This document shows, piece by piece, positions 1 through 64,000 of a DNA stretch of 64,000 nucleotides. The DNA is taken from assembly GCA_965112155.1 (NCBI GenBank), contig OZ218104.1. One strand, given 5' to 3'. The position numbers and the translations under genes were made by a program. Origin of the DNA: Podarcis liolepis. Its lineage: Eukaryota. The notes under the pieces are model-generated. The model did not search any database, had not been told where the DNA came from, and worked only from the letters and a program-made list of their open reading frames with translations. Positions within the stretch are counted from its first letter, which is position 1. Each line of letters opens with the position of its first letter.

Positions 1-3000
1 GTAGTATTATAATATTTTACATCTTAAAATAGTATTCACTATTTTTATGTTGTATGTATACATGTATATTCTGGTTACGAATTCCATGTTGTCCACTGAA
101 ATCAATCATCAAAATGCAGAGAATCACTTCCTCTTGTTCACAATCTTAATTTCATAATTTCTTTACCATTTTAGGTCTGAATTATATTAAGGCTGCAGTT
201 TTTTAGTCACAAATGTTACTCTGCATAGAGCTTTTTCAGACTGCCATCTGATCTGGCTGGGGTGTCTTATCACAAGACAGTTCTCAGGCGCATGCTGTCA
301 GAGCAGCTGCTGATACTATATTGTAGTTCCACTGACAGGTTCCAGGTATAATCCTACATGGATTAATTAATGCCTGAAAACATGAACGTTCTGCAGCTGC
401 TTCAGATCCTGATTTGATTAATTCTGTCAAGCAGCTGTTTATTTCACAGGATACTGCAGAAATTCAATTTTAACATTAATAGACTTACTACCCTGAATTT
501 GTCCAATCCTTTTTTAAAAGGTTATGGCTGCATTGTTTAGTCATGAATACTACAAATCAGGCCTTGTCCATTCAAGCAGTTGATCACATGGTAAAATTGT
601 TGTTGGGCTGTATCACAAAATTACGTGTAGAGAGACTGCATACCAGAATGATTTCCTGTTCATAGAGTAGGTAGACCCTGTACATAGAAAAATAGTGCAT
701 CAAAATGAATGTTGGATTCAATTCCCCAATTTGATCCACCTGATTTGTCATTGTAGAAACCCTCTGTCATATCCTCCATCCTAGCATTCCCTATCTCTTA
801 AAAAAATAAAAAGGCTCACACTGCTCCTACCCGTTGATAATTTTTAGTTGCCCTTTTCTAGCTCTTAAGAAATTCTGAGACTGGGCAACTAACTGTGCAT
901 GTCGCTGCAACATAGGTTTATATTAATCTACTGTGACATGCATCCAGCCTGTTTAATAGCTTGTTTTAATTTTGTGTACTGAACGTTCCATTGGGCTATG
1001 CCTCTAGAGATCCTGTGTTTGGAGCAGTCCAGGTTTCCCATACAGAGAGTTTCCTCTTATTACAGTTGGAAAGTGAACCTTGCATGTTGTGCTTTAAAGG
1101 CTTTATTCAAAGTGAAGCCAAATGTTGTTTTTGTGGCAACCCCCCCCCCCCAAAAAAAAACATCATTTGCAAAATTAGCTTAAAACTTTTCTGCCTACAG
1201 CTTGCTGGCTCCAAGGATAGGTTTCCAAGATTCAAAATGGTAAAAATGTGGGTGTTCATTTTGGCATTGCCAACCTCAATAGTTCTAGATGTTGATTCAC
1301 ATCCCCTTTCTCCCCGAAATGAAGCTACCTTCGACCAAGTATAGATTTTCTATATTTGGAAAGTTTATATTTAAGCTGCAGGTTGTTAACTGACCTCTGA
1401 ACTTTGGATGATCGCGCTTTTCAGAAGGGATGCATGTACTTACTGTATTACCTTGAAGTCCGGAATCTTTGCTTTTTTACCTAGAAAAAATTCAGGACAT
1501 TTGTTTAGACTGATATGAAGTGTGGCGCTGGAGATTCTTTGACATTTTTTAATTCCACCTTTGTCTTTCTGCACACATTTCATAGATTAGGTGTGCAGTG
1601 AATAGGAGGTAAGAATTTGAAAGAGTAGTGTGATGATCAACAATATATTCTCGGCTCCAGGAACAGACATACAACACTGTTTTTCACAAGTTTGTTCATT
1701 TTCTTTTTTTTTAAGTATCCTAGAAAGTGGGCAGACTCAGTAGTTTTATTCTTAATACAAGATATAGCACTGTTATCCAGGGAGTTTTAAAAAACTTAAT
1801 ACCTTTTTGCTTCTAGCATCAGATCATACTGTGTTGTATTCAGCTGTTTTGTGCAGAAATAATATGCATCTGGTTTTTTGTTTCCTGTTCCTGAGATGAG
1901 TCATTCCCCTTTTAAATAGCAGTTATTTTTTTCTCATAACCCTTAATATACTAATAAACTTCTGGAATACTTATTAAGATGGACTTTGTGGTTAACTAAA
2001 ATGCTGACTTCACTACTCCTCTGGCCATTGAATTCATACTTTGTTTTGATTGTTATTTTTTTAAGAATGAAAGGATATGAGCACAAGTTTTTCTTTTAAT
2101 TTAGATCCTGTTTTTGGAGACACATGAGAGTTATTCACCGTCTGAAACTGAAAATACCCATTTGCAGAACCAGCCAGGAACATAAAAAAGATTAGCACTG
2201 CAATTTAAAAGTAAGGGGCACAACCAATAAATAAGCATTCCATGTGTTTGTCCCTATGAATACTGCTATTCCATAAAACAGGAGCAGGAAATCTCAGGTC
2301 TAGAGGTAAAATATGGCCCTCCAGGTCTTTCCAACCTTCAAGACACTTCCCCAAACGGGGGGCTTCACTGCCCTTTTCAGTGCTCTTCTCAAGTTCTTTT
2401 GCCTGGCTGGAATTTATTTATGTGGGAATGTTGAGGGTGGCAGGAGAGGATATATTGATTATTAATATCCTTCCTAACTCGCACTAGCAAGTTTCTTTAT
2501 ATAGCAGAGTTACATTCCCCTTCTTATGCAGCAGAAAACTGGTTGCAAACTTTTGTGAGCCTCTTAAGACAATAAACAATTCAATCTGGCTTGCCCAGAT
2601 TGATATATGTTCTATTATTCCTGGTAAGACCCCTTTGATCCCTCCTAAAAGAATAAAGACACAACAGTCTTATTTATAAGTAACAAAAAGTGGTTTTTCT
2701 CATGAACAGGCAGAGCACAGTGTGATCCCTGAAGGCAGGCTTTAGGCTTAAAGTTACAAACATGTACAAACAGGTTTACCCCATATGGGAGATAACCTGG
2801 GGGACTGCTTGGCTGGCAGCCAGCAGTACAGTCCAGGTGAATCAGGAGGTTCACAGGACAAAAAAAGATCGAAGAGAGGGAGGTGGCTGCGTGACTTGGC
2901 CTTTTACGAGGTCTGGAAAGGTCACACCCACCTACCAGTCACATGCAAGGAAGGATGCTCCAGGCCAGGAGGAACAGGAAGTTTCGACTGGCTGGACCAA

Positions 3001-3075
3001 ACATTCCCTTGCATGTCCACTCTAGCAAAACAAGGAATGTTGTATTTGACTTCTCCCAGTGGATTACATCCCCCA

Positions 3076-3497
3076 ATTTATTTATTAAATTGTATAACAC
3101 CTTATACCTGTAGACCTCAGGGTGGTTCACAACATAAAATCACGATACAAAAAACAGAAAATACATAATAAAAACAAAACCAAAAACCACCCAATAATCC
3201 CCCTTCCACATCACATTTTAAAAGGGCATCAGATGTCACTCAGCCAAAGGCCTGGTTAAAGAGAAACACTTTCACCTAGCACCTAAATGTGTATAATGAA
3301 GGCACCAGCTGAGCTCCCTGAGGAAAGTATTCCATAAATGGGGAACTACTGCAGAGAAAGCCTGTTCTTGTGTTGCCACCCTCTGGATCTCTTGTGGAGG
3401 AGACACACAAAGAAGGGCCTCAGAAGGCGATCTCAGGGTCTGGGTAGGTACATATGGAGACAGGTAGTCCTTGAGTTATTGCAGTCCTTGAACTGTG
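3076..3497 (-). mobile_element. L2-like LINE 3' fragment
   Basis: TTTA-type tail at the left end; closely similar copy at 52588-53012. Confidence 0.65.
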
Positions 3498-4374
3498 ATA
3501 ATGCCTCTGGCCAGGATGAAGGATTGAGGTGTGTATAGAAACCTCTGCTTCTTGCATGGCTGAAATACATTTAACTGTACAAAGATATGAAGTGCATCCT
3601 CTGCTCTGTCTACTTCACCTCTGGTCCTGCCTGCTATTTGCATGTGGCACCTTGAGGCCTGCCAATGAAGCTCTTGCACTGAAAAAGTTCCCAGCCCGTC
3701 TTGAAAAATTGGAAAGCACTTTGAAGAGTCTACAAATACTGTAATCACTAAATGGCAGCTCTCCTGTGATTAACTGTCACTAGCTACTGTAGACATTCTG
3801 TTGCTGATTTATTACCAGATCTCTTCCCCTCTCTTGACCTTGAAATCTAGTGTAAAGCAACCATTTAAGATTGTAAAGCCTTCTGAGTAAAGGACTACGT
3901 GCTTCTATAGAATTTAGTAGCCTTTAAGTTGGATATCAGTTTGCTTATAGGAAAAAGATGTCAGTGTGGTATGTGAGCTGTGTTAAAAGATTTAAACAAC
4001 CTTCCTTGTAGAGGTAAGGAGGTCTGTGGTGTCCTTTTTTAGATCTGCTTTCTTAGAACAGACTGAATGAAGGTGAATATGGAATGTTAACCTGGTTGCA
4101 CATCATGTTGAACCATAGTTAATGTCTGAACCTGAGTTTGTGGCTGATTCCTCTCCAAATAAAGCACAAGCTGCACCATCAGTTTGTTCTTGCCTTACTG
4201 CTCATGGTTTGCTTGAGGCAAACATACCACAGACTTTTGCTCTGATGACATGGCAAGCCAAAGTTTATGGTTTGTTCCTCCCAAGGGGAGCAAAGGGGGA
4301 AGTTTTGAACAATATATACCATGCTGCTGCTTCATGTTTAATCGTATTTAAATCTTAACTATGGTTTTAACTAT

Positions 4375-4744
4375 GGGACGCGGGTGGCGCTGTGGGTAAA
4401 ACTTCAGTGCCTATGACTTGCTGATCGTAAGGTTGGCGGTTCGAATCCCCGCGGCGGGGTGAGCTCCCGTCGTTCGGTCCCAGCTCCTGCCCACCTAGCA
4501 GTTCGAAAGCACCCCTAAGTGCAAGTAGATAAATAGGGACTGCTTACTAGCGGGAAGGTAAATGGCGTTTCCGTGTGCGGCGCTGGTGCTGGCTCACCAG
4601 CTGCAGCTTCATCACGCTGGCCACATGACCCGGAAGTGTCTTCGGACGGCGCCGGCTCCCGGCCTCTTGAGCGAGATGAGCGCGCAACCCTAGAGTCGGA
4701 CACGACTGGCCCGTACGGGCAGGGGTACCTTTACCTTACCTTTT
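4375..4744 (+). mobile_element. Sauria SINE (Squam1/POM type), full length and CpG-rich
   Basis: GGGACGCGGGTGGCGCTGTGG head with B box GGTTCGAATCC; BovB-like 3' GAGTCGGACACGACT; (TACCTT)n tail; TSD TATGGTTTTAA at 4360-4370 and 4745-4755. Confidence 0.92.
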
Positions 4745-5193
4745 TATGGTTTTAAGATAATGGGTGAATGCAGCCACAGAGAGCTCATCTTGCATGAGTG
4801 GGGAAAAATCTTCATTATAGTATTTGATTGAAGCAACTGTTAATTATAAAGGTACTAGGCCTTCCTCAGTGACGAGTCTGGGTGAAGGCAACCTGTCTCT
4901 TACATAGTAGTAGTAGTAAATAGCCCCATCTCTTTTGCATTGCCAATTGTGTATACCAAGTTCTGGTACTGTTTTCAATCTACGGGCTTATCTTTGTATG
5001 CAGACACTTTAGGAATCAGACGCATCAGTGCTTCCCTTTCCCTAATATACTGTGCACAAATAGTGGGTTCCCTCAGGGAAAGGTCAGTCAGATTTTGAAG
5101 GGCTCCTTTCACTATGCATGGTGTGTGTGCTTGTGCATGGACATCCAGAGTATCTCTCAAATATAAAAATGTATGTCCACATTGCCTCTATAT

Positions 5194-5329
5194 CAGTGTT
5201 TCCCAACCTTGGGCCTCCAGCTGTTTTTGGACTACAACTCCCATCATCCCTAGCTAGCAAGACCAGTGGTCAGGGATGATGGGAATTGTAGTTCAAAAAC
5301 AGCTGGAGGCCCAAGGTTGGGAAACACTG
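5194..5329. mobile_element. hAT-type palindromic MITE (136 bp)
   Basis: TIR CAGTGTTTCCCAACCTTGGGCCTCCAGCTGTTTTTG extending to a near-complete hairpin; 8-bp TSD CTCTATAT at 5186-5193 and 5330-5337. Confidence 0.92.
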
Positions 5330-6933
5330 CTCTATATGGAGTAGCTAGGATTCCATTTTCTGGGCTCATTGTGTTAACTCTGACTTCTGAAGTTTGTTAC
5401 ATGTCAGTCTTGGCTCAGATCCAAAGAGCTTGTTCTAGCATGTCTAAAAGACTTGCACATGCCCTGTAGTACCTTTTTTACTTGATCAGTTTTTATTAAA
5501 GCAGACTCCTGTTGTATCAAAAACTGTGTTTGAATGTGGTTTGGGTGATCATACAGTGGGAAAATATGCTCAGTGGGGTCATTGATTGGATTTAGATAAT
5601 TCATTTCAGCAGGATCATTGAACAAGCACTGGCTACTAATGACTCCAAGCTGGAATTCAGTTAGATACAAAGCACTTTTTTTTCTCTTCTAACCTATAGG
5701 ATGGGCATATAATAATGTTATGTAAAAAGGTGGTAGTAAGCTTGTGGTAATTTGATGTCCATGCATGTTTAATTGCTTCTTAATAAGTTATGAAAAGCCC
5801 ATAATTTTTTACCTGCTCACTGGCTGTTTCATTTTTGGTACTTTACAGGTGCAGAAAAGAGTGATACACTGTGTGTATTTGTGTAAATCAAGGATGGGGA
5901 GCCTCTGGCCTTCAGGCTGTTGTTGGACTCTTAGCTACTATTAATCCTTGATGGGAGTTGGGGTTTAACAGCAGTTTGAGGGCCACTTTCCCCATGTAAA
6001 GCAGACTTGAAAGCAGAAGAAAATTAAGTCTTTGTCATGAGCACAGCTCTCCCACATACCCAAGGAGACAGAATTGTTTCTGCTTCTACTGTGCTCATGA
6101 TGTCTCTGGAACAAGTTAATGTGTATCAGGAGAATCCTGTGTCTCGTGTGCTGAGCATTAAATGGAGTAAAGTTTAAGTCTAAAGGTTTCTGTGTCATCT
6201 TAATATTTAATGATTTAGAACAGAGTAGGTCATGAGATAGGAAGCTCAGCTGAGCTGTTATAAATGGGGTGGGGTGGAGGTGAAAAAAGGAGTTCAAGTG
6301 GAGTGTTCTAGTTAGGAACCCTTTGTTGAAGCCCCAAGAATATAGTATCAGCTATATTCCTGAGTTTGCGATGGCACATACTCTATTGAGCATTGGTGTG
6401 ATTTCTTTCTGAATGTAGTTTACACACATTTTAAAAATCATATACTGTGTTTCAGATTTAGTTAATAAACAGAATGAATACAGGGATCATTTGTACTGAA
6501 AGGCACCAGACACCAGCTAATGAGTTGCTGAATCCATCTTCTATTGCTTCATTTTGAGGCCAAGTCCTATGACCCTCGGACATATGGATGGCAGCTTTAA
6601 GTTTTGCCCTCAGGCCTGACTAGTGCACCTATGATGAAGCAGGTGCCTAAGCAACATAGCACATGCAATCAAAACAAGGCACTTGCTCCCTGTAGGGCTG
6701 ACGGTGATAGTATGCTATGTCCCTCTTTCCATCCATGGCAAAGTGTTCAGATACCTGCTTCACAGTGGAATGAGTACTCTGTAAATAAATGACTGGCTGC
6801 ACTTAGGACTGTTCATGAATCCCTATTAGTTAAGTCTGATTAGGTTTTAGAGGAAGATGAACATGTGGTTGGAGTACAAAGTACTGAAAAGTAATACTAC
6901 AGGTATTAAATAGTTCTAGAAGCTTAGTTGAGT

Positions 6934-6963
6934 TTTTATTTTATTTTATTTTATTTTATTTAT
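6934..6963. repeat. (TTTTA)n microsatellite
   Basis: Seen directly. Confidence 0.85.
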
Positions 6964-8668
6964 GTTTCTTTCAGTGGTTCCTATATGTTGGTGCTCTCTG
7001 AATATGGACCAGACTGAGCAAAAGTGAAACATGAACCTTTTCATTTAAAACTGGAATTCACCATGTAGAGAGAAATAATGTTATTCAAGAGGTGGGCAAG
7101 AGGGGAAGGGAGCTATGTGAGGTTTGCAAAAATGCTTAAATATTTGTGTTGACTTTTTCCAAATTACCTTTATTCACTGGCTGCATTTGCAGGTCATGGT
7201 AAACCATAAAGTTTGGCTTATTAAATCATGCCCCTTTGTGTAAGTGGGTGAGCAAACCATGACAGAGAAACTTCCGTATATCTGAATCTGAGATTGTGGT
7301 TTGTTAGGATGAAACAAATCATGATCTTAGGTTTGGACAACGTGCTAAGCTTTTCCCATTGTGGTTTGTTTGCTCCTCCCTTTGTGCAAGTGGGAGGGGC
7401 TCTGGCTGCATGTACACCTGCAGAGTACGGTTTGCTAGACGAAATGTTATGGTTTAGTGTTACATATGAATGCTGCTATTATACAGACATTGCTATTTTT
7501 AAACATGTTCTTGTTGACTTTGCCTGCTGGCATATTCACCAGCAAGCTAAGAACAGTTGTGTTTTTAGAAAGGTACAATCAACCGACTCTTCCTTTTGTT
7601 TCAAAATTGAGTATTTTGCATATGTTAAAAACATTCTGAGTAAGCACTAATTTTGGGTTGTGATAGCCTATCATCTAGCTCACTTTTTTTAAAAAAAAAT
7701 GATGGTCCAAATGTGCCTCAGTTGTAAAGCCTTAGTCTTGAATAAGAGCTGCTTACCTCAAGGCTTGAAGTGGTTGTGTAGTTCTTTGAATGTTGCAATG
7801 TAAAAAAGAAACACTTCATTGAGAGTGATGTTTCCTTTTTGGAAAGTCTGTTTGGAACTCTTCTTCATTCTGTTTTCGGTGCCAGTACAGTACTGTATTG
7901 GGTAACTTGCAAAGCAAACTTAAAATTCTGTCAGTTGTTCTTCAAGATGCTCACAACTTCAGCTCTGTATAAACTGGCAAATAGTATTTCAGCATGACTT
8001 TGTCCTTTAGTAACTCTATTATTAGAGACCTCCTGATCTCAACTTCTGAAGATTTCCTCAAAGTCATTTCTGATATTTTTTGGAAGTTGAGTTCTGGACA
8101 ATTAAAATGTGAGTTTTAGTAGCTCCCATTTGTGGCTTTATTCCATAAGTGTTTGGCAGATGGAGCAAGTAAGTGCCTATGTTGTTTCTTCCTGTATAGT
8201 CATGCTTTCATTAACCATGTCTTAATATAAAGTCTCTTTTAATTTCAGAAATAACAGGATATGAGTTCTGAAAATGGCCTTGGCCTGTTTTAAGTCATTC
8301 ATGAAGTTCAAAAAGTCCATCCAGTCCATCTTGAGCTTGATTGATGAGCACCTTTTGAGTTGACAATGGAGCAAATGTATGTGTTTTCTCATGCACAGCA
8401 GCAATGGAAGAGGTTGCCAGTGCTTAGAACAACATAGAAATGCTCCATTTAAAGCTCTGTCTGAAGTGGTCTGCAGCCTTGGCTTTTGAAAATCCTCAAG
8501 ACTATTGTGAGCAACCATTCAGCATATGCATGGCTCCTCAACTGATCAGTACATCTCTACTTGGTGACAACAAGAACCAAATTTCCTAGAGGAAAGGGCA
8601 AAGAATCCCAGTGGCAAAGGGACTTTGATGCTAACTTTCCTCCAGTAAAATTAATAAAGTGTTTTGTT

Positions 8669-8805
8669 GCACCTTAAAGACGAACACATTTATTACAGCA
8701 TCAACTTTCAGTGACTTGAGACAACTTCATTTGATGAAGTGGAAGATTAATCTTCAAAAGCTCATGCCATAATAAATTTGTTAGTCTTTAAAGTGTCACA
8801 GGGTA
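8669..8805. mobile_element. Penelope-derived inverted fragment (decayed)
   Basis: gcaccttaaagac...gtctttaaagtg inverted arms; degenerate hammerhead-like TTGATGAAG...AAAAGCTCATGC. Confidence 0.55.
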
Positions 8806-9344
8806 TTTTTCCTTCAATAGAAAAGTATGGCTGCACCTCTAGAAATTTCTCTCACTGTTATTTTTATTTTTACGTAACAACTTGGAGTTTGAATACTTGA
8901 GGTTCAAATGTATGCAGAGCCTAGTCTCCTGGAGCCGATGAAAGGTTTAGTTGGGTGACAAAGTATTAATGATTGGGGAGGGAGGGTGCTCTTTTTCTAC
9001 CTCTCTAGCAAAACCTTTCCCCTTCACAACCATAACAAAAACATTACTGTGTCCTGCAAACGTCTTCCACATGGAATCACAATTACAGTTACCGCAACTG
9101 CTCCTGTAATCACCACAAGTATAGCTTACTCCAAATCTAGGCTGCTAAAGATGGGAAAGTTGTCTGAAGTTCATAAGAGAGGCCTTCATTCTACAAGTTT
9201 TTGGTAGAAATGAGCTGCTAGAAGGAATCAAGGAACTAGAATTTGGGTGCATTAGGAAAGGTAAAAGTTGAAAGCAAGAGTGAAACAAATGCTGGATGGT
9301 TGACTTGGGAAAACAGGTTTGGAAGTTGGAAGTTGCCATTCAGC

Positions 9345-9470
9345 CACTGGTGGAGGAAGGGGGGCGGGGAGAGTGCACCACCCCCCAGCAACGCGATCCT
9401 GGTGGGGCTCCATCACAGCTGCCCCCCCCCGATGCGCGCCAGCCCCGCCCCCGCCTGCTCTCTGCCACTG
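9345..9470. mobile_element. GC-rich hAT-type MITE
   Basis: 8-bp TSD CATTCAGC at 9337-9344 and 9471-9478; imperfect TIR CACTGGTGGAG / CTCTGCCACTG. Confidence 0.75.
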
Positions 9471-9760
9471 CATTCAGCCATGATTTTCACTGGATGACTT
9501 GAGCTAGTCACCATGCTTAGCCTAGCCTATTTGGAAATGTGGGAGTTATGGGTCATTATCATTCTGAAATGTTCATACCAATTTGCTAAGTCTTTTTGTC
9601 ATGTTTGGTTTGATGCCAACCAAGAACACCAGCGTAGACGTGCAGGGTTTTTGCTGTTTTCTACTACCAGGAGCATCTGTGAACTTGCATCTCTGGAACT
9701 GAGAGAAAGGAAATAATGTGTATTCATCCTTTGCCTGTTTGGGACACAATATTCCTTTGA

Positions 9761-9952
9761 GGGGAAGGGCCATAACTCAGTGGCAGAGCATCTGCTTTGC
9801 ATGCAGAAGGTCCCAGGTTCAATCCCTGTCATCTTCAGGTAGGCCTGGTAGAGACCCGTGGCTGAAAACTTGAGAACTGCCCATCCATGTAGACAGTAGT
9901 GAACTGGATGGACCAATGTTCTGACAGTATAAGCTAGTTTTCTATGTTCCTA
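9761..9952 (+). mobile_element. tRNA-derived SINE (Squam3-like)
   Basis: A box-like TAACTCAGTGG, B box GGTTCAATCC, 3' end ...gtataagctagttttctatgttccta; related copies at about 53090 and 53845. Confidence 0.75.
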
Positions 9953-9982
9953 ACAGATATTGTTCATTTTGTTTTCTAACAG

Positions 9983-10056
9983 TGAGTGTTGAAAAAGTGG
10001 AACTAAAGGGATTATCGCATAGGAAGAATGATAGGAACTTTGAATATTCCTTTGAG
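9983..10056 (+). CDS. ZCCHC14: ZCCHC14 coding exon (about exon 3 by human homology)
   Basis: ttttctaacAG|...GAG|gtaagt; 74 nt encoding (V)SVEKVELKGLSHRKNDRNFEYSFE, matching human VSVEKIDLKGLSHTKNDRNVECSFE. Confidence 0.93.
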
Positions 10057-12143
10057 GTAAGTTCCAAGGAATGAGAACTTTTAAATTTAAAAGAGGTATG
10101 AAAGGGACCAGCCTTTGGGGCACTCAAAGCCTTGAGGATTCTATTGCTTTAGCAGATGTCTTTTGACCGAAACTATGTGTTCAAACGCTATTAGCTTTGA
10201 CACCAAAACTATATCTGAAACATTTGATAAAATTTTTCTCATATTACATCACAATATACTAAAACAAACAGTATATTGCAACCATGTTCTAACTGGAGGT
10301 GAGCCATACAGTTATAGGGGAAATTGGGCATGGGTGTAAAGATGTTGAATAGCTAAAATTTAATTTTAGCATTTTTTAAAAAATGCACTGAATATATTTT
10401 ACTCTCAGTATAAGCCACAACAGCAAAAATCCATGTGTCTTTTAGCTGCACTCTAATTCCCTAGTTGTAGATGATCCACTGCAGAAGCAGCCTCTTTGCC
10501 TCTTCTGTCCAAATGCTTCTGCCGTTTTTCATAACTTCTTTCCCCAGCTTTCTACTTATTCTTGGCTGCTGTTTTATTATTGGCGATTTACAAAAGGAGA
10601 GAGAGTTGCATGTATAAACTGCTCTACCCAGAATATCACATGCATAACACAGGGGTGTTGTGCTAGAATTTCAGTGAGAATTACAGGTAGCTGTCGGCAA
10701 AATTGTTCTGGGGCCAACTTGTATAAAATAGTACTGAAAATTCAAATATATTTCTTTAATTTAGATTTGTATCCCATCCTCTCTGGGCAGATCTCATTGG
10801 TACTCTCTCACATTCAAGTGTCTGGAAAGGCAAGTGAGATGTAATCTAATAGAACCATCCTGCCATAGTTCTGAAGGCTGTATAACCTCAAGAGCTTAGT
10901 TAGTTCCTCACGTTGTATCATTTATCTGTGTGTAAAAGAGATTTTTTTAAAAGCCTGTGGTGGTGCTAGAAACTCTGCTTTTCGTTTCTTGGTTTTGGTG
11001 GAACAAGTGCTGGGAAGAGGAAATTCCTCAATTACGTAATGTATTTTGAAACTCTCTCCTCTCACCAGTACTTCTGGCAGCAGCATCAGTTCTGGAAAAT
11101 TGTGTGTGTTTGGTTGTCATCGATACTAGCATCCTGTAGAAATATCACTCTAATTTTCTCCCCCTCCCCTCTTTCTTAAGCATAAGGCAATATTTCCCCA
11201 TAATTTATAAATGCCTCTATCTCAGACTGAAAAAGTACGAAATTTAAAGTGCTGGATAAATTCTTGAGCATTGTGTTAAGATGTAAATATAGCTGAATTA
11301 AATCCGTCAGCCAACAGCCTAATGATCCTCTGGCTAGTGTTAATAAATTTTCAGTAAATTTATTGAAAATACATGAAAGGGAACGCTGACCATGTTGGCT
11401 TGGTAACTTCAGGTACAAATCCATAGGCATAGGTTAGAAGCCCATCTCGTGTCCTGATAGGCAGCTGATTTGCAGATTCTACAACATGTCGTATTCTCAC
11501 ACGCATTAGCCCCCATCATTAACAACTTGCACTGCAAGTGGGTGTGATTATTGCAATATGCTGACTGTTCCATCAATATGGAGTTCTCCCTTAGTAATAC
11601 TTTGCTGATGTAAAGAGGCACATTTTGTGCTGCTTTTCTGCTTCATACCTAAGGAAGCAGAGTATAGCCACAGCTTTTGTACAAGTTACAGTAGGTGTTG
11701 ACTGTAGAATTTGTTCATGTGATGGTTTTCGTGTCATTTTTTAATATGGAATAGTTCCTCCCACATAGAGTAATGCTACCTGTCCGAAGGATGACATGTG
11801 AAATGGGCTCGGACTTACAGTATTAACTTGAAATATATTTGGTACACAAATTCAGATACAAAATAATACACTATAATCAGCAAAGGATTTTGTGTAACAA
11901 TGGGAGAAAAAAATGTTGCAATCTATGCCAGTACAGTTTAGTGAGAGTGGCATAGCAGATTATTCCAGAGGTCCCAGGGAGAAGGAAGGAAGATAGTCAT
12001 CTTTGGCATGTAAAAGTAGGCAGAGATACCTCCCAGAATCCCTTTTTCAGTCACCAATCTGAGGGCACTGGTCATGCATCCTAGCAAGGCCAATTCCAGA
12101 TGTCTTTGATGCAGGTAACTCAAATTCTTCTTTCTTCCCAAAG

Positions 12144-12215
12144 GTCTTATGGTCTGATTCTTCAGTGACATTGGTAACAAAGTCTTCTGCTGAAGTGACT
12201 GAATTCATTTCAAAG
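12144..12215 (+). CDS. ZCCHC14: ZCCHC14 coding exon (about exon 4)
   Basis: Pyrimidine tract-aAG|...AAG|gtaaaa; 72 nt, VLWSDSSVTLVTKSSAEVTEFISK. Confidence 0.95.
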
Positions 12216-12426
12216 GTAAAACGAATAAGATGTCTTGGGTTGTATAAGAAATGTTTCAGAAGCATCCTGAGGTATATTTTAGTATCAGTGCAATTGAAAC
12301 AGTGGCTATCTGCAAGGCACTGTTTCTGCAAGGCACTGTTTTAAATAAATTGTGTAAATAAGCTTGGGTTGGTTGGTTTCTTTCAATTTCAATTGTTGCA
12401 TTCAAACGTATTGTCTTGTCTCTTAG

Positions 12427-12536
12427 TTAGGTCAAATGTACCCAGAAGAAAAATTGGAGAAATTCATTCCATGCCTAGCTGGTCCAGATTCATTTTACTT
12501 AGAAAGAAACCACATGGACCTGGAATCGGACCTTAG
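12427..12536 (+). CDS. ZCCHC14: ZCCHC14 coding exon (about exon 5)
   Basis: tcttAG|...AG|gtatgc; 110 nt, LGQMYPEEKLEKFIPCLAGPDSFYLERNHMDLESDL(R); phases consistent with neighbouring exons. Confidence 0.95.
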
Positions 12537-14920
12537 GTATGCTTTGCAAGTATTTTATGTCAGTGCAAAAAGGACACTACACCAAATGGAAACCTGTTTG
12601 GGTCAAATACTTGCTGTTAATAATTCTCTCGCTCTTTTGATTGTCTGCATATTGGTCTGTGAATGTTTTGTCAGATTTACTGGGATTTAAGTTTGCTGTT
12701 AGTTTTATGCACATTTATCTTGACAGCATTTCCTTAGTGCTGAGTAATTATGCTCCAAATGCGGGGTGGCATATCTAGTACCTTCTGGACCCAGTACCAG
12801 CACTGGCAGTGGCTGTACCTGAATTGCTATTACACATGTTTAAGTCTTTCAAGCAGTTCTACTTGGTAGGGGTTTTTATTGGCCCCTTGTTTGCAGTTTT
12901 AGGAGCCAAAAGGGCCCACCAGATACCCAAATATCAGCCATTTGTGAAAGTTTATTTTGATAGCACCATCTATTTACCCAGCACTTTACAAAGAACAGGT
13001 TTGACTGGTCTTTACTCCCAGTGGGCTTACAAATATAAAAACAGACACAGTGAAACAATGATGGCAGCAATAAACATTCTTCCATTATTTCATTTACCCA
13101 TTCTTGACTAAATTACAGCAGGGCATTGGGACTAGGGAGCTGTTCTAGAGGCTCCCAGCAAAGGTGTGGTTTGAGGAGGCATTTTGGGTTGCATGCATAA
13201 GGAGAGAGGTAGAATTGTTTCAGGGACCAGGGACCTTTGAGTGGCAATAGTAGTTTGTGATGGATCTGTTAGAGGACAGGAAGCCTGCACATGGAGAGAT
13301 CCCACTTCATGGCCTGAGTGACAAGAGAGGTGAATCATTTTGGCAGAAAATAATGGTGCCAAGTCCACTAACAAGCAAGTTTTAAAGTACAAAGAAGGAA
13401 TCATACTAGCAGCAGAAGCCCAAGTTATAGCTTGTGGTAATGCAGCTCAGATGAGTCTTAAGGACTCCGATGCAGCTTTTTAGATCCTAACTAGGTCAGA
13501 ACATTATTTGGCCCCTGAAATGATAAGCCAGGTTCAGTAGATAAAAATAGTTACTCTAGCGGGAAATTGGCTGTATTCTGAGGGCTCCAATCAAGTTTAG
13601 AAAATCATAATTTATAGTACTCAGTGGTGTGTTGGAAACAAAATTTCTGTGTATCATTTAGGCTCAAGGAATGTCTTTCTTCACTTTTGCTAGGATTGAC
13701 AGAGCAGCACAAGTAATTTCCCGGGCTGAGACAGGAAGGATGTGCCTCTGGTAACAAACCAAATAGTGCATCAACGTTTAGTTAGTTTCTTCCCAGTATT
13801 GAAATTCATGTTTCGCTGACATGAGCAATATAATAGTACAAATAACTTGGATCACTGCAGCTATTGGCTTTGCAAGTTGCAAATGACATGAGGTTTCTGG
13901 GCTTTTGGGATCAGTTTTAATTAGTCCACCTTTGCTGTACTAACTAGCATATCCATACAGTGATTGCTGTTTCATAGAAGAGTTGGAGTCCAGATTCTTT
14001 TTCTTTTTAAAAAAACTGGATTCATTACAAGTTTGAGGCTCCAAAACTGTAGTGCCTGCATTTTTCATATTAATGATTTTCACATGTCCCTGATCACTGT
14101 AAAATAAAGCCACAGTCATGGGACCATAGAGATTGTAATTGGGCCAAGGGTTCCAGAAGAGCACATACCAGTTGATTTGCCAGATGTTGTGATTTGGTCT
14201 GGATTGTTGAGGTTTGCTTATTTTTCTCCCCACTCGTCTGCAAATCAATACTGCCTTAACAGTTTGGGTCTTGTGATCCCTAGTAAATGATCAGAACTGT
14301 GATTAAAAATGTAAATGCAAGAGAAACATATTCCCAATTTGATCTCTTCTCCATTCCTGCTTCTAAGCAGCTTGTGGGACCTTCAAATACTTAGTTGCTT
14401 TCAAACAAGCCTATGGAGAAATTATGACAATATGTTTATATATAGCATGTACTTAGCATATGTTTCTAGGGAGCTCAGTCTTTTTAATTTCAAGAGAAAG
14501 CAAAGCACTCGCAGAGGAGAACATTTAAAAGCCTGCCTGCTATCTTTCACTTCTGTTGATCTCTTGAAAATTTATTATGTAATTTATTATGTACTATAAA
14601 ATATTTCCTCTGCTGAAATTTTCATTGTTCACAATTCCATCCTTGTCTACATGTACAGTTCAAAATTTGTCCTCCATTTTAAATATTTACCTTGGGAAGT
14701 TTTAAGTGGTTGATTTTAGCCAGTGAGGCCCTAACAGCTTGGGACCAGGTTCTCTCCAAGACCACCTTTTTCCATATAGTCTGCCCAGGTCATTGTAGTC
14801 TTTGGATGGGGTTCTTATGATGGTACCATGCTGAAGTTTGGCTGCCTGGGGTTCAGAGCAGGGTCTTTTTATGTTATGATACCCACCTTGTGAAATGAGC
14901 TCCCTTGTGAAATGAGCTCC

Positions 14921-15286
14921 TCTTGAATTATGGTGCTGGAGGAGACTCTTGAGAGTCCCATGGACGGCAAAAAGATCAAACCTATCCATTCTTAAGGAAA
15001 TCAGCCCTGAGTACTCACTGGAAAGACAGATTGTGAAGTTGAGGCTCCAATACTTTGGCCACCTCATGAGAAGAGAAGACTCCCTGGAAAAGACCCTGAT
15101 GCTGGGAAAGATGGAAGGCACAAGGAGAAGGGGACGGCAGAGGACGAGATGGTTGGACAGCGTTCTCAAAGCTACCAGCATGAGTTTGACCAAACTGCGG
15201 GAGGCAGTGGAAGACAGGAGTGCCTGGCGTGCTCTGGTCCATAGGGTCACAAAGAGTCGGACACGACTAAACGACTAAACAACAAC
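14921..15286 (+). mobile_element. BovB/RTE LINE, 5'-truncated 3' end
   Basis: ORF 14949-15278 is the RTE ORF C-terminus (RVPWTA...LQYFGHLMRR...WRALVH...SRTRL); (AAC)n tail; 24-bp TSD ACCCACCTTGTGAAATGAGCTCCC at 14881-14904 and 15287-15310. Confidence 0.93.
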
Positions 15287-15905
15287 ACCCACCTTGTGAA
15301 ATGAGCTCCCTAATGTACCTTTTTGTTTACCCAGATATTTCCTGACTGCTGATACTGAATTTTTCTTTGTTTCTGAAATTATGTTTTTTGATTAGTTGAC
15401 TTTTAACTGTTACTAGTTTTATGGTTCTTCTGTGTATTGTAAACAACTTTTGAGAGAAGTGGCATGCATTTGTACACACCTACACATATACATATATATA
15501 AATTGTGATTTATAGCGCTCGGTTAGCAGCAATCCGTACAAATTCAGATTAGATTCATGTTTTTTTAGCACATTGCAGTGTTAATATGACCCACTTCGCA
15601 TTTCAGAAATTAGTAGGTGTTTGCGTTTGTTGTGTATACTCCGTATCAAGAGAGAACCATATTCTTCTCATTGACTACTTGTGAGGTTCAGGGCTCCTTG
15701 TGACAATTTACACATTGTAACAAATAGCATTTGTCTGTAGGGACCTCCTCAGTATGTGTGCCTGGTATTTCCATAGTGTGTCAAGTAGCTGTTTGTGTCC
15801 TGTGTGCTAAAATGCTCATTTTGGCACTCTTCTGTTAAAGCTGCAGTTTTGATCTTTGTGGTGCAAATGCAAAGACACCATTACTCAGTTGAAATCATTT
15901 TTCAG

Positions 15906-16000
15906 GTATTTGGCATCATTACCTTCCCACATCTGGAAAAATGACCACGTCAAGAAATTTTTCAGCACTTCATCTCACTCCCAGCAATTTCAAAGTTCAA
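15906..16000 (+). CDS. ZCCHC14: ZCCHC14 coding exon (about exon 6)
   Basis: ttttcAG|...A|gtgagt; 95 nt, YLASLPSHIWKNDHVKKFFSTSSHSQQFQSS. Confidence 0.93.
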
Positions 16001-16096
16001 GTGAGTTTTATGATTCATTTCTCCCTATTAACAAACATGTGAATAGACATTTTACCACTCAGGCCTTGTCCAAACACCTGATCTCCTTGTTTCTAG

Positions 16097-16151
16097 GTCC
16101 AGGCAACACTTCCCTTTATAAAGTAGGTACGACGCTGGGTGCTTCCGGAAG
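16097..16151 (+). CDS. ZCCHC14: ZCCHC14 coding exon (about exon 7)
   Basis: tttctAG|...AG|gtgaga; 55 nt, (S)PGNTSLYKVGTTLGASG(R). Confidence 0.92.
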
Positions 16152-16908
16152 GTGAGATGAATTTAGTGTATGTGTGATGTAGGGAAGCTATAGCATGCTA
16201 TTCAGATTTCTACATTATGTGAAACATTTTTCACTATCACTTTGAAAGTGACTTCACAGATTGCCCCTTCATTCTTTGTGTGGAATAAATTTGGTATTGC
16301 TGGCATTATGTCATCCTTCTGTTCTGAGCACGTTTAGATGACCCAATGATAAACTCAAAAGACATTCAAAGGTGGCATTTTACTTTGTACAGGTGCTTTA
16401 TTTCATTGGAGAGAATTAACATAGAAAATGTTTAGTTGCCTTTGAAAATCAACACATCATTTACAGTTCTGATGTAAGATTTCCCATGTATATTCTTCCA
16501 TGGAAACAAATTCCCCAAAACACTTATGAGGATATAAATGCTAACTTAGAACTGGCCTATGAAAAGCAGCTAAAACTCATCCCTACGTTTCTATACAAGA
16601 GGCTCATGTTGAAGTAAATATGCAGGATGGTTAGTGACTTACTGCATCTACATAATCCTCACTTCTGCTCCCTTTTCTTGGTTATGCCTGTTGGCACTGT
16701 CAGATCAGTAATTCCTTAACCTAAGCAGCTGGAGTAACTGTGGCCTTACATTCGCCAGCCCTCTGACTTTTCATTGTTATGCTGGCTCTTCAGAAAGATG
16801 GCAAACTGCATCATGGATCAAGGGACATGCTCTAGGATGAAACGAGAATGTACAGCATTCCTGTTCTTGGTTTGATGCATAGAATAGTTTCTCCTTCTAT
16901 GTTTGCAG

Positions 16909-17182
16909 ACCTATCTGTGGCGTAGCTGGTATCCAGTCTTCACAGAACAGTCTCCAGCATCATGTGCAGCATCCGACCGCTACACCTGTTGCACTCCCCC
17001 ACTGCACTCATACAGGTGGGGCTGCATCCTCACTCACTTGCCGCTCCCAGCTGGAGAACTCTTCATCGGTATTGACTCCCAGTCCTCAAACCCCCCAGGA
17101 ACAAAATGGGATTTTAGACTGGCTGCGGAAACTACGCTTGCACAAGTACTACCCTGTTTTCAAACAGCTCTCAATGGAGAAG
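16909..17182 (+). CDS. ZCCHC14: ZCCHC14 coding exon (about exon 8), start of Smaug-like SAM domain
   Basis: tttgcAG|...AAG|gtagag; 274 nt, PICGVAGIQSSQ...QEQNGILDWLRKLRLHKYYPVFKQLSMEK. Confidence 0.95.
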
Positions 17183-17643
17183 GTAGAGTCCTGGCTTGGG
17201 TAGGGGGGAACAGTTTGCTGTGTTTGTTTTGCTGTATTAATCTGTGGTATAGAGAGAGAATTCAAATTTTGGGATAGGCTTAAGACTGATTAGAAATACT
17301 GATATGACTTCTTCAGCGATTTGGCTTTCTGGCAAAAGTCTTCATCTAATATTTAGAAGTTTCTTTGTGAAATGTTGACACACTACAAGTATTTACCCTC
17401 TAACAAAAGCTGTTGCACATAGATCAAACATCCCTCTATGATGTCTTTTTTTCTGGATGCATGAGTATTTGTTCCTAGAAAGCAAAATTCCTCATGTGAT
17501 CTGAGAAAGAGCGGAGATGCTGTGCCTTGCTCAAATGAATGTCACTCTTTTTAACAGTTTTATTCACAACTCTGTTCAGATATGTTGTAAGCTAATCACG
17601 TTACTCTTGGGGTGTTTTTTTAATAAAAAAAATATATATCAGA

Positions 17644-17657
17644 GTGCCCTCTAGTGG
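17644..17657 (-). promoter_or_regulatory. CTCF consensus motif in a ZCCHC14 intron
   Basis: Reverse complement CCACTAGAGGGCAC fits CCASYAGRKGGCRS. Confidence 0.55.
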
Positions 17658-18343
17658 ATTCTTTGCTCTATTTTTTGCTCTCAAATCTAAAGCTCTAATT
17701 TGTTTTCAAATACATCATATCATTAATCTGTGTACAGTGCTTAGCACATCTTAGACACTTTATAAAAGATACATAATGAAATATAAATTGAATTTAATAG
17801 CAGAATGCGGTATTGTTGTAGTATTTCTCTCTGCTTTTATTAGAATAATTATCAATATTAATAAGCCTGAAAATAAAGTCTGGGTTGGATTTTCTGAATC
17901 TGACAAGTTCCTTTAGTCTGCAAGTTGACAAATAACTACTGAATAATTTTACATAAAATTGGATGCTGAGACAACCTCAGTTGTTGAGTAGCTTGACAAA
18001 ATAACAGAAATGATCAAGGGCATGCATCAGTAGCAACAGCTCAACAAAACAAATTTAAAAGCTGATTTTGCATGGAAGCCACAGTGTCCCCAAATCTGTT
18101 GCTCATCTCTATACTAGGATGCTGTTAAACACTTGTTTGTCCCTAGAGCCTTAGCTACTGTAATAACACCTCATGAAACTCATGAATATAGCTAATCTAC
18201 ATATTTTGCTTTAAAACTAAGCAAAATATGTAAATTAGCTATATTCATTAGTTTCATAATGAAGCTTCTGTCAAGTATGCCATATTAGACAGCATTTTTA
18301 AATGCATACTATAAAATTCACTTTCCCTTTTTTCCTATCTAAG

Positions 18344-18435
18344 TTCCTGAGCCTTACTGAAGAAGATCTGAATAAATTTGAATCCCTTACAATGGGTGCA
18401 AAGAAGAAGCTCAAGACCCAGCTGGAGTTGGAAAA
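18344..18435 (+). CDS. ZCCHC14: ZCCHC14 coding exon (about exon 9), SAM domain
   Basis: 92 nt, FLSLTEEDLNKFESLTMGAKKKLKTQLELE(K); AG/GT boundaries. Confidence 0.96.
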
Positions 18436-18822
18436 GTAGGTATTAAAGAAAACTGGCTTCTTCCATGTTATTTCAGGATCTTTTCCTCCTAATTTTTCCA
18501 GTAAAAATGCTTGCTGTGGACTTTGCCTAAGGAAAACCCAGAAGTAGGACTGGGTTAATTCAGCACTAGTTGAATTAAAACTTTGTTGCATTTATACCCC
18601 ATGCATGTGTCTAGAACAATAAATCTAAAAATACCAGTAGGTTATATGCAGCTAATTTTTACTCAAGGGAAACCCATTGAAATTAATAGAATAGAACCTC
18701 TTTAGTGGGCTTACTCTAAGTTAGTTGGATACCACACATACTTTAAATTAGAGAACCAATTCAGATTTAAATCCCAAGTTTATTTTAATAAATTGCTTCC
18801 CACACTTCCCTTTTCATTCCAG

Positions 18823-18947
18823 GGAAAAGTCTGAGAAACGGACCCTCAATCCAGCTACATCTCCTTCCTTGAGCACTGGGGTGGCCAGAGTTCCTCCTAC
18901 CACTCATATTGGTCCTATCCAAAGCATTCGTGGTAACCATACAGCAG
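18823..18947 (+). CDS. ZCCHC14: ZCCHC14 coding exon (about exon 10)
   Basis: 125 nt, EKSEKRTLNPATSPSLSTGVARVPPTTHIGPIQSIRGNHTA; ttccAG / gtaaac. Confidence 0.94.
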
Positions 18948-19249
18948 GTAAACAGGCTATGTGGTTTGAATATGTATATGTCCTACACAGGGAAGATTGG
19001 CGCTTGTCTAATTATTGTAACATACTGGATAGCAATGTAGTTCAGGATAGTCATACTTAGAAGAATAGACCCATTGAATTAATAGACTCAAGTTAATTAC
19101 TTTCCATGGATCTATTTTTGAGCCTGGCTAACAATGGCTATCAGCTAAATGTACTTGGGAGTCGCAACAGATTTTGTCTGTCTAAAAATGACTTAACAGT
19201 ACCATTCACATGACTTGATTTTTCTTCTTCTCTTCCCCGCCTCCACAAG

Positions 19250-19390
19250 AGTTACGTGTCGATGTTGATCAGCCAACCCTCTCAACCCCCCGCGAAGGAA
19301 GCTCTTCAGAATACTCCAGCTCCTCTTCTAGCCCCATGGGAATCCATACCCGGGAGGAGAGCTCAGACAGTGCTGAGGAGAATGAGAGAC
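19250..19390 (+). CDS. ZCCHC14: ZCCHC14 coding exon (about exon 11)
   Basis: 141 nt, (E)LRVDVDQPTLSTPREGSSSEYSSSSSSPMGIHTREESSDSAEENER; donor gtaagg. Confidence 0.93.
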
Positions 19391-19471
19391 GTAAGGAAAG
19401 CTGTCTCATTGTGTTGCAGCATCTAACGCATTTAGGTGACTGGTCGTACCTGACATCTGTCTATCTTGTAG

Positions 19472-20911
19472 GTTTAGAGGTCCACTTGGAAGCCTCAGAA
19501 AAGGAGAAGCCAGTAATGTTATTGAATCACTTCAACTCCAGCTCAGCCAGGCCCACTGCTCAGGTTTTACCAGTGCAGAATGATGCCGTGTCCAGTCCAT
19601 CCGGTCACCACACCTTGCCAGTACAGATGATAGCTGCGGGCTCCCCTCACATCACTCCAATTAGAATACTGAACTCTATGCACAAATCAGAGCGAGGAAA
19701 TACAGACATGAAGCTCCTTTCGTCATCTATGCACTCGCTTTTGTCTTTAGAAGACAGGACAAAATTTTCACCTGGCACACCTCGAAGTGGCATCAAGATG
19801 GAGAAGAGCTTTGGGAGTACTGTTGTGGATGGGATGCCAGCCTCTCCCCATCAGCCCATGCAAGTGCTCTCTGGAGTTTCTGAAAATGGCTCCTCTACAC
19901 CTTCAATTAACTTTGGTCCAAGGACCAAAATGGTACATGCTTCTACTCTAGACAGAGTGGTGAAAACAACCCAGCAGCCGGGAATAATAGTGGAAACAAG
20001 CACCACAGCCACTGTAACTTCCAGCACCGTCTTCCATGTGGCACGACCCCCCATAAAACTCCTGGTATCCTCTTCAGTTCCTACTGATTCAACCATTGTG
20101 GGGCAGTCTTCCTGCTCCAATAATATGCAATTCAGTGTGTCCCCAGCAATAATAAACCCCCGGACTGCTCTCTATACAGCCAATACCAAAGTGGCCTTTT
20201 CTGCCCTGAGCAGTATGCCAGTAGCCCCAATGCCCAGCAGCAGCTTCTGTGCAAATAGCAACACTGCCTCTTCTAGCAGTCACCCCTCCACATCCTTTGC
20301 AAATATGGCAAACCTACCCAGTTGTCCTGCTCCCAGCTCCAGCCCCACGCTTTCATCAGCTGCCGAGAACAATTTCTACAACAGCAGTAGTAGTGGCTCA
20401 GGAGGAAGTATCCCAGTACCAAATCAGAATCACCACCATCACCACCACCATCAGCAGCAGCCTCCTGGATGCATGGTGTGCAGTTCCTGTGGCTGTAGTG
20501 GGAACTGTGGTTCAAGCGGCATGACTGTCAGTTATGCTAATTACTTCCAGCACCCCTTTTCCGGACCGTCAGTGTTTACTTTCCCATTTCTGCCCTTCAA
20601 TCCACTGTGCAGCAGTGGCTACATCAACACACAGCAGTACAACAGCAGCTCAGCCTTCCCTATGGTTCACTCTCCTTACAACAGTGGCATAACACCAGAC
20701 TCTGTCATGAGTGGGCAGTCTACGTTTGCAGTGCCACCAATGCAAAGCTTTATGGCAAGTACAGCAGGGGTGTACCAAGCACAGGGGATGATGAGCAACA
20801 ACAGTGGTACAGGCCATAAAAAGAATGGGAATCTGTCCTGTTACAATTGTGGAGCCAGTGGTCACCGAGCTCAAGACTGCAAGCAGCCACCAATGGATTT
20901 CAATCGACAAG
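19472..20911 (+). CDS. ZCCHC14: ZCCHC14 large coding exon (about exon 12): S/T/P-rich region, His run, Cys cluster, CCHC zinc knuckle
   Basis: 1440 nt inside ORF 19336-20916; EKEKPVMLLNHF...CYNCGASGHRAQDCKQPPMDFNRQ; knuckle fits CX2CX4HX4C. Confidence 0.96.
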
Positions 20912-21431
20912 GTTAGGAACATAATTGGCTTCCCAGAAGTGCAGTTGGTAGATTGCTCAGAATACAGGTTTGGCTGCTTGGGGAAAGGGGGTGGTAGATA
21001 AAGGAAAATCTGAAAATGGTCAGTAATTTAAAGTGATGGCAAGTCTGAGCATGTTCAAGTGGAATCCACTGTAGGTCTCACACTTTGCCAATAGTTTGTA
21101 CTTTTGTGGATGAGCAGTAGCCCTCTGAAGCAAACCTGAGAGAACCAAAGTACAGGAGTGGTAAAATGTTCCTCTGGCGTGAGCATGCAGAGCCCAGATA
21201 GTTTTGTGGGGTAATAAGGGGTTGGTTTCTTGTGGTAGTAAGCTTTGAGATTGCTCACGCTCAAAACCGGTATCCATGGTGCTCTTGCCTTATTTCACAG
21301 CTACTGCTAATATGTTCATTCCTTATCTATGAACAGCATGGTGCTCAACTGTGTGATGTGTCATTGCTTGTGAAATGTAGACTTCACAAAAGTCTTACAC
21401 GTGCTGACTTGTATTTCTCTTTTCCATGCAG

Positions 21432-21487
21432 GTACATTTCGGTTAAAATATGCTCCACCAGCTGAAAGTTTAGATTCCACAGATTGA
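21432..21487 (+). CDS. ZCCHC14: ZCCHC14 last coding exon (about exon 13)
   Basis: catgcAG|GT ACA TTT CGG... = (G)TFRLKYAPPAESLDSTD*, same as the human C-terminus; TGA at 21485-21487. Confidence 0.96.
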
Positions 21488-24400
21488 CAGTAACTCCATG
21501 GACTTCTTTTTTTTGTGATGGCAAAAGCCCATGGAGTAATTACAGAATTTCAAATTGGAATCTGAGAAGTCCACTTGTTGAGCTTATTAACATTATTTTT
21601 TTAATCCAAAGGTGCTCTACTTCACTACACTAGGAAGAAACTGAAGCTTAGGGGTTTATCAAACCCATTTTTACTGATTTGCCAAAATTATAACATGGAT
21701 CTTAAATGTTGGACCTTCCAGGTGGGAGGTGAAACTGGCCAACTACCCTTTTTTGTTGTAAACAAACTCCTGCACTTTTGCTGAAGAATGTTGCCATACT
21801 TTGATCTTCTGTGCTGGAAACTCGAACTCCCGGGCAGCTATGTTGTAATCTGGAGTGAGAGCTAGAGGTTGACGGTACAGTAGCCATTTGCCTGCTGGAC
21901 TCTGACATTTGAGGCTAGGTAAACATGTCTACTTTTTCTCAAAAACTAATCAGGCACCACACTCTGGGATTTTAAAGGATTGCACTACAGAAGAATGTAT
22001 AATTCTATCTGCACTTTTAGCAGACTGAGATCAGTGTGAGAGACGTTCCAATGGTTGGAAATAGGCACCAGCAGGCTATGTGAACTTCTAATAAAGAAAT
22101 CTTAACCCTCCCTCTCTTCCAAAAGAACAAAGGTAGAAGTTTCAGTTCATTCTAGAAATGGTTATGCTATGCTTGTCGGCATTTATTTGTCAGTCATGGA
22201 TTAAACTTACGTTTCCAAGGGTCTAGTGCCAGAGACTGAGCTCAAACAGGTCTTTAAAAAAATACTTTTCCTCTACAACTTTCAAATCTTACCATATATT
22301 AGTTTCTGCCACAGGAAACAGTACTCTACCTTTGAAACCGAGTTTTAAAACACAGACTCCTGCAGCAGAGTTTGCAAGTTGTTGCTTTACTTTGCATAGC
22401 AAAAGTCTTTCTACAAAGGCTCTTGCTTACAGGATATAGAAGTCACAAAGTAAGAAACAGCTGTACATCTTAACCACAACTCGGGTTTGTAGTCTGCCTC
22501 CTTTATTTGAAATACGTAGAGTATTGGCTTTGATGTTAAATAGTTAGAATTCTTTTCCACTAAAGCCAGCAAAGCTCAGAACTGAAACATTGTAGACCTA
22601 CGTGGTCAAAAGGAGGCATACCTTTTTGTATTCATGCTGAATTGGTTGTAGCTACTTCTTTCATTGATAGGGCTGAAGTTTAAACTGCCCCACATAGGAC
22701 ATTTTAGTGGCTGTGCACAATGTTACTATGGAGGTGGCAAATGAGTATTTCTGCTTGAAAGTATTGTATGGTTGAAGGTGCAGGGAGGTGGGGTTGGCTG
22801 TATCACTGCACTGCATATCCATGAGGTAGTAAAACAGTGGATCTTGTGGAAATAATGGTAGGATTGACAGAAAACCAGGTACTCCACTATTGTTTTCTAT
22901 ATCATCAGAAATAAGCTCTATTATCCTTACCTGTTGCCTTTAAAAACAAACTGGTGTATTCTCTTGGGTGTAGGCATTCAATGGGTTTTGCATATTCAAC
23001 TCTGGGAGAAGCTTAGCATGAGCTTCCTGCCATTTCTCAGCTTCATAGAGACCAAGTCCAAAGTTGTAAAAACACATGGTTTGTAGCAGCCCTACATCCA
23101 ACTTCAGTTATTTCTATGCAATGAAGTGCTAGACTTTCATATCCTCAGTTTGGCTTTACCAAAACAGTATTATATATAGGGTTAGATCCAACCCACAATA
23201 TTTAATTATGCGTGTAATGACTGAACTTCTGAGACGGCTAATAGAGGTGGATACCATTAGGAAACTTGTAAAACTACCAGAGGTAATGAGAACTGACAGA
23301 GCAATTTACTTTGCCTTAATGACCCTGATTGACATCAGCAGAAACATGCCACTCTGTACTAAATCTGTCAGTTATTGTTTACTCTTAAAAGTTGGGAGCC
23401 TTCCCATTGGCCCAAAATGTGCCAAAAGCCAAATGTATCAGTTCTTAAACAGAAATAACCAAACACCATACAAACTTTCCAGGATCAACAGAAAGCCTTT
23501 ATCAGGCATTTAAATTGGAAAGTTTCTAGAAACATGGCCCCATGAGCAGTATGATGTTCAGAAATATGGTTTCCATTCATACAAAAAGAAAGCTGTCTCA
23601 GCTAGCTGTTGGGCTGTCAAACAAAACTATGTTTAACTTAACTAGTGGACAAGTGGAATTACCAGGGGAAAGCTTTGGAGAGCCAATTGCCTTGTTCGTT
23701 TCTAAAGGTAAACTGAGACATAGAAAGGCAAGCCTACATAGTGACTTAATTTTATTAAAGCTGTTCTCTACTATTTCATCCACAAAGTGGCTGCCAATGT
23801 TTCATACAGGCAGAGGACTTTGAAGCAAGACTCAAGTGCAAGAGGAATGGACACTAGCTGCATAGATCATAGTTTGGCTGAAACTTTACACTAGAGAATG
23901 TAACTTGCGTCATGAAGAGAGCATAAAACAGAACCATCAAAAGCCCTTGTCTGTATGAAACATACTATGTACTAAAAACTGGCATGGCAAACTGCTGGAG
24001 AATTGCTATTTGCATATAATTAAGGTTTTAACTAGGCAAGACTTAGTTAATGGTAAATTTCTCGAGCAGTATGCGGGCCCATGCCTGAACAAAGAAGGGT
24101 CTTTCTGAATTATGTCAAACCCTTTTTTTCATGCCAGCCTAGAATTCTGTTAGAGACACCCAAATGTAAGCCACCCCAAGTAAAAGGCAAGTTATTCAAT
24201 GGGTACAATACCATTTTATGGGGAAAGCCCTAAACTGAGGCCAACTTAATTATTTTAAGGTGGGAGGGAAGGGTGGGTATTTTGTTTTGCTTCTGAACAG
24301 ACACTTATAAGCCTCTTAAGCTGCTTTACTTAGATATGGCCAAAGGCAGAATTAAAATAGTAATTCAGAAAGCAACAAATATTCAAACAATTTTTACTCT

Positions 24401-24790
24401 TCCAACTACCTTTGGAACTATTTCTGCATACTAACTTCTTATAAACATAGGAAGAGCCTATGTCTTGCAGCACAGGTTAACATCTTTCTTTTCAGAAATA
24501 ACTTTCCATTAGGAATGAAGGAAACACCTCTGCCCATTTCGAGCCATTTCTTTTACATTATATTACAAATGTGCATGTAACTTTATATAAATATTAAAAG
24601 TTTTGTAAATATTTAATATCCACCTAATTTGATTTTGAATTGTAAATGTCAAGTATTCTGGTATTTGAATTTTTATGTTTTATTATACTTTGTTAAAGGT
24701 AAAATTGTACATTTTTAGAATGTTTTTATCTGAGTAAATTTAATGTACTGAACAAAAATTAAAGACTATAGTAGTGTCTTTTCAGACATC
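21488..24790 (+). other. ZCCHC14: ZCCHC14 3' UTR (about 3.3 kb); 3' end inferred
   Basis: Repeat-poor stretch after the stop, ending in an AU/UGUA-rich block (24560-24750) with ATTAAA at 24758-24763 and a downstream T-rich tract. Confidence 0.65.
24758..24763 (+). terminator. Candidate ZCCHC14 poly(A) signal (ATTAAA)
   Basis: Variant hexamer preceded by several TGTA motifs and followed by GT/T-rich sequence. Confidence 0.6.
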
Positions 24791-26496
24791 CTCACTTTTA
24801 ATATTTTTTTCCATTTTCACTGGGAGGCTAAAGAAAACTTACTGCAAGCGCAGCAGGTTCAACCAAAGGCTAACATAAACATGCATCGTCTCAAATGTGG
24901 CAGCTGTAGACAGGTACTGCAGAGCTATCCAACAGCATTATCTGCAAGTTGTCCATTTTAGGTAGGTGCTCTGAAGGGTACAGAAAAGCCACACTGCAGC
25001 CTGGGATATCAGTTTCTTCCGTCAGGAGCTTTTCCATGTTCTCATACAGGTACTTAATTCTCAGTTTCATTTGGAATCCAGTATCTTGCCCACACTCAGA
25101 AAGCAGGCAGTGTTGATTTTCATAGCTCAAGCATCTTCACAAGTGTCATTAGTATGGCCACAGAATCTCCTACTTTTGTGACAATGTTCTATTCTGCAAC
25201 AGTAAAGGAATCTGAGCCAAAGTTGTGGGAGGCTGAAGGCTTTTGTTCAATTCTGTCTACTGCTCTTCATATACAGCATTAAGATCGTTTTAAAATGGAC
25301 TTGTATATAAGCTTAACTTCTAATCAAGTTGAGATGGAATCATCCATTTCAGCACTTTAAAAAACAAAAGAAAAATCAACATTTATACAAGAGCAGCCAT
25401 TAGCCCATTGTAAGGATGGCTGTCTTATGAAAAAATAGTAACTGAACAGAAGACTTTAAAATTTTACAGTGAAGTAAAAGCTCACAGTGAACTTGTTAGA
25501 AGCAAGCATTGAACAGATGCATGCAAAGGTAGAAACTGCATGTCATTTTGATATTTTACAGCATGTCAAGATTTAGCCTCTTTTTTCCACATAATAAAAA
25601 TTTGTTTGCTATAACATATAATTAAATTCACATGCATTAATATACAAGGATAAGTCTTAGCTTACTACATTTCACTGTATAACAAATGGGGAAGCAGGAC
25701 ACTATCTGAATTACTTTCCTTTCGCACAGGACATACCCTGTTTACAGCAAAATCTAAGTCCCTATGCAATTGACTGGAAGCAGTGATCAAACTTCTTTGC
25801 AATTTTAGATATTGCCCAGTCTAAAACAAAGGGAAATTCTTTTTGAGTTTTGATAGTTTGAAATGCAGCTAAAGGAAACAAGGGCTTTCTGCCAACGAGG
25901 AAATACAAAAATGTTCTTCATGTATTTCAATGAAAATCAAGAACTTGGGTAGCGAGGTTAATATGCTAAATATAAAGAGAAACATCAACAGCTGCAAGGC
26001 TTGCCAATGCTTACTGTATTACTTTGGCAATTGGCTAACCTCAAAACCCTGCTACCTCCCAATGCTTTCTGACTGACAAAATGAAGTCCTCTTTGCTGAG
26101 GGTTTGGGTTGATTTAATTAGAATAAATTTAACAAGGTGTAGAACAGAATACCAAACTCTGGGTAGACTGAAGCTTTTCTTTGACAACAGTTATGTATAT
26201 ATTTCCTAAAACTAGCATAAAGCTGTGATGTTTGGTATATAACAATAATTAGCAATCTGATGTTTTGCCTTCTAAAGTAACAGTACCAATGAATTAATGC
26301 CCACCCCTTTCATCACATGCACTGATCTATCAAAAAAAGGTTAAAAGAAGCAGACCATTATTCCTATTTGTTCCCTTTCTTAACAAGCAGTTTTCAGGAG
26401 CTGAAACATGATTTAACATTATGAGATGTCACACGCAAGTATTTCAGTTTGCTGCTAAATGCTAGCCCATTTTCTATGATTAATGCAAACATCCCT

Positions 26497-26502
26497 TTTA
26501 TT
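26497..26502 (-). terminator. Candidate proximal MAP1LC3B poly(A) signal (AATAAA)
   Basis: TTTATT on +, about 265 nt downstream of the stop codon. Confidence 0.5.
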
Positions 26503-26765
26503 GGCAACTTAACACACACATACAGTATAGTTTAAAATTCCAGAGGCTTAAAGCAAATGTGCCTGTGCAAATTTTATAGCAGGTCTACAAAGCTGCGCTG
26601 CTTGTCTATACTGGCACTCATCTGTTCAATATTCACAAATAAAACAGTACGGTGAGAACACCCGCTAAGCACAACTACTGTGAGCAGGTTGGTGACATCC
26701 CTTTGTTTTTTCCTGTGGGAGGGAGGGGTAAAAACTATCCTAGGCTACAAGCCACTGGGGATGGT

Positions 26766-27026
<261 letters not shown>

Positions 27027-27475
27027 TTAGAAATTCCAGGTTTAGCAACAGTCTCCTTTGCCACATCCAAGAATCACATGAATACCAGAAAGCATGTGTG
27101 ATTAGAGCACTTCTGAAGGCAGCCTCCTCACCCAAGCAACATCAGGGGGAGGGACTTGAAACTAAACTGATCTTATAAAGCCTCAAGTGAGACACTTAAG
27201 GCCTGCTGTGTTGCCTAAGAGGAAGGACAACACTGCTAGAGCTAATGTGCATGTTAGGTTGTTGCTTTTAGATGCTAACCACCCATTTTAACCATTTCAA
27301 TGGACTACAGAGCACATCAGTGCCAGCTACAGCAAGGAGTTTACTCAGTAACAGGCATCACACTCCAGAATTATAAAGAGCCCATATAATCAAGTTCCCT
27401 TTCTGTGAAGAGTTACCAATAGAGACGGAAAGCTGTGTCAGCGTAATTCCTGTTACGATCAAGCATCGGCAAATA

Positions 27476-27718
27476 CAGTGGTGCCACGCAAGACGAAATT
27501 CGTTCCGCGAGTCTCTTCGTCTTGCAGTTTTTTCGTCTTGCGAAGCACGGCTATTAGCGGCTCTTAGCGGCTTTAAGAAAAAGGAAACAAACTCGCAAGA
27601 ACTCGCAAGACGTTTCGTCTTGCGAAGCAAGCCCATAAGGAAATTTGTCTTGCGGAATGACTAAAAAAATGGAAAACTCTTTCGTCTTGCGTGTTTTTCG
27701 TCTTGCGAAGTACCACTG
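27476..27718. mobile_element. Tc1/pogo (Tigger-like) MITE in MAP1LC3B intron 3
   Basis: TA TSD; TIRs CAGTGGTGCCACGCAAGACGAAA and reverse-complement CAGTGGTACTTCGCAAGACGAAA; internal copies of TTCGTCTTGC. Confidence 0.88.
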
Positions 27719-28253
27719 TATGCTTGCCATGCAGAGTGTGGCACCGCTCCATATCAAGCAACCATCCTAACTTTGAAGTTGCAGAGGTGGGCAGGGATTG
27801 TCTGCTGAAGATCTCTGCCACCTTCCAAGTTGGGTGGAAAACTGGCATCTGCATGGCAAAGGCAGACCTGAAGAGCCTTGGCTCTAACAGAACCAACACA
27901 GCATCCCTCTCCCCACCAAAAAAACCACCTAGCCTCTTTCCTGCTCCTACCACTTCCTAGAGGCATACAGAACAACTACAGGCAGTGGCACTGAACAAAA
28001 CATTCTCCACTCAACCTCCAAGAAGTTGTGGCACCTTCAGGCAATGGATCCCAACCATGCACACTCCCTGCCAGGCTTTTCTGTAGGAAGGAGGGAGGCT
28101 TAGCAAGACCAGTTGTTGGTTTTTTTGCTTTGCCAACAAGTAGGTCAAACACTCTGGACCTTTGTTATGATTGTTACTTGACTTTTTTTTTAACTCACTT
28201 GGGAAACCCTTAATATACAGCACAAGCTACTGTCCTGAATGAGAGACCTTTCA

Positions 28254-28415
<162 letters not shown>

Positions 28416-28966
28416 TTAGGACTTTTCAGTATGGTGAGCCACAGGCATATTTTTGCTAGATACCTATGGGTTTGTTTAATGCAATTCTACTTTGTACTAC
28501 AGTGGTTTATAATTTTATTATTTCTATCATTTTATTGTATGCCACCTTGCATTTTTAATGAGGCTCAGCATTGAAATTCTTAAAACAAACCCAGTCACCT
28601 GAATTAAGCTGTGAAAAGGAGCTGCAATAGAGAAAACCCCAGCCTTGTGGGTAGAACTAATTCCGTTCCTGACACAGGTTTGCAGTGAAAGGCTAGCGTG
28701 CCCTCCTCCCCACCTGTCACCCCAATTTCAGCCCCTTCTCTTCTCCATTCAGTTATGCATAAACAGGGCAAGAGGACCACAATCAGGAAAACCTGGGAGC
28801 AGCAAACAATTGACTTCTGTTATGTAAAATGAAATGGAGGGAGAAAATAAAGATCTTAACTAGGGCAAATATCTTTGCAGCCTCTAGTATGGATGATTTC
28901 ACTGCTAGTCCCCAAAGTGCACGTGTTGCCACTACCTACCAGGTTATTTCCCTGATTAAAGTCTCA

Positions 28967-29110
<144 letters not shown>

Positions 29111-31479
29111 TCAGATATATAATATCTACACAGAACAACCTGTTATATTGGTGTTTCATTGCCCTGGAAGAGAAGCACACACAGAGGCAGCAGTTTGTAG
29201 GAAGGGTAGGATATAAATCAAATAAATAAATCATAAGCAGAATGAGAGGCGCTTAAACCACACCCACATTAGTATACCCAAGCTGATAGCATTAGAAGTA
29301 AGGTTAACTGGCAGTCTTTCTGGATCAGGGTGGGAATGCAACTCAAGCGCTGCTGAAAATTCATGCAGGGAATGAAGAAGCTACAGTGGAAAGGGGGAGG
29401 CACAAGAGAAAAAGGGGTACTTGCCCACTTTTGACTGTAGCCCCACAAATGAAGCTGCTAACTGATGCCACCCCCACTATACCTGTGTGCTAGTAGAAAT
29501 TCTGCAGCACAATTTATTAACAGGAAGGGTGGGGACAACTTAAGACAATGGGGGGGGGGGAGAAAATGCCATCCTAAAAATAAAGAAGCATAACCCTTCA
29601 TAGTGAAAAGTTAAAGGAGGCAAGTTAAGTTGAAGAAAAAGAAAAAAGTTGAGCTTAGTTGGTTTAAAGGCACAGAGTAGTACAACAAATCTGCTAAGGC
29701 TGAAGTAGTTCTAAATCTGAGAGCATTTGGGAAGCCCAAGGACCCAGTCTGAGGGCCATGGGAAAGGAGCAAACACAACAAAGAGTCTTATCGCATAAGA
29801 CTAGACTAGAGCCCACTTCACAGCTTATGTCATAATGAAATGTTAGTTTTAAGGTGCTACAAGACTCTTTGTTTTTACTGCTAAAAGGACTAGAAGTTAG
29901 TGAGAAAACATGGCTGTCCCCTCAAGGAAAAGTGCTCTATGTAAATTAAAAGTATAAAATATTAATTTCATCAAAGCATTTTAAATATATCTTATAGTTA
30001 TTGCATTCTTAAAGCTAAAGAGCTTCCACTAGGTTTCCCCACCCCCAGCCTAGAGGACTGTTGGTGTCCAAAACTCCTTTGCAAAGGAAAACAAACAGCT
30101 AGAACGACCTTTACTTTCGTTTTTCAGCGGCACAGCAGCAAAACAAAGCCTCAATTCTTTTTCCACTCCAACATGCAAGCAGGAAAACCAGTTTAAGAAG
30201 AACAAAAACAGTAACAACAAAAGCAACAGCCTAAGTCTTCCTGTATTTCTTTTTTAAGTGATAGTAATAACTAAGGGACATTTACAGTAGAACCTAACTA
30301 GGGCTTGTTACATCAGGATTTTTGGATCATATTACAAAGCTGAAACTTGGTGGACTTGGCTGGAAGGCTAGCTAATTCACAAGCCTTTGCTACAGCCAAT
30401 ATTTGTTATTTAATATGTCACTAACTCCTGAGAGGTGGAGGTAATTGCCCAACGTTGTTCCCAAAACTTCCTGCTTCAGTCTGGAGGTCACCCTCTGTTT
30501 TGGTCATCAACAGTATTAGGAAAATTGCAGCCCAATGATTCAACATTACCCTCTGCTTCCTCACATAACAACAAACTGACACAGCAGATCGGAGACAAAC
30601 AAATCCATGGAATCCAAGCAGCTGAACTGCTTAAAGTTGTGCAGGCAATAACCCAGGAAAGAATAGGGAAGGGGATCCGTCATAAGTACTGAATACTTTC
30701 ACATCGCTAAGGGAAGACACCCCAGATAAAGCCTGGGAATGAAACTACAAACACATGCAGCATCCAGACAAGAAGTTCTACACTACAGCATCCAGCATAT
30801 ACGGTAATCTGGCCTTCTCACATTCAAAATACAATATACTGAAGATAAACAGCACCATCTCCAGTGTTTTGACAACTGATCAACAAAGGGTAGGCCCACC
30901 ACCCTCTAAGTGCTGGGGGTGAGGGGAAAGGGGTGCTACAGCAGAGTGCAGAGCAGGCACGATGCCAGGCAGGGAAAGAGGCTGGCACGGGGGGGGGGGC
31001 TGTTTACTCCTCTGGCTCTTGAGCTCCACGGAAGCCGGCAGAGCCGTCAACAGGCCCCTGCATTCGCCTCAAACACAACACCTCAGGCCCCTCCAACCCC
31101 GGCCTCCAACCACCAACAGTCATCCTCAAGGCTAGCCTTCAATCCTTAAGGGGTTTCAAGGGGGGGGGGGGAGTAATGCAAGGGGGTCCTCCTTACACTC
31201 CCAATTTGGGGGGATGGGGAATAACAGTCATGGTGGGTGGTGAATCACTCTGCCCAAGATCCAGAACTAGGAGATGGGGGAATTACTGTATTAAAGGGGG
31301 GATACGACTGTGCCACCAACCCATAAACCCGCCCCCCATGGCCGACGGAGAGTGCGTTAACAGGCCAAGCAAGGACCTCCGTGAGGGAAGAAGGGGGAGA
31401 AGCCTCATTTCCCCCCCCCAACAATGGGAGGGGGTGTTTTGCCTTTTCCTCAACTCTTCTTCCCTTGCCCCAGCGAGAC

Positions 31480-32240
31480 CCACTTACCCTCTCCCCACCG
31501 CCACACATATAGCACACATAGCGCCCGCCGCCACGTTCATGGACCATCTCCCCAGCTCTTCACTGTTCCCTACTTCTGAGTATCCCCCCTCCAGTCACCA
31601 AGCTCCCCCCCCCCACTCAAATCCACCTCGCAGGTGTTCCCTTGGCCGTCCCACTTGATGTGGTGCGTCTCTCCCCAACGCCCCCCCCGACTCAGTAACA
31701 GCCCCCTCTTGCCCCCCCCCCTCGAGGGGCTAACGCACAAGCCCTTCCCCCACCGAAAGTGCGTCGCTGCTTGAAGCTCTTTTCCGAGGGCATCGCGGCG
31801 GCGGCGGCGACTGGCTCCTCCTCCACCTCCTTCGACTCTCTCCCCTCTCAGCGGCGCGGACCATCCACACCAAAACCCTCGTCCGCGATCAGCTGACCAA
31901 CGAAGCCCCGCCTCTCCCGAGCTGATTGCGTCACAGGGAGGGAGGGACAGACGGACGAAGGAAGGAAAAGCAAGAGGCCGGGCATTCGTAGGCTTCGCCG
32001 CGCGGTAGTGCGCGTGCGTAGCGACGGAAGCCCGACGCCTCAAGCAAGGAAGAGGAGAGGAGAAGGAGGGGAGTCGACGTTGGTGACGCGAGCGCGCCTG
32101 CGCAGGCGAAACGAGCCGCGGGCGGGGGAGTCAGAAGCTGAGCCTGCCGCAGGGCGGCGCCAAAACAGTGACTTCATCGCGCACAAACGCAGCCCCGCCC
32201 ATCACCATGGTTACCATATCACCCTCCCCGGAGGAAGAGA
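31480..32240 (-). promoter_or_regulatory. MAP1LC3B CpG-island promoter
   Basis: Dense CpG around exon 1; C/EBP-ATF site ATTGCGTCA 31925-31933; NRF1-like sites 32009-32020 and 32094-32108; CGGAAG (ETS) 32025-32030; GC box 32193-32200; RFX X-box-like 32201-32214. Confidence 0.8.
31754..31793 (-). CDS. MAP1LC3B: MAP1LC3B exon 1 (coding part)
   Basis: gccgccgcgATG then MPSEKSFKQRRTF, donor G|gtgggg; total CDS 375 nt = 124 aa. Confidence 0.96.
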
Positions 32241-32539
32241 AGGCCTCTGGTTTGGTTTTGCCGCAATTTCCATATTAAAGAAAGAAGTTCCCCTCATCTC
32301 ACGATCAAGCACCTGGGGCAGGATCTGATCTCACAGATAAAGATCTGGAGCGCCTCAAGTAATACTAGAGAGCGAGGGGGGGGGATATTTTGAACATATG
32401 CAAAACACTTTCCTCCCCGCCTCCAATGTGCAATTGAAAGCCCACAAACAGGACCTGATAGCATTGCCCTCTGCTGTGTTGTTTCTCTGTAACTGGTATT
32501 CAGATGCACGCCACCTCTAATGCTGGGGGTATCATGGAT

Positions 32540-32690
32540 ATCCTTCCCTTAATTTGCCTAATCTCTTTTCAAAGCCATCTATCTGAGGCCATTACCACAT
32601 TTGATGGGCACATATGCCATTGTTTATGTGTTGTGTGAAGAATAGTTCCTTTTGTTTGCTATAAATCTCCCACCAATCAGCTTTATTGGA
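32540..32690 (-). mobile_element. CR1-like LINE fragment
   Basis: aatttgcctaatctcttttcaaagccatc...tgttgtgtgaagaatagttccttttgtt resembles antisense CR1 3' region. Confidence 0.5.
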
Positions 32691-33894
32691 GTATTATAGG
32701 GGGGCATACCTTGCATAATAATTCTTTTCATATTTAAGGTGACACAACATGTGTGTTTCCAGTGCTTTGCTTCTAGAAAAAAGGTGCTAGTACTGTGTAC
32801 CCTCTTGAGTACCAGCAGAAAAAAAACACTGTTTCTCTCTGTAATTTGTCTCTGTTAATTGCATTTGTGACCAAGAAAGGAATGCCAAATCCATTGCAAG
32901 ATGCTCTGACTGTGTTCTACAATAGCAGATCAGCAGACATTTAATTACTGATTACTCAAAGCCAAGTATTTCCTGTAGCTGCATAAGCCTAACATTATAA
33001 GGGCACTTACAAGTGTGATGTCCTTGAACTCTAATAAGACATGTCATACATTTTATTGGAAGAAAAACTTGTTTTGTTTTCCCCCTTTCCCAGCCACATG
33101 GATCTCATTGGCTATGACTAGTTTGAAGGACTGGTCTGCTCAAAACAACACTGGAAAAGGAACTGGCATAGTTGTTTGACAGAGTCTTTATACTCTGAAG
33201 TCGGATGTCAATTTCGGAGGAACTTCCAGCATGCAGCTGAAACAGAACAAAGAGGCAGTTTGACAGACAGCTGTGGGACTTCTGCCTGCCAAACTCTGAT
33301 CCCAGAGACAAAAACAAATTAATAATATATCTCCAACAACAGATAAATGACATAAAGCTTTATTGAATTCCAGAGCCATCTGGTTGGCCACTGGAAAATG
33401 AGATGCTGGGCTTTGGTCTGATTCAGTAGGTCTAGTGTCAGCACCTTGTGTGTTTGGGTAACTGTTGGGCCCATACACCTGGCAAGGTTCACTGGGGCTT
33501 GATGCCTGCCCTGCCTTCCCTGCTGCAGTGAGTGCCACTGAGCCTCCCACCACCACCAATCACTCCCCCACAGTCCCCAAATGCCAGCTGGCTCTGTTAA
33601 TGTTTCAAGTTTCACTCTCACCACATCAATCATCTGTTAGGTGGTATGAAAGAAGAGGTGACGGGGCACATAGCAGGTGACTGACCCCAATTGCAGGTTG
33701 CCAGTGCTACATAACTCCACTCCCGGTGAGGCTTCCTTGGACCCAGAACCAGCCTGTGCTCCCCATGCCTAAGTTTGTTTGGGTTAAATATACAGTAAAA
33801 GGAGTCTCTGAACTAGTACTGTATGGGGCTATGTAGGCAAGGAACTGAGCACCCATTCTATTAATAAGCTTTTATTTTTATCATAATAAAAGTA

Positions 33895-33940
<46 letters not shown>

Positions 33941-34060
33941 TATTATTTATACCCCACCCATTTGGCTCGGTTTCCCAGCCGCTCTGGGTGACTCCCGACA
34001 GAATAATGATGATGGTGATGGTGATGCAATAAAACATCAAACATGAAAAACTTCCCTTTG
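33895..34060 (-). mobile_element. L2-like 3' end with expanded (AAT)n tail
   Basis: About 14 AAT units followed by ttatttataccccaccc...cccagcc..tctgggtgactc. Confidence 0.55.
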
Positions 34061-34159
34061 GAATACCGCTCCCAGGTAATTCAGACAAGCACCTACAATT
34101 TTGATATTTCATTGCCTGCTGAAAACATTATGTTTTGCCAAGCATTTTTAGATAATTAA

Positions 34160-34188
34160 GGGACACAGGTGGTGCTGTGGGTTGAACC
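34160..34188 (+). mobile_element. Sauria SINE 5' stub
   Basis: GGGACACAGGTGGTGCTGTGGGTTGAACC matches the head of 4375-4744 with CpG decay. Confidence 0.55.
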
Positions 34189-34900
34189 AATTTGATTCAT
34201 TGTTGGACTTTCAATATGTATTTTATAATTTTGTTAGATTTTATTGTATTCCACTGTGATTTTTAAAAAATTAGTTGGCTCTTTATAAACTTTTTAATAA
34301 ATAAAAATAACAGAAAAACCTCCAGCACATTGACAGTAATACATTGAGGCAAACTACTGTACAGTGTTCAATCTCTCTTGGTTAAATGTATTCCTTTGTA
34401 TGATTTGAGAAACTGAGCACCCATTTCAGACAGGCCTGAGAACCAGGAGGCTGTGAGTTTATAGAAACCTCTCTAGTTTGCACTGAGCTTAGTTTTGTCT
34501 CAGAATGAAGTCCCATATTACAGATGGGTAAGCAAGTAATGATGAGTAAAGCTACCATCCAAGAGAATGAGTGTGATTATGACTGTCTCCCATGTGGTAA
34601 ATTTTTAAAGGATATTGATTTTTTAAATGCTTTGACTCAGAGCCATTGGCTTGTGGATTGCTGGCTGCTTGTGCAACTACGGTAGATAATATCAGCAACA
34701 TTGGAGTGCAATTTTACTCAGAAGTAAGCCCTACTGAATTCAGTGCAACATACTTTCAGGTAAATGTGCATAGGATTGCAGTGTTAGATATTTCCAATGT
34801 TGTACTCCTTTGCACTGATACCTAGGAACAAGCACCCTGGATTACAGTAGGACCTACGGTACTTCTGAATATACAGTCATATAGAACCACACTGTATAAT

Positions 34901-35391
34901 TGATACGGAAGGGGGGGGCATGTCTTCTTCACTACAATATATCCATTTATTTGCATCTGCCAAGCCCTTCCTCCGGGCGATGCCAGGTGACAGACTATGC
35001 AAACATGGACCATTGTCTTCTCAGGATGTGCTTATCTGCGCATATCTCCAGCTCTCTGCATATTCCCCCCTCCCTCCTCCATCCAGCTCTCTGCATATTC
35101 CCCCCTCCCTCCTCCATATGTTAATCTGTGTAACCCAACCTCTTAATGTATTCATGATGTAACTGGGATGTATTTTGCACTGTATTCTGGGATATGGAGG
35201 GAAATTTCAAAAGTTCATGTCACCCCTTTCTCGCTGTTAAATCTCGCCTTGAACCTGTTGCGCAATAAACTTGGATCTTCTGCAGTTTGCTCCTGCGTCC
35301 GGCTGAGCTCATTTTCTTCCGCAGGGACCCACGGACTTAGTCCGATGAGCTGGGTGGCAGAGTAACCCCGCACCCAGATTTTTCCGTAACA
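34901..35391 (+). mobile_element. Solo LTR (491 bp)
   Basis: TG...CA ends with inverted termini TGATACGGAA / TTCCGTAACA; 5-bp TSD ATAAT at 34896-34900 and 35392-35396; AATAAA at 35264-35269. Confidence 0.85.
35047..35116 (+). repeat. Perfect 35-bp tandem duplication inside the LTR
   Basis: TCCAGCTCTCTGCATATTCCCCCCTCCCTCCTCCA at 35047-35081 and 35082-35116. Confidence 0.9.
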
Positions 35392-35813
35392 ATAATATTG
35401 TTGCCTGCCACTCAATCGCCAAGTGGTGCGATGTTCCAGGGTTTCCAAGCACACTTACCCAGGGTCTGTGTTTCCTTTTGGAAAGGTGACACAGTGGAGA
35501 CTGTGGTGTTTTTATGATATATGGCTTATTTACACATATAACCTGAGCCTACAATGGAGTGGTTCACAACATTAACACTCCATGAGGGTCTTGCTTTTCC
35601 CATATGTGCAGCGCTGGATTCAAACAGACAATAGCCATGGCTCTGCCTGTTGCTTAGCATCTTGCTCACGTAACTGCTAACTCTCTCTTAGCTGTGTGGC
35701 TTTATCTGTAGGGGGAGGGAGAGGCATCATTCATTTGCCTTTTTAGACAGAGTTCTGTGGTCCTTTTTTGTTCTTAACGGCACATCCTCAGGCTATCGCC
35801 TCATGAGGAAGTT

Positions 35814-36480
35814 GTTGTTGTTGTTTAGTCGTGTCCAACTCTTTGTGACCCCATGGACCAGAGCACGCCAGGCACTCCTGTCTTCCACTGCCTCCCGCAG
35901 TTTGGTCAAACTCATGCTGGTAGCTTCGAGAACACTGTCCAACCATCTCGTCCTCTGTCGTCCCCTTCTCCTTGTGCCCTCAATCTTTCCCAACATCAGG
36001 GTCTTTTCCAGGGAGTCTTCTCTTCTCATGAGGTGGCCAAAGTATTGGAGCCGCAGCTTCACGATCTGTCCTTCCACTGAGCATTCAGGGCTGATTTCCT
36101 TAAGAATGGAGAGGTTTGATCTTCTTGCAGTCCATGGGACTCTCAAGAGTCTTCTCCAGCACCATAATTCAAAAGCACCAGTTCTTTGGCAATCAGCCTT
36201 GTTTATGGTCCAGGTCTCACTTCCATACATCACTACTGGGAAAACCATAGCTGTAACTATACGGACCTTTGTTGGCAGTGATCCCCTTCATGGATCACTG
36301 CCTTGCCGTGGTGAAGGGGCTTTAATAACTCAGAGAAGCTATGAGCTATGCCGTGCAGAGCCACCCAAGATGGACAGGTCATAATGGAGAGTTTTGACCA
36401 AACGTGATCCACCTAGAGCAGGAACCGGCAAGCCACTCCAGTATCCCTGCCAAGAAAACTCCATGGACGAAAACAACAGG
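35814..36480 (-). mobile_element. BovB/RTE insertion with an inverted 5' segment
   Basis: 3' end on - strand (ORF 35793-36248 encodes the RTE C-terminus; (AAC)n tail); BovB 5'-region-like sequence on + at about 36285-36480; 12-bp TSD CATGAGGAAGTT at 35802-35813 and 36481-36492. Confidence 0.88.
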
Positions 36481-36831
36481 CATGAGGAAGTTAGCCTTGC
36501 TTAATTAGCTTTTAACACTTGCTGATTCAAAGTATTGTCTACCACACAGCTTAATACACATGGATCTGGCGTAATACGCATGAGTCCTGGTTTTAACACT
36601 CCAAGCATTGATTAATTTCTAACACTAGTTTATTCAAGAGATTATAATGGTCTAGCACCCACAAACTCATAACAATATCTCTGATAGGACACCTGTGCCT
36701 TGAACCTTAATAAATGACTGTTACGTGTTTAATTTTGTATCAGATATAGACAGACAGATGATAGAGATACAGTTATATATCAGAGATTAGATATATATCT
36801 ATATAGTTTATTTTGTTTGTGTGTGTTTACA

Positions 36832-36858
<27 letters not shown>
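36832..36858. repeat. (CT)n microsatellite
   Basis: Seen directly. Confidence 0.9.
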
Positions 36859-36863
<5 letters not shown>

Positions 36864-37327
36864 TTGCATTATTTATTATTTATCGTGGTGTGCTGGTTCT
36901 TCCCAGAGGAAACCTGTTAGAATTGTACCGCACCAAGCTAGTCAATTTTTGAAAAGTCTTATAACTAATCTTTCTAAAGTGGAGGTTTTTTTAAAAAAAG
37001 AAAAAATATATTATTTATATGAAGATATGTATTATAAATATAAACTTTTATAATTTACCATTGAGCCATGTCGCCATGTAAGAAGAAAATGGTGATTATT
37101 TGCCTGGTCAGGGATTTCCTAACGGTTTTCAAACCACAAAGTTATTTGCAATGACAACTGTTTTGTAGTGTAGAGCTGTGAATCCGGATGCCGCTTTTAC
37201 AAACCCTGGAGTTTCGAGGGAGAGGTTTGACGAAATCCATACGAGCTACACAAGGATTAAAACTCACCCATATTTTATTTTTGCTGGTGGCGATCAAGAA
37301 GGTTCTGCCGAGCCGTTTTTCGCAGGA

Positions 37328-37400
37328 GCCTCGTTGGCGCAGTAGGCAGCGCGTCAGTCTCATAATCTGAAGGTCGTGAGTTCGAGCCTCACACGGGGCA
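37328..37400 (+). tRNA. tRNA-Met(CAT), elongator
   Basis: 73-nt cloverleaf GCCTCGTTGGCGCAGTAGGCAGCGCGTCAGTCTCATAATCTGAAGGTCGTGAGTTCGAGCCTCACACGGGGCA; acceptor stem GCCTCGT/ACGGGGC, anticodon CAT, intact A and B boxes. Confidence 0.96.
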
Positions 37401-37407
37401 AGCCTAC

Positions 37408-37413
37408 TTTTTT
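37408..37413 (+). terminator. Pol III terminator (T6) for tRNA-Met
   Basis: TTTTTT 7 nt after the tRNA 3' end. Confidence 0.85.
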
Positions 37414-38179
37414 ATTCTCCCTTTTTTCTGCCCCGTAACAGCTACTCCTTCAGTTTACCGTTAGCCACCAATGCTGGGGGTTTCGGGGGTGGCAAACGCT
37501 GCCGTCCATGCATGGTAAGAAGTAACTATGGAGGAGAGTCGTAAAAAGGAGAAGAATGCGACATTTTAACTGTTGCCTCTATATTGCCCCACCCCTTGTA
37601 GCGCGCAACTGCAAAGGAGAATTTACTGTTCCACGAAGACAACAAGCACACATATCCTTACCACGGATGCTTAACTCTGATTCCTGCTCCTCCCGATCAA
37701 GTAAATCAATAAAAATACATAACAGACGTTCTCCCCCCCCCCCACCGCTCTACGCCCATCCTTCTAACTCGACAATTCGATGCGCCTCTGATTCTATGTA
37801 TACGATGTGGCGCAAAGGTGCAGAACAGGCTGCACTGGGGCTGTGCCATTTTGCGTAGAAAGATGCTACTCGGACATCAACTTACTTAACCATGCTCTGG
37901 ATTTAGGTAATTGCAGAAATATTAACACCGAGTTTATTTTTAATTCCACCTCCCCCCGCCCTTCAACCATTTGGCCATCTTTTCCGCTTCAAAAACAGGC
38001 TAGCACTGGATCACTAAATGAAAGGTTTTAATGATCCAAAGTAGATTATTTACAGGGCCTTCTCTCCCTCTCGGCTTTTTCACTTTCTGCCTCTCGGGCA
38101 AAAAAAATAAAAAACTCCATTGATAATAAGAACAGGACTAGCCGTATGAGTAAACAAAGAAGGCGGAGCTACAAGGCCA

Positions 38180-38594
38180 AAGAGGCGGGGCTTTTCGATT
38201 CCCTTCTTGCGGGCGTATTCCGCAGTGCATTCATCACGGCCGGGTGGGCGTAGCCAGGCGGGCCTGCGTTTCATCCAATAGCAGCTCGGGAGGGCGTGGC
38301 CACCTTGACAGCCAACAACCGAGTAGGGAGGCTGAGGGAAAGGGAAAAGGGCTGGGACGGCCTTGTCCGGGCTGGAGCCTGAAGGATAGGGAAGAACGCG
38401 GCCCTGATTGGCGAAAGGCCCCAGCCAATGAGGGCGCGGGGAGGGCGCGCTGGATTGGCGGAGGACTGCAGGCCACGGGGCGGATCCCGCCTGCGATTGG
38501 CCGGGAGGCGGGGCCCGACGCGTGCCGGCGACCCCCGACTGTCAGCGCGAGCGAGGAGAAAGCGCAGCTGAGGCGCTCGCCCCGTCGGTCCGTC
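38180..38594 (+). promoter_or_regulatory. FBXO31 CpG-island promoter / 5' UTR with five CCAAT boxes and GC boxes
   Basis: CCAAT/ATTGG at 38275, 38407, 38425, 38454 and 38496; GC boxes at 38477 and 38507; CpG-dense through exon 1. Confidence 0.8.
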
Positions 38595-38964
38595 ATGGCG
38601 GTCTGCGCTCGGCTTTGCGGCGTGGGCCCGGCGCGGGGCTGCCGGCGGAGGGGGGCTCAGCAAAAGGGGACGGCGGGCGACAGCAGCGAGCCAGACACGG
38701 ACCCTGAGGAGGGAGGCGGCGGCGGCTGCGGGGAGGCGGCGGCGGACGACGACGCTGCCGAGGAGCGCATCGAGGGGGCGGCCTTGGCCGAGAGCAGCCC
38801 TCGCGGCCGGGCTCCGCTCTCGCTCCTCGACCTCCCACCGGAGCTGCTGGTGCAGATATTCGGCTCGTTACCCGGCACCGACCTGCCCAACCTGGCCCTC
38901 GTCTGCAGCGCCTTCAGGCGCATCCTCCGCACCGACACCATCTGGCGCCGGAGGTGCAAAGAAG
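38595..38964 (+). CDS. FBXO31: FBXO31 exon 1 (F-box)
   Basis: [12 protein letters not shown]...[47 protein letters not shown]; donor G|gtgagc. Confidence 0.97.
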
Positions 38965-39609
38965 GTGAGCTTCCCTCCGTGTGTAGGTAGCAACCCGCTC
39001 CCATTTCTGAGGCGACCCGAAACCTCGCTCCCCATCTCTCCCCCCCCCCCCAATATAGCACAGGAGTAGAAGGGGAGCTTTGTCCATGCCCACAGACAGA
39101 TGCGCAGACCTGGCTCTCTGCAAGGCTTGGTATGAAGAAGTTTAAGGTGGGAGGAGGAAGCAGTAATGAAGAGAGCTGATTTGGGTGGAGGAGCTGCAGA
39201 AGGGGTGCAAGTTAAAGGAAGGAGGCAAAGCCTCAAAATATAGCAAAATAAGGCTCAAGTTGCAGAGAGTTGGAAGCCTTAAATCTGGCGAGTTCATTTA
39301 TCTCACCAAACAATGGTGGGGGTCATGGGTTGCATGCATACTATGCCTTTAAAGCAAATTCCACCACTCCAGAGAATCCTGAGAAGTGTAGTTAACCCCT
39401 CACAGATCTTCAAATATCAATACCCGGCCTTAACAGTCCCCAGGATTCTTAGAGGGAGGAACTTTGAATGTGATTTAAATATATGGTATGTTCACATCCT
39501 GGGTAGGTCAGATGATGCCAGCAGAAGAGGATACCATGTGGCACTGGTGTTTTTGCTTTGGAAATGAATGCTGGTAGTTCAGATGGAAAAAACAGCAAAG
39601 GGTTGGCTG

Positions 39610-39742
39610 GTGGCACCTTAAAGACAAACAGATTTTTTACTGTGGCAAAAGCTTTCATGGGCTACAGGTGAATTCATCAGATCAAAAGCCTGATACTCGC
39701 AAATGCTTCTGCCACAGTAAATCTGTTAGTTTTTAAAGTACT
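39610..39742. mobile_element. Penelope-derived inverted fragment (decayed)
   Basis: ggcaccttaaagacaaacagatt...tactgtggca / tgccacagtaaatctgttagtttttaaag arms; minus-strand CTGATGAA...GAAAGCT. Confidence 0.55.
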
Positions 39743-42700
39743 GCCTCTTGCAGTGCAAACAACAGGCAGAGCTACTTTTTCTGAAGTTCTTACTATCCAG
39801 ACAAAAAGGCATTCTGAAAGAAAGGGACTATCTGTATCTTGGGAAACTCATAAAATCAAAGCTTTAAAAACATCAGGGTAATTGAAGCAGGGGAGCTGAA
39901 ATTTGCTTAAAAGACTTGAGGCATAGGAGTGCCTTGCACTGTGACCTTTTATCTTTTAAAGTACCAGAGCTTTTTTGTTTGTTTGTTTGCTTGTAGCCTA
40001 ACTTGAAACTTGTGAAGGGATATTTAGAAATTTACTCCACCCCTTCAACAGAAGGTTGCAAGACAGTTTACAGCTGTGCAACACACAAACTTAAAAAGAT
40101 AATGGAGCTGAGGCATGGAGGATTCTGCCTTGACATAGTAGATTGATTTATGACCTCCTGGTCTTTCCCTATCCTGTGATTCTGTAATTCTTGTAATACC
40201 ATTCACATCTATGTTTCAAGATTGAGCATATCAGCAGCATGGCACATACCTAAAAATGGGCAGCCTAAATTAGACGAGAGCGAAGAGAGCAGGAATGGAA
40301 ACATAGGTGGATTTGGGAAGATTTAGTGGAAGTACAGTTAAGACAGAATTCAGGAAGTTCAGGAGAAGCTCTTCTCAAAAACATGGATCTCAAATCCTAT
40401 GAGCCACTGGGAAAGAAAGTAGTCTAGAAACTTAGGCTTCAGTACACAGTGAAGTAGACCAGAGGAAGGCTCTGCTGTATCTAGCTTGTAAACTGAGGTA
40501 CAAGAAAAATTGCTGATAAAAACTGATAGAATACTGAGTTATCCAGAAAATTTTGACATCAACTCTTTTATAGACTGCTCTATTAATGTAAAATGCTGGC
40601 ATTTATAGAACTCCACTTCAGTCTTATGAGGTATGAATGCAAGTAAATCACAAACCAATGACATAAACTAGGTCTGTACAACTGTGTCGCAGCAAGCTAA
40701 GAACAGTCCAGCAACTATGTACTGTGAACTGTTGGGTACTTGTCCATCTCCCCAATTATATATTTTTTTTATTATAGGTGGCAAATAACACAAGGAAGCA
40801 ACCCTTCAGTAGCTTCAGGGCCAACCTGCCCATGAGGCAGTTTTCTCAGGGTGGCAAACTCCAGCTGCTGCCTCCTCCCCTGTGTGCCTGCTGCTGCTGC
40901 TGCACACCCACCCAGTGGCACAGGGTGGCAGTGGGTACTCAGGTGGGTCGCAACAGGCATGCAGTGGAGAAGGTGAAGGTGGCAGCATTTTCTGTTTTGC
41001 CTCTAGTGGCAAAATGTCCTGGGCTGTCCCTGGATGGGAGTCATTTGGATTGGTGAGTTGCAAGTTGGCAAAACATGAGGCAACTATACATGTTATTTAC
41101 ATGTTAAAGGGTCCATCCCATCAGCTTTTATTTATACAATGATTAGCCAGCAATCTTAGCTTGCTATTGGATTGAGAGTGATGAACCCAGGCATGGAGGT
41201 ATCCCTTAGTAGCTCCTGTTCCTCAGTTTTCTCAAATCAACACTTGGGATGAAGAGTGCTGCTGTGCTCACCTGGGAAATATGAGGGCCAAGATGATATT
41301 GAGAGTTCAAAGAATAGGGTGAAGTTTGTGGTATGAAGGATACATTGATGGCAGGTGTCATTCATGCATCTTGTACCCGCACTGCTAAATTTGGGAACCC
41401 CAACCACAATACATTTAAGGGGATTGCTTGCCTGCTTCAATTGGTGCTCTATTGAACATTTCCCAGCAAGATCACATCCTGCCATGCACTTTTCATTCCT
41501 CTTCTTCATATTGCAAATGGATTCATGCCCTCTGGCCCATTAGTGAGGACCCACACCAGCCGTATCTGTTGCCAGCTATGAAGTCATGCTTTTTGGCCTT
41601 GCCAAGAAGAACTTTGGGGTTGGACATCTGAGTGCAGCCAGCAACTGCATTTGGGTGAGCTGGAGACTTTGGGTACATTAAGAATGCTGTCTGCAGCTGC
41701 AAGAACTTATTTCTAATTTGTTTGATAGCCTCATTTGAGGATATTTGCCAACATTGACTCATCCTTGTGGATAGGCTTGGAACACGCTTTAAATGGATTT
41801 TGCATCATGTTGCCTCAGCTTGCTGCATTCTTTCTTGCCTGGCATGATTTTGGGCAAGTGCCATCTTAGTTCCATCACAGTTATTGGGGAAAATAAAGGG
41901 GTGGCATCTTTCTTTGTGCCACTGAATGTCATGGCAGTTGTACACAGAGGCCTCATCAGTTTTCTAAATTGGGTACAGAGCTCTGTTTTCCTTAAGCCTT
42001 TTCTATAGCTGGAAGGGATATTCCTGGTTATCTAAATCTAATATAGCCCCCATCCATAAAATAGAATATCCGAATCTTCAAGGGTCTTAATGTCTGCCCT
42101 GCCAAGACAGATTATTATCTAATGACCTGCTTGTATGGAGCTAGGAAAAAAATAGATAACAAAAACCATAACCTAATTTATGGTTAAATATGGATTGTCT
42201 GTTCTTGGATATAATTTTATACCCTTTTTTGGAATTAATCAGCCATTTTCTTTTATGAGAAAGGATTGGATCGTTGTATGTTTTTCCCAATGTAGAAAAT
42301 AATGAAGAAAGCAGCAAATAAACATAAACAGACCATGCTTGGCAGACCCAAACCACAGGTACAGCTAGAGAGTTTTGATATTGCACAGTTGTTGTTGGTA
42401 GTGGTGGAGTTGGTGTTTTTAACTTCTGGTTTGAGTTGATGTCAGAGCTAAGATGCCAGACAGCGGGATAATAGGTTTTGGGTTACTAGCATGCAAGCTG
42501 CTGGAGTCAGATAAGACATGGTTGCCATCCAGTGTAGTGAATGTTTATTTATTTGTTTATTTTCCATTTAGAAACACATATTTGAGTGTGAGATGATCAA
42601 ACTCAATATTTTAGCCACAAAGAATGTGATTTTACCATCTTCACAGCCATTCAATACAGCATTTTGTATTGCTGTATTATGGCACTAATATAAGTGCTTA

Positions 42701-42970
42701 TATAGAAGCAACATGTTGCAGTTGCTGCCTAATTCTGCTTCTTATGACAGAATCCCATTCATGCAGGTAGCATTGTCTCTGAAGCCCCCTAATTGCCTTG
42801 CAGTCAGGTTTGCAATCATCACCAAGACAGAAATGTTTATTTCTTTTTCACCACCGCCCACTATTAAATGTGCCAGCATCTTATTATGGCCTTATTTTGT
42901 TCTCTCCTTAAAAACCCAAGCTCTGCCGTGTGTCAGAAATTACAAGTTTTTTTAATGGCCTTTCTCTCTT

Positions 42971-43073
42971 TTAGATACAGTATCTGAAGAAGTGTGCATG
43001 CACACGAAAGCTCATACCAATGACAAATTTAGTTGGTCTCTAAGGTGCTACTGGAAGGAATTTTTTAATTTTG
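42971..43073 (+). mobile_element. Penelope-like element pseudo-LTR fragment
   Basis: CTGAAGAAGTGTGCATGCACACGAAAGCTCATAC...GTTGGTCTCTAAGGTGCTACTGG; flanking 10-bp direct repeat TTTCTCTCTT at 42961-42970 and 43074-43083. Confidence 0.75.
42980..43017 (+). ncRNA. Minimal type I hammerhead ribozyme motif (Penelope type)
   Basis: GTAT-CTGAAGA-A-GTGTG(CATG)CACAC-GAAA-GCT-C-ATAC: core boxes, helix I GTAT/ATAC, 5-bp helix II, palindromic AGCT helix III. Confidence 0.7.
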
Positions 43074-43130
43074 TTTCTCTCTTGTAGTTCATCAAGAAGA
43101 GAGAGATTTCCCCAAGCATGTCCAACTTAG

Positions 43131-43222
43131 CCTGCATAGCTCAGTTGGTTAGAGTATGGTGCTGATAACACTAAAGTTGCAGGTTTGATTCCCGTATGGA
43201 ACAGCTATCTATTCCTGCATTG
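43131..43222 (+). mobile_element. tRNA-headed SINE with CR1-type tail (Squam2-like)
   Basis: TAGCTCAGTTGGTTAGAG head, decayed B box GGTTTGATTCC, then attcctgcattgcagggaattggactagatga. Confidence 0.7.
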
Positions 43223-43869
43223 CAGGGAATTGGACTAGATGATTCATAGCACATGTGGGCAACTAGACCATGGCAGTTGGCACTCAATGCAGCAATTCCA
43301 GAGCGGCTTGGAGTACACTTGTGGGTCATGCTGGTAACTGCCTACTTTGTGTTGTCTGCATGTTTGTTCCCTTTTACTTTTTTGGAGTTTGCGAGTAAGT
43401 AGATTCTGCGATTTTTGTGGAGCTGTGGATTTCAATTCACTTTTTGGGCAAAGCTATAAATAGGTGGTACTGACTGTTCCCCGGGCGTGGAAGCAAATTG
43501 GCGCCTCTCTCTCCTCCCTGTAGCTCAGCTTACCTTGATTAATCAACAGTTTCCATGCTCCATTTGTTTGTTTTTAAATGCTAAGTGATTTGACCTTTGT
43601 CTTTAAAAGAAAGTGTCCAGGGTGTGGCAGTGAGCCCTCCTGGCAAAGTGAATAGTGGCTTGAGTTGAACAGAGGGCATGAATGGCTAACAAACAACTTG
43701 CTTTGCAGATTCCTGTAGCTTTAGAATGCAAGACAGGGTGACTGAAGCTATTAGGAGTAGACTGCAGTTGAACCAGCTGTTCCACCCTGACCGCAAGCAC
43801 TTTGCTGTTCATTGAAATGGAGGGAACAAGCCTGGCCCACAACTGATAGCTAATAGGGAAGTCCTAGTG

Positions 43870-44114
43870 CAGGGGTCAGCAAACTTTTTCAGCAGGGAAC
43901 CAGTCCACTGTCCCTCAGATCTTGTGGGAGACCGGACTATATTTTGGAAAAAATAATGAATGAATTCCTATGCCCCACAAATAACCCAGAGATGCATTTT
44001 AAATAAAAGCATTCTACTCATGTTAAAACACGCTGAATCCCGGATGATCCGTGGGCCATATTTAGAAGGGATTGGACCGGATCCGGCCTCCGGGCCTTAG
44101 TTTGCCTACCCATG
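43870..44114. mobile_element. hAT (Charlie-like) MITE
   Basis: TIR CAGGGGTCAGCAAACT / AGTTTGCCTACCCATG; 8-bp TSD TCCTAGTG / CCCTAGTG. Confidence 0.82.
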
Positions 44115-45797
44115 CCCTAGTGAGTTAGACCTTTGCTCATGTAGAGTAGATAAGCAAAGGTGTTTCCTCACACCAAGAAGGAATTTACTTCAGCTCAGAC
44201 TAGCAGTGACCTTGGATGTGTTCTGCCCATCCCATCCAAGTATGCAGGGTTCACTTTGACTTATCTGGAGCTACTTGTTGAGCAAGTATCTCTGTTGGGC
44301 ACCTGCTTGTGGCAGAGGAGGGTCCGGACTATGGCAGGAGTAGTGGGTAACCTTGCCTTTGAACAGGGAGTTAAACTACATGGTGTTTTCAGCCTTTCCT
44401 GCTAGTACAGACTTAAAGCATGGCTATTTTCTCTAATTTTGTTAATTTAATCAGATTTTTGTCATCCAAGTTGCTCAGGAAGAGGGTATTTGTCGCCTCT
44501 CCAAGGTCACCCAGTGATCTTCTTTGCAAAATGGGGATTTGAACCCTAATCTCCCCGGAAGATGTCCAGATTATAGTATGTGGTTTCTGTTTGTTGCTAG
44601 GAGTATACATTTCTATCTGCATAGAACAGCTTTAATATTTAATTTTCTCTGGTGATTTGCAGCAGCGTGAGTGGTTGTTTGTGTGTTTTAATAGCCTTAA
44701 GGGTAACAGTGCAGTATTTCTCATAGAAAAAAGAAACAGCCTATTATAGGAAGCAAAAATGATATTGATTTTCTAGAGGTCTGTAGCTATATCAAATACA
44801 CTGAGTTTTTTTACCCCAGTATCCAGTCCCCACCCCACCCCCGTATCCAGAATAAATGACTATTATACTTGGCTTTAAAGTATTCAGAGCACTTAACATA
44901 CATTATCTCACTAAAACCTTACAACAATCCTGCATAGCAGAAAAACAGTAATGGTCACCAGATTGGAAAAGGCTGCTTTAACATGTTTAAAACTGCTATG
45001 TGCCGTACATTGATTAAGGCTGCAATCCTGTACACACAACTGGAAGTCGCATTGCTCAGTTAAACTTCTGACTACTCTAAAAATAAAATAGGGCTGGGTT
45101 AACAATACTGGTGGCCCTTGTAGCTATTGAATTATCAGAGCAAATCTGAATCATGAGAAAGCAAAACTGGCAAAGCCTGAGGACTGTTGTCTTGTTACTG
45201 GATAGCTCACTCTTACACAATAGGCTTTGTTTTTTGTTTTTTTAATTTGGTGTGAGTTAAAGGAGTAACTTTTCATATATAAGGGTGATCTGTGTGCATT
45301 TGAGCCTATTGTGAGATCTTTGATTGGATCAGCTTCTTGGTACAATTTTTAAAAAATTGACCTTTTCCACTTCATATTGTTCCTCTCGCCAGCCATTGCT
45401 AAGGGACTACTCACTAATGCCCAGAGTGCTTGCCTTAACCTGCACCCAGATCTAAAAGTCTTTTGCCCCTTATACTGGAAACCTATTTGTTGTGTTATAG
45501 TTCTGTTCAGTGTTTGAAACTCCCATTGTTCTAGGCGCATTTTGCGACAGGGAATTTCATGAGTGCGAGCAGTTTCTGAGCTCTGGGCACAGTACTGCCC
45601 CTAAGATTTTAGATTAAAACTGCAGAGTAGAAGGAAAGGAGGACCTTTTTCTGCCTCCCCACTTCCAGCTTCTCTCTCAAGACTGGAGAAGAGACCCCCC
45701 TTAAGAATATTAGGGGGTGAGAGGGGAAGGACTAGACCATGTGAAAAATGGACATAATATTTTAGCTGCAATTCATTCATTTTGAGCTTTGTATTAC

Positions 45798-45829
45798 GAA
45801 GTCGGACACGACTAAACAACAACAACAAC
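45798..45829 (+). mobile_element. Ultra-short BovB 3'-end insertion
   Basis: AGTCGGACACGACTA followed by (AAC)5, flanked by ATTAC direct repeats at 45793-45797 and 45830-45834. Confidence 0.7.
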
Positions 45830-46904
45830 ATTACAGGTATTTTTATGAAAAAAGTGCACCTAGATATTCCGTTGTTGTTCCCATAACGTAGGTTTAAGAT
45901 GCCATTTAGCTCTTAGCTTTCATATCTCTGTTTCTAACCCAGGTTCTCTTTAAAATAGTGTGTGACAGTCTCTCTTAGAGGTATGTGCAAATAAACACAT
46001 CATATGGTGTACCCTGAAATGGCTTCTGCAAGTCAGAGGCTATGATCACTAATTTAGAAATGGGTAAACCCTCAGCCGCTGTAGTTATGGATGAGCTTTG
46101 TGTCAGAAGATCTTTGGTGTCTGATGTCTATCAGGTGCTAGAAGTGTAAAACTGCAGTTTAAATCTTCTACTTTAGAAAGCTGGTCTGATTTTAACTAGT
46201 ACATCAAAGGCCTGGAACAAATAGACTCTTGGTACTGGCAGACGGGCATGTGGTCTGTAGTGGCTGTGGGTGCCTTCCGTTTTGTCATTTATTTCCTCCC
46301 CAGGGTGGTTGTAGCAGTTTTGTAAATTGACCTAACTCCTGTGAATTGTTTTTCTTTTTCAAAATGTAGCAAAAGCCATTTGTGTGTGTTTATAGTTAGA
46401 AACATCCAGCAATACGCAGTGCAATGAACTGAGAGGGTGCCATTGCCGTGGCATTGATTGGCAAGGGAGCAGGCTGCACTGTGCCCATGTTCCAAAACAC
46501 TCAGGGATCCCTTACATGGGATTGGTGGGGACCAATCCTGCTGAATGCTTAGAATTTTGATGCTGGGGGTTAGAAATGTGATCATGCACCCCCCGCAACA
46601 AGTTCTGTTTAAATTTATAGTAAAGAGCAGCTGCCACAATGTGTTCCCTTGGAAGTCAACTGCAGCTCACTAGCCATGTGTTGTGGCCTAACATTCTCAT
46701 CCGCTGCCACCCCATGATTTTGTTTTGTTTTTTGCAAATCTTGGCAGCCATAGTAAAACAAGACATATTAAGTCATATACACGTGGAGTCAGTAGCATGG
46801 CGCGGTAGGCGGGCTGGTGGGCAGAGTCTGTTCCAAATGCACTGGTATGCCATTAATGTCATTTTATAGAAGTGGAAATGGAAGCTGAATAACCCAGTTT
46901 TAAA

Positions 46905-49325
46905 AGCTTTTCCCCCCCAATGAGTTTTATTAAGTTTCAATATTTTTAATCTATAAAATCAAGATGCATTTTCATCTTTTCTCTTTATTTTTATCAACAT
47001 CCCACCCCGTTTTCCTTTTCTTTTTTGTTTCCTTTTCTTATTAGTTTTCCCAATTATTAATAAATCAGTGCCAAATTACATTAAACTTAATACAATTTCC
47101 CCAAAAACTTGACTTCCCACTCTTCGTCCTAGTTGTGTCCTTCTTCCCCCCCCCCCCCCCATTGCGGCTTGAAATTACATTATATTCAATTTAAAATTAT
47201 TAATTATTATTTGATCAATTCCTGCTCATATATTTACATAACAACATATTCCCTTAAAGAACAAAAGAGGTTATCCACTTTAAAGCATTACTTATTACTT
47301 CTATATTAATTTTCCTTTTTTCTTTTTTAAATTAATCTTTATTGGTTTAAAATCAAAGCATACACACTACAAAAGCTTGAAAAAAGAAAAAAAGAAAAAG
47401 GAAAGAAGATGAAACAAAAGCAGCACGATACATCTCTAACAAACAATAAACAGTAGAACAATACATCACAAATTCACAAAAATGTTCCGACCATCAACTT
47501 CCAACTTCCTTGATATGGGTTCTTTGTTTTCCTAATTACTTGCCTCTATTTTTCAATAAACTTTGTCTTTATTAAATATTGTTTGACTTCTTTATACCTT
47601 AATCAATTCTGAGTGTTATTCGAAGCATTCTAAAGTTTTTATATGGGGACACTGTTCTTTTGAATATTGTCTATAGATCTCCCATTCTCTTTTGAACTTT
47701 TGGGTTGATCGATCTCTGATCTTTTTTGTCATATACAGTATGCTAGTTTCATGTATTCAGGCATTTTTACTTGCCACTCCTCTTTTGATGGAGTTTTATC
47801 TCCTTTCCATCCCTTGGCTATCAGCATCCTTGCTGCCACTGTTGCATTAAAAAAAATCCTTCTTTTCTCCCTTAGGATGTCTGATGCCATTATGCCTAAT
47901 AGGAAGGTTTTGGGTTTCTTGTTGAACGTTATTTTGAACAGTTTTTTAAAAAATTATTGTATATAAGTTCCCAAAAGCTCTTTATTGTTTTGCAACCCCA
48001 CCACATGGGGTACATCGTGCCCTCTAACTCTCTACACCTCCAGCATAAAGTTGAGTTGGTTCTGTACATTTTGGACAGTTTGTTGGGGGTGATGTACCAC
48101 CTGTATAGCATCTTCATAAAATTTTATTTTATAGTGAAGCAGGCCGTGAATTTCAATTCCCTTCTCCATAAATTTTCCCATTCCTCCATTTGAATATTGT
48201 AACCAAATCTTTCGTCCACTTAACCATGACTGATTTTACCTCTTCTTCCTTTACTTCCCAATCTAATAATAATCTGTACATTTTGGAAAGTTGTTTATTT
48301 TTTAATAAACCTTTTTCTAATTCCAAAATTTCCATCACAAAACCTTTTTTTTTATCAGCCTTAAAGATTTTCAGTTGGTGGTATTTCTAACTAACCTGTA
48401 AGAATTTTTTCAGTTTTAGCTGGTTTTTATCCTCTTCTAATAAATCTTTGTATGTTGCCCAATTCTTATTCATGGGTTTTTTTTCTTTCCTGTGAAGGCT
48501 TCAAGTGGAGATAGCCACCAGGGTTATCCCATATTTATCCCATACACCATATAATGATTTCCTTAACACATGATTCAAAAAACCCCTGTGAACCCTTACT
48601 TTCCCATAACAACAAAAACAAGCCACTTTCCTTTCTTTTCATCTTGCGTGTGCTGCCATCTATCTTCTCCACCATCCATCACCTTTCAGTCATTATTCAT
48701 CTTCACTTTTCCAGTCTACACTCTTCCAAGCCAGTGTCCATTTCCTGTCCAGTTCCATATTGTTTTGCAATTCATGTTGTCTCCACAGCATTTGCCCCAC
48801 CCCATTTTCCATGGAGTTGTTGTTTCTCCCCTTCTGCTGCACCCTATCTTCTATCTATTAAATCACAATATTATAATCTAATTACTTCTGTTGCTCATAG
48901 CTCAAATGCTACTCGCAAATTCATCATATTATAATATTTATTTAAATAGTCCAAAAAAGGCATCCATTCTTCCATAGAACACTCATCATTAGATTCTCTT
49001 AATTTTGCTGTTAATTTTCCCGGTTCTGCATAGTCCATTATCTTACTTATCCATTCTTCTTTGGTTGGAACGTCTTCTGTTTCTGCACATATAGAATCCT
49101 AGCTGCTGATAAACAACTTTAACATTTTTTGGGATTTCTGCTCCTATGATTCCTAACAGAAATGTTTCGGGCTTTTATATCTATCTATCTATCTATCTAT
49201 GCCCGAAACATTTCTGTTAGGGATCATAGGAGCATATATATATTCATTTTAAACATCTTTTTTATTTTGTCATTTATCACTTCCCAAAATACCCTCGTTT
49301 TCTTGCAAGTGCACCACATATTGGG
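46905..49325 (-). mobile_element. Decayed L1-like LINE cluster, probably two nested elements
   Basis: Minus-strand ORF fragments with L1 ORF2 C-terminal motifs (KMLYRWYITP...CWRC..EGTMYPMWWGC..IKSFW); two T-rich tail starts at about 46905 and 47318. Confidence 0.8.
49139..49234. repeat. 34-bp inverted repeat with a (TATC)n loop
   Basis: Arms 49139-49172 and 49201-49234 are complementary with one T-G pair; 28-nt loop. Confidence 0.95.
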
Positions 49326-49516
49326 GGGGGGGGAATCCATCTACCTGTTTACACTTTCAGCAATTATTAGGAAACATTTTAAAAAGTTGAATTTATATTC
49401 TGGACTTAAAACAACAAATATGACTGCTAGGACAGAGATTGAAAAACACATGGAGATGATGGGCTTTTTGTTGCTTTTTGACTGTATTCTAGAGCTGATA
49501 GTGCCAGTGTGATTAA

Positions 49517-49753
<237 letters not shown>

Positions 49754-50366
49754 TGAAAGTGAATTTGTAAGTGAATTTTTAACTTGAGCAACTCAATAGT
49801 CTAGACCGCAGCAGAGCTGTGTGTCAACAGCAATGTTTCTCTTATCTGCAAATCCATATTGAGATTAGTTCATTTAGCACTTACATGCACTCCAGAAATG
49901 TCAAGATTTAGAACAGCATTACCTCTATTTCCCATCTCTCTAAACTGAAATACATTTTTAAAAGGCATCAGCACTCTGCGTGACTCTTTTATACATGAGT
50001 GTTTATGATTAGCAGGCTTAGCAGCTCCCCATTCCCCAGTGATGTATAAGTCTGGTGCTTCTATTGTAGGGACTCCAGTAGTCTGGAGGATAGATCCTTG
50101 AATATCCCCAACCCTTCAACTGGCAACATGAGCTGAAGGAGTCAATCCTGTGAGCCATATTTTGCTGATTTAAAGAAAATTCATTTTAAAAAAAGAAAAA
50201 ACCCTGCAAGAGATCATCCCTGATGCCCCTTATTTCAGACAGCCTCTCCCACCCTCCATTTCTACAATAGTATGCCAAGTTTGAAAACATCTGGTGGTGT
50301 GGTGGTAAGAAGAGGTGGTAAAAAGAGGACCAGAGTTCTCATACTCACCCTGCTGTGTCTGCTCAG

Positions 50367-50453
50367 GTATAAACCCACGAGTGAAATCAGGGCGTTTTAT
50401 GAAAATCCTTCCCGACTACGAGCACATGGAATACAGAGATGTTTACACCTGCC
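50367..50453 (+). CDS. FBXO31: FBXO31 candidate alternative cassette exon 2b (29 codons)
   Basis: tactcac branch point, ctgtgtctgctcAG acceptor, C|gtatgt donor; 87 nt, phase 1-1, stop-free: (R/G)INPRVKSGRFMKILPDYEHMEYRDVYTC. Confidence 0.75.
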
Positions 50454-51317
50454 GTATGTACCTTCCATTGGCAAATGTTTTTTGCGTTGTGTTAGCATGG
50501 AGTGTGCCTGCTTCACCACTTAATTGACAAGCTAAGCTTCCCAGGGCCATTTGGGGGACAGATATGTTTTGAGAGCAGCGGGTGCCAAATCCAGCAGACT
50601 AAGAAAGAATGCTAACCACCACTGCTATGTCAAGGTATAGGAGTAAGCAGTGCTACAAACAAATAAGGTAGCAGTAGCTGTGAGTCTCTAGAGCTATAAA
50701 AGTGCATTGAGGAGCAGATGGGACCGTCTTGAGGGTGGATAGAGTTTGGGTAGAGCCTTGTAGTCCCACTCACAGAGTTTTGTATCAACACTAGGGGAAG
50801 GGGATGAGACCCAGGAAGATGAACTGTTGGCATCTCAAAAGAAACTGCTGGAAAGTTGAAGTTTTCAGGAAGCATCAAGTCAGAAGCTTGATAGAATTAC
50901 ATGCCAGGTTATTGCAGGGAAAGGCATCCACAAATCTACTCACGAGGGGCAAGGTTGCCCACCCCTCTGGCAAGGTGGACACCTAACATCCCTACCTCAG
51001 AGAGCTCACTCCATTGCATTTTTCAAGCAGGTAAGATATAGTAGGAGCCTTTTCTGAGCAGTGAAAAAGGAGTCTTGCTGCTGATTTTGACCTTCTCCCT
51101 ACCTTGCACAATTGAGAGAAGACCTGGCCTGTCTCCCAAACCCCCTTTCCTTGCCAGGGGATGGGACCAGAAGTAAGAGCCTACCTAAGTAAGCCAAGCC
51201 AGTATCTGAGGACCCCTGACTGGGAAGTCCCTCCCAGTTGCTTCCTGGCTGTAGCAAGAATACTGCTGTCTTTAAGCCAAGTGAGAAAACTTCTTGCCTC
51301 TGATCAGGTCTCCAATA

Positions 51318-51543
51318 CAGTGGTACCTCGGGTTACAGATGCTTCAGGTTACAGACTCCACTAATCCAGTAATAGTACCTCGGGTTAAGAACTTTGCTTC
51401 AGGATGAGAACAGAAATCACGCAGCAGCGGTGCGGCGGCAGTGGAAGGCCCCATTAGCTAAAGTGGTACCTCAGGTTAAGAACAGTTTCAGGTTAAGAAC
51501 AGACCTCCAGAACGAAGTAAGTTCTTAACCCGAGGTACCACTG
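51318..51543. mobile_element. Tc1/pogo (Tigger-like) MITE
   Basis: Perfect 18-bp TIR CAGTGGTACCTCGGGTTA; TA TSD; internal TIR-motif repeats. Confidence 0.9.
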
Positions 51544-52587
51544 TAGTTCAGAGGAAAGAGCCATTGCCTCTAGCGTGATACCCTTTTGAATTGGGTCCCA
51601 AAGCAGTTCCTTTCTCACAAAGCATCTCTGGCATCCCAAAAAGAGATTCAAGGGGATGTAGATCAGTAACTCAGGATCCTCTAGAGCAGCAGAGAAAGCT
51701 CTGGGAAATTGTGACATCCATGCTGGGAAGCCAGAAACTTATGGTCTTCCCATGTAAGTGTGTGCTTTTTTCCATTTCAGCAAGGGTAGCAGTCCCTAAA
51801 ACATAAACTGGAATTCTGAAATTGAATCCCAATCTGCTAATTGGCCACCCCTGTTCTAGTGGAAATAATGTAGCTTTTTTTTTAACCAAAGAACAGAAGG
51901 AAAAAAATTTTGAGCAGCAACTCTGTATTCCTAGCCCTTGGTAAGCTGCTTTCATTCAGTGAGTTCTTCATTGAGTCATCTGGTTCTTGTGTGAGTTTGA
52001 TTGGAAAATAAATCAGTGGGTTTTTGAGAGTCACTGCTGGTGCATTCATTTTGGTCCAAAATGGATCTTGAGGCTGCCTATTACATATTCAGCTCTGTAA
52101 AATAATAGTGAAAGGAAAGAAGCACAGTCTAAACAGTCTGAAGATTTTAGACACTGTGAAATAGAAACTTTATTTTATGAAAACAAGTCTTTCTGTCTGA
52201 GCTCAGAAATCCACATTATATTCACACTGCTCCATCCATGTGATGCTCACATGCTTCTAAGTCATGGGTTCCCCAAAATGCCAATTAACCCTCAGGATGA
52301 ATAGTCTGTGGTTTTGCTTTGGGTAACGACGAGCTGCAAGCCGGGCAACCATTTAACATACACAGCTGCCCCCAGATTGGAAATGCAGTGTTGGAAAAGG
52401 CTGCATCTCTGGAATTGTTGCCTCTTAAAGAAATAAACACTGCTAGTAAGACTGAAATGCATCAGAGCTGTGCAGAGGGACAGATGTGCTCTTGTAAAAA
52501 GTCCCATTTGGAAGCGCACACGCTCCTAAACCTTTATTCTGCCATTTATCCCCCTGACCACATTATTTTATTTTGCCTTCCCTTGTC

Positions 52588-53012
52588 TTATTTATTAAAT
52601 TTGTATGCCGCCCTATACTCGTAGGTCTCAGGGCAGTTACAACATGAAATCACAATATAAAAACACGAAATATATAATAAAAACAACCCAATAACACCCC
52701 CACTCCGCAACACATTTTAAAAGGGCATTGGATGTCAGTCAGCTCTAAAGGCCTGGTTAAAGAGGAACGTTTTTGGCTGGTGCCTAAAAGTGTATAATGA
52801 AGACGCCAGACAAACCTTCCTGGGGAGAGCATTCCATAAATGAGAAGCAACTGCAGAAAAGGCCCATTCTCGTGCTGCCACCCGCTGGACCTCTTGTGGA
52901 GGAGGCACACAAAGAAGGGCCTCAGAAGATGATCTCAGAGTCCAGGTAGGTTCATATGGAAATAGGCGAACCTTGAGGTACTGCGGTCCTGAGCTGTTTA
53001 AGGCTCTATAGG
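52588..53012 (-). mobile_element. L2-like LINE 3' fragment (same family as 3076-3497)
   Basis: Collinear similarity over about 420 nt, e.g. cattttaaaagggcat, aaaggcctggttaaagag, cacacaaagaagggcctcagaag. Confidence 0.65.
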
Positions 53013-53089
53013 TATAATTGCAAAAGTATATCTGGAACTTGGGTTGCTCAGTGCATTAGTTCTGTGTGAAGCAGATTCCTGACATTGGC

Positions 53090-53293
53090 TGAGCCTAAAG
53101 CTTTCAGGGTACCACCTTTGCATGCCAAAGAGCCCAGGTTCAAACCCTGCCATATCCAGTAAAAAAAAAAAAAAGATTAGGAAAGCAGATGAGGGCAAGA
53201 CCTCTGCCAGAGGCAGCTGCCAGTCAGAGTGGACAGCAGTGAGCTAGATGGAAAAACAGTTTGACCTGGTATAAGGCAACTTCCTATGTTTCT
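53090..53293 (+). mobile_element. Squam3-like SINE
   Basis: ctttgcatgc...ccaggttcaaaccctg...gagctagatgg...gtataaggcaacttcctatgtt, similar to 9761-9952. Confidence 0.65.
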
Positions 53294-53844
53294 AGAATGG
53301 GAGCTATTCCAATGGCACAGGGGGCTTTTTACTTTATGACATAAGCTAAACTGTTGTGTGCATGAGAGGAACATATTTGGAATGCTGTTTTCTGAGGTGA
53401 GCCTGCTTTTGGCTTGATGATAGCCTCTGAACTGGGCTGTAAAGCAGGTGGGCTTTACTGGGAACCTGTGGCAACCTTGTCCTGTGAGGGCCTTGAGAAG
53501 CAATGGGATGGATGAGCTTGGGTGTGCTACAGGAGACTCTTTTTGGTGTTCCTTTGGCTTAGTGACTGATTTACGTGGGTAGTTTTTGATTTCTTTAAAA
53601 GTGCTAAGGCTCAGTCTTGCTTAGTTCCCCCTGATCCCAGTCGTATGGGGATATGAACTATGCTGACTCAGTGGGTAGCATCCAGTAGTAACTCTGCCGA
53701 GAATAGGCCAGTTGAAGTTAATAGACATGACTAACTTAGGTTCATTAGTTTCAGTGGTTCTTCTCTGAGTAGACTTACATTCCAGTGACTCTTCAGTCAC
53801 ACTTCCTGCAAGGAATTGGAAAGTGAGGCTAGTCACCATTCAGA

Positions 53845-53985
53845 AATATAGAAAGCTGCCTTATACCAAATCAGATCATTAGTCTCACTTATTACTGTCT
53901 ACACCAATTGGCAGTGGTTCTTCAGGGTTTCCCAGCTCTACCTGGAGATGAACCTAGGATCTTTTGCATGCAAAGTGGATGCTTT
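53845..53985 (-). mobile_element. Squam3-like SINE, antisense
   Basis: atagaaagctgccttatacc...gaacctaggatcttttgcatgcaaag is the reverse complement of the same family. Confidence 0.6.
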
Positions 53986-55692
53986 GTAGCAGTTGGGGCC
54001 TGCCTCTGTTTGACCAATGAGCATTACAGATGCTAGAAGCAAAGCTTTTAGTATTTGACAGCTGCTTCTTCCAGGCTGGGAATCCCAAATAAAAACAGAA
54101 AGAAGTGCCTTGCCTAGATGATTGCTGACCTATTGAAACAGAGTGCTCATCAAAATAATGCATTGTCTCATTCACTTTAATATTTTTATTTTGAAATTGT
54201 GCTTCTGATTTTCACAGCTACAACTGTGTTCTGTCCTGTGTTCAGCTGCCTCTCATTCCTCCCTAACTTTAGGCAGAATAGCCCCAGATAACCCCTTCCT
54301 TCTTAACTCCATTCTGCTGTGAGAGGGAGAGTTTCAGTGAAGTGTCTCAAAAGTTCAGGGGGACCTTGATACTCACAGTGGTATGTTTGCATGACTTAAC
54401 GTATTGTCTTGAGCAAACCCTCTCTGTGAGGATTGTCAGTTTTCTTAGAAAGCAGCTCATAAACATCCCTTTGGTGACAGCCTTTTCCTTTGCAGAGGCC
54501 TCCCTTGCAAAGGGCATGGTGGCATTAAGTGTCCCTTATTTTGACCAAGGCACTGCTTTAACTGGCGTCTCCCTTGAGTAGTATAATGTTAACACCCTGA
54601 CTTCTTTAATGCAGAATATGTTTCTGATGACTGCAGTGGTGGTGAAAGAGCCTTCTCTACTTTTTAACTTTTACTTTAGTTAGAGATTTCTCCCTTGGGG
54701 GTGGAAGCATAGTTTGAAGGCCCTTTAAACTCCTAGGGGAGGAGCCCATTTCCTCTTCTCAGTGTTGGCTTTCTGTGGAGCCTCCCCCAGCTTGCAGGAC
54801 AGGCAGGCAAGCGATGATTTGGACAAGGATCAAGTGCCAGCACTCCCTGCCTGAGACATGGCTGAAGGCGAAAGAGCAGCAGTCAGCACCACTGAAGAGG
54901 GCAGTGCTATAAGCTGTGAATTTGGGGCAAAGAGGGAAAAGCAGGAAGGTTCCCCGGTGCGACATTTCTCTCCCATTGCCAGAGCTGAAGAAGCCAAAGG
55001 AGGGGCTAAAAAAAGAAAAGCGTGAAGTTGGGAAATCCAGGACCATATCTTTGGATGGCTTTTCTCAAAGCTTAAAAGCAGTGGTAGGGGAAGGGGCTCA
55101 GTTAGGTAAAGGCAGGAGCACAGTGGGGGGGGGGATGTTCCCTGATCAAACACACACACCCAACTGCTATTTACCATACTGAAAAGAAATCTGTGTATTT
55201 GTCTCTTACACACCCAGCAAAATTATTAGCAGAGGGAAGGGTTAACCAGGGAAATGACATAGAGGGATGGGCTTTAAGAAATCATCTTCCCCACCACTAT
55301 ACTACACTCTGCTGCTCTGATCCAGTTTGTTCCCCAAGCTGCTTCTCAGTTCTCATTTTAAATTGAGAGATATGGCTTTTTTATCTCTGAGATTCCCATT
55401 AATGTTGAAGGGAGGTCTTGACTGTCCTGCAGTCCTTCCTCTTCCCTGTGTTTTGCAGAAGTAGAATAAATTGTACAAAATGAGTAGAATAGGTGCAAGG
55501 GGTTCTTTAATTTGCATGATACACCCAGGGCATAGAATCTTGGTGTCTGGATTTATTGCCAAGTACACACAGCCCTGCTGTACAGGGAGCTCTTTGACAC
55601 CACTGAAACTCTCCCTTTGCTTCAGTATTTCCCCTCCCTTTAGCTTTCTGTGTACCATTTGATTATCTCTTGCTTTTTCTTCAATTCTCCAG

Positions 55693-55769
55693 TTCTCCAC
55701 AGATACCGGCACATCTTGGGACTCTGGCAGCCAGACATCGGACCGTATGGGGGGCTGTTGAACGTAGTG
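55693..55769 (+). CDS. FBXO31: FBXO31 exon 3
   Basis: 77 nt, (L)[25 protein letters not shown]; donor gtgagt. Confidence 0.97.
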
Positions 55770-55873
55770 GTGAGTATAGAGGCTCTGCCATGTTGCATAG
55801 AACAGGGGTTTGTTCAAGGTGCTACAGTGACTGAAAAGAAAGCAGGTTTTTACTCTCCTTACTTTGTCTGTGA

Positions 55874-56283
<410 letters not shown>

Positions 56284-58087
56284 TAATGAAGATACCCTGA
56301 GCTGCTTTTCAGCCTGTTGGATGATTACTACTTTAAAGCAGGGGTTGTCAACTTGTTGTGCCCCCCCCCCATATAGTGTACTCTAATGCCCATTAGCCCC
56401 AGCAGGGATAGGATTCAGGGTTTCTTGTGTAAACTTCCCTTGGCTTAGATTTCTTCCCCCAGCACCTGGAAGCCAAAGGTCACTTTTTGGTTCAACTGTC
56501 AGCTGCTGTCCAGGTGCTTCAGTGCCATTCAGTGTGGTCTATGCTTTGCATTGCTAGCCAGGGAGTGACTTATAGCTTCCTTGAGTTGGGCTCTTAAAGA
56601 ACTGAAACTTTTCTTGCTCTGGACACGATCCAAATGATTGTGCAGCTAACAGAAAGCTATGTTCCATGTGCATTTCTCCCCATACTGCCTGGCAAACAAC
56701 TTTCAAAGCTTATGGGAGAAATGCACATGGAACATAACTATCTGTTTGCAAGGAGTGGTGGTGGTATGCCTTGACCCCACCTCATTTAATAATATAAGGC
56801 TGCTTCTGAAAATGGAGCAGAGGAATGAGAGAGAGATTGCACACAACCTCTGGTGTGACCTGTGGGCACTCCTGTTTAAAATAGAGAAGGCAGGAAAATG
56901 CTGTTCCGCCTTTCCCAGGAAAACCTTGAGACGAAGGTTCCAAGAAAAGGGAGACCTGCTCTAAGACGAGCTTCCGATGTTGTCTTTGTATAAACATTGT
57001 TGATGTAAGCACTGAAAACTTGGCCTTTAGCAAAGGTTACCACCAGCAACTGTTAATCTGAGATAGTGCTTTTTCAACATATGTGGTAATTTAGTGCCAC
57101 TGGGAATGAAGTTAGCTCACAGAATGTTTTATTTCAGTCTTTATAGCACATGTGCAGGCCTAGGCATGTTCACAGGCACACAGAGAGGCTTGATGAATTA
57201 GGCTCTGTTGCCCTGTATTGACTAGGGAGGAAGAGACAGTTATCTGCGATTGGGGATTAAAGTCACAGTTGGCAATGCAGAGTTAAGGCTGAAATGCTGC
57301 TGCTGTGCTCTGGCACGAATATGCCTCATGATCGAGCAGTTCATTGTCAAGAAGCAAGCAGGGCTGGGAATTTGTGGGGGTGGGGTGATAAATCCTTTTC
57401 CACGGCTGACAAGTAATCATGCTGTCTGCAGCAAGATCATTAGGATGAATTAGGCTATCTGTATCCTCTGAGGGTTCAATGCGTATTGTAACACTAAAAC
57501 GACACCATCCTTGCAGAAGCAGATTCTTTTTTATTCTTCCATCTTAAAGCAAATGCTTGAAACAAAGCTTTGGAAATGTGTGTAAGAGATGGCTTCTCCA
57601 CAGTTCAGTGTTTTCTACTGCGACTCCACATGATGGTGTCATTCTTTTGAAAATACTGTGTGCCTTTTCCTCCACCTGTCTGTTCCACCACCTGAAACAT
57701 AGAAAATCTAACAAACAAACGAAGCAGTTGTTGGGGGCAAGGGATTCATTTACAATAGTCTGGAAGATCTGCTGTGGTTTCACAGTCAACAAACAATGGC
57801 CTTAAGAGGACTTGTGTCTGGAAGCACCCAGTTATTGTGTTTAAATGAGTGAAATCATTCTGCCTTTGGCTCTGCAAGCAGATCAGTTTATGGATCATCT
57901 GTTTGGAATTCTAGAATTTGTAGTCCAGTAACAGGAAGGGGCATTTTTAATGGGTGAGCAGCTTGATGAAAGCAGAGGAAAGCAATTGCCTCTTGTCCAT
58001 ATCTACCAGTGCTTTCTTATTGGAGGAAGGGGTCCCAGGCAATTGCAACTCCTTGACTTTGCTTCTCTCTTTGGGGTGCTGTTGTAG

Positions 58088-58198
<111 letters not shown>

Positions 58199-59096
58199 TA
58201 AGGGGCGGGGAAGGACCCTTATTTCATCCTCCTGCTTCTGCAGTCAGAAAGAGAGAGAAAAATCAGAATTTTTAGAATAAATTTTTCAAGTAAAGTAGTA
58301 CAGTTGCAAACTCCCCAAACAGTGATAACATTTGAAAGGGAAGGGGTGCATTATCTAGGTGTGGTTGCTTTTTGCTTCAGAGAACAGTGGAGACTTATGA
58401 TGCCTTTGTAATCATCGTAATTCCTTCTAGTTCCAATGTTCTGGTTTACGTGCCATTGTTTATGTACCCTAAACAGTACCATCCATTCACAAGATCAGGA
58501 GGTATCAGCAGACTTGGGCAAGCCCAAAGGTTTGCAGAAGTATTCATATTATTATTATTATTATTATCATTATTATTACCTCACCTTTTTACCTAGTGGG
58601 ACTCAAGGCAGCTTACAGATAAATAAATGCTAGAACCATGAATTGGTTTGTTTTGGCAAATTCTGTTCCCCATCTTCAAAAGCTGTAGATGCCTTTGGCA
58701 AGAACTGGAATGGTGCAAGGGAATGACAGTGAATGGAGACCATAACAATGAGGAATGGAGGGAGCAGATGGGTCTTGAGTCTAAGAAATAGTAGCTATGG
58801 TGGGTACAGAGGGAAGGCCAAAGGTGCACAGCAACATGGTTTTCAGTCATCTCCCTACCAGAAACTCACTCTGCTAATTTGAGTCCCTTTCAGATTCTGC
58901 TCATGCATGGCAAAGCTGCATTCAACATGCAAGAGAGCTAGAGTTTTGATTTTTGAAGGCATCATTGCTTTTAAAACAGGGAAGGTGATCTAGTCAGATG
59001 CCAAACTGTATGCCTTGTCAGTGATTCAGAGATTGCACCAAACAGGTTGTGGCCTGCCTGCATTATATCAAGCTGTGGTTCTTTTTAATATTCCAG

Positions 59097-59250
59097 CAAC
59101 TGCTTGACATACAGACGCATCTACCTCCCTCCACGGAGTGCCATTGATCTCATCAAGCCAGGCCTTTTCAAGGGGACATATGGGAGCCATGGTCTTGAAA
59201 TAGTCATGCTCAGCTTCCATGGAAAAAAGGCCAAAGGAACTAAAATCACA
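59097..59250 (+). CDS. FBXO31: FBXO31 exon 7
   Basis: 154 nt, [51 protein letters not shown]. Confidence 0.97.
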
Positions 59251-59304
59251 GTGAGCATCTGGCTTTCTCTTTTCAAGTATGTATTGTCACTGTTGCCATG
59301 CCAA

Positions 59305-59435
59305 ACAAAATGATCAAGGGAATGGAGCAACTCCCATTTGAGGAAAAGGGTTGCATCGTTTGGGACTTTTTAGTTGAGGGAAAAGTGAGTAAGAGGTGGC
59401 AAGATAGAAGTTTATAAAATTATGTACAGCATGGC
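59305..59435 (+). mobile_element. CR1 LINE ORF2 fragment
   Basis: aaaatgatcaagggaatggagcaactccc...gggactttttagtt...atagaagtttataaaattatg resembles the CR1 ORF2 C-terminal region. Confidence 0.6.
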
Positions 59436-59786
59436 TCCCCAAGTTCTAGATCATGACTAAACACTACTTCACACCAGCTCTCAATGAGTAAACAAATAGT
59501 ACAGCTACTTAGACTAGCAGGGCAAAGGAAGTGGGCAAGACCTACTGAAAGTGATGAACAGAGTGGAGAAGAGAGATTTGCTAGTACCACAATATACAGG
59601 CAAGGCAAGGCACAGTGGTTCAGGATGTGTTCTGTTTCAAATAAGGGTCTGGGGAAGGGAATGAGGAGAAACTGGTTTGGCACGGATGAGGAGGCTGTTC
59701 GAGGCACTGGAATGGGATGGAGTCAGTGGCCATTAGCATTCATAGCAAAGTCATTCCGCTCTCTTTCCTTCCTGCCTATCCTCCAG

Positions 59787-60157
59787 GGTGACCCTAACAT
59801 CCCAGCTGGCCAGCAGACAGTGGAGATTGACCTGGCGCATCCCATCCAGCTGCCTGATATTGAAAACCTGAGCAATTTCAGCGAACTCTCCCGCATTGTC
59901 CTGGAAGTGCAGGAGCAGGTGCGGCGAGAGCAGCAGCAGGAGGAGGAGGGTGGCCTTGAAAAGGAGCACCAGCCGCAGGGCCAGGAAGAGGAAGAGGAGG
60001 AGGAGCAGCCACAGCCAGGCCCCTCTCAGCAGGAAGCAGGCAGAGGAGCAGAAGAGGGAGCCGTGGCCCAGGGCTCTCCCCCAGCCTCATGCCCTTTTGT
60101 GCTGCCTGGTGGCATTGCATCCAGGAATGAGGATTACCCTCGGACCTGCAGAGCATG
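59787..60157 (+). CDS. FBXO31: FBXO31 exon 8
   Basis: 371 nt, [16 protein letters not shown]...Glu/Gln-rich loop...[20 protein letters not shown](C). Confidence 0.96.
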
Positions 60158-60936
60158 GTAAATATGAAAAGCCAAGAGTTGTGTTTCAAGGGGCATCCCT
60201 GGAGGGTGTGGAGCAAATTGCCCATGAATATCCTTTGGGCTTCTGTCCAGTTCAACCACACCCAATATTTTATGAAGTATTTGCTCCCAGAAAAGAAAAT
60301 ATTCTCTCCCCCCCCCCACCCTCATTTATTTAATTCAATGTATGGCAGTAGCCCCAATTATTATGATTTCTGTTCTTCCCTTTAAAAAGAAATTTTACCC
60401 AAGGTGACTTAATAATGCATTTATAAGACAATTCCTAAACTCTGCCAGTTCATAAAATATGATGAAAGCATTACCAGATCATAACATTATAACACAAGAA
60501 AATAACAAAGCAATAATAAAGCACAATTTAAAATATATATATTTTTAAAAAATCTGGTGGAAATAAAAACTGTTTAATGCAGCAAATACAATATTATTGA
60601 AAAGAGAGAAAGAGAAACACAAAATAACCCCACCTCCAGCCCTTTCCAGGAGATCCAATCTTTCTAAGAAAAGAGCTGCTGCTCTATCAGGGTGTGAAGC
60701 AGGGAGGAGCTTCTGGTTGGAGCTATTAGCATATATTGGATTAATGCTTTTTAGAGGAGACAGGGAGCTTGAAAATCTGGAAGTCACATAGCATAGGACA
60801 TGTTAATTCTTGGAAATCTCTGTCAACATGGAAGCCAGGTAACCTGGCAGTTCTGTTTGATGGGGCAAGGTGTGTGATGCCTGGATTTTCCTGTGGAAGG
60901 TATATCAATGCATCCTTTATTTTCTTTTGTTCTTAG

Positions 60937-61159
60937 TTTCTACGGCACGGGGCTCATAGCTGGCCATGGCTTCACCAGCCCTGAGCGAACACCTGGCGTC
61001 TTTGTTTTGTTTGATGACGACCGTTTTGGCTTCATCTGGCTGGAGCTGCAGTCTTTTAGTCTCTACAGCCGCATCAAGGACTCCTTCCAGAACGCAGATG
61101 CTCCCTCGCAGGAGGCTTTCGATGAAATGTTGAAGAACATCCAGTTACTTACATCATGA
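60937..61159 (+). CDS. FBXO31: FBXO31 exon 9 (coding part)
   Basis: [22 protein letters not shown]...[11 protein letters not shown]; core CDS sums to 1620 nt = 539 aa (568 aa with exon 2b). Confidence 0.97.
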
Positions 61160-61291
61160 TGGCGGCTTCTTCTGGCAGCTGGAAGGGGGAGGGATTCACG
61201 TTTTCCATCTTGAGGGGCAAAGCACTCATCCTTGGAGCCACGAGAGCTCCAGACGGCATGCACTTATCAAGGAGGCCTTTTTACCAAAATG

Positions 61292-61292
<1 letters not shown>

Positions 61293-61332
<40 letters not shown>
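61293..61332. repeat. (AC)20 microsatellite in the FBXO31 3' UTR
   Basis: Seen directly. Confidence 0.95.
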
Positions 61333-61334
<2 letters not shown>

Positions 61335-61524
61335 CTTAACACACGAATGAAACTTCCACAGTATGTTATGCATAGTTTGCAGCATAGGTCTGTATATTTG
61401 GAGGACAGCTGGCCAAGGTAGTAGCAGCTTAGCATGCTTGCTTTTCCTTCCCTGCCCCCCTGAAGTTTAGTGCTTGAGTGGGGACAAACCAAAACCAGCA
61501 CTTTGCAGACAGTGTAAATAATTT

Positions 61525-61556
61525 TGTGTGTGTGTGTGTGTGTGTATGTGTGTGTG
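61525..61556. repeat. (TG)16 microsatellite with one TA interruption, in the FBXO31 3' UTR
   Basis: Seen directly. Confidence 0.95.
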
Positions 61557-63124
61557 ACACGAGTAGCAGCCACTCGGTATCCTCCGTGAGCCAGGAAGCT
61601 GTTCTCCAACACGGCTCTGTTGCCCTGGGCTTATTTTCTGAACATGCCTCTCTCACTTAAGAATCATGTTAAAAATTGTAATCTGTGGCTAACTGCCATG
61701 AGATTCAGATCCAGGAAGCTTTCCTTTAAATGTGAGAGTTCTGACTGGGCAACTCTGTCTGTGTGAGTGGGGTATGCGGGGAAAGGGAGAGAGACCATGC
61801 AACAAACACAGCCTGGTTGCCTCTTTCCTAACCTTTTCACAGGCTCCTTTGCATTCCTTTCTTTTCCACCTGCTGTAGCAGGAAATTAGGGTACGCAAAG
61901 AGACCTCTGGAGCAGTTGAGTAGGAGGTACCCTTGCTGTATATTCTCTTATTTCCCCCCATGTCTCTGAGCCCATCATGTGACTTGGATAAGAACTTTAT
62001 ATCATTATGTGGCTGCAGGTTCAGGCCTGTTGATATGATGATGATGATTATTTATTTTATTTCTTGAAAAAATTGTAAGTTCCACAACACACTAGATGCT
62101 CTCTCCTGTTCTCTCCCTTTCCATGCCGTTCAGCCACTGTGCCTCTTGTGTGAGGGTTTGACACTGGTGCCCTGGCCTCCTTCTCCTGCTGCTCAGCATT
62201 TGCTTAAGGAGTAGATCCTGTTGACAGAAATCAAGATTGCTGCCACCTTTGGGCACTTTAAGTGGGTCTTGCCAAGTTCTGGCCTTACTTGGGCCCAAGC
62301 CACCTATTCTTGGGAGCTGTAACGTTTTCCCCTTCATGCCATGTATGCACTACAAAATGCAACTAAAACCCGGTGCCCTCATTCCGGTTTGCACCCTCTA
62401 CAAGCCTTATGAGAAGCTGTGTGATTCTCGTGCAATTCTAGGATTTGTTCTGTAATTTCCCTTTACTCTACCTAGGGATCCTTCATGGGAACAACCTCCT
62501 TTTAAGCAGCTGGAGCTTGCAAATATATGTCTAATTTGCAGAATCTTTGTATTTCTTGCTTTCTTTCTCCTTTGCCCTCTGCCCCACCATTACAGTTTTG
62601 GAAAGCTTTTCAGCTCTTCTTAACACCCATCCTCTGCAAAATATTCAAGTCCTTCAGCCGCCTGGAAGGGAAGATGAGAAAGAAGAATGACCAACCACCA
62701 TATTCCCATGAAATCGCCACAGAGAGTGTCCAAAACGGACAACTCAGACCTTGAAGGAGCAATACATCAACCACTGCACTCTCTTACCATACCACTTCTT
62801 CTGGAGTCCTCTTGGGTATCTTTGGAAGATGCTCCAGCAGAAATCCCTTGGGTATCCCTAATCATAGGATTACAGGAACTATAACATGAACAACAAAAAC
62901 TATCTTTCCATGCCCATTGTTGAGGTTTATCCACTGGGAGGGAAGAATCTGCTCTTAGCTTTTTTGCAGCATTGTAATCACTGTATATAATGCATGTCTA
63001 ATTGCTGTAGCATTACAAAGGGAGAATTGTAATCTTTCTGTATGAGCAAGGAGGGTGCTTGGGCAGGTCTAACATAGCCCTTTCTCGGGGGAGATGCTTC
63101 TTCATTTCCTACAGCACCAACAGC

Positions 63125-63130
63125 AATAAA
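63125..63130 (+). terminator. Candidate FBXO31 poly(A) signal (AATAAA)
   Basis: Canonical hexamer about 2 kb after the stop, preceded by several TGTA motifs. Confidence 0.55.
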
Positions 63131-64000
63131 TCCATTATTTGTAGTATCAGGGTCTCAAAGCTACACTGGAGCCATATTTAAACTCATGAATTCAATCCAC
63201 TGATGAGAAGAGGATGAAAGGGATGTTGAGGTCTGGACCGTGGGGGGGGGGGGTGTCGCAAGTGGTAAGGAGAGAAGAGAAAGCCAGATCTTGCTGGAAA
63301 CAGGTAAAAGCTTTCATGGACAATGCATGAAGCAGGTAGCCAGGTCTGGGGAAACACAAGAGGAAGGTGAAAAAGCATGGAAAGCCTCAAGGGACAAGGC
63401 TAGAATTCTTGAGATCTTCATATCAGTGCAGAAGGGAATCTGCATGCAGATTAGAGACCGCTGAACATGCAGGTTGGCTGCAAGAGGTTTTTATATACTC
63501 TGTGCAGGCTTGGTAGGGAGCAGGCATTGGCTGTAGAGACAGAAACATGTGCTCTGCGAGGGCGTGGAGAAAAAACCTCTGTCTTCTTCCATAGGCTGAA
63601 TTGCCCATGAGTCCTGGTTTCTTGTAAACTTTCTTCACTCCTTTTCAACATTCTGTCTGTCCTCTGCACTTCTTTAGAGGTTTGCTTGTGCAAAAGGAAC
63701 AGGACTGGGTAATGTGAAGCACAAGACGAGATTACTGGGAGGTGTGAAAATGATTTGCTTGAAACCAGAAAGTGTCTTCCAAACTTTGTAGCAGAAATAC
63801 AAATTGGTTGAATTTCAGCAAGTTGTACAAGTGGTGAGGAAGGTGTGGGTGTGTTTGCTTGCCTCCCGTAGCTGCCCTGTTAATTCACATTATAAATGAG
63901 CACCAATCCTGATTAAGGATTGTTAATGATGTGTTGCAGTTGTGCTGTTATTGATCAACCCAGGCATGACTACTAAGCTGCTCTTACAGTATGTGTGCAG

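Follow-up and report, generated by a model that had tools for sequence, protein, structure and literature searches.

The FBXO31 gene of the lizard Podarcis liolepis raises the question of whether an 87-nt open segment in its second intron is an exon of the gene and, if so, where that exon came from and what its 29 codons bring to the protein. The segment, here termed E2b, lies in a 64,000-nt stretch of DNA (hereafter the window), and an initial annotation had described it as a hidden, diverged duplicate of exon 2. The window carries a complete FBXO31 gene on the plus strand (Table 1), with Podarcis muralis being the closest named homologue (97.6% over exon 1 in tblastn searches with annotated FBXO31 proteins). 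The insertion point of E2b follows the F-box (Pfam 69-114) and precedes the substrate-binding domain, and in the long FBXO31 isoform both the F-box and the cyclin-D1-binding domain are intact. Several other features of the neighborhood can be recorded. Coding pieces that we take, from their motifs, to be MAP1LC3B-like occupy 26800-31793 on the minus strand, head to head with FBXO31, and an open frame on the plus strand at about 20815-20915 contains a CCHC zinc-knuckle motif like that of a retroelement gag or a ZCCHC gene. Exon 4 (55877-56047), which is part of the beta-domain, is also skipped in annotated Podarcis X4/X6, Dermochelys X3 and a Phrynosoma model. The introns around E2b harbor inverted repeats of 26-46 nt with 84-92% complementarity (49134-49239, 51309-51552 and 53116-53975), which are probably small transposon remnants and could affect pre-mRNA folding.

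Table 1. FBXO31 features in the 64,000-nt window
Feature	Position	Strand	Basis and remarks
FBXO31 coding exon 1 (N-terminus and F-box)	38595..38964	+	tblastn; F-box matches 5VZT; donor G|GTGAGC; end phase 1
Exon 2, 72 nt, phase 1-1	49641..49712	+	tblastn; two short post-F-box helices; its end begins a helix completed by exon 3
Intron between exon 2 and E2b, 654 nt	49713-50366		
Conservation island (branch point, acceptor, E2b, donor)	50324..50463	+	blastn of L001
Branch-point-like heptamer TACTCAC, A at -20	50342..50348	+	sequence; L001 comparison; use as branch point presumed
Pyrimidine tract, short and purine-interrupted, with two TGC/YGCY motifs, and acceptor AG (50365-50366)	50349..50366	+	
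Cassette exon E2b, 87 nt, 29 codons, phase 1-1, open frame	50367..50453	+	
E2b donor GTATGT, non-consensus C at -1	50454..50465	+	sequence
Exon 3, 77 nt	55693..55769	+	tblastn, short-form model; finishes the helix and begins the beta-domain
Other six FBXO31 coding exons (substrate-binding beta-barrel)	55877..61159	+	approximate tblastn limits; Pfam PF12014 on homologues

The sequence signals of E2b are those of an exon. Canonical splice sites, a length that is a multiple of three, equal phases and the lack of a stop codon are all found, and the coordinates, the TACTCAC heptamer, the AG acceptor, the C|GTATGT donor and the 1-1 phase agree in every respect with the initial annotation. It is also correct that CpG is retained, as there are four CpG in the 87 nt versus 0.67 expected, a count reached by 1.3% of overlapping 87-nt windows of intron 2. 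Splice signals alone are not decisive, because a loose AG..GT open-frame filter yields 14 candidate segments in intron 2, five of which overlap E2b. It is conservation that proves E2b to be a real exon. The metagenome locus L001, 2.3 kb in length, has a sole blastn match in the window, a stretch of 142 columns with 91.5% identity around E2b. Within the exon, 84 of 87 nt are identical and the codon changes comprise three synonymous and no non-synonymous ones (dN 0, dS 0.21), while the flanks agree at 19/20 of the last intron nucleotides and at 10/12 of the first donor nucleotides; L001 carries the consensus-like TACTGAC where the window has TACTCAC. A more distant comparison is provided by L002, a fish-type locus with flank identities of 13/20 (last intron nucleotides) and 9/12 (donor), against which E2b gives a dN of 0.079, a dS of about 2.1 and a dN/dS of about 0.04, with pS (0.71) being near saturation. 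For exon 2, the corresponding dN is 0.355, as opposed to 0.079 for E2b. These comparisons show that the E2b peptide is under purifying selection.

Conservation of the peptide likewise reaches far back among the vertebrates. When identity to the window is scored over 23 residues of exon 2 and 28 residues of E2b, both are complete (23/23 and 28/28) in gecko, duck, turtle, alligator, rat, opossum and echidna, and the values for exon 2 and E2b, respectively, are 22/23 and 28/28 in a caecilian, 23/23 and 26/28 in Cercocebus, 12/23 and 25/28 in sturgeon, 11/23 and 24/28 in medaka, 16/23 and 23/28 in white shark, 12/23 and 19/28 in lamprey, 16/23 and 19/28 in coelacanth and 15/23 and 14/28 in lungfish. 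In ray-finned fish, shark and lamprey, E2b is more conserved than exon 2. All 50 distinct variants of E2b keep the same two prolines and one serine, and the serine stands in an Arg-x-x-Ser context, a putative kinase-site-like motif. Individual lineages exhibit peculiarities of their own, as judged from the variant orthologues inspected (P0119, P0120, P0122, P0123, P0118, P0020, P0140 and P0124). Human and the Old World primates score 26/28 over E2b, and human and Old World monkeys have two E2b substitutions in common; some cetaceans carry Cys in place of Arg at the E2b junction, and constraint on E2b looks relaxed in lungfish, coelacanth and phyllostomid bats, the bats showing several changes and one single-residue insertion.

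Since E2b is conserved from lamprey to mammals, it must be older than the split between lampreys and jawed vertebrates. The comparison across vertebrates that had been proposed found it retained far beyond the amniotes, to lamprey, with the reading frame intact in every lineage examined. The insert is found in none of 38 divergent FBXO31 homologues, seven of which are named (two amphioxus, limpet, sea urchin, chiton, tick and annelid) and the remainder of which are non-vertebrate judging by their divergence, and it is missing from both of the hagfish models seen, which does not by itself establish its absence from the hagfish genome. From these sequences, E2b appears to be a vertebrate addition to FBXO31. 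Nine diverged, vertebrate-type FBXO31-like proteins (P0180, P0186, P0187, P0190, P0216, P0225, P0226, P0236 and P0287) were also encountered, all of which are without E2b; their exon-2 helix motif contains an aromatic residue. These are possibly paralogues or retrocopies.

The description of the exon as hidden does not hold, whereas the accompanying suspicion that it might already be annotated as a predicted isoform turned out to be well founded, as E2b is present in annotated FBXO31 isoforms of many vertebrates, and RefSeq lists it for numerous species, among them members of Podarcis and Lacerta. With a 40-residue query consisting of the E2b peptide and its in-frame flanks, all 114 of 114 candidates were scored, and the named matches are FBXO31 isoforms from mammals, birds, turtles, alligator, squamates, frogs, caecilian and tilapia. 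Cluster look-ups place the exon in rat NP_001401855.1, Podarcis raffonei X4, Lacerta agilis X4, catshark and white shark, and a lamprey-seeded search adds Lethenteron (X1) and Lampetra. It is skipped in annotated mouse NP_598526.3, P. raffonei X5, gecko X2, white shark X2 and Petromyzon X4 and X5, and it is missing from 5VZT/5VZU, the sole solved FBXO31 sequence, in agreement with its reported absence from the canonical human protein. Both forms are annotated in lamprey, white shark, gecko, Podarcis raffonei and opossum, with the evidence for both consisting of annotation and assemblies rather than read counts and with most E2b annotations being predicted (XP) models. Full-length Logan proteins from contigs of 1.9-3.7 kb occur with E2b (P0148, P0155 and P0377) and without it (P0376), and contigs of this size are most simply read as spliced transcripts. 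Several annotated short isoforms begin at a Met within E2b (P0327, P0349, P0358 and P0334), and human CRA_c (P0020) runs from E2b into the intron. For human, a knock-down study lists in its Table S1 an FBXO31 cassette event (16:87380856:87393901) with dPSI values of -0.14 and -0.15 (PMC6771400). The sizes of its flanking exons, derived with an additional coordinate as 72 and 77 nt, match exons 2 and 3 of the window, and we infer that the event is E2b, although the table leaves the exon unnamed. The three FBXO31 exons of VastDB Table S4 do not include one of 87 nt.

How the exon is used and how it arose are best considered together, since the initial annotation envisaged a tandem duplicate of exon 2 that is either added to it or exchanged for it. 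Linkers could be classified in the 347 of 584 stored proteins that carried both anchor motifs. The counts, which reflect the queries rather than expression, are as follows: 165 skip E2b, 167 are exactly additive, seven are additive with a near length, three have E2b without exon 2, four skip both and one was not inspected. Exon 2 and E2b are spliced together in 174 of the 347, including rat NP_001401855.1, and such co-splicing is far from rare. The additive form with 29 extra amino acids is therefore well represented, whereas substitution is not supported as the main mode, being confined to one protein of Myotis lucifugus and two Monodelphis domestica models (P0022, P0023 and P0359). Because additive forms outnumber substitution forms by 174 to 3, we regard E2b as a cassette exon. 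That the two exons are mutually exclusive duplicates, either of which can provide the linker and its helix, would accord with their equal phase, their matching 3' motif and the exon-1-to-E2b isoforms of these two species. Nevertheless, this seems very unlikely in view of the class counts; moreover, an intron of 654 nt is no steric obstacle to splicing the two together, and a search for FBXO31 in the supplements to two human catalogues (PMC8373072 and PMC5740500) gave no match, while the control TPM1 was found there.

As for the origin of E2b, the proposed duplication of exon 2 is plausible but weakly supported: the last eight codons match at the donor, and the first 21 residues are unlike exon 2. 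The two exons share their 1-1 phase and are similar in length (72 and 87 nt). When the donor is used to set the register, the final eight E2b residues fit the ancestral helix motif, with P being about 2e-5 for the window and 5e-4 for lamprey in a test that was post hoc. When a profile is built from the single unit present in the 38 divergent homologues, exon 2 scores 14.5 bits against it (0/5000 shuffles as good) and E2b scores 5.4 bits (20/5000, and 45/5000 for lamprey E2b), while unrelated 29-mers from the same protein reach 6.3 bits among 443 windows. At a position where exon 2 of jawed vertebrates mostly has Cys or Ser, E2b also retains the aromatic residue most frequent among the divergent homologues. 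On this sequence evidence we consider it probable that E2b arose by duplication of exon 2, whole or partial, in which case it would be a tandem copy, made before lampreys and jawed vertebrates separated, of the entire exon 2 or just its 3' portion. A possible, though less probable, alternative is that it was recruited from intron sequence and that its last codons were shaped into an exon-2-like form by selection on the junction-spanning helix. Such an origin is consistent with the missing likeness over the first 21 residues, with a profile-profile alignment of the two exons (hhalign) that spans eight columns at a probability of 2.6% and is equaled by 22 of 300 column shuffles, and with a nucleotide identity of 13 of the last 24 nt and little similarity further on. 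It is less easily reconciled with the donor-register match, with the few shuffles that attain the profile scores of the lizard and lamprey exons, and with the consideration that immediate tolerance would be expected for a duplicate and not for a random insert within a helix.

It is the placement of E2b within a predicted helix that suggests what its inclusion would do to the protein. An AlphaFold model of the short form (gecko X2; pLDDT 85, pTM 0.81) has exon 2 as helices 123-129 and 133-141, with pLDDT at 79-94 over residues 121-140 and with the exon 2/3 junction at the end of the second exon-2 helix. In the corresponding model of the long form (gecko X1; pLDDT 83, pTM 0.80), the end of E2b forms helix 162-170, and pLDDT is 48-62 over residues 121-160 and 95 over residues 161-170. 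Superposed on 5VZT_B, the short form matches 418/418 residues at 1.4 A and the long form 415/418 at 1.5 A; Foldseek gives TM scores of 0.97 (short) and 0.95 (long) with rmsd values of 2.4 and 4.0 A. The initial annotation had considered an altered SCF geometry possible, which is unsupported because the modeled core is unchanged in the long form: the F-box-to-barrel arrangement of 5VZT is kept, albeit in a model that likely remembers 5VZT. That structure was released in January 2018 and is presumably part of the AlphaFold training set, which would favor both the swap of helices and the unchanged geometry. The input alignment, by placing the invertebrate helix on the end of E2b, favors the same outcome. 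The models predict that the end of E2b replaces the exon-2 helix, that approximately 40 residues loop out and that the spacer between the F-box and the barrel is not lengthened. Among the 38 invertebrate-type homologues, the loop before the swapped helix varies in length.

From these features, a sequence of events can be proposed for the long form. The splice signals of E2b, weak but conserved, would result in partial and regulated inclusion. A single helix spans the junction of exons 2 and 3. An included E2b would therefore have to provide the first half of it with its last eight residues, which would be suited to this by carrying the ancestral helix motif. The displaced exon-2 helix, together with the 21 novel residues, would then form an appendage beside the F-box, leaving the F-box and the substrate pocket unmoved. 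The long form is accordingly expected, as a prediction, to still join the SCF and bind C-terminal degrons, and the added, vertebrate-specific surface would tune its partners, location or activity. Since the near-invariance of the peptide exceeds what a mere spacer would need, the loop of approximately 40 residues likely binds a partner, a candidate role for a region that is modeled at low confidence. Overall, we lean towards the view that E2b is an ancient, optional exon of FBXO31 that swaps the helix copy behind the F-box and extrudes a docking loop of approximately 40 residues.

Two other explanations of why the exon is kept bear on this view. Inclusion of E2b could act as an off-switch or geometry switch, in that the brace helix would be disturbed and either SKP1 binding weakened or the substrate shifted relative to the E2, with the long form being less active or a decoy. 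The splice junction does interrupt a helix in the module next to the F-box, a module that can be overlaid on those parts of FBXO3, FBG3 and Cdc4 that bind SKP1, and in the long form the model confidence of exon 2 drops and the Foldseek rmsd rises. We nevertheless find such a switch unlikely, as the terminal helix motif of E2b, being the same as that of exon 2, preserves the brace, the pTM and the superposed core are nearly unaltered, and hundreds of millions of years with hardly a change at any of the 28 residues are more than a disruptive spacer would call for. Still less plausible is the notion that E2b is maintained mainly for RNA-level reasons, whether as a splicing-regulatory element or as a switch to downstream starts or intron-retaining transcripts, with the peptide being minor. 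This could account for the 84/87 nt identity, conserved flanks and low dS of L001, for the short isoforms that start inside E2b and for the read-through of human CRA_c, but not readily for L002, where synonymous sites near saturation combined with a low dN reflect protein-level selection, nor for a frame that has stayed intact in all the lineages covered.

When compared with known systems, E2b resembles several without fully coinciding with most of them. Its closest counterpart is the RefSeq long isoform of FBXO31 (rat isoform 2, NP_001401855.1, and 'isoform X1' of many vertebrates), which has the same exon in the same place (28/28 in rat) and does not differ in kind; neither a function nor an age nor an inclusion pattern is recorded for it in the databases. 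Symmetric cassette exons are a class characterized by a multiple-of-3 length, equal phases, conserved flanks, low dN and the occurrence of both forms. E2b shares all of these, with both forms annotated, but is distinct in that it inserts inside a predicted helix and would bring a replacement for the half helix that it displaces. With tandem-duplication substitutions and mutually exclusive exons (PMC8373072 and PMC5740500) it has in common an adjacent position, equal phase, a common motif and an ancient vertebrate age; unlike them, it is used additively, and its homology is detectable over eight codons only. The canonical short FBXO31 (5VZT/5VZU), the receptor for C-terminal amides (PMC11821526), has the F-box, barrel and pocket in common with the long form, while the solved chain is without the 29 residues and the long model superposes on 415/418 of its residues. 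In the available part of the main text of PMC11821526, the words 'isoform' and 'exon' do not occur.

E2b is already known as annotation and is apparently unstudied as biology. No study of the FBXO31 long isoform was found in the open literature, though subscription papers, the structure paper or supplements may hold one. The protein itself has attracted considerable interest, as it reads C-terminal amide damage marks, is the site of a dominant disease mutation (D334N) and is highly expressed in muscle and brain, according to PMC11821526; it is also reported to be under trial as a handle for targeted degradation. The current findings are thus of value not for discovering E2b but for showing how old and how constrained it is and for offering a concrete hypothesis on its structure. 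In its boldest form, which we put forward tentatively and hold to be possible rather than probable, this hypothesis states that all vertebrates make a second SCF-FBXO31 receptor, in which a duplicated exon approximately 500 million years old serves as a helix-swap switch, and in which a near-invariant loop beside the SKP1 interface recruits a vertebrate-specific partner or alters, in particular tissues, the set of damaged, C-terminally amidated proteins that is removed. An exon that is better conserved than its neighbor from lizard to lamprey likely does something, and if E2b is included in human tissues, variants within it could be missed when only the canonical transcript is read.
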